Assembly (NCBI GenBank): GCA_965287045.1 | Contig: OZ336881.1 | Span: 52,514,001 to 52,578,000, forward strand | DNA: 64,000 nt | Direction of reading: 5' to 3' | Source: Carcharhinus amblyrhynchos | Lineage: Eukaryota | In this document: piece after piece, positions 1 through 64,000 of the stretch | Numbering within the stretch: position 1 is the stretch's first letter | Layout of the letters: each line of letters starts with the position of its first letter | The notes under the pieces: generated by a model | The model's database searches: none | Told to the model about the DNA's origin: nothing | What the model saw: only the letters and a program-made list of their open reading frames with translations | Made by a program: the position numbers and the translations under genes

Positions 1-430
1 CTTAGAGGCATAAAGGCAGCAAGTGCATGTGAACATCACCAACAATGAGCTCTCCTCTGAGTCACACACCAACCTGCCCAGACAATACATTACATTATTT
101 TATCATAACTGGGTCAAAATTTTGAACTCCCAATTAGTATCTTGTATTTTTTTGTTTAAGTGCTTGGCCCCTTTAAATATTTTGTCATTTCTGCATATGT
201 GTGGTGACTTAAAGGGGCTGACTCATGCGCAACATGCACAGGAATTTATTTTTGTTGCTGCACGGCAGTGCAGCTACACAGTTCCCAGGGAAATGTTTTT
301 CCCCATAGCACCGCGAGTACTTTCACCAAATGGACTGCCGCAATTTATGAATGCGGCTCACCACCTTTCCAAGGGCAGTTACGGATCAACAATAAAGTGC
401 TAGCCTAGCCAATGACGATGCATGAATAAT
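1..430 (+). mobile_element. Decayed 3' end of a CR1-group LINE (GGGCAATAAATGCTGGCC-tail family), interrupted
   Basis: tggactgc...gctcaccacc...caagggcagtta...aataaagtgctagcc resembles the better preserved copy at 26070-26580. Confidence 0.55.
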
Positions 431-483
431 AAGATTAACATACTTTGATAATGGAATTACATTTGTAACATGTTCTAATATAG

Positions 484-925
484 AGAAACGATTCTTGAAT
501 CGAGAGATTTTTGGAAGATTATGGCAAAAAAACTGCAAAACCTTCGCTTGCTTTCTTTAAAACCTTGGGGTAGAAGCTTTAAGATACTGGGGATTTATCA
601 GTCTTTGGTGCATTTTTTTCTAATATTATTCTCCTGTTTATGTTAATTTTAGTGAGCTCCAATCCTCAATACATTATTAGTTTCTTTGGAAAGTCAGGTA
701 TATTATCCTTTGCTTTCACTGTGAAGACTGACAAAGTAATTATTCAACATGCTTGCAATATTAGCTGAACTGTTTCTAAAGAACCCACTTTACCCTTTTC
801 TTCCAACATAATCATAAAAACTTTTGTGTTAATCTTGATATCCCTTGCAAATTTCTTTTCATATTCCTTCTTTTAGCTATTACTCTCTCTTTTGTCTTCC
901 TTTGCAGTTCTTTATAATTCTCCCA
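484..925 (-). mobile_element. Old CR1 LINE ORF2 fragment
   Basis: Similar to the minus-strand CR1 at 36100-37780 (tttttggaagatt, ttcactgtgaagactga = LNxYFxSVFTVE region). Confidence 0.6.
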
Positions 926-929
926 GCAA

Positions 930-1480
930 TCTTCGGTACAGCTCTCCTCAGGCCTACACACCTTACAGCTCCATTAATTCCTCTCTCTTCAGGCACCTCC
1001 TCACATCTTCATATGCACAGCAAATACCTACACTTTTTGCCATCCCATGCCTCACAATCGTCCTCCATTAATATTTTCCTTCTCTCCTTGCCGTGCAATC
1101 CAGTTCTCACACTCATCATTCTCTGTTTTCTCTCTTTACTGGAGAAGCATGTATCTTTAAGGAAAGGCAGAGTATCAGGGCAGTGCTGGGGCTGGCAGCC
1201 ACTAGCAGTGCATGTAATCTCATCCAATAGGAGGGAGGTTTTTTCACGATGAGGCTGAAGATGTCAGCAGGCTTTTGTGTGAAAACCTGAGCCTCACGGG
1301 GCACTGGTGTTCACACATGATGAGGCAGCTGATGTTCTGCCTGTAGACCCTCCATTGGGAGTTTCACCTCCTTCGAGCTGGATCCATGTGTCCATCCCCT
1401 CTGCACTGTGGAATGACATATGGCTGGGGAGAAAGCAGCTGGTGCCGCTGCAGGTGTTGCTCTTACTGCTCCTCATATTA
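930..1480 (-). pseudogene. PIF/Harbinger transposase (HARBI1-like) N-terminal remnant
   Basis: Minus strand reads RVYRQNISCLIMCEHQCPVRLRFSHK...ADIFSLI...HALLVA, typical of Harbinger transposase N-termini; frameshifted and deleted. Confidence 0.6.
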
Positions 1481-2817
1481 ATCCCGTTGTTCCTTCTTAT
1501 CGGAGGTCCAAGGTAGAGCTGCATAAGTAGCTCCCGTGCTTCAGTGAAGGCTGACAACAGGGAAGTGCTGAAATTCAAGAACCGACTTCCAAGAAATAAA
1601 GAATCACCTGTTACGCAGTGAGAGCAGATATTCAGAACAAGTGCTGTATCAGCCTCCCACCTAGACATGCCTGGAGCTCCTTAGTTTCACTGTTCAGAGG
1701 CTTCTCCACCTGAGAAACACTCTTCACTGTGCTCTCACCTGGTTGACCCTGACGAGTTGCAGACTGCTCGAGAAATACGTGTGCTGACTGCTAAAGGGAG
1801 AATGCTTTGATAAAACTTCAGTTAATTACTTTTTTTACGTATCACAATTACTTACCAGATAGCACCGCTTGTCTGTAAATCTAGAATCTGGATGGCATCA
1901 GGATCCCAATTCACTTCAGGGGGGTTTAACATCCTGTACACAACTGAACCTGCATTCCGTTGGCACTTCATTTTGCCACACAAACACAGTACTCTTATTT
2001 AATTAGACAGGAATCCAAAATTCAAAGTGGCTTGATTCGGCAAACATTGGCAAATGAGAACAAAACATGCAAAACAAAGTCCTTTAATGGTTTACAAACT
2101 TAGTTATATTATCCTGGCCACCTTACAGAATTTGCCTGAGTCCTATATTTAATCACATCTCAATATGATTGTCAGAATATGAATTTGTGCCAACATCAGT
2201 TACTGGCCAGAACAATGGAAGTAAAAATCATAAGCAGCCATGTTGACTATATCCCAGTACCAGTTTTTGGCCTGAACAATGGAACAATTCAAGCAGTATC
2301 ACTTAAACATTTGACATTGTCCAGGTCATCCTGTTCCCAGGATGCTTCATAGTACCATCAAGACAGCCATTATGTCAATCTTGAGGTTGAGCAAGGAGGA
2401 ACTCACTTCACTATGCATTTATGGGTATCAGGTGATACAAAGTCACAAAGAAAGGGTACACAAAATATCAAGGAACAGGTCAGAAATCACAGTGAAGCCA
2501 GAGGGACAACATCTACAGAGACCAAATTTCATTACCTCAGGTTTGCAAGAAATCACGTTGTAGGAATCTATCATACAATCATAATAGTTCACATATTATT
2601 GGTGTCTAATTAATTAACATGCTTTTGGACAACACAAAAGGAATCATGAGGAATTATTTAACTCTGCTTAAAACAATTCCTACCATATATGAATATTTTC
2701 CAGATAAAGCTCGCACAATAGTAGATTATCATTTCTATGCAAAATCTTGCAAGATTGTTAAAAATCCCTCACCATATTTACAAACATGTTTAATTTTAAT
2801 AAAACATGGATACTTAC

Positions 2818-2989
2818 AGAAAGTCTTATGAAGTATCTCGTCCCAGGTTCAAGTTGTCTCAGAGTGAAATCCACAAACAGCTTGGAGCTATTATACACCA
2901 CATCGCTGTTGTTCAAATTGTCTTCGCTGGTCGAAACATGTAGCAAGTAGTGTTCTAGGTGCCCATTAATTTTTGGAGGCTCTCGACAT
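2818..2989 (-). CDS. USH2A: Usherin exon (human exon 34 equivalent), 172 bp
   Basis: aaatttag|ATGTCGAG...AGACTTTCT|gtaagt; encodes (Q)CREPPKINGHLEHYLLHVSTSEDNLNNSDVVYNSSKLFVDFTLRQLEPGTRYFIRLS; phase 2-0 fits the previous exon. Confidence 0.94.
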
Positions 2990-3196
2990 CTAAATTTGTC
3001 AGAAAAATATAATTTACTGAGGCTCTAAATAGATGTGTAAACAATTAATTTATGGTTGGTCTGACGTCATTAGCTTATGCATAGAATTCTAAAGAGTTTA
3101 GTCAACTTATTTATATTCAATTATTGAATATTTTAGGAAACTTTATGATCAATTTTCACCTTGCTACCAACTCATCCTTAAATGTAAATGGGTCAT

Positions 3197-4416
3197 TGTT
3201 ATGATCCCTGCTGATGTCACTACTGGACAGTCAGGTCTAAGAATGTAACCCTGGCTCAATAGCCTTTTTTCTTAATTAGAGATGTGAATGAACAGAGTCA
3301 CAGGACTCTGTCTCAGGATTACCAATTAACTTTTAAAAAGAGATCGTTAACATGAACATGAGCATGAAAAGATTGACTCTGATACAATCCACCCCACTTA
3401 TACCTTCATGGATGTACACAGATTTATAAGGATAACACAAGTTACAAGATACATCTTCCGCTACAATGTTCTTGGTAAGTACACAGTCCATGTGAACTAA
3501 TAGGCCAACTGTGGTCAGACACACCACGGTCTGAAACAAAGTGACAAACGTATACAAAACAACTTCTGTGGATTTCTTATCAAATCCCTCCAGGTGCTTG
3601 TTATATTGTGAGCCAAGCGACCTCATTGGAACTCTGGCTTCCGAACACCACTCTCGAAAACACGATTGAGGATCTTTTCCCAGTTTTCTTTTAGATGCCA
3701 TCACGAGGGATCCACTTCAGGTTTACAATCCTTCCTTTCAGTTTTCCTCTACCTTGCGTTTCCACTTGCATTCAAGCTTCCACACTTGTCTCTCAATTAC
3801 ACAGCCATGACAACAGAACATTACTGTTTCACAGGATTTGTTAATATGTTACCATACTTTTGATTTACTTCAGGTATCTGGCTTCTTACTTTAAATTTGA
3901 TTCTTGCAGTTGTCTCTTTGACTCAAAGCGTTTTCCCTGCTTTTTATTTTGATTTCATCCAAGAACTTGTTCAACTTCTTGTTCTTTGTCCCTTCAGTTT
4001 AATTGTCTTCCTCTGACATACTTTGTATCCCAACTTCCTGGTTTCTGAACTTTCTTGTGTTCTTTTGAAAAGGCTGCATTTTATAGTTCCTGCCCAGCTC
4101 CTTCTAGGTCCAGCTTAAAACTAAACTCAAAAGTTTGTTCTAACCTAGGGTGGACCCTGGTTGCTAATCAACAACCTAGTCTTTCATTAAACCCTGAATG
4201 TTTTCATATTGTAAATGCTTTAATTACCATACCAGCACAGTTTGAAATTATACCAAAACTCACAGATGTGCAGGCACCTTTGTTCAACATAAACTAACCG
4301 AAGTTTTAACCCTCTCCTATACAGAAACAGAAATCGGACTTGCTTAAAGTTATACCTCATTGCTAATACCCACAAATACAAATGTAGATTATTTAAATCT
4401 ATCTTTGCTCCTGACA
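3197..4416 (-). mobile_element. Probable solo LTR (about 1.2 kb)
   Basis: TG...CA ends with imperfect terminal inverted repeat (tgttatga / tcctgaca); flanks gtcat and gccgt could be a decayed 5-bp TSD; noncoding. Strand is tentative. Confidence 0.5.
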
Positions 4417-6039
4417 GCCGTAAAGGGTTAAAAATTAAATATTTAAAATCACAGCGTGTTCATTAGAGTGTCGCTGGTTCTGATTTTCAGATGGACATTG
4501 ATTTAAAGGCCAGCATATTCACTAACAACAGTCAAAGGGCTCATTAATACGTTTAATTAAAGGTCAGATGAACATTTGGACCCCAATATCATTTCAGATC
4601 AAGAAGAAACAAAGGCTGCCATGGCTGATTTTACAAATCTTCCACAAACCATGAAAACTGGAAGGCAGCTATTTTTCATTCAGAGCAAATGCCGATCACT
4701 AATATTGTAATGGACAGGAACACTTTCCATACTTGTGTTAATTCTGGAAGAGATTTTACATTCTAAAAATGACAGAAGATGGTGGAAACAAATGCCATGA
4801 AGTCACTTACTGAGAAGTATCATGGAATTTGATACAAGTCCAAACACCATGAGTTAGGAATAGCTACAAGAAAGATAAATGGGCTCACTTATATCGCCAC
4901 TCACTCATCATCACTGGATCAAAATCCTGGAACACCTGTTTAACAACACTTTACATCAAGAACTACAGCAGTTGAAGAAGGGGGCTCATCAGCACCTTCT
5001 CAAAGACAACTAAGATGCGCTCACATTCTGTGAATCAATACATTACAAACAACACATCAAGATAGGCCACCCTATTTTAAAAGTCAAATTGATGCTGTTA
5101 AAATGTCATAAAAAAACCCAAGATGTCTGGAAAAAAAAAATCTAAACAAGCTTGCTGATGAATTTCTATAACCAGTAAGTTAACTTCTGTTTTATTTGGT
5201 TGCTAAGAGGAATAAGAGAATTAGGACAATGTAGAACTAGCCTTCTGAAGCACATCTAAATTTCCAAAGCACAAACTACATTTTTCAGATCCCAATGGTA
5301 AAGAAACGAACAGAGCATTACTACCACGATGTTTGCCAATTTCCTGCCGGGCCGAACATCCAACATGTTTTAGCAGCAAAGAATCAAGCCATGTTTCTGA
5401 CCAAACTTAGATGGGGAATTAGCTAGTCTGTGGGTGCACTTATTGCCAAGTGACCACATGTCTGTTGTAAAAATGTATTTAAAATTTGTAAAAAAAAGTG
5501 AAAGTTTGAAAAAGATAAAGGAAGGAGGAAGTAGTCAAACACTGCACAACCTAGCCTTGAAATTCCATCTGGCCTTGCATAGGTACTGTGTTCCAAAGGT
5601 TACAGCTTCCACCCTTTGATTCCATCCAGCACTGGCTTTGCTATGAGTGGAAGAATCAGTTTTTTTTACATTCATTGGTAGTGCAGTATTGTAACTCCCA
5701 CAGAACACAGAAGTAGTGCATTAGGGAAGCTTGTAAATTTGGGATGCAGCTCTTAAAAATCCATAGAATGATTGAAGATTGCAGTGGTAGAGTGGGGGGG
5801 CAGCAGGTCCATTGCAAAGTGCTTGTCTCAGTTTGTTGACTGTCAGGTAGCTGTAATGGATGGCTCGTGTGCAATTCTCTGTCACTTTTAAAGCATGTCA
5901 TCTTCAACTCAAGTCACGCAATGAAGGGTATAAGATATTAAAATAATAGAGAGAAAAAGCCCACAATTTCAATGAAACTGGCCTTCAGTGGTTCCTGGAT
6001 GAAAATTGACAAAGGAGGAAAAAAGTGATAGATAATCTT

Positions 6040-6325
6040 TTTTTGGATTTGGTTTGATTTATTATTTTCACATGTATTAGCATACAGTGAAAAGTATTGT
6101 TTCTCACGTGTTATACAGACAAAACATACTGTTCATAAAGAATGAAACAACCAAGTGCAGAATGTAGTGTTATTGACATAGCTAGCGTGTAGACAAAAAT
6201 CAACTTAATGCAAGGTAGGTCCATTGAAGAGTCTGATGGCAGCAGGGAAGAAGCTGTTCTTGAGTCGGTTGGTACATGGGCTCAGACTTCTGTATTGGTT
6301 TCCCGATGGAAGAAGGTGGAAGATT
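6040..6325 (-). mobile_element. Rex1/Babar-type LINE 3' end
   Basis: Minus strand resembles LLPSGRRYRSLRTRTNRLKNSFFPAAIRLLN followed by a 3' UTR ending aataaatcaaaccaaatccaaa. Confidence 0.7.
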
Positions 6326-8014
6326 AAGTTATCATAATTAATTGGAATTAATTAACAATAAACAGCAAATATCATGGGAATAATGACCATAATACGATTT
6401 CATTTGATATTGGTGTCCGAATTTTTGCTCCTGAGATTAGTAATGAGAGTCAGGAAGTTCCCAGCGTATGTGCCCATTTTTGGAGAAACTCTCTCACCTG
6501 GTGGGTCCTTCTTTCTGGGGATTGAAAAGTGTGGGATAGAGTCAGGCTCACTGTCCCCAGACACTTTGAGAGTTTTCACCAGTTTCTTTTAGTTTTAGGC
6601 CCTCTAGCCCTTGCCCCTCACACTTCACCCCCACCCACTCCACATGCCACCTCCACGCCTCAATGTTACATTCATGCCAATTCATACCAAAACATGCACC
6701 TACCCATTCCCTGGCCTCTGACACTCCTATTCCAACTTAGTATGAACTTATGAAAAACAAAGTCAACTTAATACTATTTATGTCGACCAATGTCACCCAC
6801 CTATACCACCCACCAACCTTGGCCCATATGCCCTGCATGCAAACTCACCAGTCGCCCATGGGCAGACCTCAGGAATCATGCTGACATATAAGGAAACAAA
6901 GGTCTAAATATCTATTACAAACTTCACTATATCAAAAAAAAATCCTATTCATGAAACTTTTAAATCCCTTGAAGTATGTAAGCCCAGAAAAAAACAAATA
7001 TACTTCTAATCATAACCCAGATCAAACTCAGTTAATCTTTCAATAACCTTGTTGAACTGTCAATCAGATAGCAGACTTAGCAATCTCCTGCTAAGATGAT
7101 TATAGTTTATGGAAAGCTGCCAAGTATTCATAATGACATTCTGGCAGTACTTGGGGCTATGTCAACAAGCAACTGTTGTAACTGTTAGAACATAGTTTTT
7201 CAACTCTTACTGATATAGACAGGCTGTTTATTTGTATTTATTAAGATCTGGGGATTTAAATAACTCCGCACAATTGCAGTTCTACAGACATAATTCCCCC
7301 TTCAAGAACATTTATGTCTACTCAAAAAAAATGATGACTCTGGGACAACAAGTCAAGGCGCTTGCTACAGTGAAAGTGGGGTCTGTTGAAACTGGGCACT
7401 CATGGTGTTCATATCCTCATGCCATTCTATGCCACTCCACCCATACCATGAGCTCTTATATTCTTGATGCCAGCCAATGCTACCACACATCTCTGTGACC
7501 CTTTATTGCTTCTATGCCAATTTAATGACAACATATGCCAATTCGTAACTCACACCCCACAACCCTTTTCCCTTAGCCCCTCCATGACACATTACATAGT
7601 ATCCACCTCAGAAGACATACTGATAGAAAATAAAGTTGTGTCTATTGCTGGTGTCACCATTTAAAAAAAACACTCTAATTGATTAAGAACAAAACAAAAT
7701 CAATGGAGTGAAATTCCTTCAACTGGTTGCTTATGAAAACAAACATTTCTATTATATAACCATTTGAGGCTGTCAGTCAATAGTTTACTTCACAAGCACC
7801 TCACTGTGATAATGGTAGGGTGTAAAATCAGTCATGCAGCACAAATCCAAAATGATAATCCTCAGGCTTTAGTCAACAGACAAATTGTATTGGCAAGAAC
7901 TGATATTTTAAAAATCTCCACACATTCAGCAAAATTAAATTCCTTGACAGTTCCAATTATTTTTGGCAGTTCTTTGCCAACTCAGCAGTTGTTAGACAGC
8001 TGTCTATTGGCATG

Positions 8015-9480
8015 TTAATAGCAAGTGGGTAATAAGAGGTGGGTGGGACCTCTTAGGGACAAAGAAGGTGATATATGCTTAAGAATGTAGGGCAAGGTTA
8101 GAATGCTTAATGAGTACTTTGAATCAATATTTACTGAGGAAGAGAATGCTAGCAAAACATCAGACATGGCAGAGAAGGTAAAGGTAATGGGGAGTGATAG
8201 ACTGAATGTATTGCAAGGGCTACCTAGAGTTAGTGTGGTTAAGTCAGCTGGCCCTGCTGGCTTACATCCCAAGTTGTTCAGGACAGTGAAGATGGAGGTT
8301 CAATAGGCAGAAGAAGGGCTTGCCATTGTCTTCCAAACCCCTCAAGATATGTCAAAGGTGCCAGAGGACAGGAAAATAGCAAATCATAGAATCATAAAAG
8401 CATAGGAACTGTACAATGCATAAGGAGGCCATTTGGCACATCAAGTCTGCACTAACAACAATCCCACCCAGGCCCTGTCCCTGTCACCCCACATATTTAT
8501 CCATTAATCCCTCTCATCTATTCACCCCAGGACACTAAGGGGCAATTTAGCATGGTCAATCACCCTAACCCATACATCTTTGGAGTGTGGGAGGAAACCA
8601 GAGCACCCAGAGGAAACCGACACAGGCATGGGGAGAATGTGCAAGCTCCACACAGGCAAGTAGCAGTGTTCACCACTATGCCATAAAAAGCAAATGTGAT
8701 ACCCTTGCTCAAGAAAGTGTGCAAAGACTTTCCTAGTAACAACAGACTGGTCAGTTTAATTTGAGTGGTGGACAAGGATTTGGAAACAACAGTGAGGAGA
8801 AAAGAAGTGAACAGGCACTTGGAGAACTTGAGTGATTTAAAGAGAGCCAACACAGCTTTTAAAAAGGCAAACTGTCTTTGACAAATTAAAATTTTTGATA
8901 AGATAGCAGAGAAAGTTGATGAATGGATTGCATTGGAGGTTGTCGTTATGGATCTTAGGCAAATGTTTGACAAAGCATCAGATAAAAGGCTGATGAAGAA
9001 CATTGAGGTTCATGGCCCAGTGTCAGTTTGAATAAGAATTGGCTTAAATAACTGCAAGTCTTGTTTTTTAGACAGGAAGATACGGACATATTTACAAATT
9101 ATTTGGATACCGGCATGCAGGGCAAAATTTCAAAATTTGCTGATGACAACAAGCATGCAAGTCTGGCAAATAGCGAAGGTGATACCAATTGACTGACCAG
9201 GAATTTACTGCTTATGAGGCGTGTGGAAGCAGAGGTAAAGAATGATTTAGAAGGGAAACTGACAAAAATAAATTGCAGGGTTGTGAAGAAAAATGGTACT
9301 GGCTAGATTGCTCTACAGTGGGCCAACATGGACTGCATCCTTCCATGCTGTACACGTTCAATAGGTTGGATTTTGGAAGAGCAGTGGCCACTGGCATTTT
9401 GTGAAAGGGGTCTCATCTGCAATAATAGTCCTACAGCTATGTTCTTCTTAATTTTACCCTTTAAAAAATCTTCAGATGCT
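8015..9480 (+). mobile_element. Old CR1 (HER1-like) LINE ORF2 fragment, interrupted by a SINE
   Basis: VGPLRDKEG...MLNEYFESIFTEEE...KSAGPAGLHPK...ANVIPLLKK...SKFADD motifs with stops and frameshifts; probably resumes near 10335-10445. Confidence 0.85.
8385..8685 (-). mobile_element. HE1-type V-SINE
   Basis: V-domain (gtgggaggaaaccagagcaccc...ctccacaca) and CR1-like (attctatg)n tail. Confidence 0.85.
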
Positions 9481-9723
9481 TTTATCTTGAGGGACACTCT
9501 GCTTCTCCTATTTACCTCAGCAGCTTCCACCTTTGAAGGTGGGGCTGCCAATCGTCCAATGCCATTGGCCGTCCATCCTTGGGGGCACGCCTACCGTTCT
9601 TAATTGGATCAGGCCCCTGGAAGCAGCCATTCAATTGGCCACCTCCTCAAAACTCACTTCCAGGGTCCCACTGTCAGCAGGTTCAGGTTCACAGCTCTGA
9701 ATTCAGCCCATGTGGAGATTGGG

Positions 9724-10304
9724 ACATAAGAACATAAGAACATAAGAAATAGGAGCAGGAGTAGGCCAACTAGCCCTTCGAGCCTGCCCCGCCATTCAAT
9801 AAGATCATGGCTGATCTGTCGTGGCTCAGTTCCACTTTCCCGCCCTCTCCCCATAACCCTTAATCCCCTCTCATCAAAAACCCATCAACCCGCATCTTAA
9901 AAATATTTAGCGAGGCAGCCTCCACCACATCAACGGGCAGAGAATTCCAGAGATTCACCACCCTTTGAGTGAAGAAGTTCCTCCTCAACTCCGTTCTAAA
10001 CCGCCCCCCCTTTATCTTGAGGCTGTGCCCCCTAGTCCTACTGTCCTTTCTGAGCGGGAAGAGTCTCTCCACCTCTATCCTATCCATCCCATTCATCATC
10101 TTATACGTCTCAATGAGATCCCCCCTCATTCTTCTAAACTCTAACGAGTACAAGCCTAATTTATTCAGCCTCTCCTCATAGCTCAACCCCCTCAACTCCG
10201 GTATCAGCCTAGTAAACCTCCTCTGCACTCCCTCCAAGGCCAAAATATCCTTACGTAAGTACGGCGCCCAAAACTGCACACAGTACTCCAGCTGCGGCCT
10301 CACC
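9724..10304 (-). mobile_element. Young 5'-truncated CR1 LINE with open ORF2 C-terminus and (TTCTTATG)n tail
   Basis: 147-aa uninterrupted VRPQLEYCVQFWAPYLRKDILALEGVQRRFTR...RTRGHSLK...RVVNLWNSLP; many CpGs retained; tail acataagaacataagaacataag. Confidence 0.95.
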
Positions 10305-11291
10305 TTACCCCATTACCCTGTGACACTATGTGTTACTAACAAACCCAATAAAGGATTCAGAAGAAACATACTTGTTCAGAAAGTTGTGTGAATGTGTAAG
10401 TCGGTACCACATAAAGTAGCTGAGAAACCTGCATCCATGTTAAAGAATTGGGGCTGAAACATACAACAGCCTGTGCACAATAGAGCCTTGGGTGCATAAA
10501 AACCTTTCCTGAAAAATAGCCCGATGTAAATGTAAGGCCTGTCTGCCTAATTCACCAACCTGGTGCCATTATTTACAGCAATATATAGATTTGTTATTCA
10601 ATTAATAAAAATATGAACAATTCTGTTGCCTTAAAATCTCACATAATTTACGGGGTGTACTATACAATCCTATTAAATCCTATTATCTGTTGTAAAAATC
10701 CTAAATAATTTATAGCTTCTGCTATAGAATTCCATTAAATCCTATAATCCATAATAAAAATCCTATATGGTTTTCAGATAGCTTTTTATTAGCCTACAGA
10801 TTTATGGCAAGTATATCACTGGGATATATTTGGACAAGCTTAGTGATCGACTCCTTTGACTTTACAATTTCAAATGTTAGTTAACTGCAGGCTTTAGCCA
10901 TCCTGTGTCATCGTAAAACAAAAATTCTGCAGGAAATAAATAGATTTTTATTTAAATCCTGAAACAGACGTATTTCTTTCCCTTAAAATACGATGTTACT
11001 TAATAATTTCAGGGGAGGTGGAAGAGTGTTCCTTCTTAAATTTCAAAGATATCATAAACATCCCTTCAAAATATAGGTAGCTAACTTGGCTGCTTAACCC
11101 CAGTACTGATATTAAGTTGGCTTTTGAACAGCAAATGTTAATCAACAGTTCACTCTATTGTTAAACTAATCACTTTGATGCATTTAATCATGTAAAATTA
11201 AATTTTCTGTCACAAACTCCATCCTGATTGAATCCTCCAGAGAATTTTACATAACGCAGTAAATAAATGCCCTGCAGCAAAGGCTACTTAC

Positions 11292-11451
11292 TGTATATAT
11301 ACGCTTCTCGAGTCTAGAACAGTCAGGACCGGTGCATCAACGTAAGAAGGTGGCAGTTGTGCTGTGAACAAGGTGATCTGGGAACTGTTTGTACAGCCAA
11401 TGATTGTGCATGCTTCAAGCACAAACTGATACGCGGAGTAGGCTGCTAAAC
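11292..11451 (-). CDS. USH2A: Usherin exon (human exon 33 equivalent), 160 bp
   Basis: ttcatacag|GTTTAGCA...TATATACA|gtaagt; encodes (G)LAAYSAYQFVLEACTIIGCTNSSQITLFTAQLPPSYVDAPVLTVLDSRSVYI(Q); phase 1-2; not in the ORF track. Confidence 0.96.
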
Positions 11452-11619
11452 CTGTATGAAGAGATTATCCATTAGTAAATTACCACTTGCAGTTGAGCAC
11501 ACTAAAACAATTGCAGATGGCTTTCAATACTACCAGATTGCAATGAGGTTTCATTCCTCATTCTGATGTTCTTTATGTCAAACATATTATGGCCTATTCT
11601 TCCGAGGAGCGGCAGCCAT

Positions 11620-11785
11620 CATAGGAACATAGGAATTCGGAGCAGAATTAGGTAATTCAACCCTTCAAACCTGCTCCACATGCGATCAGATCATGGCTGA
11701 TCTCTTTCTTGTCTCAAATCCACCACCCTCCCTGCTTCCCATGTCCCTTTAACCCATTTTTTATCAGAAATATGTCTGTCTCCAA
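11620..11785 (-). mobile_element. CR1 3' UTR fragment
   Basis: ataggaacataggaatt tail and agatcatggctgatct motif shared with 9724-9860. Confidence 0.75.
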
Positions 11786-12456
11786 TCGTCATTGAATTGT
11801 CACTCCAATCCTACGTTATTGGACTAATATGGAGCCCCGCAGTTATGGACGGAACTTCCAAACTGAGACTCTTCAGAAATGCCTGTTCTCTCAGTACTTC
11901 CCCATAGTGCAGGATTACTGGGGGAAGCCAACCCACGTTACCTTTTAGTAGCACTACTTGCCGTAATTTTGTAAATCTGTGTTCACTAACACAGTGAAAA
12001 GCTTTATTAAATAGCTTTTCATTGTGTTAGTGAATGAGTCTGAGTAAGGTAAGTGGGCGGGGATAGTAGGGTGGCAGAGTGGGTTGGGTACCAGCTAGGG
12101 AGGGTGGCAGCATGGCAGGGTGAGTAGCCTGGCAGGATATGTAGGCAGTACATGGCAGGATGGGTAGCATTTTACGTGAGAGTACCAGCTGGGTAGATTG
12201 GGAGGGTGACTAGTGGCAAGGTCAGTTGGATGGCAGGATAGGGCATTGGTGGCATGGTGATAGAGTGAGTAGGATACCTGCTGGGTAGGGTGATAGGTGG
12301 GTGGTCAGGTCATATCAGATAACGAGGATGGGGAGGTGGGGGATGTCTGATGGTTGGGGAGGGAATCAGGGTCATGGGGAGCCACAGGGCCACATGGTTG
12401 GATGGTCAGGGGGCTACTGATGATGGAGTGTGATGTGGCAGGTCTGACAGAGTTAT

Positions 12457-15400
12457 TGGGTGGAATTTTAGGAGATCTTTCTTCTAAGCATTCTTCTAGT
12501 GTGGAAACGGGAGAGTTCCTGATTTATTTTTTGGGCAAGTTTTCACTCGCAATCTTATGAACTTAGAAATTGAAAGTATGGGCTAAATAATTTCGAGACA
12601 CTAAAGGCAGTGGGTAGGGCTTAACTCAGCTTGCAGCTCAGATCAGAGCCACAAACTGCGCATGCACAGAAAAAGCTAAAAACAGTGCTTCTCCTGACAG
12701 AACCCTCTTCACAGGCCAGATACCACCTCTCCCTCCCCAGACTCCTCCCAACATTACTGACCTCCTTACACTCCTTCCCCACCAGGGCCTCCTTCCACAA
12801 GGCCCTCTTATCACCTCCCCTCCCGTACTCTCCAGTCCCAACGGCTGCCTGACACGTCCCTCTCTCTCCCCTGCCCCTGGTCATCACATCCCACCGCTGC
12901 ACGCCCCCCCCCCCCCCCCACCTCCCCCACCTGAGTTTCCGATGATCTTGCCAGGTGGTGGAAGGAAGACGGAACACCCTCTTCCCCCTTGGTGCCATCC
13001 CAGGGGAAGGGATGGAAATGCAGCCTGGGAGGCATTGGCAGCATGTGTTAGTGCCAGGGCACTAGCCAGGAGGACTGGAAAGCAGCGCTGGAAGAAACTG
13101 AATGACCTCATCTGGGTGGCAAGGTGAGTGTTAAAACTAATGTAGCATCTTCCTCTAAATGACCCTCATATCTCCCCACTCCCAGCATGCTTCCAGCCTA
13201 GCACTTCCTTCCAACCGCCCCTCCCCCAAGAGTCTCTCAATCCTTCTTGTCAGTGGGCCAACCCCCTGAAACCCTCTAGGACTCATGCCATCAGATCTTT
13301 CATGGCGGCTTGTCCCCACAGGGGAAGAATGCCCATAACTGTCAGGAGAGGGTGAAAACAGGGGGTGGTGTGCCCAAGATCCTATTCCTCACCCCCTTTA
13401 AGGAGCGGGCACTGGAGTTTGCAGGAAAGGAGGGGATGTGGACCATTAGTGACAGCACAGTCGGGCTGGAGAATAGAAGTGAGCACCTGCCAATCCTCCA
13501 CTCATTGGAGATATCTGAAGTGAGTTGCATACAGCCCAGATTCCTATCCCTCCCTTGCACTTAACCTTGTGTCCTGTGTTGCAGTAAGGGACCTTGTCCC
13601 ACCTGGCCACCTGACATCGCAGTCCCCACTGCTGCTCCCACCCATCCTCCCCATGACAGCTTGGAAGATTCCCTGGAGCAAGGCAATGATGGCACCTCTG
13701 AAGCCAACAGTTTTGCTTCAGCTTCCAGTTCACCATCCCAGATATTCTCACGTCAGTGGTTCAAGTTACTGGTGTGGAATCTGAGTCACTCTGTGATGCG
13801 TATGATACATCTGCTGATGTTCTTCAGGTGGAGGAGGGGATATCCAAAGCCTCTGACAAGCAGGGGCCTACTGGAGGTGAGGACTCAGTTGGCCCCAGGC
13901 TACGTGCTGGGCCTCTGCGATCACTTCTCCCTCAGCTGCTGGAGATGCAGCAACAGAGCCTGGGAATGCAGGAGGGGCTGATGGCCACACTGGACCAACT
14001 GTGAGGCTCTTGGGAGGAGTCCTGAAGCTTTCAGGTGGACCAGCTATTGCCAAGCCAACACTGCAAGGGTGACGCCTGGAAAGCCTGATGCAGGAAATCA
14101 TCATCATGTGTGGCAGGATCCAAATGATGGCAGATCACAGCAGGCCACTGTGCAGTCCCAGAGGGTCACGGTGAAGTCCCAGAGGGCCACAGCCGAGGGT
14201 CTCCCGAGATTCTGCGGCCCATGGCTGAGAGGTCTAAGAGCTTGCAAGAGACCCAGCACACTGTCTATGGCTATGGTTTCAGCCCTTGAAAACGTCATTG
14301 AGAATCATGGCTGAGGGGTTGCAGAGTTTGCAGGAGACTCAGTGGGGCAGCACTGAGACACACAGTGCTGAGGCAGCGGCCTTTAAGAATGTGCCCAGCT
14401 CATAGAGAGGCATGGCTGAGGAGCTGCAGAGCTCTGAGGGCACTTGCTACTACCATTGATAGATGGCGCCCGACTCAGAGGGTCATCGCTGAAGTTCAAC
14501 CACTATGGCAAGGACACAGATGGTTTTCCAGGACTGGCAGGGCAAGGTGACACTGGAACTTCTGGAGCTCACTGTGCCAGGGGCTCACCAGAACCCTGAG
14601 GGAGGAGGAAGGGCTCAAGTCTATGCCAGGACCTTCCACCCAGAAGACTGTGGCAGTGGCTACACCTTCTGACTCCCCCTTCCTGACACTTGGGCATCTT
14701 AGGAGCAGTGGGATGAACAGGGTGGCATGGATACATATGTGAAACCTGTAAGCTGGCCAGGACCCTCAAGGTCCAGGCCCTCTAGAGGACGATTGCCAAG
14801 TGCATCACACGCCATGGGGTGTGGGCAGGAGATGGTCACCTCCAACTCTGATTTACATTTGAGGAGACACCGAGATGCAATGGTAGGCCACGTAAAGTTA
14901 AATTGTAGCAGCACTAAAATGGCACGGGTAAAGGAGTACACCAGTTAGATAGAATATTTAGGCACTTTAAAGTCTCACTTTCACATGTTATATATTAGCT
15001 GCACTTATTTTGATGGCATTTTTAGTGGCACTGATGAATGTTATTGCACCCCACGTTTGTGATTATTATAGATAAGCATTCAACAGGAATGTACTTACCC
15101 CGACCTTTGCCAGAGGGACCCTGCATGTTGACGTCAGCGGGAGAGGGCCCTCAGCATATCTCTACAATGAAAATCAAAGCCCTCAAATCAATCACTGGCT
15201 ACAGTGGGTGGCACGCGGTGGCAGTGACTTACAACGTATGCCATGGCATTTGCAAAACCAGCGAGACAGTCCCACCCCTCCACTCACCCCATGCGCCCTG
15301 AGGCCCTGCTCACTAATTGTGGTGATTGCATAAAAATGCAAATTGACGTTTTGGGTGGGGTCCCATTCGTGCTGATTTTTTTGTTGGTAGGATGGGAATA

Positions 15401-15489
15401 GGCAGCATTTCTGTCGGTCGGCTCAATCCCAATTTTACCATATTTTTATGCCAAAAAATACATGTGGTGAGGTCGTAAAATTCCACCCA
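12457..15489 (+). mobile_element. Non-autonomous PIF/Harbinger element with decayed intron-containing Myb/SANT-like gene
   Basis: Exon 1 AAWEALAACVSARALARRTGKQRWKKLNDLIWVAR then gtgagt (13124); exon 2 (13322-13478) GKNAHNCQERVKTGGGVP; downstream heptad-like repeats; 14-bp inverted pair TGGGTGGAATTTTA (12457) / TAAAATTCCACCCA (15476). Left boundary uncertain. Confidence 0.75.
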
Positions 15490-15490
15490 G

Positions 15491-15690
15491 TGTTTCGAAT
15501 GTGACTGACCCTTCTTCAGATTCCACCTATCCCTGACCTTCTATTCTGCTCCATCCCCTATCCAACTATATAACCCATCACGTTACTATCCCTCTTCAGC
15601 TCAGTCATTCAGACTTGAAACGTTAACTCTGTTTATCTCTCCACAAATGCTGTCAGATCTGCTGTTTATCCAGCGTTTTCCATTTCGTTC
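15491..15690. mobile_element. Penelope-like element terminal remnants in inverted arrangement
   Basis: gacttgaaacgttaactctgttt...ccacaaatgctgtcagatctgctg matches the terminus at 62360-62470; opposite-strand ctgaagaagggtca...cgaaac. Confidence 0.6.
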
Positions 15691-15857
15691 CTTGGAAATA
15701 GGTCAAGGTGCAAACAATTATGGTCAACCAAACAATTATGGTCAACCAAACATTTTTGTTGTATTTTCTGTCTATTTGTGTGGAATATTTGGAAACTATA
15801 TCTTTGCTGAAAGAAAGGGCATTAATGACAAAATTCAAGGAAATAGCTGAAAGTTGT

Positions 15858-16430
15858 ACCCATGTCCTGGGGACACCTTGGTAGTGCCAAGGGGGTGGGG
15901 ACTATGGGGCGGGTCCAGTTTGGAGCAGGGTCTGGGGGGTGATAACAGGGATGGGGGGGGATCCTGCTGCCACTTTGCTTTGGCATCCGCTAGGGGGCTG
16001 AAGGGAGGCCAGCGATTTGTGCGGGCTTGGGGGTGGGGGACATCATCACTCATGGGGGCGGGGGGGAGGGAGGGCTGGAGATCAGGGCGGACCAGGATGT
16101 GGGAGGTTTGGGGCAGGCCTGTGAATGGACAAGGGGCCGCAATCGGGCTGTGGGGGGGCAGTATTACGGGGGTCGCCCGAGCTGGCCAGCAAATTGCAGG
16201 CTGACCATGCAGTGCCACTGGGCATGTGTAGAGGCCCGCTTATTTCATCGTCTCCTGTGTGAATCGGCCCTGCCTTTTGAAATTTAATAATACTCATGTT
16301 GCCGACCTCTGGCTTGTACAGTGTGGGAGATTCTTCTCTGAGCTCCCATTATAAAATAAAAGCATGAATTACTCCAGGTTTCCCACAAATATGACACTTA
16401 GAACTTTTTGGGAGAACCGTCCTCTATATC
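15858..16430. mobile_element. GC-rich Harbinger-type MITE fragment
   Basis: G-run rich body and tttttgggagaacc terminus like other MITEs in the window; noncoding. Confidence 0.5.
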
Positions 16431-16749
16431 TTCATTTAAACCAGGGCCATCAATGACAAAATTCAAGAAAATAGCTTAGAGTTGTTGTGGAGCCTGAAAA
16501 ACCTGTGAGGTGTAATCAGTGTACACAATAAAAATAACATCACTGCTGACTCCAGATTAATCGCTATAATCCTGGGTACAACAGCTCCAATCCAGCCCCT
16601 TCCTCCAGCTGCATTCACAGTTGCGTTCACGGATTATTCATGTAAAATATTTTGGAAAGAAAGAAAATACTAAAGGAAAAGTTTTTAAACTCATGTTTAT
16701 AGGGAGTACGGATGGAGAAACTTGTGGTTTAATGATAAATTAAACAGAC

Positions 16750-16965
16750 GTTGCTGAGCTCAGACAGGTTCATGAAATCCAAGCCCCATTCTTGGATTTA
16801 AGCATATAATTTAGATTAACATTTCAACGCACTACTATGAAGAGAACACCAAGTTATTGGAGTGACCATCTTTTGAAAGAGACATCAAAATATGATCTAT
16901 CTGCTGTTGGGGTAGATGGTAAAAGTCCAATATCAACTCTTGAAAAACAGAGGCAACTTTTCCTT
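16750..16965 (+). mobile_element. Decayed DeuSINE (SacSINE1/AmnSINE1-like)
   Basis: tRNA-like head remnant and Deu-domain remnant (ttttgaaagagacatcaaaa...ggtagatggtaaaagtcca). Confidence 0.5.
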
Positions 16966-16969
16966 TCTT

Positions 16970-17060
16970 TCACCTGAAGAAGGAGCAACACTCTGAAAGC
17001 TGTTGCTACCAAATAAACTTGTTGGACTTTAACCTGGTGTTGTGAGACTGCTTACTTTGT
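16970..17060 (+). mobile_element. Penelope-derived terminal repeat with degenerate hammerhead motif
   Basis: tcac-CTGAAGA-a-ggagc-aac-actct-GAA-agct followed by the family tail aaataaac...ggactttaacctggtgttgtgagac. Confidence 0.75.
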
Positions 17061-17317
17061 ATACATTTCCAGAGAGACTGCACAGCAATAAGCAGGATAG
17101 GAAAATCAGTTGTATCAAACACAATCAGAGATTCATAAAATTGAGTCACTATTTTTCACGCAGGTACGGACTAGTAGCCCACCACAATGAAATAAACCAA
17201 AATAAGGAAATTAGAAACATCATTTTGTACGATGTGGCAAAACATGCATTAATGATGTGAAAGAAGGAAGATTATAGCAACACTGCGTCGACTATTGCAA
17301 TACAAATATCATCACCC

Positions 17318-17590
17318 TTGGCATTGTGGCATGATGGGTAGCACTCATGCCTCATAGCGTGAGGGACCTGGATTCAATTCTGGCCTTAGTCACTGTCTGT
17401 GTGAAATTTGCACATTCTTGCCGCATCTGTGTGGGTTTCCTTCTTTGCACCGGTTTCCTCACGCAGTGCGAACATGTGCTAAAATTGCCCCTTACTGATA
17501 GGGGAATATATATGGTTACGGGGATGGCACCTCACTGGGATTGTTGATGATGCCAAATGGCCTCCTTCTACACTGTAGGAATTTGATGAT
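17318..17590 (+). mobile_element. HE1-type V-SINE, decayed
   Basis: tRNA-like head (A/B box remnants), V-domain, tail ggcctccttctacactgtagg. Confidence 0.8.
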
Positions 17591-18784
17591 CAGCAGGTTA
17601 CTGGATGAATTAAGGTAACAATAAACAACTTTTGCCACACAAATATTAAAACATATCTACAATGTATTTATAAACTAAATAGTACATAATTATTAAACAA
17701 GAATTTTTCACTTATTCCTCATTATATCTGATGCAGAAAAATCTTTAATAGGTTAAATAGCTTATACACATTTGTTAGCTAAATGATGGTTCTCCACACA
17801 TAGAATAATCTGCAAATTATATGTTTACATCGTGCTTACTTTTCTATCACTGACATTATTTGAAGATGAAAGTTCTGCAGAACTAAAAGCATAAATAAAG
17901 AGGGTGCCTTGGCTTTTGTATCAGTGAGGCAACCATAAACAATGTATTGTATGTTAATCCAAAAGAAATGGTTTAGCAAACGATATTATAAGAAGGAATA
18001 ACTGTTTCTAAAGTATGTTGTATCAATAGTTTTACAGACACTTCAAATATGAAAGAAAAAGTAAGCTAACATTGGCTATCTTGTTTTACACTAAATCAAA
18101 AATGCAGCAATAATCTGGTAAAATTACTTTGCATTCAAAAATGTTTTAAAATAGCAATACTGCCCATATTAGATGTTCAAAATTATTATTTCTTTCAGAG
18201 GGACTATTCAATATTTGAGTAAGCGGATGTTATTAGTTATAGGCATTAGATGAATCTTACTTGATTTTGTTAAGAGCTGGGAAAATAGGCACAGCTTTTC
18301 ATTGGTGAGCGTACTTGAGGCACTTATGACTGTGCGGTAGATGAGATAAAAGGTTCAATAATACATTTACAACATGACAATGTTGCATTGTAATGCTGAC
18401 ACTGCCCTTAACAGGATCACATCATTTTTAAAAAAAGAAATGAAAGTAGCTTTCTCAATACTCCTAAATCTAATTCAATCTGTCAGAATTAAAAAGACAA
18501 GGACTATTAGATCAAAAGCTTTTTGAGATATTAAATAAAACGTGGTGGACTTTTATTAACCAATATTAAAGAAAACAGAAGTGAGGGAAATTGCCAAAGA
18601 AATTAAATGTATTTGATGTGTTTGAGAATTGGGGTTTGGGGATACGTGCAGTTTACATGGTTTCCAAAGTTACATGTTAATCAGAATTTGACTACATTGG
18701 TATTCTTCCAACACTATAAGTGTTTCAAAAGTTGATTTTTGCTAAATGTCTTATTTGAAACCCTGAAAACATCAAATGGAACAT

Positions 18785-19690
18785 AGGGAGCAATTTTCTG
18801 GTCTTGTCACGTCTGACGCAGATCCTGGAAAATAGCATGCGGGCCTAAAAACCGGTTTTGTGCCCAGTGCTAAATAGTTTGCAATTATCCTGTTCTCTTT
18901 CTACTAGCACAGGCCAGATTGTGCCCCTATGCATCACTCCTTCGAAGCTGGATTCCCCCAACTTCCGGAATGTTCTGACTCTCAGGCACAGTGCCAGACT
19001 GTCGAGAATCATTACTCAGGTGTGACAGCCATACCAGAGGGTTCAGAGACAATTAAAGCTCCTGGATGGTTGAGGATACGGCTGGGCAGTGCACAACAAG
19101 CACCTAACAGTGTCAAACTGTTACACTAACAATATCAATTGGGCACTGCCAGTGTGCCGGGGCAGTGGCAAGGGGCTGGGCCTGAGCGGCTGATATGATG
19201 GGGGGAGGGGAGGTGCTAGGTGGGTGGGGAGCCGTGAAGTGGGGATCATGAGGTGGGGGGGGTTCATGAAGAGGTGGGGCAAGAAAGGAAGGCATGTTGG
19301 GGATCATGAAGACAGGGCCCCAATGCCTCGGTGCTGACAATCCATGTCAGGGAAGGTGTGTAGAAACGTACCGTTTGCTGATGTGGGAAGGAGGGGTAGG
19401 GAGAAGGGGTGCGAGGGAAGGGGTGTCCCAGAACACTGTGAGACCAGGGCGCCCTTTCAAAATGGTACCAATTGCTTTGCAGCTGAACTCATTGGTGTGT
19501 TTGGCACCCCCTTAGAACTGGCACACCCTCCCAAAAGTGACTGAGACACCCATCTGTCACTCATATTGACAGCAAGGAATAAAGTATTGACCAAATTTGT
19601 AAAGTCAACTCATTTGAACAGAATTCTAACCCATGGAACATGGGCAAAGGGAGCATGGACTGGAGGGAATTGATTATGGGCTGGAAAATC
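18785..19690. mobile_element. Harbinger-related MITE (about 900 bp)
   Basis: Left ~300 bp is homologous to the left end of the Myb-bearing element at 28147; GC-rich noncoding body. Confidence 0.6.
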
Positions 19691-19691
19691 C

Positions 19692-19850
19692 ATGATGTAG
19701 AGATGCCGGCGTTGGACTGGGGTAAACACAGTATGAAGTCACACAACACCAGTTTAGAGTCCAACCAGTTTATTTGATAGTAATCTTACAAGCTTTTGGA
19801 AACGGTGTTCCTTCGTCAGGTGCGTGGAAGGTTCTGATCAGAGAAGGGCA
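19692..19850 (-). mobile_element. Penelope-derived terminal repeat with degenerate hammerhead motif
   Basis: gatgtagagatgccggcgttggactgggg family; minus strand gcac-CTGACGA-a-ggaac-accg-tttcc-AAA-agct (core GAA mutated). Confidence 0.75.
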
Positions 19851-20403
19851 TATAGAGTAAAATTATTTTTTAGTTGAGGTTCAAAGGAAGGAATGTTTCA
19901 AAACTTGATCTTTTATTGGTGATGTGTTCCACAGGTAATGAAGGGCAACTTCCATCACAGCTAGGAGCAAATTAGGAAGATTCTTTTCTGCTAAGAGTGG
20001 ACTGCCAAATATATAACCGCTGCACATATTAACTTAAGGTCACAGCAGTAATGAAAATTGTGAGCTGCAATATTCTCAGGAAGGTAACATGCAAAGTGGC
20101 AACAGTTCTACATTCCTGACTTGGACTGAATCTAATGGCCATGAAAAGACAGCAGCAACACTGCCATGGCTATTTCCAGCAACCACAACAGGGTCAAATG
20201 TCAATCAGGCAATCTTAATTGGCGTCTGGGCAGCAAGGCTGTTCTCCCCCTTCCCCACCGCTGCCTTCATCTGCTGATCTGGTGGGGGTGGTGAGTTGGG
20301 AAGGTTATTGGGTCTCCATCCTGAGCTTTCCTGCACAATTAAATGTCCCCCCCAAGAAAGGCTAAAGCTCTCATACTGTAAGACAGGAACACTGAAGAAC
20401 TCT

Positions 20404-20705
20404 GGGCAGCACTGTGGCAACGATTAGCACTGCCCTCTGACAGCACCAGGGACCCAAGTTCGATTCCAGGCTTGGGTCACTGTCTGTGTGTTTTGTTTGT
20501 TTGGGTTTCCTCCAGGTGCTCCGGTTTCCTCCCACAGGCCAAAGATGTGTGGGTCAGGTGGATTGGCTATGCTAAATTTACCCCTTTGTGTCAGGGAGAC
20601 TAGCTAGTGTAAGTGCATGGAGTTATAGAGATAGAGCCTGGGTGCAATTGTGGTCAGTGCAGACTCAATGGGCTGATTGGCCATCTTTTGCACTGTAGGA
20701 TTCTA
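20404..20705 (+). mobile_element. HE1-type V-SINE
   Basis: Head ggcagcactgtggca...gttcgattcc, V-domain, tail gcactgtaggattcta. Confidence 0.85.
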
Positions 20706-20907
20706 ACTGTGCCATAAAGCAACAGTGCCAATAGAATAACTGAGGAGGAAATGGCCAGAAAGATAGCTGTTTGCTCTTTACGTTTCTAAGATGCCTTGTA
20801 TTGCATTTCCAGGGGAAAGCAGCTTCAGATGAACATAGTGAGGCTGAGGGAAAATAATTATTGTTTTTAAGATTCTAAAGGGACTGGAGAATGTATAAGA
20901 TGACACA

Positions 20908-21120
20908 CTGGGTGGAATTTTCCTCCCATTCCAGCGTGTGTTTTGTGGTGATGGGAGACAGCACATTGCCTGCTGGTCGTGGGATCTTATGGTCCCACCA
21001 TTGTCAATGGAGTTTCCCATTGAATGGACCCCTCGCTACTGGGAAACCCACAGGTGGGTATACATCACTGGCAGGACTGTAGGATCCCGCCAGGGTGAAT
21101 GGCAGAAAGATTTTGGCGAC
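20908..21120. mobile_element. Short Harbinger-type MITE
   Basis: gggtggaattttcc start, central gtcaatggagtttcccattga palindrome, imperfect inverted end; sister copy near 45064-45248. Confidence 0.55.
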
Positions 21121-21329
21121 TATTTCACCTTGTGTAGAACAGCAGAATTACACAACATGACTTACACTTTAAGTATGGCTAAACTCAAACCTAATTTGTA
21201 AATATTGTAGTCCTTTACTTGAAATATGTGTGAACTTTCTGGCAGCAAGTCTGCACAATATATGTCAAAGAAGTTGCTGCTGATTTACTTCCCAACTAAC
21301 TTTCCAATGTGTGTTTCAAAATTTATTAC

Positions 21330-23240
21330 CCCGGGGTAAAATCAGATTACGTCTATTTTGAGACACAGGGAGTCATGATTTAACTTTACTCTGTGCAGGG
21401 CTCAGTTGAGACAGAGAACACAAACTCAGTGCTACCTCCTTCATTCCACAATTTCAGTGTGTAGTGCAGTGTCAAACATGCTGCTGACTGGCTACAAGCT
21501 CAATAGGGGGTCAGGCCATCAGTATGTGTGGCTAGCATATATATGTAACTTAGCCTACACATTTCAAAGGCAGCTTGCACTTCTGGGAAGTTGCACTCAC
21601 TATACCAAAGCTAATACTAATTGTCTTTGTAGGAATTGAATGAAAGTTAAAGCATCCCAAATAGAATAACAGGTGGCTCTCAGCTTTCAGATCTTGCGCT
21701 GAAGTCCTCAGACGATCAATAGAAGGTGAAAGGTCATGCTTCCAAAAAGGGACTGGAGACTCTGAGAAGGGATTGGGATTAGGTATCATGGAGGTGTCTG
21801 GCCCTGAGCACCTAGTGGCTGTGCCACAAGAGGTTCAATGATCTCAAATGAACAGCCAAGGTTAGTGAATGCATCTTCACATGACACGGTCTATCCTCTG
21901 CACCATCAACCTCTCACAATGTTCAAAGCAGACCACATTACTTCCTACCTCCCTCCCTGCATTACTCACCCATCAGTAATCTCTGGCAATTAGGGTTCAG
22001 GTTTACCATTGAAATATTCCACCTTATTCTCTGACACACATCACAATGGTGCCAATGTCACAGCAACCTCTTGTTGGCTGCATTCCCAAACCTTCCGCTA
22101 TTCAGATTTGGCAGGCAGATTACCCAAATGTAATCACTGACATTCCTTCTTCTCTTGCATAATAAGATCACCCTTAAGAAAATAGTTCTTATTTCAGAAT
22201 TTAAATCAAAAAGTCATTGCAATGGGACACAGTAGATGGATTGAAAGGTGAGGAATTGTGGAGCAACTATGATGATTGCATAATATCCTTGGGGAATTAG
22301 AATCTTAGTATCTGTTCATGGACAGCCTAAAAGCTCCTTTCTGCTGCTTCTTCTTCCTCCTGATTTGTCTTCCAAATAGTTTTTCTCTGGTGGTCCAAAG
22401 ACAGTGGGAATGGCTGATTGTGTCAGGACAAAGGCACTGTGACCTCTTCCCAGAGAGCCAGCATTCACCGAGGTGATGTACTGTGCACAATCGCATACTG
22501 AGCGGATTGATGGAATGGTAGCCCTTATGGTTCCTCTATCTCTCTCCATTTACACACACGTTGACAGCTTCCTACACCATCGGGAATCCCTGAGCAGCTA
22601 GCGGCTGTGCCACAAGAGGTTCAATGATCTCAGACGAACAGCCAAGGTTAGTGAATCTTGGCGAAGCCATGTGCCTGCTCCTCCTGTTTCTCTCTGATAA
22701 GATGGAAAATGATGAACTCCTCTCTCCTGACATGCAGAGCTTCTATGCCCTCATCAACATCATGGTGGATGGCAAATTGTTGGCTATGTTGCCTGTCCCT
22801 GCCTGGAAGGACCTGTTTCCATGAGTGTTGAGGGTGATGGTGTCTTTCCAACAGACTTTGAAACTTTCTGCATGCAGGGCAGAAAACTCCTCTGACCTCC
22901 CTGTCAGGATGCAGCAATGATCCCTTCAGAGATCACCAAACCTCCTCTTCCAAAAACACACCACGGCACTTGCACAAACAGTGTAAGAGAATATAATTTA
23001 AACAAACCTCAGCTGCAAGTTAGGTGGTTAGTCCTTTAAATAACATTTAAGAAGAGTATCCATGGTGCAGCTCAGTTGCATGTTCAGGTGAGAGTGGTTA
23101 GGAGGCAGCGTTACCTTGATCTAGTGATTGTTTGATATCACATGGTGAAAGTCTCCAGAGCAGGCATGGCACACACACCCATGCCCTTATCAGCATGATG
23201 CACCAACAAGGCCACGGCAAAAGTGGCTAGAAACGGTGCA
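21330..23240. mobile_element. Decayed PIF/Harbinger transposon: Myb/SANT exon on plus strand, HARBI1-type transposase on minus strand (convergent)
   Basis: Plus 21660-21860 ...WLCHKRFNDLK*TAK then gttagt; minus 22390-22900 GSFQAG-like...EALHVRREEFIIF...QAHGFAKI/GFPMV...NHKGYHSIN...CD...GHSAFVL. Confidence 0.8.
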
Positions 23241-23458
23241 CTTGCCATTTTCTGTAACAACTGTCTTCATAGTGTCAACTCCAGTGCTGCAAGTTGGCTG
23301 GAATTTTCCTATCCTGGTGTTTTCCCCTGGCCTCAATAAAACTGTGTTTATTTTTTTTAAACTGATCTCGTGCTTTCTTCAAGCACTAAACTCAGTGGGG
23401 AGCAATACGTTTGATGACACTTGGCTGCTCCATAATGAGAGCTTCTTGACAAAACTGT

Positions 23459-23770
23459 AATCATACAATCACTACAGTACAGAAGGAGACCATTCAGACC
23501 ATTGAGTCTATACCAACCACAATCCCACCCAAGCCCTATCCCCATAACCGCACACACGTACCCTGCTAATCCACCTGACACTAAGGGGCAATTTAGCATG
23601 GCAAATCAACCTAACCTGCACATCTTTGGACTGTGGGAGGAAACCAGAGCACCCAGAGAGAATCCATGCAGACACGGGGGGGAATGTGTAAACTCCACAC
23701 AGACCTGAATTGAACCTGGGTCCTTGGTGCCGTGAGGCAGCAGTGCTAACCACTGTGCCATCTGATGCAC
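23459..23770 (-). mobile_element. HE1-type V-SINE
   Basis: Full head, V-domain and tail on the minus strand. Confidence 0.9.
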
Positions 23771-24024
23771 CTCCTTGTGCTAAGCTATGAAACTGTCCTG
23801 CAACTACTGGCTGCCTTGTGGCCCCTGAGGAAAATGAGGTGCGATTATTAAAACAATTATGAAGGATGGGTTTTAAAATACTTCCTTAAAAGCCTGGGAT
23901 CAGGTAGTGAAGCTGGTGCCTTTTGCATCATCAGCTCATGTACCCACTTGCCAGATGGATGAGCTGATAGACTAGCTTTGTCTTGGATATCATCAATTGC
24001 AGGGGTGGCAAAAGCCTAGGAAAT

Positions 24025-24355
24025 CTACAAAATTATGAGAGGTATAGACAAGGTGGATAGTCAGAGGCTTTTTCCTGAGGTAAAAGTGTCAATTACAAAG
24101 GGGGAAAATTTAAGAGAGATGTGCGGGGGAAGTTTTTCCACACAGAGTGGTGGATGTTTGGAATGCACTGCCAGAGGAGGTGGTGGAAGCAGGCACATGA
24201 GCAACATTTAAGAGGCACCTGGACAGGTACATAAATAGGGAGGGAATAGAGGGATACAAATTGAATAAGGACAGAAGGTTTTTTTTTAGTTTAGTTAGGG
24301 CATCATGGTCAGTGCAGGATTGGGGGAAGCTGAAGGGCCTGTTTTGTTTGTTCTT
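24025..24355 (+). mobile_element. CR1 LINE 3' fragment
   Basis: YKIMRGIDKVD...FFTQRVVDVWNALPEEVVEAG motif then 3' UTR gaagggcctgtt. Confidence 0.85.
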
Positions 24356-24639
24356 CATAACTCCCATGCACTTGAATAGTGCAAATGGATCCCCTGGGAC
24401 TTTGACACACATTGGATTCACAGTTGATCAAGGAAATTTGTAGTTAGTGCAGTAATGTAGCACTCAAATGTACTGAAAGGCAGATTTCCTCTATTTTTCA
24501 GTACAATAAAAACATTGTACTTTGTTACATGTGTTGAAGACAACAAAACATCCAGGGCTGTAGACCATGAAAGTATGCCCTGGGACATTAACAAATGAAC
24601 CCTTTGCGGCTTTTTTGTTGTCTGTGATTTTAATGTAAG

Positions 24640-24945
24640 TTAGGAAGAAAGAATTGCATCTGTACTGTGCTTTTCATGAGCTCCTGATGTTTCAAAATGC
24701 TCCAGAGCCAATTAAGTGCTTTTGATGCTTCAGTGGTTGCAGTTCAGTGCCAATCTGCCCACAGCAAGGCCCCACAAAACAGCAATGGGATAATGACCAG
24801 GTAAACTGTTTTAGTGATACTGGATCAGAGATAAATATATTGGCCAGGGGACTGGGGAGAACTCTTTCGCTCTTCTTCAAATAATGGGATCCTTACGTCC
24901 ACCTGAGAGGAAAAACGGTGTCTCAGTTTCAGTGTCTCATCCGAA
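24640..24945 (-). mobile_element. DeuSINE (SacSINE1/AmnSINE1-like)
   Basis: Minus strand ttcggatgagac...ctctcaggtggacgtaaggatccca...gaagaagagc...gttctcccc...ctggccaata, the Deu central domain, plus L2-type tail. Confidence 0.8.
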
Positions 24946-26069
24946 TCAAATTATCTGAAACAAGTTAATACCTTTTCTCAAACAGTAAAGAGAAGAGTTT
25001 CAGAAGAATGTCTTAAACGGTTGTGAACTGGTATCCTGCGGTGAAATTGCAGGGCAGTGGTAAATCACAAAGGTAAAATGTATGAATCTGTCCTCCTGGC
25101 TTAGGGATTCATACATCAGGAGCAAATATCGGGGATTTAAATATGGAAGCAGCAGGACCTGGAAAGTGCTGATGGATTCTGTACCACTTCTTTTAAAGTC
25201 ACCTGATAGGAACGCGTTTTCTATAATCTAATCTTGTGTTTTGTTATTTGCTTGGTACAGTTTTCTTACTTTAAGCTAGTTGGATCAGCAGGGCTGCACT
25301 AAACTGGTGACTCTAAAAATGTGACAAAAAATTCTGATTAAACACCATAAAACCATAAGCTCCATGCAAAGGAACATTGAGGAAGAATGACAAGGATAAC
25401 TCCTGAAAGTCCAAGTTAGACTGAGAGCTACTGTTGAAACTGTGAAAATTAACTGGTAGTTTTTTTTTGCTTTAAGGGAGCTAACAGCCGTATTGATTGC
25501 TCAAGAGAAGATGACAAATGAAGAGCTTTCCAATCAACAATCAACAACTCTGGACCTTCTGAAGCATCTAAAGGCCTTAGAACAATGAAAAGGCCACCAG
25601 GGAAGGGAGACCACTTTAATAAATCAGTGTTATCTTAACTTTTAAGTGTTGTTGGTCTATAATGGATTAAAATAGATGGAAGAGAAATCATCAGACAACG
25701 AGGAATGGAGATTTCTGATTAAACCAATGCTATAGTGAAATTCTCTGTTTGTCAACTTGTGAAACATATGAATTAATCCAACAGTTTGTAATTGAAGAAA
25801 CATTACATATCGAAATTTTAAAAAAGGAAAATTCTCTGTTTCATCTTTTGATCTGGGATCCCTTATTCTAAATTTTTATAAATAGCTGCTCAACGCTGAA
25901 CAAGAAGTTGCAAATTATGCTTGGTTGAATCAGATAAGAATTGTCATTATCTCATGTAGTAGTTATTCCGCTACTTATACAAGTTGGAGGACTGTGATAA
26001 ATCTATTTAATGGTTGAAAAAGTTCTTAGCAGTTTCTTTAAATTTTCTTTTTTTTTCTTTTGGAGTCAT

Positions 26070-26580
26070 CGTTTAAATATTCCCCACTTGCCTGGATGGG
26101 TGGGGTGCAGCTCCAACAACACTCAAGAACGTTGACACAATCCAGGACAAAGCAGCCCACTTGATTGGCACCGCATGTACAAACATTCAATCCCTCCACC
26201 ATCAACTTTCAATAGCAGCAATGTGTAATATTTACATGATGCACTGAAGCAATTCAAAGATCGTTAGACAGCACCTTCCAAACCCACAACCACTTCCATG
26301 TAGAGGGACAAGGGCAGCAGGAACATGGGAACACCACCACCTGCAAACTTCCCTCCAAGGCACTCACCATCCTGACTTGGAAATATATCGCTATTCCTTC
26401 GCAGTTGCTGGGTCAAAATCCTCGAATTCCCTCCTTAACAGCATTGTGCGTTAACCCACAGAAAATGGACTGCAGCAATTCAAGAAGACAGCTCACCACC
26501 ACATTCTCAAAGGCAAGTCGGGATGGGCAATAAATGCTGGCCAGCCAGCAACGCCCATGTCCCACAAATGAATAAAAAAA
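26070..26580 (+). mobile_element. CR1-group LINE 3' part (GGGCAATAAATGCTGGCC-tail family)
   Basis: YSPLAWMG...AAPTTLKNVDTIQDKAAHLIG...WNSL-like motifs, ending gggcaataaatgctggccagccagcaacgcccatgtccc. Confidence 0.8.
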
Positions 26581-27907
26581 AGGAAACACATCAAAAATAG
26601 TAGAACCAACATCAGTGTTGTATTCTTACTATCCGACTCTTCCAAAAAAAACAAACTGTTTTCCTTGCCCAATATTAAATGATAGTTCTTAGGACTTTGC
26701 ATCAAATTACATATTAGCTTGATGTCTTCCTAAAAGAAGGTTTGCAACAACTATTCCCATTCTATTTGTGATAACAAGGCAATATTGCGTATTCCAAGGG
26801 GTACATGGGTACAAGGGGTGCATAAGACCCAGGACAAGAAAAACAGATCACTGTGAATGCATTAGGAATGGATCAACAAATTTTATCTGAAAGTGTGTTA
26901 CAAGAAATTACATCTGTTGTGTGGCAGCCTACCCGATTACTGTCAAACAAGCTATAACTTACAATAAAGGCTATAAATGATGCACTATTTTCCAATTGAT
27001 TTCCTGCTATTGTTGGCGAATTTCATTGATCTTATTTTATGAAATAAATAGACGAACACTAAAAGATTAGAATGATACATAATTTACAGCCAGTTAAGGA
27101 TCTGTTTTTCAATTATTTACCTGTAAACCGTAATTCACTTTACCAGGCACACAACACGCTGCAACCAATTCCTTGTCATAATTAAGAAAATGTTTTGCAT
27201 AAAAGATAATTGGAACTAACTTGTGGCTACTGGGGAATATCAAATTATATACATAGATTACATTATGGGTTATCGAACAATGCTAAATTCATTTCTTCAC
27301 TGACATGAACATTATGAGGGGAAGAAAGTCATTTGACGTCTTAGAGGGTGGTCATCCTTATCCTTTTCAGAGTCAATCCAGGGTCCCATGCCATGGTCAC
27401 TGGCAGAATCGATGTATTTTGGGTGGGCGTGGTGGGAGAGCAAGAACCTTGAGGGACAATGCTTACATGTGGAGGGTCCTTCAGGAAGAAGACCTGCGTT
27501 TCCTTGAAGCACACATGAGGAAGGCAATGGGAAACTCCCCCATGTATCCTTTACCCTAGTTATATTCCACATGTCTCTTCTGTTGCTCATTGAGCAAAGT
27601 GCAAGACTGGGAAGTGTAGAGAAGTGAACAGGGAACCTGCCCTTGGGACAGATCACCACCACTGTTTGATGGGCATCTGTGTCGAATAAATGGAGACGGT
27701 GGAGTAAGTCATCCACTGTGATAAATGCTTGTAAGTACACTGTATAAAAAAGTAGACTGCATTGGGATACCTTTGAACTTGTATAATGTTTGAAATGATA
27801 CTTGAAACTTGTACATCTGGTGTGCTAAGAGTAATTTTACAAATTGTAAATTTTAAACACTATATATTTAATGGAAGAAAAGATACACGTGCTGTTTTAA
27901 AGATCAA

Positions 27908-28068
27908 TGGATTGAATTTCCATGGCGATTGTCCTGTCATACGTTTGACGTAAAATCCATGGAAATTCTGGAGAAATGGTGCAAGAGAACATTTCTCTGG
28001 GCTTTCAATGGATCTTACGTCAAATTGCAATGGACAGTTGAAAGAATCCCTGTGGAATTTCAACTCCA
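27908..28068. repeat. Palindromic MITE (about 160-bp hairpin)
   Basis: Outer arms tggattgaatttccatgg / ctgtggaatttcaactcca; inner arms tttgacgtaaaatccatggaaa / tttcaatggatcttacgtcaaa. Confidence 0.75.
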
Positions 28069-28146
28069 AGGGTTCAATTCTAATTAGTTATCAGTCATCT
28101 TAGAAAAGCATATTAAAACAACTTTATCATAAATGAGGTACAAATG

Positions 28147-30310
28147 GAGCAATTTTCGTTGTCCTGCCTGGCACAGATTGTGCTAATCCAGGAAAATTGT
28201 ATGTGGTCTAAACATGGGTTTTACAGAGTGCTGAACGGATTGCAATTGTCCAACGTATTTCTACTGGTGCAAACTGAATGTTACCCAGAAGGAGGGCAAG
28301 GCTGACTAGCATATTTAAAAGTAGTATTTAAATATACTTAACCTGTTTGACGCAGGATTCTCCCGACCCTCAGGCACTAGTGCAGACCACGCCTGGGGGC
28401 TCGGAGGCCATTGAAGCCCATGAATGGCCAGATACATGGATGGACAGTGCCCATCTGGCAGAGGCCCAACTGCATATGCCCCATAGTGTGCAAGCCCTCT
28501 CTGATGGCCCTCTGAGACTAGGTCAAGCTCTGGGGCACTTCAGCGATAGCGCTTTGCGACTGGGCCAAATTCTGGGGCCCCTCAGTGTTAGCCCTCTGAG
28601 ACTAGTCCAAGCTCTTGAGGCCTGCAGGCAGGGTCAGCTCTGTCTCCGGAATGCCTCTGCGACCCATAGCCATGGCCCAATGTCTCCAGAATGCCAGCAA
28701 CATCCTCGGTATGGTCTGCTGTGTCTTGCCATGGCCCACTGTGTCTCCAGAATGCCCTGGATCCTATCACCCATAGTGACCATTTCTTGTCACAGGCTTT
28801 CCACTGCAGATGCCACCCTTGCAGTTTTGATCTGGGTATGATGCAATGCCAGCATCATGTCTTGTGGCAGAAGTTTGTTGGACACTTCCAAACAGTCTCA
28901 CAGTTGCTGCAGAGATGCCGACAGCACTTCCTGCATTCCTGACTCTGTTGATGAATCTCCTGCAGCTTCGGGATGATCGATCCCAGAGGCCAGGCACCTG
29001 CCTTGCTTCCAGCAGACCTCCCCATGCCCGAGGCCTCAGATATTTCCGCCTCTACCTAATGTGCACCTACGACTGTGATGTGTGCACCAGTAAGTGATTC
29101 AGAAGCCTCACCTCTAACTTGTCCCATATGGTGACTGTATCTGCACTGGTGGATTGTGAGTGGAGGCCTGTGTCAAATGGATCGCGCTGGCCTCGGAGGA
29201 TACCTCGGGCCCTTCCTCCGCGGTTTCCTCTAAGATGTCGTGGGGCATCTCAGCAGGAAGTATGGAGACTCCAGATGGGCCAGGTGCATCGGGGTCATTT
29301 CCTGCAACAAAGGACACAAGGATCAGTGCAAAGAAGGGACAAGTGTCTGGGCAGCACACCACTAACTTGAGATATGTAAAAAGAGTGAAAGTTTTGTAGA
29401 TACTCACTTCCATGTTGCAAGCTGACCTGGCTGATGTTAACGTTTCATTCCTTGCCCTCCCCCACTAGCTCCAGTACTTCCCAAAGGCAGTGAGGAGGCA
29501 CACAGTAGAAACCTCACCTCCAGTTTTCTCCCACTCTTGGTGGTTATGTGCTCTCTTATCCTGCAGGAATAGATGGAGGGATTGAAAGTCTCATGGCTGG
29601 ATGGGCCAGGGGTGTTGGAGGTGTTGAAACTGATGTCGATTGAGTGGGGTTTGTTAGAGCATTACCTTGATAGGCAGGGGTTTTAATGGGTGTTGCCAGA
29701 GAGGTTGGAGTAAGGTGCTGGGAGGGTCAGTGCTGGAAGACTGGGGCATCAGGAGGTGGATCAACATTGCAGGTGCAACAGACAGGACTGATGTCAGGAT
29801 GGGATGGACACTCACCCTTCTGTCCTGAAGGAGATCATTCACCTTCTTCCAATACTGGTTGCTGGTTTTTCATGCCAGTGCACGGGCACTGATAGCTGCA
29901 GCCACAGTCTCCCAGGCTGCATTGCCACATTGATCATCATCCATCCGGGGAGAAGAATATTGCTCGCCTCTCCTCTACAGCAGACAGCCCAGCTCTCCCT
30001 CAGTGAATCATGGGGCACTTTTTTTGGGTGCCAATTTCTTGGCATGATTGTCTGTACGTCCATCATTAGGGCTTACATGCATCCCTCCCTTGTTAGCAGT
30101 GGACAATTGCAGCCACGTTGGTTGGGTCTCATGCCCAGAGGGTCTGTTCTGGTGAGAATTGGCAGCTCTTTCATTACACTAAGTGTCGAAAAACTGCAGT
30201 CCCTGTCTCGCTGAAAAAAACCAGTGCAAATAACTCATGCACTCTTGCTCTTCAACACTTATTGTTTGGAAAGATTGTGCCCTTAGTAATTTTTTTGGAA
30301 AAATTCCGTC
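28147..30310 (-). mobile_element. Non-autonomous PIF/Harbinger element with decayed Myb/SANT-like gene
   Basis: Exon 1 KKSAP*FTEGEL...AAWETVAAAISARALA*KTSNQYWKKVNDLLQDRR|gtgagt (ends 29816); exon 2 29408-29560 DKRAHNHQEWEKTGGEV; 42-bp coding repeats at 28490-28630. Confidence 0.8.
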
Positions 30311-30312
30311 CA

Positions 30313-30635
30313 ATCATAGAATCCCACAGTGCAGAAGGAGGCCATTCGGCCCATCAAACCTGTACCAACCACAATCCCACCCAGGCACTATCCCCACAGT
30401 CCCACACATTTACCTTAGCTAGTTCCCCTGACACTAAGGGACAATTTGAGTATGGCCAATCCACCTAACCTACAAATCTTTGGGCTGTGGGAGGAAACCG
30501 GAGCACCCCGAGGAAACGTACACAGACGCGGGGAGAACGTGCAAATGCCACACAGACAGTGACCCGAAGTCGGAATTGAGTGCAGGTTCCTGGCACTGTG
30601 AAGCAGCAGTGCTAACCACTGTGTCACTGTACCAC
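30313..30635 (-). mobile_element. HE1-type V-SINE
   Basis: Full head, V-domain and tail. Confidence 0.9.
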
Positions 30636-31941
30636 CTCTGAAGCTTGGTCAGAATCAAGCTTTAAATAGCACAGCCCATTTATAATACTTCCTTTCTATC
30701 ACATGAGTTTAAGTTCTCTTCTTCTCAGGCTGTCTCCTCAACAGCTTTAGCAATAGTTATCTGCCCTCTTGAAACCCCAGTTCACAAGTCTCAGTGACAA
30801 ACCCTGATGTCCAGCTGGCAAAATGGAAAAAAAACTGTTAGGTACTCCAAATAAAATCCTGTCCAAATTCACAATTACAAGTGGGGTCTTTTGACACACA
30901 ATGTGGCATGCACAGCAATTTCCTTGTTTCCATCCTTCATGTTGAGCAGGAAGTTAGAGAAAGATATGGAGGGAGATTTACGTATTAACTGGCACAGAGG
31001 AAAATTTAAAAGCAAGTGTCGTGCATCCCAAATAGAATCTGTCTGATTTTCCTCCCATTTCTTTCAAACATCCTTTCTTTGCACTCCATCCAACTAATGC
31101 CTAAGTGGTAAATACAAAACTCCACCTCATGGTTTTCCAGATACTCTTTTAGATTACTTGGGCAGTCTGTGTAATTATTGTGATTTCATTATCGTTTGAT
31201 CACAATCTTTTTAACTCTGGCATCGCAAAAGAACATCTACTGCTCTGACATTTCAGCATTAAAGCTAAAGAAACTGATTACATGGCACAGTGAGCTGATG
31301 CTTAAATACTATGAAGTGGGTAGTTGCGAGTCATGTAAGCAATTTATCACGTTGCAAATTCCCATTCAACCATGCCTCAGTCTTCAGACTGTTCTTGGTA
31401 GAGAGGAGGGAAAAAATAGAAAGGAAGATCCATTCAGTTTTCAAACATCTTATAGAATTACTTAAGGAGGGTGAAAACTTGGGGATATCCTGTCTGCCAT
31501 GAAGTACCCATTGGGACCTATAGCATTGACCCCTCCAGGATTAAGGGGAGGCTCCCTCACTATCCCACTAAAATCAGATGCCTATGACATTAGAGAGATG
31601 CCCGGGTTCTTTCTGGAAAGACAAGAAAGATGTTTTCTGCACCTTTGTACGGGAGTCCATAAAATACATTCAAAAATATTAATTTTTACCTTCTAGCTTT
31701 AGACTATGACAGGGGCCTGGACTTCCATGGGGTAGGTCCCTATCTTACATTTTTTTTTATAGGTACCTTTCAGTACATCTAACCAAAAAAGCCAGTTCAA
31801 ATTAAGGCCAATCATGCCCCTCTCATGAGGAACAATGAGGAACCAGATCCAAGCTGACAAGACATTGCATCCTATCTTGGGCTCAATCAAACAAGATCCA
31901 AGCTGACAGGATGAGGCATTGCACTCCATCCCAGGCTTGAT

Positions 31942-31976
31942 CTGACATTTCATCTTAGCCAAAAGGCCAAGATAGC
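31942..31976 (-). pseudogene. U2 snRNA 5' fragment (about nt 4-36) heading a repeat
   Basis: Minus strand GCTATCTTGGCCTTTTGGCTAAGATGAAATGTCAG versus U2 GCTTCTCGGCCTTTTGGCTAAGATCAAGTGTAG (17-nt exact core); the rest of U2 is absent. Confidence 0.7.
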
Positions 31977-32937
31977 TTTGAAAAATTGCATCAAGTAAAG
32001 CCTCACTTTAACTTCACTGACTATCCTAATTCTTTACTCTACCCTAGCTAAGGCAAACAATGATCACAGGATTCGGCGCGCCCCCACAGCAATGAGCTAG
32101 CCTCGTCCCCTGTCTAATCTTGACCCCGGCCAGGTACATATGATGGTCTGGAATCATTAACATGTTCTGAGAGGTGATTGAGAAACTGACAATGTCGGAA
32201 CTTTGAACATGGGATTCCTGTCTCTGACCATGCCCTACTGGCCGTGCTTGCGACAGGTTGAGATTCTAACCCTGAAATGGCCCGGATGAATCTCTAATGC
32301 ATGGCTGGAAGCTGGCATATCCAGGTCCTGGCCTAACCTATTGTCCTGCTGGAGTACACCCACCTGAGTTATAGTGAAAATACACCAGAAAGGCTGTGCT
32401 TTTTCAGCTGCAAGGTTTCCTTTGCCACCTGTCAGTAGCTGAGCTGATGATTGATGAGTGACTAGAGAAATCTCAAATAGACTTGAAAATAAAATTAATT
32501 GAAAATGTGTAGAAAAATTGAACATCATGATTCTTGTGATGCAGGCTATTAGTTTTCTATGATTTATATTTTCCTGCATTACAACAGGAAAATTGACCCA
32601 AATCTTCCAGTCACTGAGTAGCACATCAGAAGCCTGTAAAAATCCTGACATGTCCACTTACAGATTTACCTCACTCACCTCGCCACCCAACCCATTCATT
32701 CACAAATATTAATTCGCTAACATTCAAACTGGACTTTTAAGCTTACATTACAGCAGCTGGTGCTGTAAAAGGGCACATCATGCCTTCATCTGATGTTACT
32801 CAGCTGCAGTGGGGTTCTCCGAGGGAGACTGAACTCTACATTTCTGGTAAAGTTGGGCTTGGAAGGTGCAGCAAGAAATGCAGAGCAGCGTCGAATCGGT
32901 AGGGTGGGGGGGGTGGGTGCGGTGGTGGTGGTGAGGA

Positions 32938-33250
32938 GGGCACAGTGGCACAGTGGCACAGTTAGTAATGCTGCCTCACAGCGGCAGGGACCTGGGTTCA
33001 ATTCCGCTCTCAGGTCACTGTGTGGAGTCTGCACATTCTCCCCATGCCTGCCTGGGTTTTCTCTGGGTGCTCCAGTTTCCTCCCACAGTCCAAAGATGTG
33101 TGCATTAGGTTGATTGGCCATGTTAAATTGACCCTAGTGTCGTGTGATTAGGAGGGTAAATCTGTGGTGTTATGGGAATAGAGCCTGAGTGGGACTATGG
33201 TCAATGAGCCAAATGACCTCCTTCTGTACTGTAGGGATTCTATGTCTATG
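32938..33250 (+). mobile_element. HE1-type V-SINE
   Basis: Duplicated ggcacagt head, B box ggttcaattcc, V-domain, (attctatg) tail. Confidence 0.9.
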
Positions 33251-33549
33251 TTGAGTGGAGCTGGCGATGGTTGCTACTCTTTGGGAGATCTAGGCCTTTG
33301 AGGCATCCTGAGATTGTGACAGACACTAAAAAATTGTAAGCTTTTCTTTCTTGAAATTATTTATCCTAATTAATTACTGAGGAAGCAAAGGGGGAGCTGT
33401 TTTTAAAACAGTTACTGTAGCAACTTGCTTTTCAATTGTGCCTTTAATCATAGAATCCCTACAGAAGCCATTTGGCCCCTCAAACCTACACCAACAACAA
33501 TCCCACCCAGGTCTCATCCCCAAATGCATTTTCACATGTTAAAGCACAT

Positions 33550-33870
33550 GGGCAGCATGGTGGCACAGTGGTTAGCACTGCTGCCTTACAACACCAGAGT
33601 CCCAGGTTCAATTCCGGCCTCGGGTCACTGTCTGTATGTAGTTTGCATATTCTCCCTATGTCTGTGTGGGTTTCTTCTGGGTGCTCTGGTTTCTTCCCAC
33701 AGTCCAAAGATGTGCGGGTTAGGTTGTTTGGCCATGCTAAACTGATCCTAGTGTCAGGGGGATTGGTATAATAAACATGTGTGGTTACGGGAATAGGGCT
33801 AGGATGGGATTATGATCCGTACAGACTTGATGGGCCAATGGCCTCCTTCTGTACTGTAGGGATTCTGAGG
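33550..33870 (+). mobile_element. HE1-type V-SINE (preceded by an inverted tail fragment at 33447-33525)
   Basis: Full head, V-domain and tail. Confidence 0.9.
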
Positions 33871-36099
33871 TTCACAAGTGAGTCATCAAAGAAACTCTGG
33901 CACTGAAGCATCTTCGGAGGTATTAGACCAGATGACCAAAAGCATTGTCAAAGAGGTAGATTTGAAGCAGCATTTTAAATGAGAGGAGAAGTAAAGAAGC
34001 AGAAGATTATTCCAGAATTCAGGAAGCCAAAGGCGTAGCCATTAGGGGCTTGCATTCCTGGTCACTTTCCCACAACCTGTGTTTGAGTGGAGAAAGAGGT
34101 CTTCAGTGGGCTCAGAATCAGACTGAGTGTTGATGCTCGATAGAGTACACATGAAGAATGACAATGTGGGCAAGGCCAACATGGCACCAGTGGAATTATA
34201 GCCAAGAACTGCCAAGGAGAGGCAGGGTTGGCAGGGCAAAACGGAAATATTGGCGACCAGTCAATCCAACAGAAGTAAAATCAGTATGCGGAAAGCAATG
34301 GAATTGACGGAATGCTTGATTCCTGTCCGAAGTTAAGATTCAGAGAGAGACGCTGCCTTTCTCACCAGCAAGGTGGGAAAGTTAGAGATAGAGGGAACCA
34401 GAGTTGCTTTCACTAACAACCAGCCAGAGAGTTGTGAAATAGTCTACTCAGCAGAGATTGGGTTTGTAATTGCCCTTTTAGTTAGACAAACTGATAAGAG
34501 AATAAAAGAATAGCTACAAATCAAATAGTAGTTCTTTATTAACAGCTGTTGTGGTGCCACAATAACATCTGTGTTGGTGAATCACTTGTGTTATAGATTA
34601 TGGGGATAAAGTTAGGATAATAAGGACACAACTGCATGAGTAAATTAAAAGTGGAAAAAATAGACAGCAATAGAAAATTGCTTGGATGATAGAAAAAGAG
34701 AAGGGCCAAAGACTTCCAGCTCCTCCTGGCAGAATCCTCCAGTCCATCTGGTGGCGGCCCGCACCCCACTCCCCCTCACATTAACCCCCATGGGAATGGG
34801 CCATGCAAAACTTCCAAGATGTCGGCAGATCCAATGCTACTGGAAAATATGCCCCCGGGGAATATGGTGGAAAATCCCACCCAAGATTTGAAATTGTATT
34901 GTTTCAGCCAACAGGAAAGGGGCAGATACAGCTGTTCATAAAAGTTGAATGGAAAAAGGGAAAATTCTAAAATTGGAAGGCCGCAGGGATAGGGGCTGTA
35001 GTTATCGAGAACTGAAAAAACAGAGGACTAGAGAAAGGGAGGATTTGGATGTGAAAAATTTCTTTCGGAAAATTATGAATAAAGTTGCCACAAATATATA
35101 GATAAATAATTGTTAAAAGAGCATCACAGAGAGATGTGCAATATAAATATTACAAATGGCAACCAAGGTGGAATGTTGTATGTTCCCTCCCCCAAGGCAA
35201 GTTTGGTGGGAAGGGGAAGAGGAGGCAGAGGGGGCTGCAATTCATCAAGCGGGAGGGTGGTGAGTAGGCAATGTCTCAGCTCCACTTCAATTAAGGTCGT
35301 GGCATGAAGGTCCATGGACAGCTTTCATACTCTGTCACCAATTGAGGCCCTCAAATGGGCAGTTAAAACCCACTGAAGGGCCTTAACCTGCCACCAGGTG
35401 GCAGTGGCAGGCGGGGACACACCAGGGAGGGAGCATGACAACCAAACTTGAGTTGAGTTGCTTACAAGCTCCTGCAGGGCGGGTTCCTTCTTTATAGGCT
35501 TTCATGCGTGATTAAGGACCATGCATCAGGAAGCAAAGGGTCTGCTGAAAGACATATATAATGGCCTTGCTGCTGATCAACAACCACCCAAATCCTTAAC
35601 CCTCAAGCCTTCCCCCCACCCCCTGTTCCCCTCCTCCACCCTATGACCCACATCCCATGACCTCTCTCCTGCCACCATTTGCCTCTTGCTTAAAATACAA
35701 CAACAATACTAGGCCTCGGGTGGATGTTATACTGGCAGTAGCCACTTTGGTGGCGCTGCCATTCAATAGAGCTGCTGGCCAATTAGAGGCCAGCAGCTCT
35801 CAGCCAACAGGACCTCCACCCCCTTGGCAACTTGGATCTCATGGCCCACTGCTGGCCTATCAAGTGGAACAAGGTGTGGCAGGCCTTCTGAAAAGAGGCT
35901 CTCAAGCCAGCAGTCAAATATCCTGTTGCTTAAGATTTCACCCTAAATGGCAGCCACAAAAACAAGTATATTATGTCTCTTCACAACTCAGCTTCCTTTA
36001 TTATTTAACTGACTTTTAAATGAACAGTAATGAAGAAAATGCATCTCACCATGTCAGTTTATTTTAATAAGGGGCGTGGTGGTGAGCTCAACCTCTTTT

Positions 36100-37780
36100 G
36101 AAACTTGGATTGATTCTGGGTGCATGTGAAATTAGAATCAAGAATAATAATGCAACTACATCCTTCCTCAAATAAGGGAACCAAAACTCTGCATGATACT
36201 CCAGGTGCAGGCTTGTACAGTTGAAATGATATTTCCCTATTTTATACTCTATTCCACTAGCAATTAATGGCAAAATTCCATTTGCCTTCCTTATACCATC
36301 TGTAATTACACACTAGTTTTCCGAGATTCATGCACGAGGATATCCAAATCCCTTTGCACAAAAGCACTCTGAAGTTTCTCTTCATTTAGATAATAATAAG
36401 TTGTCTTTCTATTTTTCTCATGGATAACCTCACACTGATCCACATTAAAACCATCTGCCACATTTTGGCCCCTCACCTAACCTACCCATATACATTTGCA
36501 AATTATTTTATTTCTTTATCGTACTTAATATCCCATCTATTTTAGTATAATCTACAAATTTGGCATCTATCTCTGTACCCAAGTCATTAATTTTGATTGT
36601 AAATAATTGGGGCCCAAGGATTGAATCCTGTGGTATCTCACTAGTTACATCCTGCCAATCAAAAAAAGACCCATATATCCTGACTCTTCTCTTTCTGTTG
36701 GTTAGCCAGCCCTCTATCCAAGCTAATAAATTACCCTTAATCCCTTGTGATCTGACCTTGTGTACCTTTTGTGTGGCACTTTAGCAAATGCTTTCTAGAA
36801 GTCCAGATATACTACATCGACAGGATCCCCATTATCCACCTTTTTTGTTACATCTTTGAAAAGCCCTAGCAAATTAGTCAAACACAATTTACCCTTACGG
36901 ATTGCATTTTGATCTTCCAAATATTATTATTTCCTGTTATTATTTCCTTATTAATGGATTCTAACAATTTCCCAACAGCTTATGTTAAACTAACTGGTCT
37001 ATAGTTTCCTACTTCCTGTTTCCTTCCCTTTTTGAATAAGGGCTTACGTTCACATTTTTCCATTCCATTGGAGTCTTTCCTCCTTCAGGGAATTTTGGAA
37101 CGGGTCCACTATTGCTGCTGCCACTCTTTTAATACCCTGGGATGTAAGCCATATGTTTGCCTTCAACCCCAATAGTTTGCTTTGCATTTCTTTCCTATGA
37201 TGATGATTGTTCTAAAAACCTCCTTTTCTACTAGTCCTGCATTATCTGTTACTATTGGGATGGTATTAGTGTCCTCCATCATGAAAACTGAGGCAAAATA
37301 CTGATTTAATTTCTCTGCCGTTTCTCAGTTCCTAAATACTAATTGTCCACTCTCACCGTCCAAAGGACAAAAATTCACTTCAGCTACTCTCTTCCCTTTT
37401 ATATGTTTATAGAAAGTTTGCTAACCTTTATTTATGTTTTGTGCTAGTTTTCTTTCATGGTTTACCTTTGCGCTTTGTGTTACTTACTTAGTAATTCTTT
37501 GTTGACCTTGAAAAGTTTCCCAATCTTCCAGCCTGCTACTGGCCTTTGCAATATGGCATACTTTAACTTTTGTCTTGGTGTTATCTTTAACTTCCTTGCT
37601 TGTCCATGGATGTTTCTCCACTTCTTACAATCTTTCTTCCTCTTTGGAATGTATTTTATTTGGGAGGAATTGACTTTCTTCTGAAACAACTGTCACTGAT
37701 TGTCAACTGTCCTCCCTTTTAGTCTTCCTATCCAGTCCATGAGGGCCATATCTGTCCCTATGCCTATGAAATTATTTTTG
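36100..37780 (-). mobile_element. Old CR1 LINE ORF2 fragment
   Basis: LEYHAEFWFPYLRKDVVAL, VTSEIPQDSILGPQLF, VVYLDF*KAFAKV, LNQYFASVF motifs on the minus strand; ends about 55 bp from the exon 32 donor. Confidence 0.85.
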
Positions 37781-37836
37781 TTTAGCTCTGGTTAAATTAT
37801 ATTTGGACTGAATATTAATGTAAAATGCAAACTTAC

Positions 37837-37998
37837 CAGTCACGTTGTATGTTTGCTCATTGCCAGTGTAGATAAGTTTGCCGTCTTTGAACATTGTATA
37901 ATTGGTGATTATACCATTTGGTTGCTTTGGTGAAGGCCATGATACCAGTAATGATGTAGGAAAAGACACAGCAGTTGGAGTCTGAACATCTTTCGGAG
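37837..37998 (-). CDS. USH2A: Usherin exon (human exon 32 equivalent), 162 bp
   Basis: ttttgttttag|CTCCGAAA...GTGACTG|gtaagt; encodes (A)PKDVQTPTAVSFPTSLLVSWPSPKQPNGIITNYTMFKDGKLIYTGNEQTYNVT. Confidence 0.96.
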
Positions 37999-38399
37999 CT
38001 AAAACAAAATAACAATGTTAAGGTTAGGCAAATAGTCCAAAAACTAAGCATGGCGATCATATTGCATGATTAACTTGTGTCTATTACTTCCAATACTTCA
38101 TGCCGCTTGCTGAGTTAAATTATTGCAGCGTGTAGGCAGTGTCAAATGCACTATTGAGAGGCTGCATGCTTCAGCAGGAGGGTGAGAGTCTGGCACAAGT
38201 TAAAGTTAGTCTGCATCACTTAAAGCCAATCTGCATCTTTTGAAGAAGTGTATTTTAGCAGAAGCATATTCTGGAAGTCATCCCATAACTGATTTTGGCC
38301 TGGGAAAGATGCAAGAATGACAGAGAGCAAATTCCACAATTCTTCATTTTCTGATCTTACATTGGAGCCCTTGAGTGTAGGCAGGAAGGGGTAGAGGTG

Positions 38400-38960
38400 T
38401 CATTTGTTCACAGCATGGAAATAGATAGGCTCGAAGAATGGGGAGGTAAGTGACAAATGGAGTTTAATGTAGAGAAGTGTGAGGTGATAATAGGTTTTTC
38501 CAAAAGGGATAGGAAAAGACAATATAGATTTAATGGCATAATTCCAAAGAGTCTGCAGCAACAGAGGGACCTTGGGTTGCTTGTGTATCAATCATTGAAA
38601 GTGGCAGGATATATTGAGAGTGTGGTTAGCAAAATATATTGGACCTTGGTCTTCATAAGTAGAGACACCGAATACTAAAGCAGGGATGGTATGTTGAACC
38701 TTTTATAAAGCTCTGGTTAGGCCCAAGCTAGAATACTGCATTCAGTTGTGGTCATCACCCTTTAGAAAGGGTGTGATGGTTCTTGAGAGGGTACTGATGA
38801 ATGCCTCCAGGAATGGGAGACTTTAATTATAAAAAGAGGTTGGTAAGTCTGGGTTATTCTCCTTGGAACAAAGGGCATTGAGAAGAGATTTGATAGTGGT
38901 ATATAAGGATATAACAGGATTAAATAATGTAGACAAATAAATTCCTATTAGTTGATTGAA
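38400..38960 (+). mobile_element. Old CR1 LINE ORF2 3' fragment
   Basis: MEFNVEKCEVI...QQRDLGLLVYQSLKV...ALVRPKLEYCIQLW...LRRDLI motifs. Confidence 0.85.
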
Positions 38961-39292
38961 GGGGTGGCAGAGATTCAACATTGGGAAGTGGAGAACAACC
39001 CTGCCTTTGCTGACCCCTCCTACATCCCCTCTCAATGACCTCACTCTGCAGGCCCCTCACTCCCACATTACTTACCTGTAACTTGGCTGGCCCTGCAATC
39101 CTCAAATCTAATTGACGTTTTTCCTACAGTAGCAACTACCTGCCCTGTGGTGCTGCTGAGCACAAGAGCTGCCGGCCTCTAATCGGCCAGCAACTCTTGG
39201 TAGACAAGACTTCTGCCCTTGGACTCTTGAATCGAGGGAAAGGCCCACCGATGGCCTTGCCACTGCTTGGTTGACCTGATTAGTCTACCTGA

Positions 39293-39592
39293 TGTTAGAA
39301 TGCAACTGGTGATAACATTGCACCTGTTATAATGTGACCAATAGTTACAAGCTGTCAGGGTCAGCTGACCTAGTAACCAATAACAGAATGATGTGATGAT
39401 CAGCTGACCAGCTGACTCAGTATAAATTAGAACATGTTGGGAATTGTGGGGGAGCTTGGAATGCCCCAGGGTGAGCTCTCAAGTTTGGAGTACTGATATT
39501 TCTTCATTAAACCATTTCTTTGATTTGTAAGTTGGAGTAAATTTTATTTCATTCTTATTGTCTACACTGGAAGAGTTCCTTCTGGATTAACA
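39293..39592 (+). mobile_element. Solo LTR, 300 bp
   Basis: Termini TGTTA...TAACA, perfect 5-bp TSD CCTGA (39288-39292 and 39593-39597), TATAAA at 39421, ATTAAA near 39506; inserted in a MITE. Confidence 0.85.
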
Positions 39593-40291
39593 CCTGAAAA
39601 GAGACAAAGCGGGTCACTTGCTGCTCTCCAGCTGACAGTCAAGACTCCTAGTGCCTCACCATGATTCCACCTAATATATGAATTTGTGTATCTTCACCAC
39701 TTGGCGATGTGGGTGCAAAATCATCTTCCATACCCTTGGTAGGAGAAATGAGACAACCGTTTCCAGAACTCACCACTAAATTCAGAATGAATGCCAGTAA
39801 AGCTCGGAAAATGGCGGGTACTGGTCCAAGCTATGCTAGTATACCTTAAAATGAAACTCTAAGGTGGATAAGGGCTAGTCATTTGCCAGTTTTAGTAGTC
39901 CTTCCTTGCCATCTATACCTCGCCATTGATTTAGCGAGAAGAATGGAATTCAAGTAATTACATTATCAATCTCATCTGTTATAGCCCAGAGACCGAATAG
40001 CCTTTTGTACATTCATTATCAAACTTACAAATGAAAGATTTTGTACGGAGTTAAGAATTTAATTTTCAGACAGATCAACATCTTGGAAAAGCGTCACTGA
40101 AAAAAAATCTCCCTCTGACGAGTTATTTCATCTTAGGTGGAACTTTTGGATGCAAACAAAATTTTAATATTACAAAATTCATGGGGAAGACAGTTTCATT
40201 AAAGATGATCAATCTTAACATCAATCATTTCTTGCTTTATTTTCTTAATAGGATAATGAAGACCCAACAACTGCAACTGGTACTAGTTTCC

Positions 40292-40630
40292 CATAGAATC
40301 CCTACAGTGCAGAAGGAGGCCATTTGGCCCATCAAGTCTGCGCTGACCACAATCCCACCCAGGCCCTACCCCTATGTCCCTACATGTTTACTCACTAATC
40401 CCTCTAACCTATGCATCTCAGGGCTCTAAGTGGCAATTTTTACCATAGCCAATCAACATTACCCACACATCTTTTGACTGTGGGAGGAAACCGGAGCACC
40501 TGGAGCAAACCCACGCAGACACGAGGAGAATGTGCAAACTCCACACAGACAGTGACCTGAGCCAGAATCAAGCCCAGATCCCCAGAGCTGTGAAGCAGCA
40601 ATGCTAACCACTGTGCTACCATGCCGTCCC
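40292..40630 (-). mobile_element. HE1-type V-SINE
   Basis: Well preserved head, V-domain and tail. Confidence 0.9.
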
Positions 40631-42877
40631 GTGTTAACTCAAGAACTTAGAAAAGAGGCAGTCAGTTAAAAAACAAATGAATTCATTAATGATTTTCACA
40701 AATTCATTGGCTTATAACTTTTGAACTCAGGACATCATAACTGGGGTACACCCCAAAAATGGGTTGAGGAATTTCAAACTTCTGCTGGGCAAGAGTCCTG
40801 CAATGGGAACCATCCTGGAATATGATATAAATTGTGCACTTCATATGGCTCTGCTTTCTAGTATTAGCTATCCAATGAAGTTTGAAGAATCAAAACCACT
40901 TCTAAATTCTGGGTTACTCCCACTGAGCCTTCCCAAACCCACCACAAGATCCCCTCACTACCCCATTGACCTTTCCAAGACACTGCCCCACTCCCAATCC
41001 CCCAATTGATCCCGATTGCCCTACTGAAACCTAAAGGACTGCCCCCACACCACCAGGCCCAAAACTATATTCCCTGACAACCTTTTCCTGACTGCTTTCT
41101 TCACCTCTCTACCCCACCTACCTCTACACTGACCATCTCCCCTCCCCTAACCACTTCTACCTGTCACCCGCACAACCCCACCCACATCTACACCCATCCA
41201 ATTACCTTATAAACCCCACTGGTCCCTGGCTTCTTAAAGTGTCTGGACCTTTAAATTTACCTGCTTTTTGGCGGCTAATGCAGTAACAAAGGGCATGGTT
41301 TCCTTCCTTCCCACTTTCCTGCCCTCAACACAAGACCTCAGGAACCCACTAAACTACACTGTCCTTGCTCAGCCTGAGTCAGAAAGATGGGTGAGAATGG
41401 GGCAGCTTCACTTCCAGTTAAGTAGAAGCAGAATGGCAGTCTGACTCTGATTGCCATTCCATTGAAGATACAGGGCCAATTATCTTCTGATAGGTGTCAA
41501 TTTGGAGGCCTTGACAAGGTTCTGCACTGGTCAGCCCTGCTGCATGACAACAAAGGAGATAAAATGTAGCCTTAAAAGATCTTGATTTAGTGATCTGATA
41601 TTCCCTACACCAGCAACTTTGCTCAATTTTACGAAAAGTGAAAATAATATTAATGGTAGGTTATCTTCAAGCTTGGACACAATTATTCTTGGGTTTGAAC
41701 TGTCCTTTAAAAAATTATTTCATCTGACCAATCTAAAATATTTTAACAAATTCAGTAATTTGAATTTTCTGTTTTCAGAACACAAAATTATACATCACAG
41801 ATTTAAGTGCAAAACACAATGAATGGCATGCCTTAATGTTACTTTTGACAAAAGAGAAACAGCACTGCTATTTCATATATTGCATCCATTGCACAGTTCA
41901 GTAACTTTATAGTAAAGATATATTAAAGCAAAATAACTGCATCTTCAAACCTGGTTATTACAATATGAACACACAATATCAGTCTCAGTTCCACAACATC
42001 TGCATGGGGTTGAACTGCATCAATCTTGAATATAAACATCAAGAGGTGTCAGCACATTTTTCAGCTTGGAAGTTTCTCCATGATGAATACTCTACATGCT
42101 CTAGGTCAAAATTTAGTTACCCAAGGCAAGACCAAATGTCAATACCAGACTCTGCATATCACACTATCCCAGCACTTCATGAAAAAAAATCAATAGGCTC
42201 TGCTGTAGGTGAACTGTTAGCATGCAGTTTGTATTACTTCATGGTCCTATTAACGTCAATCTTTGGGATAAGCTTTCAAACAAGTGGCGCAGTTCAAGCA
42301 AATGTTTTTGAGATATGAAAATTTGAATATTAAAATAAATACATAAATTAGGAATGCAATGGAAAATATAATTACTTCCTGGATTTGACCTCATCTGCAG
42401 CGGCTTTGAAAATAAATCACATTATCCTATAAATTATGAGGCTTAAACTTTAATTCTTGTTGACAGCAATATTACTAAAGGTTGTAATTGCAGTGTGCAT
42501 GTAATTGTGTCTTGTTGGTCTACATGCAGTGCTGCATTCAAAGAAAGCATTGCTGTACGGATTGGAAGATCAAGGGGTAAATTCTAATTTTTATTGCGTG
42601 GACAAATTAACTAGCCGAATAGATCAACTGTCCATTGTTGAATCCAACCGATTTATGTTCCATTGATTTCAATGGAATGAGAATCAGGCATGTTCTACAA
42701 AGGGCGCTTAGTTGAATCCACCACCACTGCCCAGATAATCAAAATGAACACGCACCTCAAAATTTTTATTATGAATAAATAAAGCCTCCAGTTTGTTCAC
42801 TACAAAATAGAATAAGCTTGGGCATCTAAGCACTTGGATCAATGTGATATTTAGGAAAACACATAAAGACACTGCTG

Positions 42878-42990
42878 GGTTTGAGTTAGTAAAAAGTCTG
42901 ACAACACCAGGTTTTAGTCCAACCTATTTATTTGATAATATACTCGCAAGCTTTCGGGTTAGCCCCTTTGTCAGGTGAATGGAGAGTTCT
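42878..42990 (-). mobile_element. Penelope-derived terminal repeat with degenerate hammerhead motif
   Basis: Minus strand tcac-CTGACAA-a-gggg-ctaa-ccc-GAA-agct-t-gcga (42944-42978). Confidence 0.7.
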
Positions 42991-43492
42991 GCAGAATAAT
43001 ATCTTGAGAAGCCCACTGGACAGGATAGATATTCCTAAATCAAAGATTCATGTTAATATGAATGGCACATTCAGCAAGCAACTGAATGGAACTCTGATAA
43101 ATCATCAGACATGTGTATTTGCTGATTCTTATCCACTGTGAGTCTGAGCTCTAACCATATGCTGAACATTCGACTATAAAGCCATTTAATTAGCTATATC
43201 TAAATGTTATTTTTTAACCATGCAATTGTTTTCTTTAATACCTATTCCAATTTTTGGTTTCCATTTTTGCAATTTTATTGCAGTTTCTAACATATTTTGG
43301 ACCTTTCCATTTTTTGTCACTGTTTAAATTTAAAATGTTTTTTGTCTCTGAATAAAGAATCAAAAGATATTGGTAATTCCGGGGGGGTAGATAGTCAAAG
43401 TGATGTTTGGAGGGCTAAAGAGAGATGTGGCTTTGTATGGTGCAGCTCTATGAAAGACCGGAGTGAAGATAGGTGATAGAATGGTTAGTTAT

Positions 43493-43697
43493 GATGTGGA
43501 GATGCCAGCATTGGACTGGGGTAGGCACAATAAGAAGTCTTACAACATCAGGTTAAAGTCCAACAGGTTTATTTGGTATCATGAGCTTTCAGAGTGCTGC
43601 TCCTTCATCAGGTGACTCACCCTGATGAAGGAGCAGTGCTCCGAAAGCTCGTGATACTAAATAAACCTATTTGACTTTAACCTGGTGTTGTAGAGTT
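43493..43697. mobile_element. Palindromic Penelope-derived element with two head-to-head hammerhead motifs
   Basis: Arms 43542-43615 and 43617-43691 are near-perfect inverted repeats; 9-bp TSD GTTAGTTAT at 43484-43492 and 43698-43706. Confidence 0.85.
43617..43654 (+). ncRNA. Putative minimal type I hammerhead ribozyme
   Basis: tcac(c)-CTGATGA-a-ggagc-agt-gctcc-GAA-agct-c-gtga: stem I tcac/gtga with one extra C, intact core, 5-bp stem II, palindromic AGCT stem III, UC cleavage site. Confidence 0.7.
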
Positions 43698-44196
43698 GTT
43701 AGTTATCAGCAGCAACTGTTGTGATTATTTTTATCTCAAAATAATGTTAATATAAAAATGAGAGGGGTGAGTTTTTAATCAGCAAAGGAAACACTGAGTA
43801 TTGAAGTGGAAGTGCTATTGATTAGTGTTATGAGAAATGCAATAATTTACTGGAAGACTATAAGACGTGGGATCAGAAGCAGGCTGTTCGGCCCATCGAG
43901 TCTGCTCCACCAGTTAAGGAGATCATGACGGATCTGAAATGATAACCTCAACCCCATAACCCTTGTTTCCTTTACTGATTAAAGATTTCTGATGCAAATT
44001 GCCCGAAGTATATTGAATTGGAACATGAAATGATTACATTTTTGTAATCAGTAATAATGCCTTCTTTTCTGGGTATTTATTTCACCAAAATAATTTCAGA
44101 ATTCACACTCACTATTGCTTTAATCAATGTTGAATTTTTAAATTATAAATAGTTGGCTAATGATGTGAAGGTGTACATTTTCTGTGATGAACGCCA

Positions 44197-44932
44197 GGGG
44201 TAGTATTTTAAGGCTGATGAGCGATCGGCACTCACCAGCCTGAGTCAGAGCTTGACGTACAGTGGCTGACACGCAAAATCCCACTGCTATTTAACACTCA
44301 CTTGAACGTTCATTGGCAGTGGTGGGGGGGATGGAAGGAAGCCCCATCTGTGAGAGCTGTCAGTTAATCAGATTAGCCAACAGTTCTTCAACCTGGCCAG
44401 GCACTGCACTGCAGTGTCCAGAAGCAACGCTTTGCCTGGGACTAAGTCCTAGGACTTTTGAAAAGGTGTCCCAGGCATCCCAGGGTGAGAGAACATCCGG
44501 AGTTGAGGGGAGGTGGGGAGGTGGGGAGTCAGGAGGGGTGATCGCAGGATAAGCCAGGGGTGAAGGGGTCCCCAAATTCCAGTGCCCGGGGTGGAGGACA
44601 CCCCAACTCTGAGGGGGCCTTCAGAGTGAGATGCCCCACACTCTGGCTGACTGAGATGGGGAATGTTCAAGGGTCACTTTATCATCCTCCACCCCCCACT
44701 CCCACCATCTTAAAAATTAAGGTTGGGTGGGATTAGGCCCTTAAGCAGCTATTATGTTGAAGTAACCATTAGGTGGCCAGATAAGGGCCTTAATAGGTGA
44801 ATGAGCAGGTTTCCCACCCAAGGCACTGCCCAGCCAAGCATGAAATTGCATTTGGATTTTGGATGGGAGCTTACTGTGGGGGGATTCCTGTGCCCTCAAC
44901 ACCTGCCTTGTAGGGATCATAAAATTCTGCTC
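44197..44932. mobile_element. GC-rich Harbinger-type MITE
   Basis: ggggtagtatttta start and taaaattctgctct end form an imperfect inverted pair; noncoding. Confidence 0.5.
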
Positions 44933-45063
44933 TAGATCTTTTAAATATATTAAGTTAAAGCAAAATGAACTGTTATAAAAACCTCTAATTAGGACAACAG
45001 CCCTGGAAATGATTGTTGGTACTATTAGTGGACAATGTTTTCTTTGCCTGGTATTTTAATACT

Positions 45064-45415
45064 GTGGGTGAGATTTTTCCACTTCCCAGCCACATGTTTC
45101 CTGACGGAGGAAGGCAGTGTGCTGTTCGCTAGTGGTGGAATTCTCTGGACTTGCTGCTGTCAATGAGATTTCCCATTGATGTCACCTCATGCTGTCATGA
45201 AACCCACTTTCAGGGATGCGCTTCTGGTGGGATGGATAATTCTGGCTCAGTAAACCAACAGACCAAAGGAATATCATACAAGCAATAGTCTCTGGAATTC
45301 TACTGCCTCGCTCGCCATGGAATCAGAGCAGACGAGGGGTGGACAATGGAAATGTCCGTTGACCTCGGGTGGGAATTTCTGGTATCAATCGAGCGAGGCA
45401 GCAAAATCTCGCCCA
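45064..45415. mobile_element. Two adjacent short MITEs
   Basis: First resembles 20908-21120; second has arms gaattctactgcctcgctcg / cgagcgaggcagcaaaatc. Confidence 0.55.
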
Positions 45416-45679
45416 GTAAGTGTAGCTAATAGTAATTTCAAGGGAATAGTGACTAAATATAGTTCAGTACAGAAGTAAAGTGTATCTGATTTGTTCTTCA
45501 GCACTGAATGGAAATGATTTCAGTTTGGAAATTGAACTTGAATTGAAATTCAAGAGGCAAAATACTGCTGATGCTGAAACTCTGACAGTTAAACAGAAAA
45601 TGCTGAAAATACTGAGAACGTCAATCAGTATCTGTAATGAAGAAATCAGAACCTGACAATGATCTGTTCCAGTGATTCA

Positions 45680-47340
45680 AAGCACCAAACAAAATTTTCC
45701 ACATACTGTGGTGCTGAGCACAGGAATAACAAGGAAATCTATTAAAAGCAATGTGCAATGCATGAAGAGGAACTCTCTTCCAACAAATAGATAAATGTCT
45801 CTGCATGACAATTGATGAGGTGAGGTAAGAGTGACTGCTGTTGACACCAAGACAGCATTTGACTGAGTGTGAGTCAAGGGAACCCCCGCAATATTGAAGT
45901 AAATGGGATTCAGGGCAATCTCTGCACCGGCTTTCGTCAGACAAAGCACAAAGGAAAGTAGTTTTGTTGTTACAGACCGACCATCTCGGCCCCAAGATAT
46001 CTTTGCAGGGGTTTCTTAAAGTAGTGTCCTAGGCTCAAACATCTTGAATGTCTTTTCTTCGTTTATGGAATGTGGCATTAAAAATCCAACTTATGTTGTC
46101 CACCCCTAATTGCCCTTGAACTGAATGGTTTACTGGGCCTTTTCAGAGACCAGTGAAGAGTCAATCATATTACTGTGGGTCCAGATCCACGTGTAGGCCA
46201 GGGAGGGTCAGAATCTAGATTTTCTTCTCTAAAGTACATTAGTGAACCAGATGAGTTTTTACAGCAATGATGGTTGTTACAGTTACTGAGATTAATTTTG
46301 TAGATTTATTTGTTGAATTTAATTTCCATCAGATGATGTGGCGATTTGAATCTGTGTCTTCTGGGTGAGTAGTGACATTACCACACTGCCACCATTGCCC
46401 CCTCTGCTTTGTGAATGAACTTCACTCCAATATAAAATCAGAGTGGGGAATTTCACTAACGTTTGTACAGTACTCAGTACCAATTGCAATTCCTCAGATA
46501 CTGAAGAAATCCGTGCACACATGCAGCAAAACCGGGAAAATATTTAGGTTTGGGCTGATGAATAGTAAGTAACATTCATGTCACACAAGTGCCAGGCAAT
46601 GATCATTTGTAACAATAGATATCTAACCACCTCCCCATGACATTCAATGACATTACCAGCAGAGAACACCCCCCCGCACCATTAATATCCTGGGGTTTGC
46701 TATTGACCAGAAATTTAGCTGGACCAGTCATACAATACTGTGGCTACAAGAGTAAGTCAGAATCTTGAAATTTTTTGGCAAGTGATTCACCTCTTCACTC
46801 ACCAAACATTGTCCACGATCCACAAGGCACAAGTCAGGAGTGTGATAGAATACCCTCCACGTGCCTGGATGCATGCAGTTCCAATAACTCTCAAGAAGCT
46901 CAGCATTATCCAAGAGAAAATAGCCCACTTGAAAGATACTTTAACCACTACCCTAAGCATCCACTTGTACAAGGGCAGCAGTGTCTACCATCTAGCAGAG
47001 GCAGAGAAGTAACCTGCTAAGGCTTCTTCAACAGCACTCTAAACCCACAACATCTGCCACCTAGAAAAACAAGGTCAGAAGATGCATGGGAATGCTACCA
47101 CCTGAAAGATCCCCTCCAAGTTCACACATCATTCTGATATGGAACTATATAGCTGTTACTTCACTGTTGCTGGGTCAACAAAACCTGGAACTCGCTTCCC
47201 AAGAGCCCTGTGGGTGTACCTATCCCACACAGACTGCAACGGTTCAAGAAGATAGATCACCGTTACCTTTTCAAGGGCAATTAGGGATGGACAATAAATG
47301 CTGGCCTTGCCAGTGACGTTCACGTTCCACAAAGGAATAA
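45680..47340 (+). mobile_element. CR1-group LINE ORF2 3' portion (same tail family as 26070-26580), interrupted by an inverted SINE at about 46050-46400
   Basis: VDTKTAFD*V, GVS*SSVLGS, INILGFAIDQKFSW, STIHKAQVRSVIEYPPRAWM motifs and tail gggcaattagggatggacaataaatgctggcc. Confidence 0.8.
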
Positions 47341-48458
47341 AAAAAATTATATATTGATTCCATCTTTGTAGTTGTTTCATGGCATGAGTAGTTTGATTAA
47401 AGAAGATAAGGAGCAAGAATTGACTATAAATTATAACAGACTGGATCAAAAGTAATTGATTTAAAAAAAGCTGCTTACTCTTCACACGAGTGTATTCAAT
47501 AATAACATAAACTATAATACTTGTCTTATTTCTCACCAATGTTATTTATTGAAAAAATGTAACACCTGATCACTGATCTAATTGATTTAAAAATGATTTT
47601 GGTGCATTTAAAGTCAAGTTGATTCCGGAGTGTTATTTTTATTCTGGGTTTAATTTCTTGTTAAAGTCACTCCATGGTTCCACTTAGGTATTCAAGGAAC
47701 AGTAGCCAAATTAGATTAAAAATGGTAATTACTCTATCACAGCACTGCAAAGTAAATCTATTATATGTTTCTATAGAAGAATCTGTTCCTTGGCACTAAA
47801 ACTTCGAAGTCATTTGCAGTTTTGAATGAAATTTATATGGCTGGGGTTGTGGTCGGCACTGTCTTCGGGGATATGCAGCATATTCAAGGCTATGTTTAGA
47901 CATCATGGCAAAATCGAAACCTATCCCAGTAAGCAGCAGAAGCAGTACAAATAATGAACTTGAAGGTTAAATAAAATGGCTTAAATAATGCGGTAAACTT
48001 GAATGTACTAAGAAGGCTTAGCAAAAAAAAAATACTTTGTCAGTTTAAGAAGCTCATGGAAATCAAGCATTTGATTTCCAATTTCATACTTTGCCATACA
48101 ATCAATTCTTTTTAGTCAGACTGTCTCTAGATTTACTTCTCTGCTGTAGTAAAATGAAGAAGCTTTCATTAATCTTTCAGATGCCTCATATTAACGACGA
48201 GGCTCTTGCATGAACAATGTAACAGCAATTAAAAAGCCCATTAATCTGCATTACAGCTATTAAAGATGCATGTCATTAAACGGTATCGAGTTTGATTCAT
48301 TTTCTCACCAAAAATGGAACAATTATGGTCTGGCAATGTACTTTGTCATCAAATTAGGTTGGAGTTTTCCAGCAAATGGCTTTGCAATTCTTTAGTTATT
48401 CACCTATTTTATTATTCATCACTGAAATGTGGAAGCTAAAACCTTCAAAATGTTCTAC

Positions 48459-48572
48459 CTTCTTCTGGTGTTGCAAGTTTCCATGTGCCTGCGCTTTCTG
48501 CACAGCCAGCCATAGTGCAGACAGTCAGTGTAATGCTATAATTTGTAAAAGGAATCAGGCCAGTCAAGTTTC
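48459..48572 (-). CDS. USH2A: Usherin exon (human exon 31 equivalent), 114 bp
   Basis: ctttatag|GAAACTTG...GAAGAAG|gtagaa; encodes (G)NLTGLIPFTNYSITLTVCTMAGCAESAGTWKLATPEE with the usherin CTxxGC motif. Confidence 0.95.
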
Positions 48573-48961
48573 CTATAAAGGGAACAAACAAGAATTGGCA
48601 AGTGTAAATTACCTTATTATGCAGAAATAACAGTTTAAAACAACCAAATTAAAATATTAAGTACGCAGCCTGCATAAATGCGTTAGCAACACACTTCTAT
48701 ATTTTGTGCAGCCTCATCAGAGAGTGTTTGGCCAGCATCTACTATAATCTGTTCCTCTTCATTATGTTAATCTGTGGGCGGAATGATTCTTGTCATCTTC
48801 ATGTAGCCCCATACAGCAACAGTAAACACCTTATCCTGTCCTTAATTGGACAGGTGTCTGTATCTGTGTCACCCAGCCTTTAATTCAATTAAGGCACAGT
48901 CTGCATTACACTCATTACACAATCATTTTCCTGGTTATTTTCATCAGTCTGCAGAGTTTAC

Positions 48962-49147
48962 CTGCCAGGGAACGGGTGTCAGTAAAGTTGGCCCTGATGA
49001 GGGGCGTGCTGGGACTGTCCTCATTGTATGCTTTGAAAATGTACTTCTCAATTACACCTCTGACCTCAGCAGGCTCGTCCCAGCTCACCTCAACTCTGTA
49101 ACCATTTATACTGCGAATCCTTGAGGGAGTCGGCACATTTTGTGGAA
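48962..49147 (-). CDS. USH2A: Usherin exon (human exon 30 equivalent), 186 bp, FN3 repeat
   Basis: Polypyrimidine ttttttttccttccag|TTCCACAA...CTGGCAG|gtaaac; encodes (V)PQNVPTPSRIRSINGYRVEVSWDEPAEVRGVIEKYIFKAYNEDSPSTPLIRANFTDTRSLA. Confidence 0.96.
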
Positions 49148-52100
49148 CTGGAAGGAAAAAAAATAGAGTTGGATAAAGACCAGAAGTCCACATGAAGCAC
49201 CGCACATCTGTCAGCATTAGAGGCTGCAGTAAATTGAATGCAAAAATTACCATAATTATTATAATTTACAAGTTGCAACTTTCTGACAGTTGAAAACAGA
49301 GAACACAGGTTTATTTTCCAGACTTTCACACCAAGCTATGTCTGTTTAAATCTTTAAATGTGTCATAATGAATTCACAAAAATGCTATGTAGATTTTCAG
49401 TAGTACCACTATAATCCTACCTTAAAACACTATTTTGTAAAATAATACACTGGGTTTACAACTGGGACTGACTTGTCATATTTCATAATCTGTATCGAAC
49501 AATGAAGATCAGAACAATCACTGCTCACTGCTATACTTCAAAATCTATCTGGCAGAAGACAGGTAGAGTAATGGTTAAGGTAGTCCCTTCAGACTGTTGT
49601 GGTCACAGTTTCAAATTTCAGTGGTATTTCTCCATTATAACGCTTGCTTCTCCCTGGAGTCCCATGATGGATTTAATCAGCTGCAAGCCAGGCCTCCAGG
49701 TGAGATGCCTTCCTAAAGTGGTTTCTCCCCTCAAAGAAAACTTTATACACATCTTACATCAAGTATGTCTGATGCTAAATGCACTGAGCAGCAAAGACAC
49801 TGGAAGCTTTGTAAACGTACAAAATCTTTCTCCTTGCATTCTGAATGCGACAACCCGTTGTGAAGAGAAATGGAGGGGACGGGGACGAGGAAATTGAACC
49901 AAATTAAAATCGCGAAATACATTCAACAGAGTTGCAGGGAAAAAAATAAACAAATCCAGCCCTGAATGTAACTGACGGACATTTGCAATTAGACAAGGTA
50001 TTGGATTATATTTACAAACATGGTAGCTGTTGTCCACCACGGTACACGCAAAAAGTGAACCAATAACAAAAAATCCATGATAAAGGCTGCCTAATAATTT
50101 ATAACCATACATATAAACTGCTCACTTTCCTGGTGAAAGACCATCCGCATATGCTTATGATCATTCTGATTTACTCTATTTTCAGCCTTATGAATTCAGC
50201 TACTGCATTAGTAAATAGTATTCTTAATTTAACCTATTCTTTAAGAATCAGGGTCAATTATTCTTTTTGTAATTGCTCTACAGAGCAGCCAGCAGCAATG
50301 GAGAGCCCAGTAAAACAAATAATTTGCAGGAATAACATTGTTGAGAATTAAGCAAAAACCAAAAAGTCTAGTCTGATTAAAGCAGAGCTTGAAAATGCAC
50401 ATGGGACCATTGTGCACTTAAACACACTTGGTTTATATTAAAGCCAACAATAAATAATATTTAAAAATCAATGATATTTTATTCATTTGTCCAAAAATTA
50501 TTTTGCTCTCAAATGTAACTAATTAATAGTTACAGGAATACCAGATGGTTATTATTTTATTACAAATGACTACACAAGGGACACAGTGGCAACACCCAAG
50601 AAGCTTTATGGCAGGATGATGGATGATTAGCCCAGCAGAAATGTATGTGGACTCACAAGTCACTCCATGGAAACAGTATAGTTTCCCTCACTTCAAAAGC
50701 CATTCTCCCCTCACACATACTTTATTTGAGGTAGCTAAATAAAATAAACTGCATATATTTTCTATGGATTATAAATCCTTTTGAAAATGTAACAAAAGTC
50801 CACCTGCGTTGCTTTAGTTCCATTAGTGGAGACTTTTAAACAGTTTATAGTTATTAACATCTAACAGCATGAAACTATCTTAACATTTTTGACAGAAGGC
50901 ATGCCTTATTTTTTTACACATCCCATTCAGTTTTGCTGAAAATCTGGTTGCATGAAATTATTACACAATCTACATCGAAGCCCAGTTACAAAATGTAAGA
51001 AAAAAACACGAAGACAGAAAAATACCCTCTGGTCCATCCATCCTGTTCCACATAAAAGTGATGTATGTGTTTTACAAATCATACACGCCCCATTCCATTC
51101 TGTCTGGGAACTAGATAGTCTAGAAAAGGTGAAAAACCAACTAAAAGACACAGCCAATTAGAGGACAAAATCTGGAAAGTTCCTCTCCGCTTCCCTTAGG
51201 TAATTAAAACTAGTCCGGAGATCAATCTGGTCCTGATTAATGTTATGCGTTACTACCTTATATGAGATGATCTCTGCCCCAGTCAGAAATAGGTCCAACT
51301 CTTGCTTGAAGGAATTCAGCAAAAATGTAATATAATTCTGTTTTATAATCAGATCATCATAGAACTTTGCTTCCATTTGCTTTACAGAATTATGGGATGA
51401 AATTTAACATAATTGACATGAGTCCAACCTACTGGTTAGAGAACCCACTTATGGGAGAACCCCATTGTTCCTGAGCGAGAAGCTCAGCCAAATAGGTGCC
51501 TGTCAGGCACTTAACTGTCTAGGTTTGTAGTTTACCTGGGATTTAAATCTCACTTCCTCATTCCACCGCCCCCCCCCCCCCCCCAACCCCCCACCACTGT
51601 CCCAAAACTTCCAGCTAATCCGAGCCTGGCAGTTCTTCATTGCCAGCAGTGCCCCCAGGATCAGTGGCTGCTGCTGGTAGTGCTTCAGGCTTTTCCCCAG
51701 AAATCTTCAAGTAAGCAAAGGAAGATGGAGAAGTGGGGAAAGAGTTGCAAGAGAGGGTTGGTGGATAGGGGTCAGTTTGGAGGCAAGGACAGCAGCTGTT
51801 CTGCTCCCACTCTGACCTGTCTGTCTTTAGCCTCTAACATTGTATTAATGAGGATCAATGTAAGGAAAAACACTTCATTTTTTGATGAAGCCATTATAGC
51901 CTTCCAGATTCTACAATTCAACAATGTCAGATTGCAACCAGTTCCTCTATGTTTCAGACAGCAGCTGTTAGTGGTGTTTCTGCAGCTGCCATTTACATCT
52001 CCTCTAAACTCAATTAAGCTTCTTCACTCATTTCATTATCATTCCCTTTTTGACTATATCAGCTTCCACTTTATCTTTTAATCTCCCCTCTCTTCCACCC

Positions 52101-52149
52101 TATCACAAATCTTTCATTTTGTTCTTTTCCTTCTCTCCTTCTTTTCCCT

Positions 52150-52375
52150 GGGGAATTGGTTTAGCTCGTTCGCTACTGGTTAGTAATGCAGAGTAATGCT
52201 AACAGCGCGGATTTAATTCCCATACTGACTGTGATTATTCATGAAGGCCCTGCCTTGTCAGTCTTGCTCCCCGCCTGAAGTATGGTGATCCTCAGGTCAA
52301 AATCACCACCAGTCAACTCCCCTTCTCAAAGCAGAGAGCAGTCTAAGGTATCTGGGACTTGAGTGATTTTACCTG
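52150..52375 (+). mobile_element. tRNA-derived SINE inserted in a decayed Penelope-like fragment (about 51880-52490)
   Basis: Head ggtttagctc...aacagcgcggatttaattccc with A/B-box remnants; body ggtgatcctcaggtcaaaatcaccaccagtc. Confidence 0.55.
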
Positions 52376-55300
52376 TGACTATACTTGCTTGAAACCTCTT
52401 AATGCTCTAGCTTTTTCCAATCCTGGTGAAATTCTGATCAATTTTGTTTCTCGTCAGGTGCGGCCTGATTTGTGGAGTATTCACGGTTGTGTATTAGCTT
52501 TATAATTATTTTTAATCTGGCCTGCCCTCATTTTCTTGACATTGGGATAGAACAGAAATGAAAAGGAAAGCTTTATTTGTTTTTGTCCACTTTGTGTTGC
52601 GAATGCTCTCTTAAACACATAAAAACTACTACAGTTATTAATTTGCTTTGATTTACGTATACCTCAAACTGTTCACCACTGGAAAAAAGACAGAGATAGG
52701 ATGACTACTCAGAAGACTAATACCTTGCAGCCATTCTCCAGTTCACCTCATTTAACTTCCAGGTATTGGGATATTTTCCATTAGGCAAAATGATGTTATC
52801 ATATTTCAGTCTGATACCAAATTTATTGCCTAAGGTGATAACATTGTGACCAGATATACTCCTCTCTTCCCAATCCTGCAATAAATCTGCCATATTCAGA
52901 TACTTTATGCTGGATTGCCTGCTACATTAAATGGAAATAGCAAAAGCAGGCTTTCTTTCTGTGGATCAATTGACAGAATATTTGAAAATATTTATATACA
53001 TATACATAATATATATGTAAATATACATTCTCCTTCAATCAAGTCATAGAACTAAATATTCATAGTGGCTTCCTGATTCAGTGATGAAAGAAGCAGTAAT
53101 TGGGGTCAGAGCAGTCTTTGAACTCAATACTTCATATCCACTTTGGGATTTTTAAAAATGGTTGTCAGAATCATGCCCAGAGAGGTTAAAAGCACTCGTG
53201 TGATACAACAAAACATCTTAAAGCACTCTTGTGTGCTCACAATAATCCTCAATATTACCACATTTTTTCCAAAAAGTGGCTTTAAATTTTAAAACACACA
53301 CAGTCCTGAGTTAATTGCAAAATTCAGCTCCATGGCAGCTGGCAACATAGAAACTAAAGGCCCTCAAAATGGTTTGCACCATGCTTCCAGCCTCTTCCCA
53401 GCCATGCTGGGAATAGAGTTAGTACACGGACATGCCTTCCATACACCAGAACGTTTCACAGTGGGCAGATCACAATCACAAATGACCTGTTAAGCTGATT
53501 GGAGCTGCAAAATTTAGACCTTGAAAGTCCAGTGAATAGCCAACAATCACCAGTTGCATGAGGGATGCCCACGAGTGCTATTTAAAAAGCTAGTTATTTA
53601 ACTTGCCTGGGAGATACTTCTGACTTACTGTTGCACATGTGTTTTGGAGAAATTCTGGTGAGTATTTGCCAGATAGGAAAAGGAGCATTGCAGCATCCAT
53701 AGGGGGAGGACAGAGCAAGTTTGTGACCTGTCCGTACAGTTTTGGGGATCTATGCGCTGGGCCTATGAGTGTGCAACATGTCAGGGAAATAGAGCTGAGG
53801 GGAGGCTGTGTGCAGAGGGAGAAAGTAGGGGGAGGTGGGGTGGTCTTTACAGACGACCCTACTAACTAAAGGTTTTACACAAAAACACTTCTATTATCTC
53901 CACCTCAGCAAGAACAAATGTATGAAATGGCTAAGACTCATCAAAACTATGCCTCCTTCTTTAAGAGGATCTGCAACCTCGCAGAAGAGTAAGGTCGGCG
54001 CTGCCAGTGGCTATCAAGATCATTGTAACCCAAAACTTCTACGTGACTGGATCCTTCTAGGTGGGAGTGTGTGATATTGCAAACATATTCCAGTTCACTG
54101 TCACTGTCATTGCTTTCTCTCCAATCCAGAGGGGAGTAAGATAAGAAGCTAAGATAGTAGGGATCCCTCGACCATGTCAACATGGTTCACCAAACCTCAC
54201 TTGTCAACAAGGAAACATAGTGAAGCTGTTAAGGGGTAATGTCTATTAATGTACAGTTGGATGTGTGATCATGGCAAAACCATCATGTGGTTGAATAGCC
54301 GCTAGCCTGGCAGCCATGAAGCCTTCATCCTGAGGCAGTCTGCCATCCTCACTGTTTTCGGATCTCCTTGAAGGACCAGAGGCCGCGTGCTTGGAGACAT
54401 GACTGATAACCCCCCCTACGTCACTTAACTGTATGAAGAAAATGAGAGCCACCAGAAACATTGTGGAACAGACCATTTGTTTAAGCAATGGCTCTCTGTC
54501 TGAACCATTTAGACTAACTGTTAAATAATCGCCAACGTGCTTCCCCATCCATGGTGATCTGCTGTGTCCCCCGCAATATTGTTAACATAAGGACTCAGCT
54601 ATTGCCTAAGGTTATCTCAGGAATAGGAAGAAGAGGAAGATGCAGGAAGGAGGCATCTAAGACTTTTCACTCAAAGTTCATGAGCACTTAATGAAACTCT
54701 GATTCCCTGTGGACATCAGCTTGTCACACTCATTGCTCTATAATTCCCATGTTCCCATCCATCTGTGACATCTCATCACTGACTCCTGTCGGACAAAATC
54801 CTGCAATAAAAATCACCAGCAACAAGTATTTCTATAACTTTATCTGACCATGTACTTAAAAATACAAAGAAAAATAACTATACGCTTCTGTACATTCACT
54901 TAGTGCCTGTCCTGTGCCTGGCCCAGAGCTGCTATGTAGTGCAAACCTGTGATTGAACATGGCTGGTGGAAGGCAGTTGATGTTCACTGGTGAAGATTGC
55001 ACATAGCCTTTTATGATACTATTGGGTACTTCTGGGCCATGAGGGCCTGGCTTCAGGCTGCACAACCTTGGCATGGACAGCAGCAAACAAACTAGCTCAC
55101 TGTGAGGCAACAACAAGGGCACACATAGTGTAGCAGTGCTTGGAGCATGAATTCTGTCACAAAAGTTTCACATACCACAGATTCACTGTAATTCCCCAGA
55201 TGTGTGCCTTGGGAATTATGGTCATCTGTTGAAAGACAAATTGCTGGGCTGCTGTTGCAATGCCCCTTTGAGTACTGAGGGCTGTGATCATGATGGCAGC

Positions 55301-55747
55301 GGTCTAAGCCTGCCAATCAGCAAGCATGGATTTCATCAGCTCCATCTGAAGGTCTACTGCAGCCTTGACAAACTCAGCAGGATTTTACAGTGTTGCTCCT
55401 CGCCCATCCTAATTCCGTGGTGGGTGAGGTGGTAGAATTCCAGCGTTTGGGTTGTTGCTGTCCGCATTGCCTTGGAAGCTGAGACATTGGCCACCAGAAA
55501 CTGCATCATGGCTAGTTCTGGAAGTGCTGACATGAAGTTGATTACCAGTAGATGTGGACTCCTGGATGCTCCTTGGTAGTGACAAAAAGTTATCTATCAG
55601 GCCTGTCAATGCACCAAGCATTACGGTATGCATTTTAATCAATGTACTCCTATACACCACCCCATTGAAGCCCTTATTTGAGTTGCCTGTAATTAAACAT
55701 ACTGTAATCTCAGCTTCTGGTGAGTTCGTAAACAAGATGTCCACCAG

Positions 55748-56065
55748 GGTGGCATGGTGGCACAGTGGGTAGCACTGCTGCCTCACAATGCTGGAAACCT
55801 GGGTTAAATCTCAGCCTCAGAGCACTGTCTGTGTGGAGTTTGGACATTTTCCCTGTGTCAGAATGGGTTTCCTCCGGGCGCTCCGATTTCCTCCCACAGT
55901 CCAAAGATGTGCGGGTTAGGTTGATTGGCCATGCTAAATTGACCCTAGTGTCAGAGAGATTATCATAAATAAGTGGAGTTGTGGGAATAGGGCCTGGGTG
56001 GGATTATGGTCAGTGCAGACTCGATGGACTGAATGGCCTCCTTCTGCATTGAAAGGATTCTAAAA
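55748..56065 (+). mobile_element. HE1-type V-SINE
   Basis: Full head, V-domain and tail. Confidence 0.9.
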
Positions 56066-56651
56066 TTCTAAGTTCTATTCCACTGGTCTGACTGTAACTC
56101 AATTTGTCCAGTGATTCACCATGTTCTGATCCAAATGCTATACTCACATCCAAAGTTTGTGGCATGCCAGTTTCTGAGCTGATGGTTGAAAGTATCAGAT
56201 GAAATGACAGTGGTTCTTTATTAGAGCTGTGCTGCTGCACTTGCCCTTTGTCTCCAGTTTGCACTGGTTCGCAAGGCAGCAGGTTTGAGTATCTGGAAGT
56301 AGAAGATCAGAAAAGAATGGATGGATGGACTGAGGGAAGAGTTTTGCTAAGGTGGGATTTGAGAAGAGCAATAAGGCAGGAGAAGACTGCCATCTGCACT
56401 ATTGTTCCCAGTTGTACTGGATATAATGGCCTCTGTTATCATCACTCCACGATGCAGAACACACTCTTCCAGCTAGCTTTGGTTCTGACCTGTTCCCCTT
56501 GGTTAGGCATATCTCCTTCTTCACAGCTGTGTTGCACAATGTTTGGGTGATGTGCCCATCATAGCTGAGTAGCTGGAGATGTGTGTTAGTCTTGAGAAAT
56601 TGTTGCAATTATAAACTAGAAGATTAACATCAGAAGCATAAATGATGCTGA

Positions 56652-57640
56652 TGTAATAATGATGTCAGATTACATGATGGAGAAGAAAGAGAAATCTGGA
56701 AATTTGTGACATTCTAACATCATGCAGAGATCCAAACGTATAAATACTTACTGTAAGTAATAGTTTTGAGAAACTACAGATACAAGTAGCATATTTTGGG
56801 AGCATAGACAATCCCTAAAATACTGTCTAGATCCTGAACACACAATGAAACATGATGGCAGTGAGCAAAAGACCCAGCAAATTTTTAAAAAAAGATAAAG
56901 GGCTGGCAAGTGAAAGAGTGAAGGAAGGGCAAAAAGAAAAGAAAATGTTAGACGCAGCAAGACAGTGGAAAATTGCAAGAGCAGCAGCTGCATGCTGAGA
57001 CACAAATGCAGAAACCAAGTAGCAACGAGCACCGGTCCAAGACAGCAAACAGCAACAGAGAAGCAGGAATAATTCCAGGGCTCGGCCAAAGAAAAGCATC
57101 CGCACTATAACTCCCAGAGCTATTTCAGAGTACAGAAGATTCACAGCAGGGACAGGACTGGGACAACTAAAGTGAAAGCTTCACAGGTATGGAACTGCTT
57201 CAAGATCAAGATCAGAAAGACCAGGTCAGTGCACTCCTTTATGCAGTAAGATCTATTGCTGATGACGTGACAGAAAGGCAGGGGCAAATGATTCTCCAAC
57301 TTCTTATGAAGAAGTCCCGCAAGCTTCTGACTCTTATTTCAGCATCCTTTGGAATGTGATAATAGAACTAAATTTAATTTTTAAAAAACAAAGACCAGGC
57401 AATTGTTCATCAACAATCTCTTTTGGCTGGCAGGGAGCTGTGATCATGGAATCCTAAAGGGTGAACTGATTCACAAAAGGAACCGAGATGAAGCATTATC
57501 AGGTCCCTTACAGATAAGAGAGGATTTAGAACTGGTAAAAGCAGCAAGTCAAACAGAACACAGGAAGCAGAATTAGATATCCGATCATGCTATATATTGT
57601 TGACGGAGAATGGTGGAGTGGATCAAAGCATTTCAGCACT
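56652..57640 (+). mobile_element. Gypsy-like LTR retrotransposon 5' remnant (candidate LTR, PBS, gag)
   Basis: gag-like DQVSALLYAV..IADDV...SYEEV...DSYF...NVII...FINNL..LAGSCDHGILKGELI; candidate LTR 56652-56852 (TG..CA) followed by tgatggcagtg, resembling a tRNA-Leu PBS TGGTGGCAGCG. Confidence 0.65.
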
Positions 57641-57771
57641 GCAGGGCTGTCCATTTTTTGTGACCCTGAAGAAAAGGGGTCGAGGGTCACAGAATCTTCC
57701 TGATGACCTCCTCCCAGGCCAGTATAGCCAGGTTGGTGGACCTTCTGCTCCCATCCTGGGCAGAAAGAACT

Positions 57772-57860
57772 TGATGTGGAGATGCCAGCGTTGGATTGGG
57801 GTAAACACAGTAAGAAGTCTGACAACACCAGGTTTAAGTCCAACCGATTTATTTGATAGT
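57772..57860 (-). mobile_element. Truncated Penelope-derived terminal repeat (ribozyme part missing)
   Basis: gatgtggagatgccagcgttggattggggtaaacacagtaagaagtctgacaacaccagg family sequence. Confidence 0.75.
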
Positions 57861-58249
57861 AAACTTGAGTTTACTACAGAAAGAACTTCCTAGCTTTCCT
57901 TGATGGCCAGAAGGAGTTGTTCCAAAAAGGCATTGCTGAACTGTGAAGCAGTGGGTGTATTTCTTTAGGGCATCACCCTAATTTAACGTTTAGCCCATAC
58001 TGGGGCTGCTGTGAGGGAATGTGAGTGTACGTGCCATTTAAATATGGCCGCAGGACATTTGCCCCCACAAGTTAATGGCAGGACAGGTCAATCTCTGCCT
58101 GCCTGACCATGAGATTTGATGAGATCCTCACTGATACATAATGAAAAGTAGAAGATTTTGTGTGAAAATTCGTCCCACATTCAATGAGAATCATGTTGAC
58201 TTACTCACCTGCCACTGCACTGAATCTCCCAATAGAAACTTCCACCCCA

Positions 58250-58520
58250 CATCTTGAGTACCATACACAATTTCGGTCTCCATATTTTGGAAAGGATATA
58301 ACTGTGTTAGAAACAGTTCAGAGAAGGTTCGCTTGACTGACACTTGGGATGGAGGGGTTGTCTTATAAGAGAAGGTAGGTTAGGCCGTGCCTGTATCCAT
58401 TGGAGTTCTTTAAGACTTTGAGGTAATCTTAATGAAACATGTAAAATACTGAGGGGATTTGACAGAGTGGATGCGGAAAGTGTATTTCCATTTGTGAGGG
58501 AAGGAGGCCACTTCCACATG
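58250..58520 (+). mobile_element. CR1 LINE ORF2 3' fragment
   Basis: HLEY..QFRSPY...LETVQRRFA*L...LRGNLNETCKILRGFDRVD motifs. Confidence 0.8.
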
Positions 58521-60260
58521 GGGAGATTACCCACTCAAAGCTGGGAGCTTCCCTTTGGGCCCCAGCGGGGATGGGGGTTTCTCCTTTTTGGGTATTCCAA
58601 CGGCCACAGAGGTGAAATGACTGCCTCCTCCATGACAACACCACGACCACCTGGCCCTGGAATCCTTTCATTCCAGGACCAGAAAGGAATGTCTCCTATC
58701 TGGCACTGGCATTCCTCCAACCCCACTTGCCCCTTTTCAAGGGCCCCTCAACCATTGACACACCATCTCCCTTAGGCATTAGCCTGTCCATGGGCCAGCA
58801 CTACAGTCCACCATCTTTAATTAAAAAGGGACACTTGTAGCAGCCACATAATTGGCCATTGGGGGGGGGGGGGGGGGCACATCCTGCTGTCAGCCTCAGC
58901 AGCAGGATTTTGGCTGTTTCCATAGAATTCCAGCCAAGGTTTCTTTTGTGAAAACATCAATATATGTACAGCTTTATCAAACATATTGTTTAATCCGATC
59001 ATTTGTCTTTCACTTAACTATAGTACAAGCTAGTCATTACTTTATCTCTATACTGCATGTTAAAAACATGTTTATGCCTGCAATAACATTACCACATAGT
59101 ATGTGCAATAAGTATTCAGTATTGTTCTATCTGTTAATTACAAGGGTCAAACATTCCATTCTGCAAAATAGTTATATCTCTCAGCATTATTACCAGTTTG
59201 GTGAATGAATATACTCACTAAAAGAACTGGGCAGTGTCTATATTTCTTTTGTTAAGCCTTGTACCAACTAAGCAGATTGTTTTAAATATAGCGTAATTGT
59301 CATTTCCAAGCCACTTAGTTCAGGGGTAATTAGGGGTGGGTAACAAATGTGGGCCTTGCCAATGAGCCCCACATGCCATGAATGAATAAATAACGAAAAA
59401 CAAGAATGAGAAGGCTGTGCTTTCAAATCCCAGTTCAAAGTTGTAAGTACATCATCAAAACTGGCATTTCAATGCAGTACTGGGGCAAGTTCTGAACAAT
59501 TAGGGTAGTCCCATTTTGCAAATGAGGTGTTATACTGGGGACCACCCACAATTTCAGGTGGACATGAAGCATCCCACATCACTATTTGAAGAAGGGTAGG
59601 AGATTTCTCAAAGTGGCCTGGTAAGTATTTACTCCCCTACGCCTACCCACCGCCCTCCAAACCCTACCACCACTACCACCACCACCCGCTCCGCCTCTCC
59701 CCGTCAAAACTTACACTACACACAAAATAAAATCTGCTCCTTTATTCCATTACAGTTTCTGGGGCCTTGCTGTGTGCAAATCTTTAAATTCATTCTTGGG
59801 ATATAACTGCCACTAACAAGGTCAGAATTCACTGCCCATTCCAAGTTGCCCTTTAAAAGATGGTGGTGGGTTTTGCTTTTGAATCACTGTAGTCCATCTG
59901 GTGAAGGTACAGTGGGGTCAGAATTTTGACAGCTCATTGCTGTGACAACAAGGCCATAAAATGTGACGAGCCATTCACAAGTCTACTGACTTCGCCGGAA
60001 ACGGAAAATCCACTGGCCGGAGGGACTGCAAAATTCTACCCTAGCTTGTGAGTTCCAGGATTTTGACCCAATGAAATTGAAGGAATGGGTGATATACATT
60101 CAAGTCAAGATCATATATAACATGGAGGCATGAAGATGGTGATTTTCCCAGGCATCTGTTTCCTTTGTCCTTTTGCATTGTCAATGCAAATCAGGAGATG
60201 TTGTTGAAGGTACCTTAGTGAATTGTTCTCATGCAATTGGCTGCTGCATTTTCCAAATTA

Positions 60261-60589
60261 GGTTAAAGTTCAACAGGTTTGTTTGGTATCACGAGCATTC
60301 AGATCACTGCTCTTTCATCAGGTGAGTGGCGGTTTGCGGTGTCGGTGGTAGCCATAAGGTGGAGATGCTGGCGTTGGACTGGGGTGGGCACAGTAAGAAG
60401 TCTCACAACAGCTGGTCAAAGCCTAACAGGTGTATTTGGTATCACAAGCTTTCAGAGCACTGCTCCTTCATCAGATGAGTCTGCCTATTGAAGGAGCAGC
60501 GCTCCAAAAGCTCATGATACCAGATAAACCTGGTGTTTTGAGACCTCTTACCATGCCCATCCCAGTCCAATGCCTGCATCTCCATGTTT
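60261..60589. mobile_element. Penelope-derived array: two tandem minus-strand units plus one inverted unit, each with a hammerhead motif
   Basis: Motifs at 60289-60325 (-), 60442-60478 (-) and about 60481-60517 (+); flanked by TTTTCCAAATTA / TTTTCTAAATTA (11 of 12 identical). Confidence 0.8.
60442..60478 (-). ncRNA. Putative minimal type I hammerhead ribozyme (sense strand of USH2A intron)
   Basis: tcat-CTGATGA-a-ggagc-agt-gctct-GAA-agct-t-gtga: core intact, stems I and II closed by G-U wobbles, UU cleavage site. Confidence 0.6.
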
Positions 60590-61339
60590 TTTTCTAAATT
60601 ACAACAATAACTAAACCTTAAAAGTACTTAATTGGTTATACATGGCTTTGGGACATACTGAGGTTGTAAGAGGTAATGCAAGTTCTTACTTTTTTAATGT
60701 AGCCTTATTTTGAAAAGCAACACATTCATAGATTTTGGATCACCAGGGAGATTTTCATTGTGAGATGTGAAATGTTGACTCCAACATTGGCATAACAAGT
60801 AAGTACTAACAAAAGACATTTGTAATCAACTCATACTAAGCATGCACAAATGACTGCCAAAGGAAGACTGGCTGGTCTACCAAGCCTGCTCCACATTCAT
60901 GGTGCCTGAAGAATCAGTGAATTGACACTTCTGGGCCCCAGCAGCCTTGTAATCTTCAGGCTGAGGAAAAACATACGAAAATAAACCAGAACAAAAAGAG
61001 AATAAAAATGTAGAAAATTCCCCTCCAGCCTCTTTGGCAGTGCAGGAGATCACATTGACCGTGTTTACAAAAACAGCCATGAGTCCAGTTCACTTCGTGT
61101 GCAGAAAGTCATGACACTCTTGCACAAACCAACATTTTTTCCAAAGGTATTCCATAATGTCATAGCACATTACTTATATTTACAAAATATCATTAACACT
61201 TCTATTGCGAATACTGTGTGTATATTGGGAAAATTTTCACCCCTGGAACCAAAAGCCTTTAATCTTTTCCAGCGTACTTTCTCATAAATTTTCAATTATT
61301 TTTAACATTTTCTAAAGTGGTGCAAAAATGTTAACACTA

Positions 61340-62470
61340 AAATAAAAGCAAAATGCTGCAGATGCTGTAAATCTGAAATAAAAGGAAAATGCTAGAAAGA
61401 CCCAGCAGGTCTGGCAGCGTCTGTGAAGAGGGAAGCAGAGCTAGCATTTAGAGTCCATGGCTGATATTTTATGACCTCGCTCAGGTGAGGCTTGTGAAGT
61501 CCTGCCCGAGGACAACGGAGAATTCCGTTCTGTGAGCCACTCCCGGCCCAGAATCGGCCCATATAACTCTTTTTCAGAGCTGAAAGGGACGTGATGGATT
61601 ATATAGTTGGAGACGAAGGTGGAGAAAGTGGAGCAGAATACAAGGTCAGGGTAGATAGGGGTTCAAGAGGGATTTAAAAAGATGTCATGGATGGAAGACA
61701 AAGGAATCTTATTGATAGTGTTAAAGACTAAAATTGGTGTTAATAATAGCATAAAGATAAGGAAACAGAATATGTTAATAGTAGGACATGGCTCAGCACT
61801 CTGTGAAAGCAAAATTATGTTACAGATGTCCCTGTGGGGGAGGGGTTTGAGGGAAAAATCAAAATGGAGGAGAGGCTTCATTGTCTGAAGTTGTTCAACT
61901 CAGTGTTAAAGTCTGTAAAATGCCTAATCGGAAGACTAGGTTCTATTCCTCCAGTTTATGTTAGGCTTTACTGGAATATCACAGTAGGCCAAGAAGGGAA
62001 ATGTGGCCATGAGAGCAAGATGGTGAGATAAAATGGCAAGCAACAAGAAGGTCGGGGTTATGCTTGCGGACTGAGCAAAGACTTTTATCCCCCATGCCCC
62101 TCCGCCAAGTGGCAGCAGTGACTTATTTTTGTTTCACAGGGTGCTGATCTTTTTTCTCCTAATAACACATTCTGTTAATTCATCTTTATGCCACTATTAG
62201 CTCCTTCTTCAGTCTTTAACACCGCCATTAACACTCCCTTCATCTCGAATCCATGACAGCTTGGTCAATCTCTCCTGAGCTCTCATCTGTCTGTGACCTT
62301 TTATTCTACTCCACATTCTCCACCCCCTCTCAAACTATAATACCTTACCTCATTTCTGCCGCTCTTCAATTCTGAAGAAAAGTCATAAGGACTCGAAACT
62401 TTAACTCTGTTTCTTTCTCTGCAGGTGCTGCCAGAGTTTGAGTCTTTCCAGCATTTTCTGTTTTATTTCA
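61340..62470. mobile_element. Penelope-like element 3' remnant with GIY-YIG C-terminus and inverted terminal repeats
   Basis: Minus 61880-62070 RKHNPDLLVACHFISPSCSH...LLGLL...HKLEE*NLVFRLG...NNFR; termini at 61340-61600 (-) and 62080-62470 (+); small MITE inserted near 61459-61560. Confidence 0.75.
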
Positions 62471-62632
62471 AAAATGTTTACATCCTTTGAAGAGATGCTG
62501 ATCTTTGATTGAGTAACGGCCTACATTGAGCATTTAGTTGTCAAAACATTCAACATCTCAGGAAAAACATTTTCTTTTTTAACTGAAATAGGAACAGCAA
62601 GGTTATAAAGTGATAAACAAATCACGTGTTAC

Positions 62633-62713
62633 CTCCTTCTTTAGTGCGTCCTCGCTCCCAAGGACTAAACACCGACCCTTCTTGATTTGATGCAATGACT
62701 CTGTATAAATATT
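62633..62713 (-). CDS. USH2A: Usherin exon (human exon 29 equivalent), 81 bp
   Basis: tctgaag|AATATTTA...GAAGGAG|gtaaca; encodes (E)YLYRVIASNQEGSVFSPWERGRTKEG, like human EYLYRVIASHEGGSVYSDWSRGRTTGA; 95-bp intron upstream; not in the ORF track. Confidence 0.95.
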
Positions 62714-62808
62714 CTTCAGAAGGTAAACAAGAATAACATGTTTAATGTCACCTGGTGAAAGTAAATGCTGAAAAATCTTATAGGAAAAGTTTTAGTAAAA
62801 TGTTTTAC

Positions 62809-63012
62809 CTGTAAATGGATGCAAACCACCATCGTATACAGTGTGTTCCTTGCCGGTGTACACAACAATGGAATTCTTTCCTTCACAGTTACCAGTACCG
62901 TCCAGTGGTAAGCATCCATCCAGATTTACTCTGACAGCATTAGTGGAGGCAGTCACCAAGTTTACGATAGCACCTTTCGTAAATGTAAGATCTTTTATGC
63001 ACCCACCGAAAC
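62809..63012 (-). CDS. USH2A: Usherin exon (human exon 28 equivalent), 204 bp, end of laminin G domain 2 and start of FN3
   Basis: ccag|GTTTCGGT...TTTACAG|gtaaaa; encodes GFGGCIKDLTFTKGAIVNLVTASTNAVRVNLDGCLPLDGTGNCEGKNSIVVYTGKEHTVYDGGLHPFT, like human GFGGCMKDVKFTRGAVVNL...GGLQPFT; phase 1-1. Confidence 0.96.
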
Positions 63013-63609
63013 CTGGTAAATAATGAGTCATAAACAGGGAAACCGTATCCATGATTTCTACCTTAACCAGAGTTCTTCAGCCTCTTTTCTTTCAATGTAT
63101 CAGATATATATCCAAAAGAAAAGCCATTATTGTTCAACTTAGAGAAAAAAAGTAACATTGCTGTAATCATCCTTGGCAGCAAGTAAGAAACAAAGTTCAC
63201 ACTTATCAATTTTGCATTGCCTGGTTTGTTTAGAGGGACAAATGTAGTGAAACATTGGTGAAATATAAAAAAAATTCAGAGGTAGCTGGTGGCCTAAAAA
63301 AGCAAAGGGGAAAATATAACACACGTGTGCACCAAAACATTGGCGGAATCATTTTTTAACTGCTCCCCAATTATTAATTCTTCCAAAGTAAGTTTTGATT
63401 TACAAAATGTTTTTCAAGATACAACATGAATTTGAAACCATGAAGATTCAATGCATATGTAATATATTTAAGTGTATTTATAACCAATATAGTAAAAAAA
63501 ATTCTAATTTTATAAAGAATACGACCAATGTAAACAAAGAGAATGAAGACGGAAGTGAACACATTTAGCTCTGTATCAGAATTTGAGTGCAGCAATCCCA
63601 GCAATGCTG

Positions 63610-63800
63610 TCATTTGGGAGCAAGATTAAACGCTTGGCCCTATCAGATGTAGGTGAAAGATCCCATGACATTATTTGAAGAAAGGCAGGGATTGTGTTCA
63701 ATGTTCTGGCCAATGTGCAATCTTTAAGCAAAAAATAAGTTTACTGGTTATTTTTCTTATTTAGTATCTGTGTAAATCTGCCTAAACTATAATAATGAAT
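63610..63800 (+). mobile_element. Decayed DeuSINE fragment
   Basis: aggtgaaagatcccatgacattatttgaagaaaggcaggga...gttctggccaat Deu-domain signature. Confidence 0.65.
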
Positions 63801-64000
63801 TGGAAAAGAGGCCATAATGAGAATATGAAAGTCACCACACAAAGTTCTTTCTCGTTTGAGGTTTCCTGTGTTAAGTGGATCACTTCTTCCTATCAGCCAC
63901 TATTTTTATTGGATTTGACAGGTGGTTTTACTGCTGGATGTCCTTCTTTTCACTAACGTTCCCCCACTTATCCAGGCTGGAAACTGGCACCAATACATGC

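Follow-up and report, generated by a model that had tools for sequence, protein, structure and literature searches.

A palindrome with two hammerhead motifs in Carcharhinus amblyrhynchos as a probable head-to-head insertion of Penelope-like element ends

Architecture of the locus

The window analyzed here, a stretch of 64,000 nucleotides from Carcharhinus amblyrhynchos (assembly GCA_965287045.1, contig OZ336881.1, positions 52,514,001 to 52,578,000), harbors a compact unit in which two inverted arms, each carrying a minimal type I hammerhead motif, are enclosed by a target-site duplication (TSD). Its features, in window positions, are the following.

43484..43492 (+): left copy of the TSD, exact over 9 nt and possibly reaching to 43477; its final two bases also fit the long end of a Penelope-like element (PLE)
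43493..43530 (-): unpaired PLE tail of 38 nt, ending where full elements have the ORF start codon
43493..43615 (-): long-tail arm, a PLE pseudo-LTR (pLTR) that reads in sense along the minus strand, inferred to be that of the host pre-mRNA
43579..43615 (-): decayed minimal type I hammerhead with its core at 43611-43605 and three CpG-type changes; predicted cut after 43583
43612..43621 (no strand): junction GTGA-C-TCAC plus one additional C, a type more frequent than any other, located at the element's putative transcription start
43615..43697 (+): short, tail-less arm, an inverted second pLTR copy; right end at 43690-43697
43617..43654 (+): minimal type I hammerhead, core and stem II intact, stem I misregistered by C43621; cleavage predicted after 43650
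43698..43706 (+): right copy of the TSD, exact over 9 nt

A preliminary description, made from the letters alone, had reported a 205-bp palindrome with arms around one central base, an exact 9-bp duplication and two hammerhead motifs. All of these elements are present, and the palindrome lies far beyond chance, since the minus-strand fold of the unit reaches -113.7 kcal/mol (z -15.0) and none of 200 shuffles was equally stable. The geometry had to be amended. Inverted arms were found at 43541-43612 and 43621-43692 (72 nt, 89% complementary) with the center at C43616, but the register is shifted by an additional C at 43621; an ungapped 74-nt comparison around 43616 matches at just 21 of 74 positions, and with one gap allowed the inverted repeat spans 43531-43701 at 86%. 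The 38 nt at 43493-43530 have no pairing partner, so the unit is better described as a tail plus a hairpin than as a 205-bp palindrome. The duplicated word GTTAGTTAT occurs exactly at 43484-43492 and again at 43698-43706 (9 nt), yet it is embedded in a 16-nt match (43477-43492 and 43691-43706, 14/16 identical), and its edges overlap the PLE's own ends, which places the TSD at 9-16 nt and the right boundary at 43690-43697. An AATAAA is located within each arm (43660-65 on the plus and 43568-73 on the minus strand), and at 43774-43983, 80 bp to the right of the palindrome, a 20-nt inverted repeat (95%) surrounds 170 nt of a high-copy repeat.

Hammerhead motifs of this copy

The layout reported earlier for the right arm (+) was recovered as TCAC (43617-20), the additional C, CTGATGA (43622-28), a bulged A, GGAGC/GCTCC (43630-42), GAAA (43643-46), GCT, C17 (43650) and GTGA, save that stem I is misregistered because of C43621, which leaves one of its four pairs in register. 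The left-arm motif on the opposite strand (core 43611-43605) likewise shows the CpG-type decay ascribed to it, with changes at 43595, 43591 and 43582, and it is further damaged, its first stem I pair being a C-A and its 10.1-11.1 pair a G-U. Stem I next to the core is broken in both hammerheads. The idea that the long hairpin competes with ribozyme folding agrees with the prediction, in which the hairpin abolishes the ribozyme fold on both strands, the pairing probability of stem II being about 0 in full-transcript folding of either strand. Cofolding of arm dimers, which is uninformative here, gave an active dimer for no arm tested, one intact arm included. The covariance-model search that had been suggested, carried out on the unit with Rfam, left the hammerhead model unmatched and returned generic sub-threshold hairpin matches only; mir-1597 and bantam, whose scores are far below the gathering scores, were rejected as such. 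Long perfect hairpins of this class can be mistaken for MITEs or microRNA precursors, the Rfam miRNA matches being sub-threshold. The hammerhead of this copy is likely not under selection, and the unit likely has no function today.

Identity of the arms

The unit drew 4,430 candidates in the genome, and the best 30 loci have its long end. Read on the minus strand, the long end leads directly into an ATG and an ORF; among the 8 loci having the ORF-start motif, 6 have the ORF after the long end (five directly, one past an internal deletion). The 506-aa frame of locus L173 matches Pfam RVT_1 (E 1e-9) and, under the curated cut-off with motifs visible, GIY-YIG (E 5e-4), the latter preceded by a CX4CxxC linker (CHSNLCKTC). 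A single ORF with RT and, at its C terminus, a GIY-YIG domain is hence linked to this terminal sequence. Direct plus inverted pLTRs were observed at L169, L035, L176 and L177, of which L169 preserves a whole, though decayed, element (inverted short pLTR, pLTR, ORF, 3' UTR, pLTR). In the 2.92-Gb genome a 27-mer taken from the arm has 31,467 exact occurrences (control 0), which sets the family size at 31,467 arms at least.

These results bear out the earlier assignment of the motifs to PLE-type minimal type I hammerheads, the arms being a PLE pLTR with the RT and GIY-YIG ORF at its long end, and the proposal that PLE enzymes mobilized the unit, whose long and short ends and TSD are those of PLE insertions. 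The unit very probably consists of two head-to-head hammerhead-bearing pLTRs of an abundant endonuclease-positive (EN+) PLE, likely a single old insertion and likely functionless at present; this reading draws on arm identity, ORF linkage, the long and short ends, the TSD, variable centers, shared arm variants and decay. The C-terminal GIY-YIG after a CX2-5CxxC linker resembles that of the Neptune/Nematis EN+ PLEs as presented in PMC8557442, which makes that clade a candidate, whereas the microsatellite target preference of the latter is not evident, by inspection, in the TSDs of the sampled arms.

Several further members of the family were encountered. L173, L176, L177 and L178 represent a young subfamily with RT-to-endonuclease frames open for about 500 aa, situated in kilobase palindromes. 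In L061, L068, L088 and L135 an internally deleted PLE has about 95 nt of the ORF start fused to the 3' UTR via a short common word, a deletion that recurs because the first 4 Mb of contig 1 has several duplicated segments. Four arms that stand alone in the window, at 16970-17054, 19694-19825, 42875-42991 and 57773-57858, belong to further subfamilies of this PLE, the one at 42875-42991, 550 bp from the palindrome, having a G/C-rich stem II variant. The stretch 60257-60584 displays the full architecture in miniature, namely an inverted long-tail arm (with a 15-nt deletion), a sense arm, 27 nt of the ORF and a second direct arm, which begins at the same CACTCACC junction.

Insertion form of the family

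The arm sample was drawn blind to the upstream sequence and covers the window, 20 randomly chosen 10-kb stretches and 70 loci selected with the 27-mer, most of the arms coming from the first 8 Mb of contig 1, a contig holding duplicated segments. After the first removal of duplicates 120 arms remained, from which a further 6 were excluded, 2 as duplicates and 4 because they lay at a locus edge or did not align. The 3' ends of the resulting 114 arms are bimodal, with 46 at the ATG, 59 at 26-46 nt before it and 9 elsewhere. Seventy of these arms make up 35 candidate head-to-head pairs within 4 kb, and a TSD score of at least 8 was reached by 18 of the 35 pairs, compared with 0.3% of mismatched controls. 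All 18 TSD-bearing pairs, this copy among them, combine a long with a short end, their cores lying 46-2,040 bp apart. A second set, taken as the first 40 of 1,223 close pairs with 7 dropped for an unaligned arm, gave 26 of 33 pairs with a long and a short end and 21 of 33 with a TSD of 9-15 bp. The head-to-head pair is the family's normal insertion form, ranging from less than 200 bp to more than 3 kb, almost always with one long and one short end and a TSD of 9-15 bp; the palindromes of L176 and L177 extend into the RT region. The short end of the palindromes is the same as that of solo and kilobase-size insertions, and the loose ends seen in four related organisms, at 43491-92 and 43527-31, match these two end positions. 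At L168:1358-2156, L162:2533-3500 and L077:923-1500 the head-to-head arms are separated by 580-970 bp that cannot be aligned to the PLE 3' end and would be either captured DNA or a later insertion; the arm pairs of L168 and L162 sit inside a TSD.

This insertion architecture is already published, and the locus itself is ordinary. PMC3846280 (Pen2a_Av) and PMC8557442 describe EN+ PLE units with head-to-head pLTRs, a TSD of 9-10 bp, a 30-40 bp tail on one arm, a palindromic junction and a TATA-like plus Inr-like motif in the pLTR; a tail of 30-40 bp on one end only, together with a TSD of variable length, was also found here. In contrast with units of the Pen2a_Av type, this unit consists of only two pLTR ends without an ORF, and thousands of copies permit junction statistics. 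Opposite-strand hammerhead pairs 100-700 bp apart have previously been noted in Schistosoma, according to PMC4209133. A literature search, with most subscription journals and Repbase outside it, turned up no publication on PLE palindromes of sharks or on the statistics of PLE junctions. Insertions of this class are relevant to how the inverted ends of PLEs are formed and to whether minimal PLE hammerheads cut in vivo, two questions that tens of thousands of arms in one genome make countable.

Formation of the palindromes

The two arms of each palindrome were compared in 61 palindromes of 78 loci, the rest having an arm shorter than 70 nt, an unparsed center or a duplicate. At subfamily sites the arms are concordant in 52 of 60 and in 48 of 59 comparisons, where 27.7 and 28.2 would be expected, and they have 28 rare variants in common, compared with 5.2 in shuffles (maximum 16 in 1,000). 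Judged from these sequences, each palindrome likely arose, when it inserted, from a single template lineage; the shared variants could also stem from gene conversion between the arms after insertion. Two different RNA templates per palindrome were considered unneeded, the arm discordance of 8 in 60 fitting later mutation. The arms of this copy diverge by 12.7% from each other, in keeping with the set (10.5% outside CpG), and by 6-8% from the majority (set mean 10.2%).

The mechanism that we slightly favor starts with cleavage of both target strands by the PLE protein, at cuts about 9-15 bp apart. Each of the two ends would prime complementary DNA on RNA of the same kind, one start lying by the ATG and the other about 35 nt upstream, and both cDNAs would extend toward the RNA 5' end, presumably 6-8 nt before the hammerhead core, where their ends would be united by end-joining; the hammerhead would be a passenger of the pLTR, selected in active elements and not in this copy. 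The long and short ends within one TSD, the upstream reach of the arms (long arm further in 14, short arm in 13, ties in 4; n=31) and the common fillers fit priming on both strands followed by end-joining. According to PMC11167929, the protein of the anole PLE PAc Poseidon, a predicted dimer, cuts the two strands in vitro and extends both of them, and two internal RT starts define the tail. The anole element differs in belonging to another clade, Poseidon, with its hammerhead across the ATG, and in the RNA-seq of that study its hammerhead cut site had no reads that began or ended there.

A credible but less probable route is self-priming, in which a single cDNA copies itself from a folded-back 3' end and the endonuclease then trims one tail by about 35 nt. 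Fold-back with trimming predicts much the same as double priming. It would account for the rare variants common to both arms, for short inverted fillers at many junctions and for the TG that, counted by eye, precedes ACTCAC in 35 of 56 rows with a G there; moreover, self-priming is preferred for rotifer PLEs in PMC3846280, and Craig 2021 attributes the tail to endonuclease resolution. It sits less easily with the finding that either arm may extend further upstream and with junctions that are mostly asymmetric with fillers rather than clean loops, and a first strand with the short start needs an additional step to template the longer tail.

A proposal that the palindrome is an independent noncoding ribozyme unit, that is, a non-autonomous family whose 205-nt hairpin RNA is transcribed and re-inserted whole by PLE enzymes, is improbable and already largely refuted. 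Among 1,223 pairs with 0-30 nt between two exact core 9-mers (control 1), a spacing of 7 nt, that of this copy minus its additional C, is the mode with 190 pairs (15.5% of the 0-30 range), and the 30 best matches mostly have the same center besides the same long end, but they were picked by likeness to this copy. The remaining 84.5% have other spacings, so the variable center that had been named as an argument against such a family is largely what was found, yet the 7-nt center does recur. The copies with the 7-nt gap belong to at least four subfamily types with matching arms and occur in both polarities, the short end is identical to that of solo and kilobase-size insertions, and pairs of this architecture reach more than 3 kb; neither a fixed center nor a fixed polarity nor arm-specific fixed variants were observed. 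A modal center in several subfamilies and both polarities, with variants matching between arms, argues that palindromes are rebuilt at each insertion rather than copied as a family, and the strong over-representation of the 7-nt center may reflect some re-copying.

Hammerhead variation across the family

Eighty arms reach stem I, and 61 were parsed by a pattern that requires the core, so the invariance of the core counts for nothing as evidence. At H17 the parsed arms have A in 27, U in 23, C in 9 and G in only 2. The covariation asked after in the preliminary description was seen in stem II, where compensatory swaps (A-U/G-C in 10 sequences, G-C/A-U in 11) and 24 double-change cells against 9.5 expected (0 of 500 shuffles) were counted, relatedness inflating these counts and 2 of 5 measures, those counting pairs or types, not exceeding shuffles; stem I, 84.6% paired, shows changes on one side only. 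Since stem II covaries across subfamilies, the motif is likely selected in active PLE lineages, and it fits the minimal PLE hammerhead of PMC4209133, which has a 4-bp helix I, an unpaired base 9/10.1, G10.1-C11.1 and a palindromic AGCU helix III. Helix II has 4-5 bp here and 7-8 bp there, and this copy is damaged. Non-LTR retrozymes (PMC7229834; bioRxiv 10.64898/2026.07.22.740005) are also non-coding, hammerhead-bearing and PLE-related, but they form head-to-tail tandem repeats giving circular RNAs; such tandem units are absent at this locus, and with the head-to-head arrangement one transcript holds one sense ribozyme only. In vivo evidence for minimal PLE hammerheads is absent from Cervera 2014, and Frangieh 2024 did not find reads at the hammerhead cut site.

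Position of the junctions

The 5' ends of the arms concentrate just before stem I, with 24 of 114 at -8..0 from C3 (2.7 per nt), compared with 1.1 per nt at -20..-9 and 0.2 at -60..-21; among close pairs the modal end is -6 (13 of 66 arms). A TATA-like run occurs about 29 nt upstream of the A at the -6 junction, as a TATA-like plus Inr-like motif does in the rotifer pLTR (PMC3846280), so it is plausible that the peak marks the putative transcription start of the element. The predicted cut site was addressed in the first 50 of 468 pairs centered further in, which yielded 78 arms with at least 5 templated bases. Relative to the predicted cut, 20 of the 78 starts lie at 0 to -2, whereas the intervals +1 to +3 and -3 to -5 hold 6 and 7, respectively; simulating a true start at position 0 gives this same spread. 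On the other side, 15 starts form a second peak at +4, and in the unbiased set just 3 arms end at 0/-1. These counts hint at a junction excess at the predicted ribozyme cut site, weaker than that at the putative transcription start. Of 97 non-C rows, read by eye with four duplicate rows entered only once, 56 have a G before ACTCAC, as have 8 of 13 arms that end at -6. This common G may derive from a cap, but it is confounded: G also precedes about 40% of other breakpoints, and the partner arm or microhomology explains many ACTCAC cases.

Tentatively, the junctions could be read as a fossil map of PLE RNA 5' ends, on which both-strand-primed cDNAs ran off at a capped start immediately ahead of the hammerhead or at the hammerhead cut site, and many such footprints may mark where PLE RNA begins and is cut. 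With an added C, two ends of cDNA could anneal as GAGTC/GAGTC, giving the modal center in both polarities. If true, the junction map would supply genomic evidence both of double priming and of germ-line cleavage by PLE hammerheads.

Host context and age

Minus-strand FN3-type exons with AG/GT borders lie on both sides of the unit, at about 11291-11450 and about 48459-48572 (within the FN3 stretches 11291-11464 and 48448-48648), so the unit is likely intronic. Pfam fn3 matches were obtained at 2761-3024 (-, E 4e-5) and in L238 (E 1e-16), and a Pfam search of the 150 longest of 284 unmasked ORFs in the window gave 1 match. The FN3 exons of the window and of L238, L242, L243 and L244 would form one large minus-strand gene of at least 250 kb. 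We take this gene, by its motifs, to be usherin-like; a search for its identity gave no match among solved structures and no homologue, only Sidekick at 29%. The inferred pre-mRNA strand would carry the more decayed hammerhead, and the antisense pLTR at 43610-43622 (-), at the hairpin apex, reads on that strand as what we assume to be a consensus 5' splice donor of the AG/GTGAGT type.

That the hairpin is kept to shield the host pre-mRNA from cleavage, as had been suggested, or for another host role (dsRNA editing, small RNA), is very improbable: the unit does lie between minus-strand FN3 exons, its stem II is wholly sequestered and its left junction is present in 5 of 7 other organisms, but stem I is broken in both hammerheads, the arms have diverged like neutral DNA (12.7%), unpaired host-sense arms occur nearby (19694-19825, 42875-42991), and single minimal motifs were without cleavage in vitro in PMC4209133.

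The sequences suggest that the insertion is likely old. In 5 of 7 other organisms orthologous contigs cross the left flank into the element with at most 33 differences in 513 nt, entering it by 20-23 nt only, which is under the 31-nt bridging rule. An empty site sought in the contigs of these organisms was not found, and no contig joined across the unit. The contigs that leave at 43480 also begin at 43389 and resemble a paralogous repeat; three related organisms have a separate low-copy stretch to which window 43389-43480 matches, so the insertion adjoins or sits in another old repeat.
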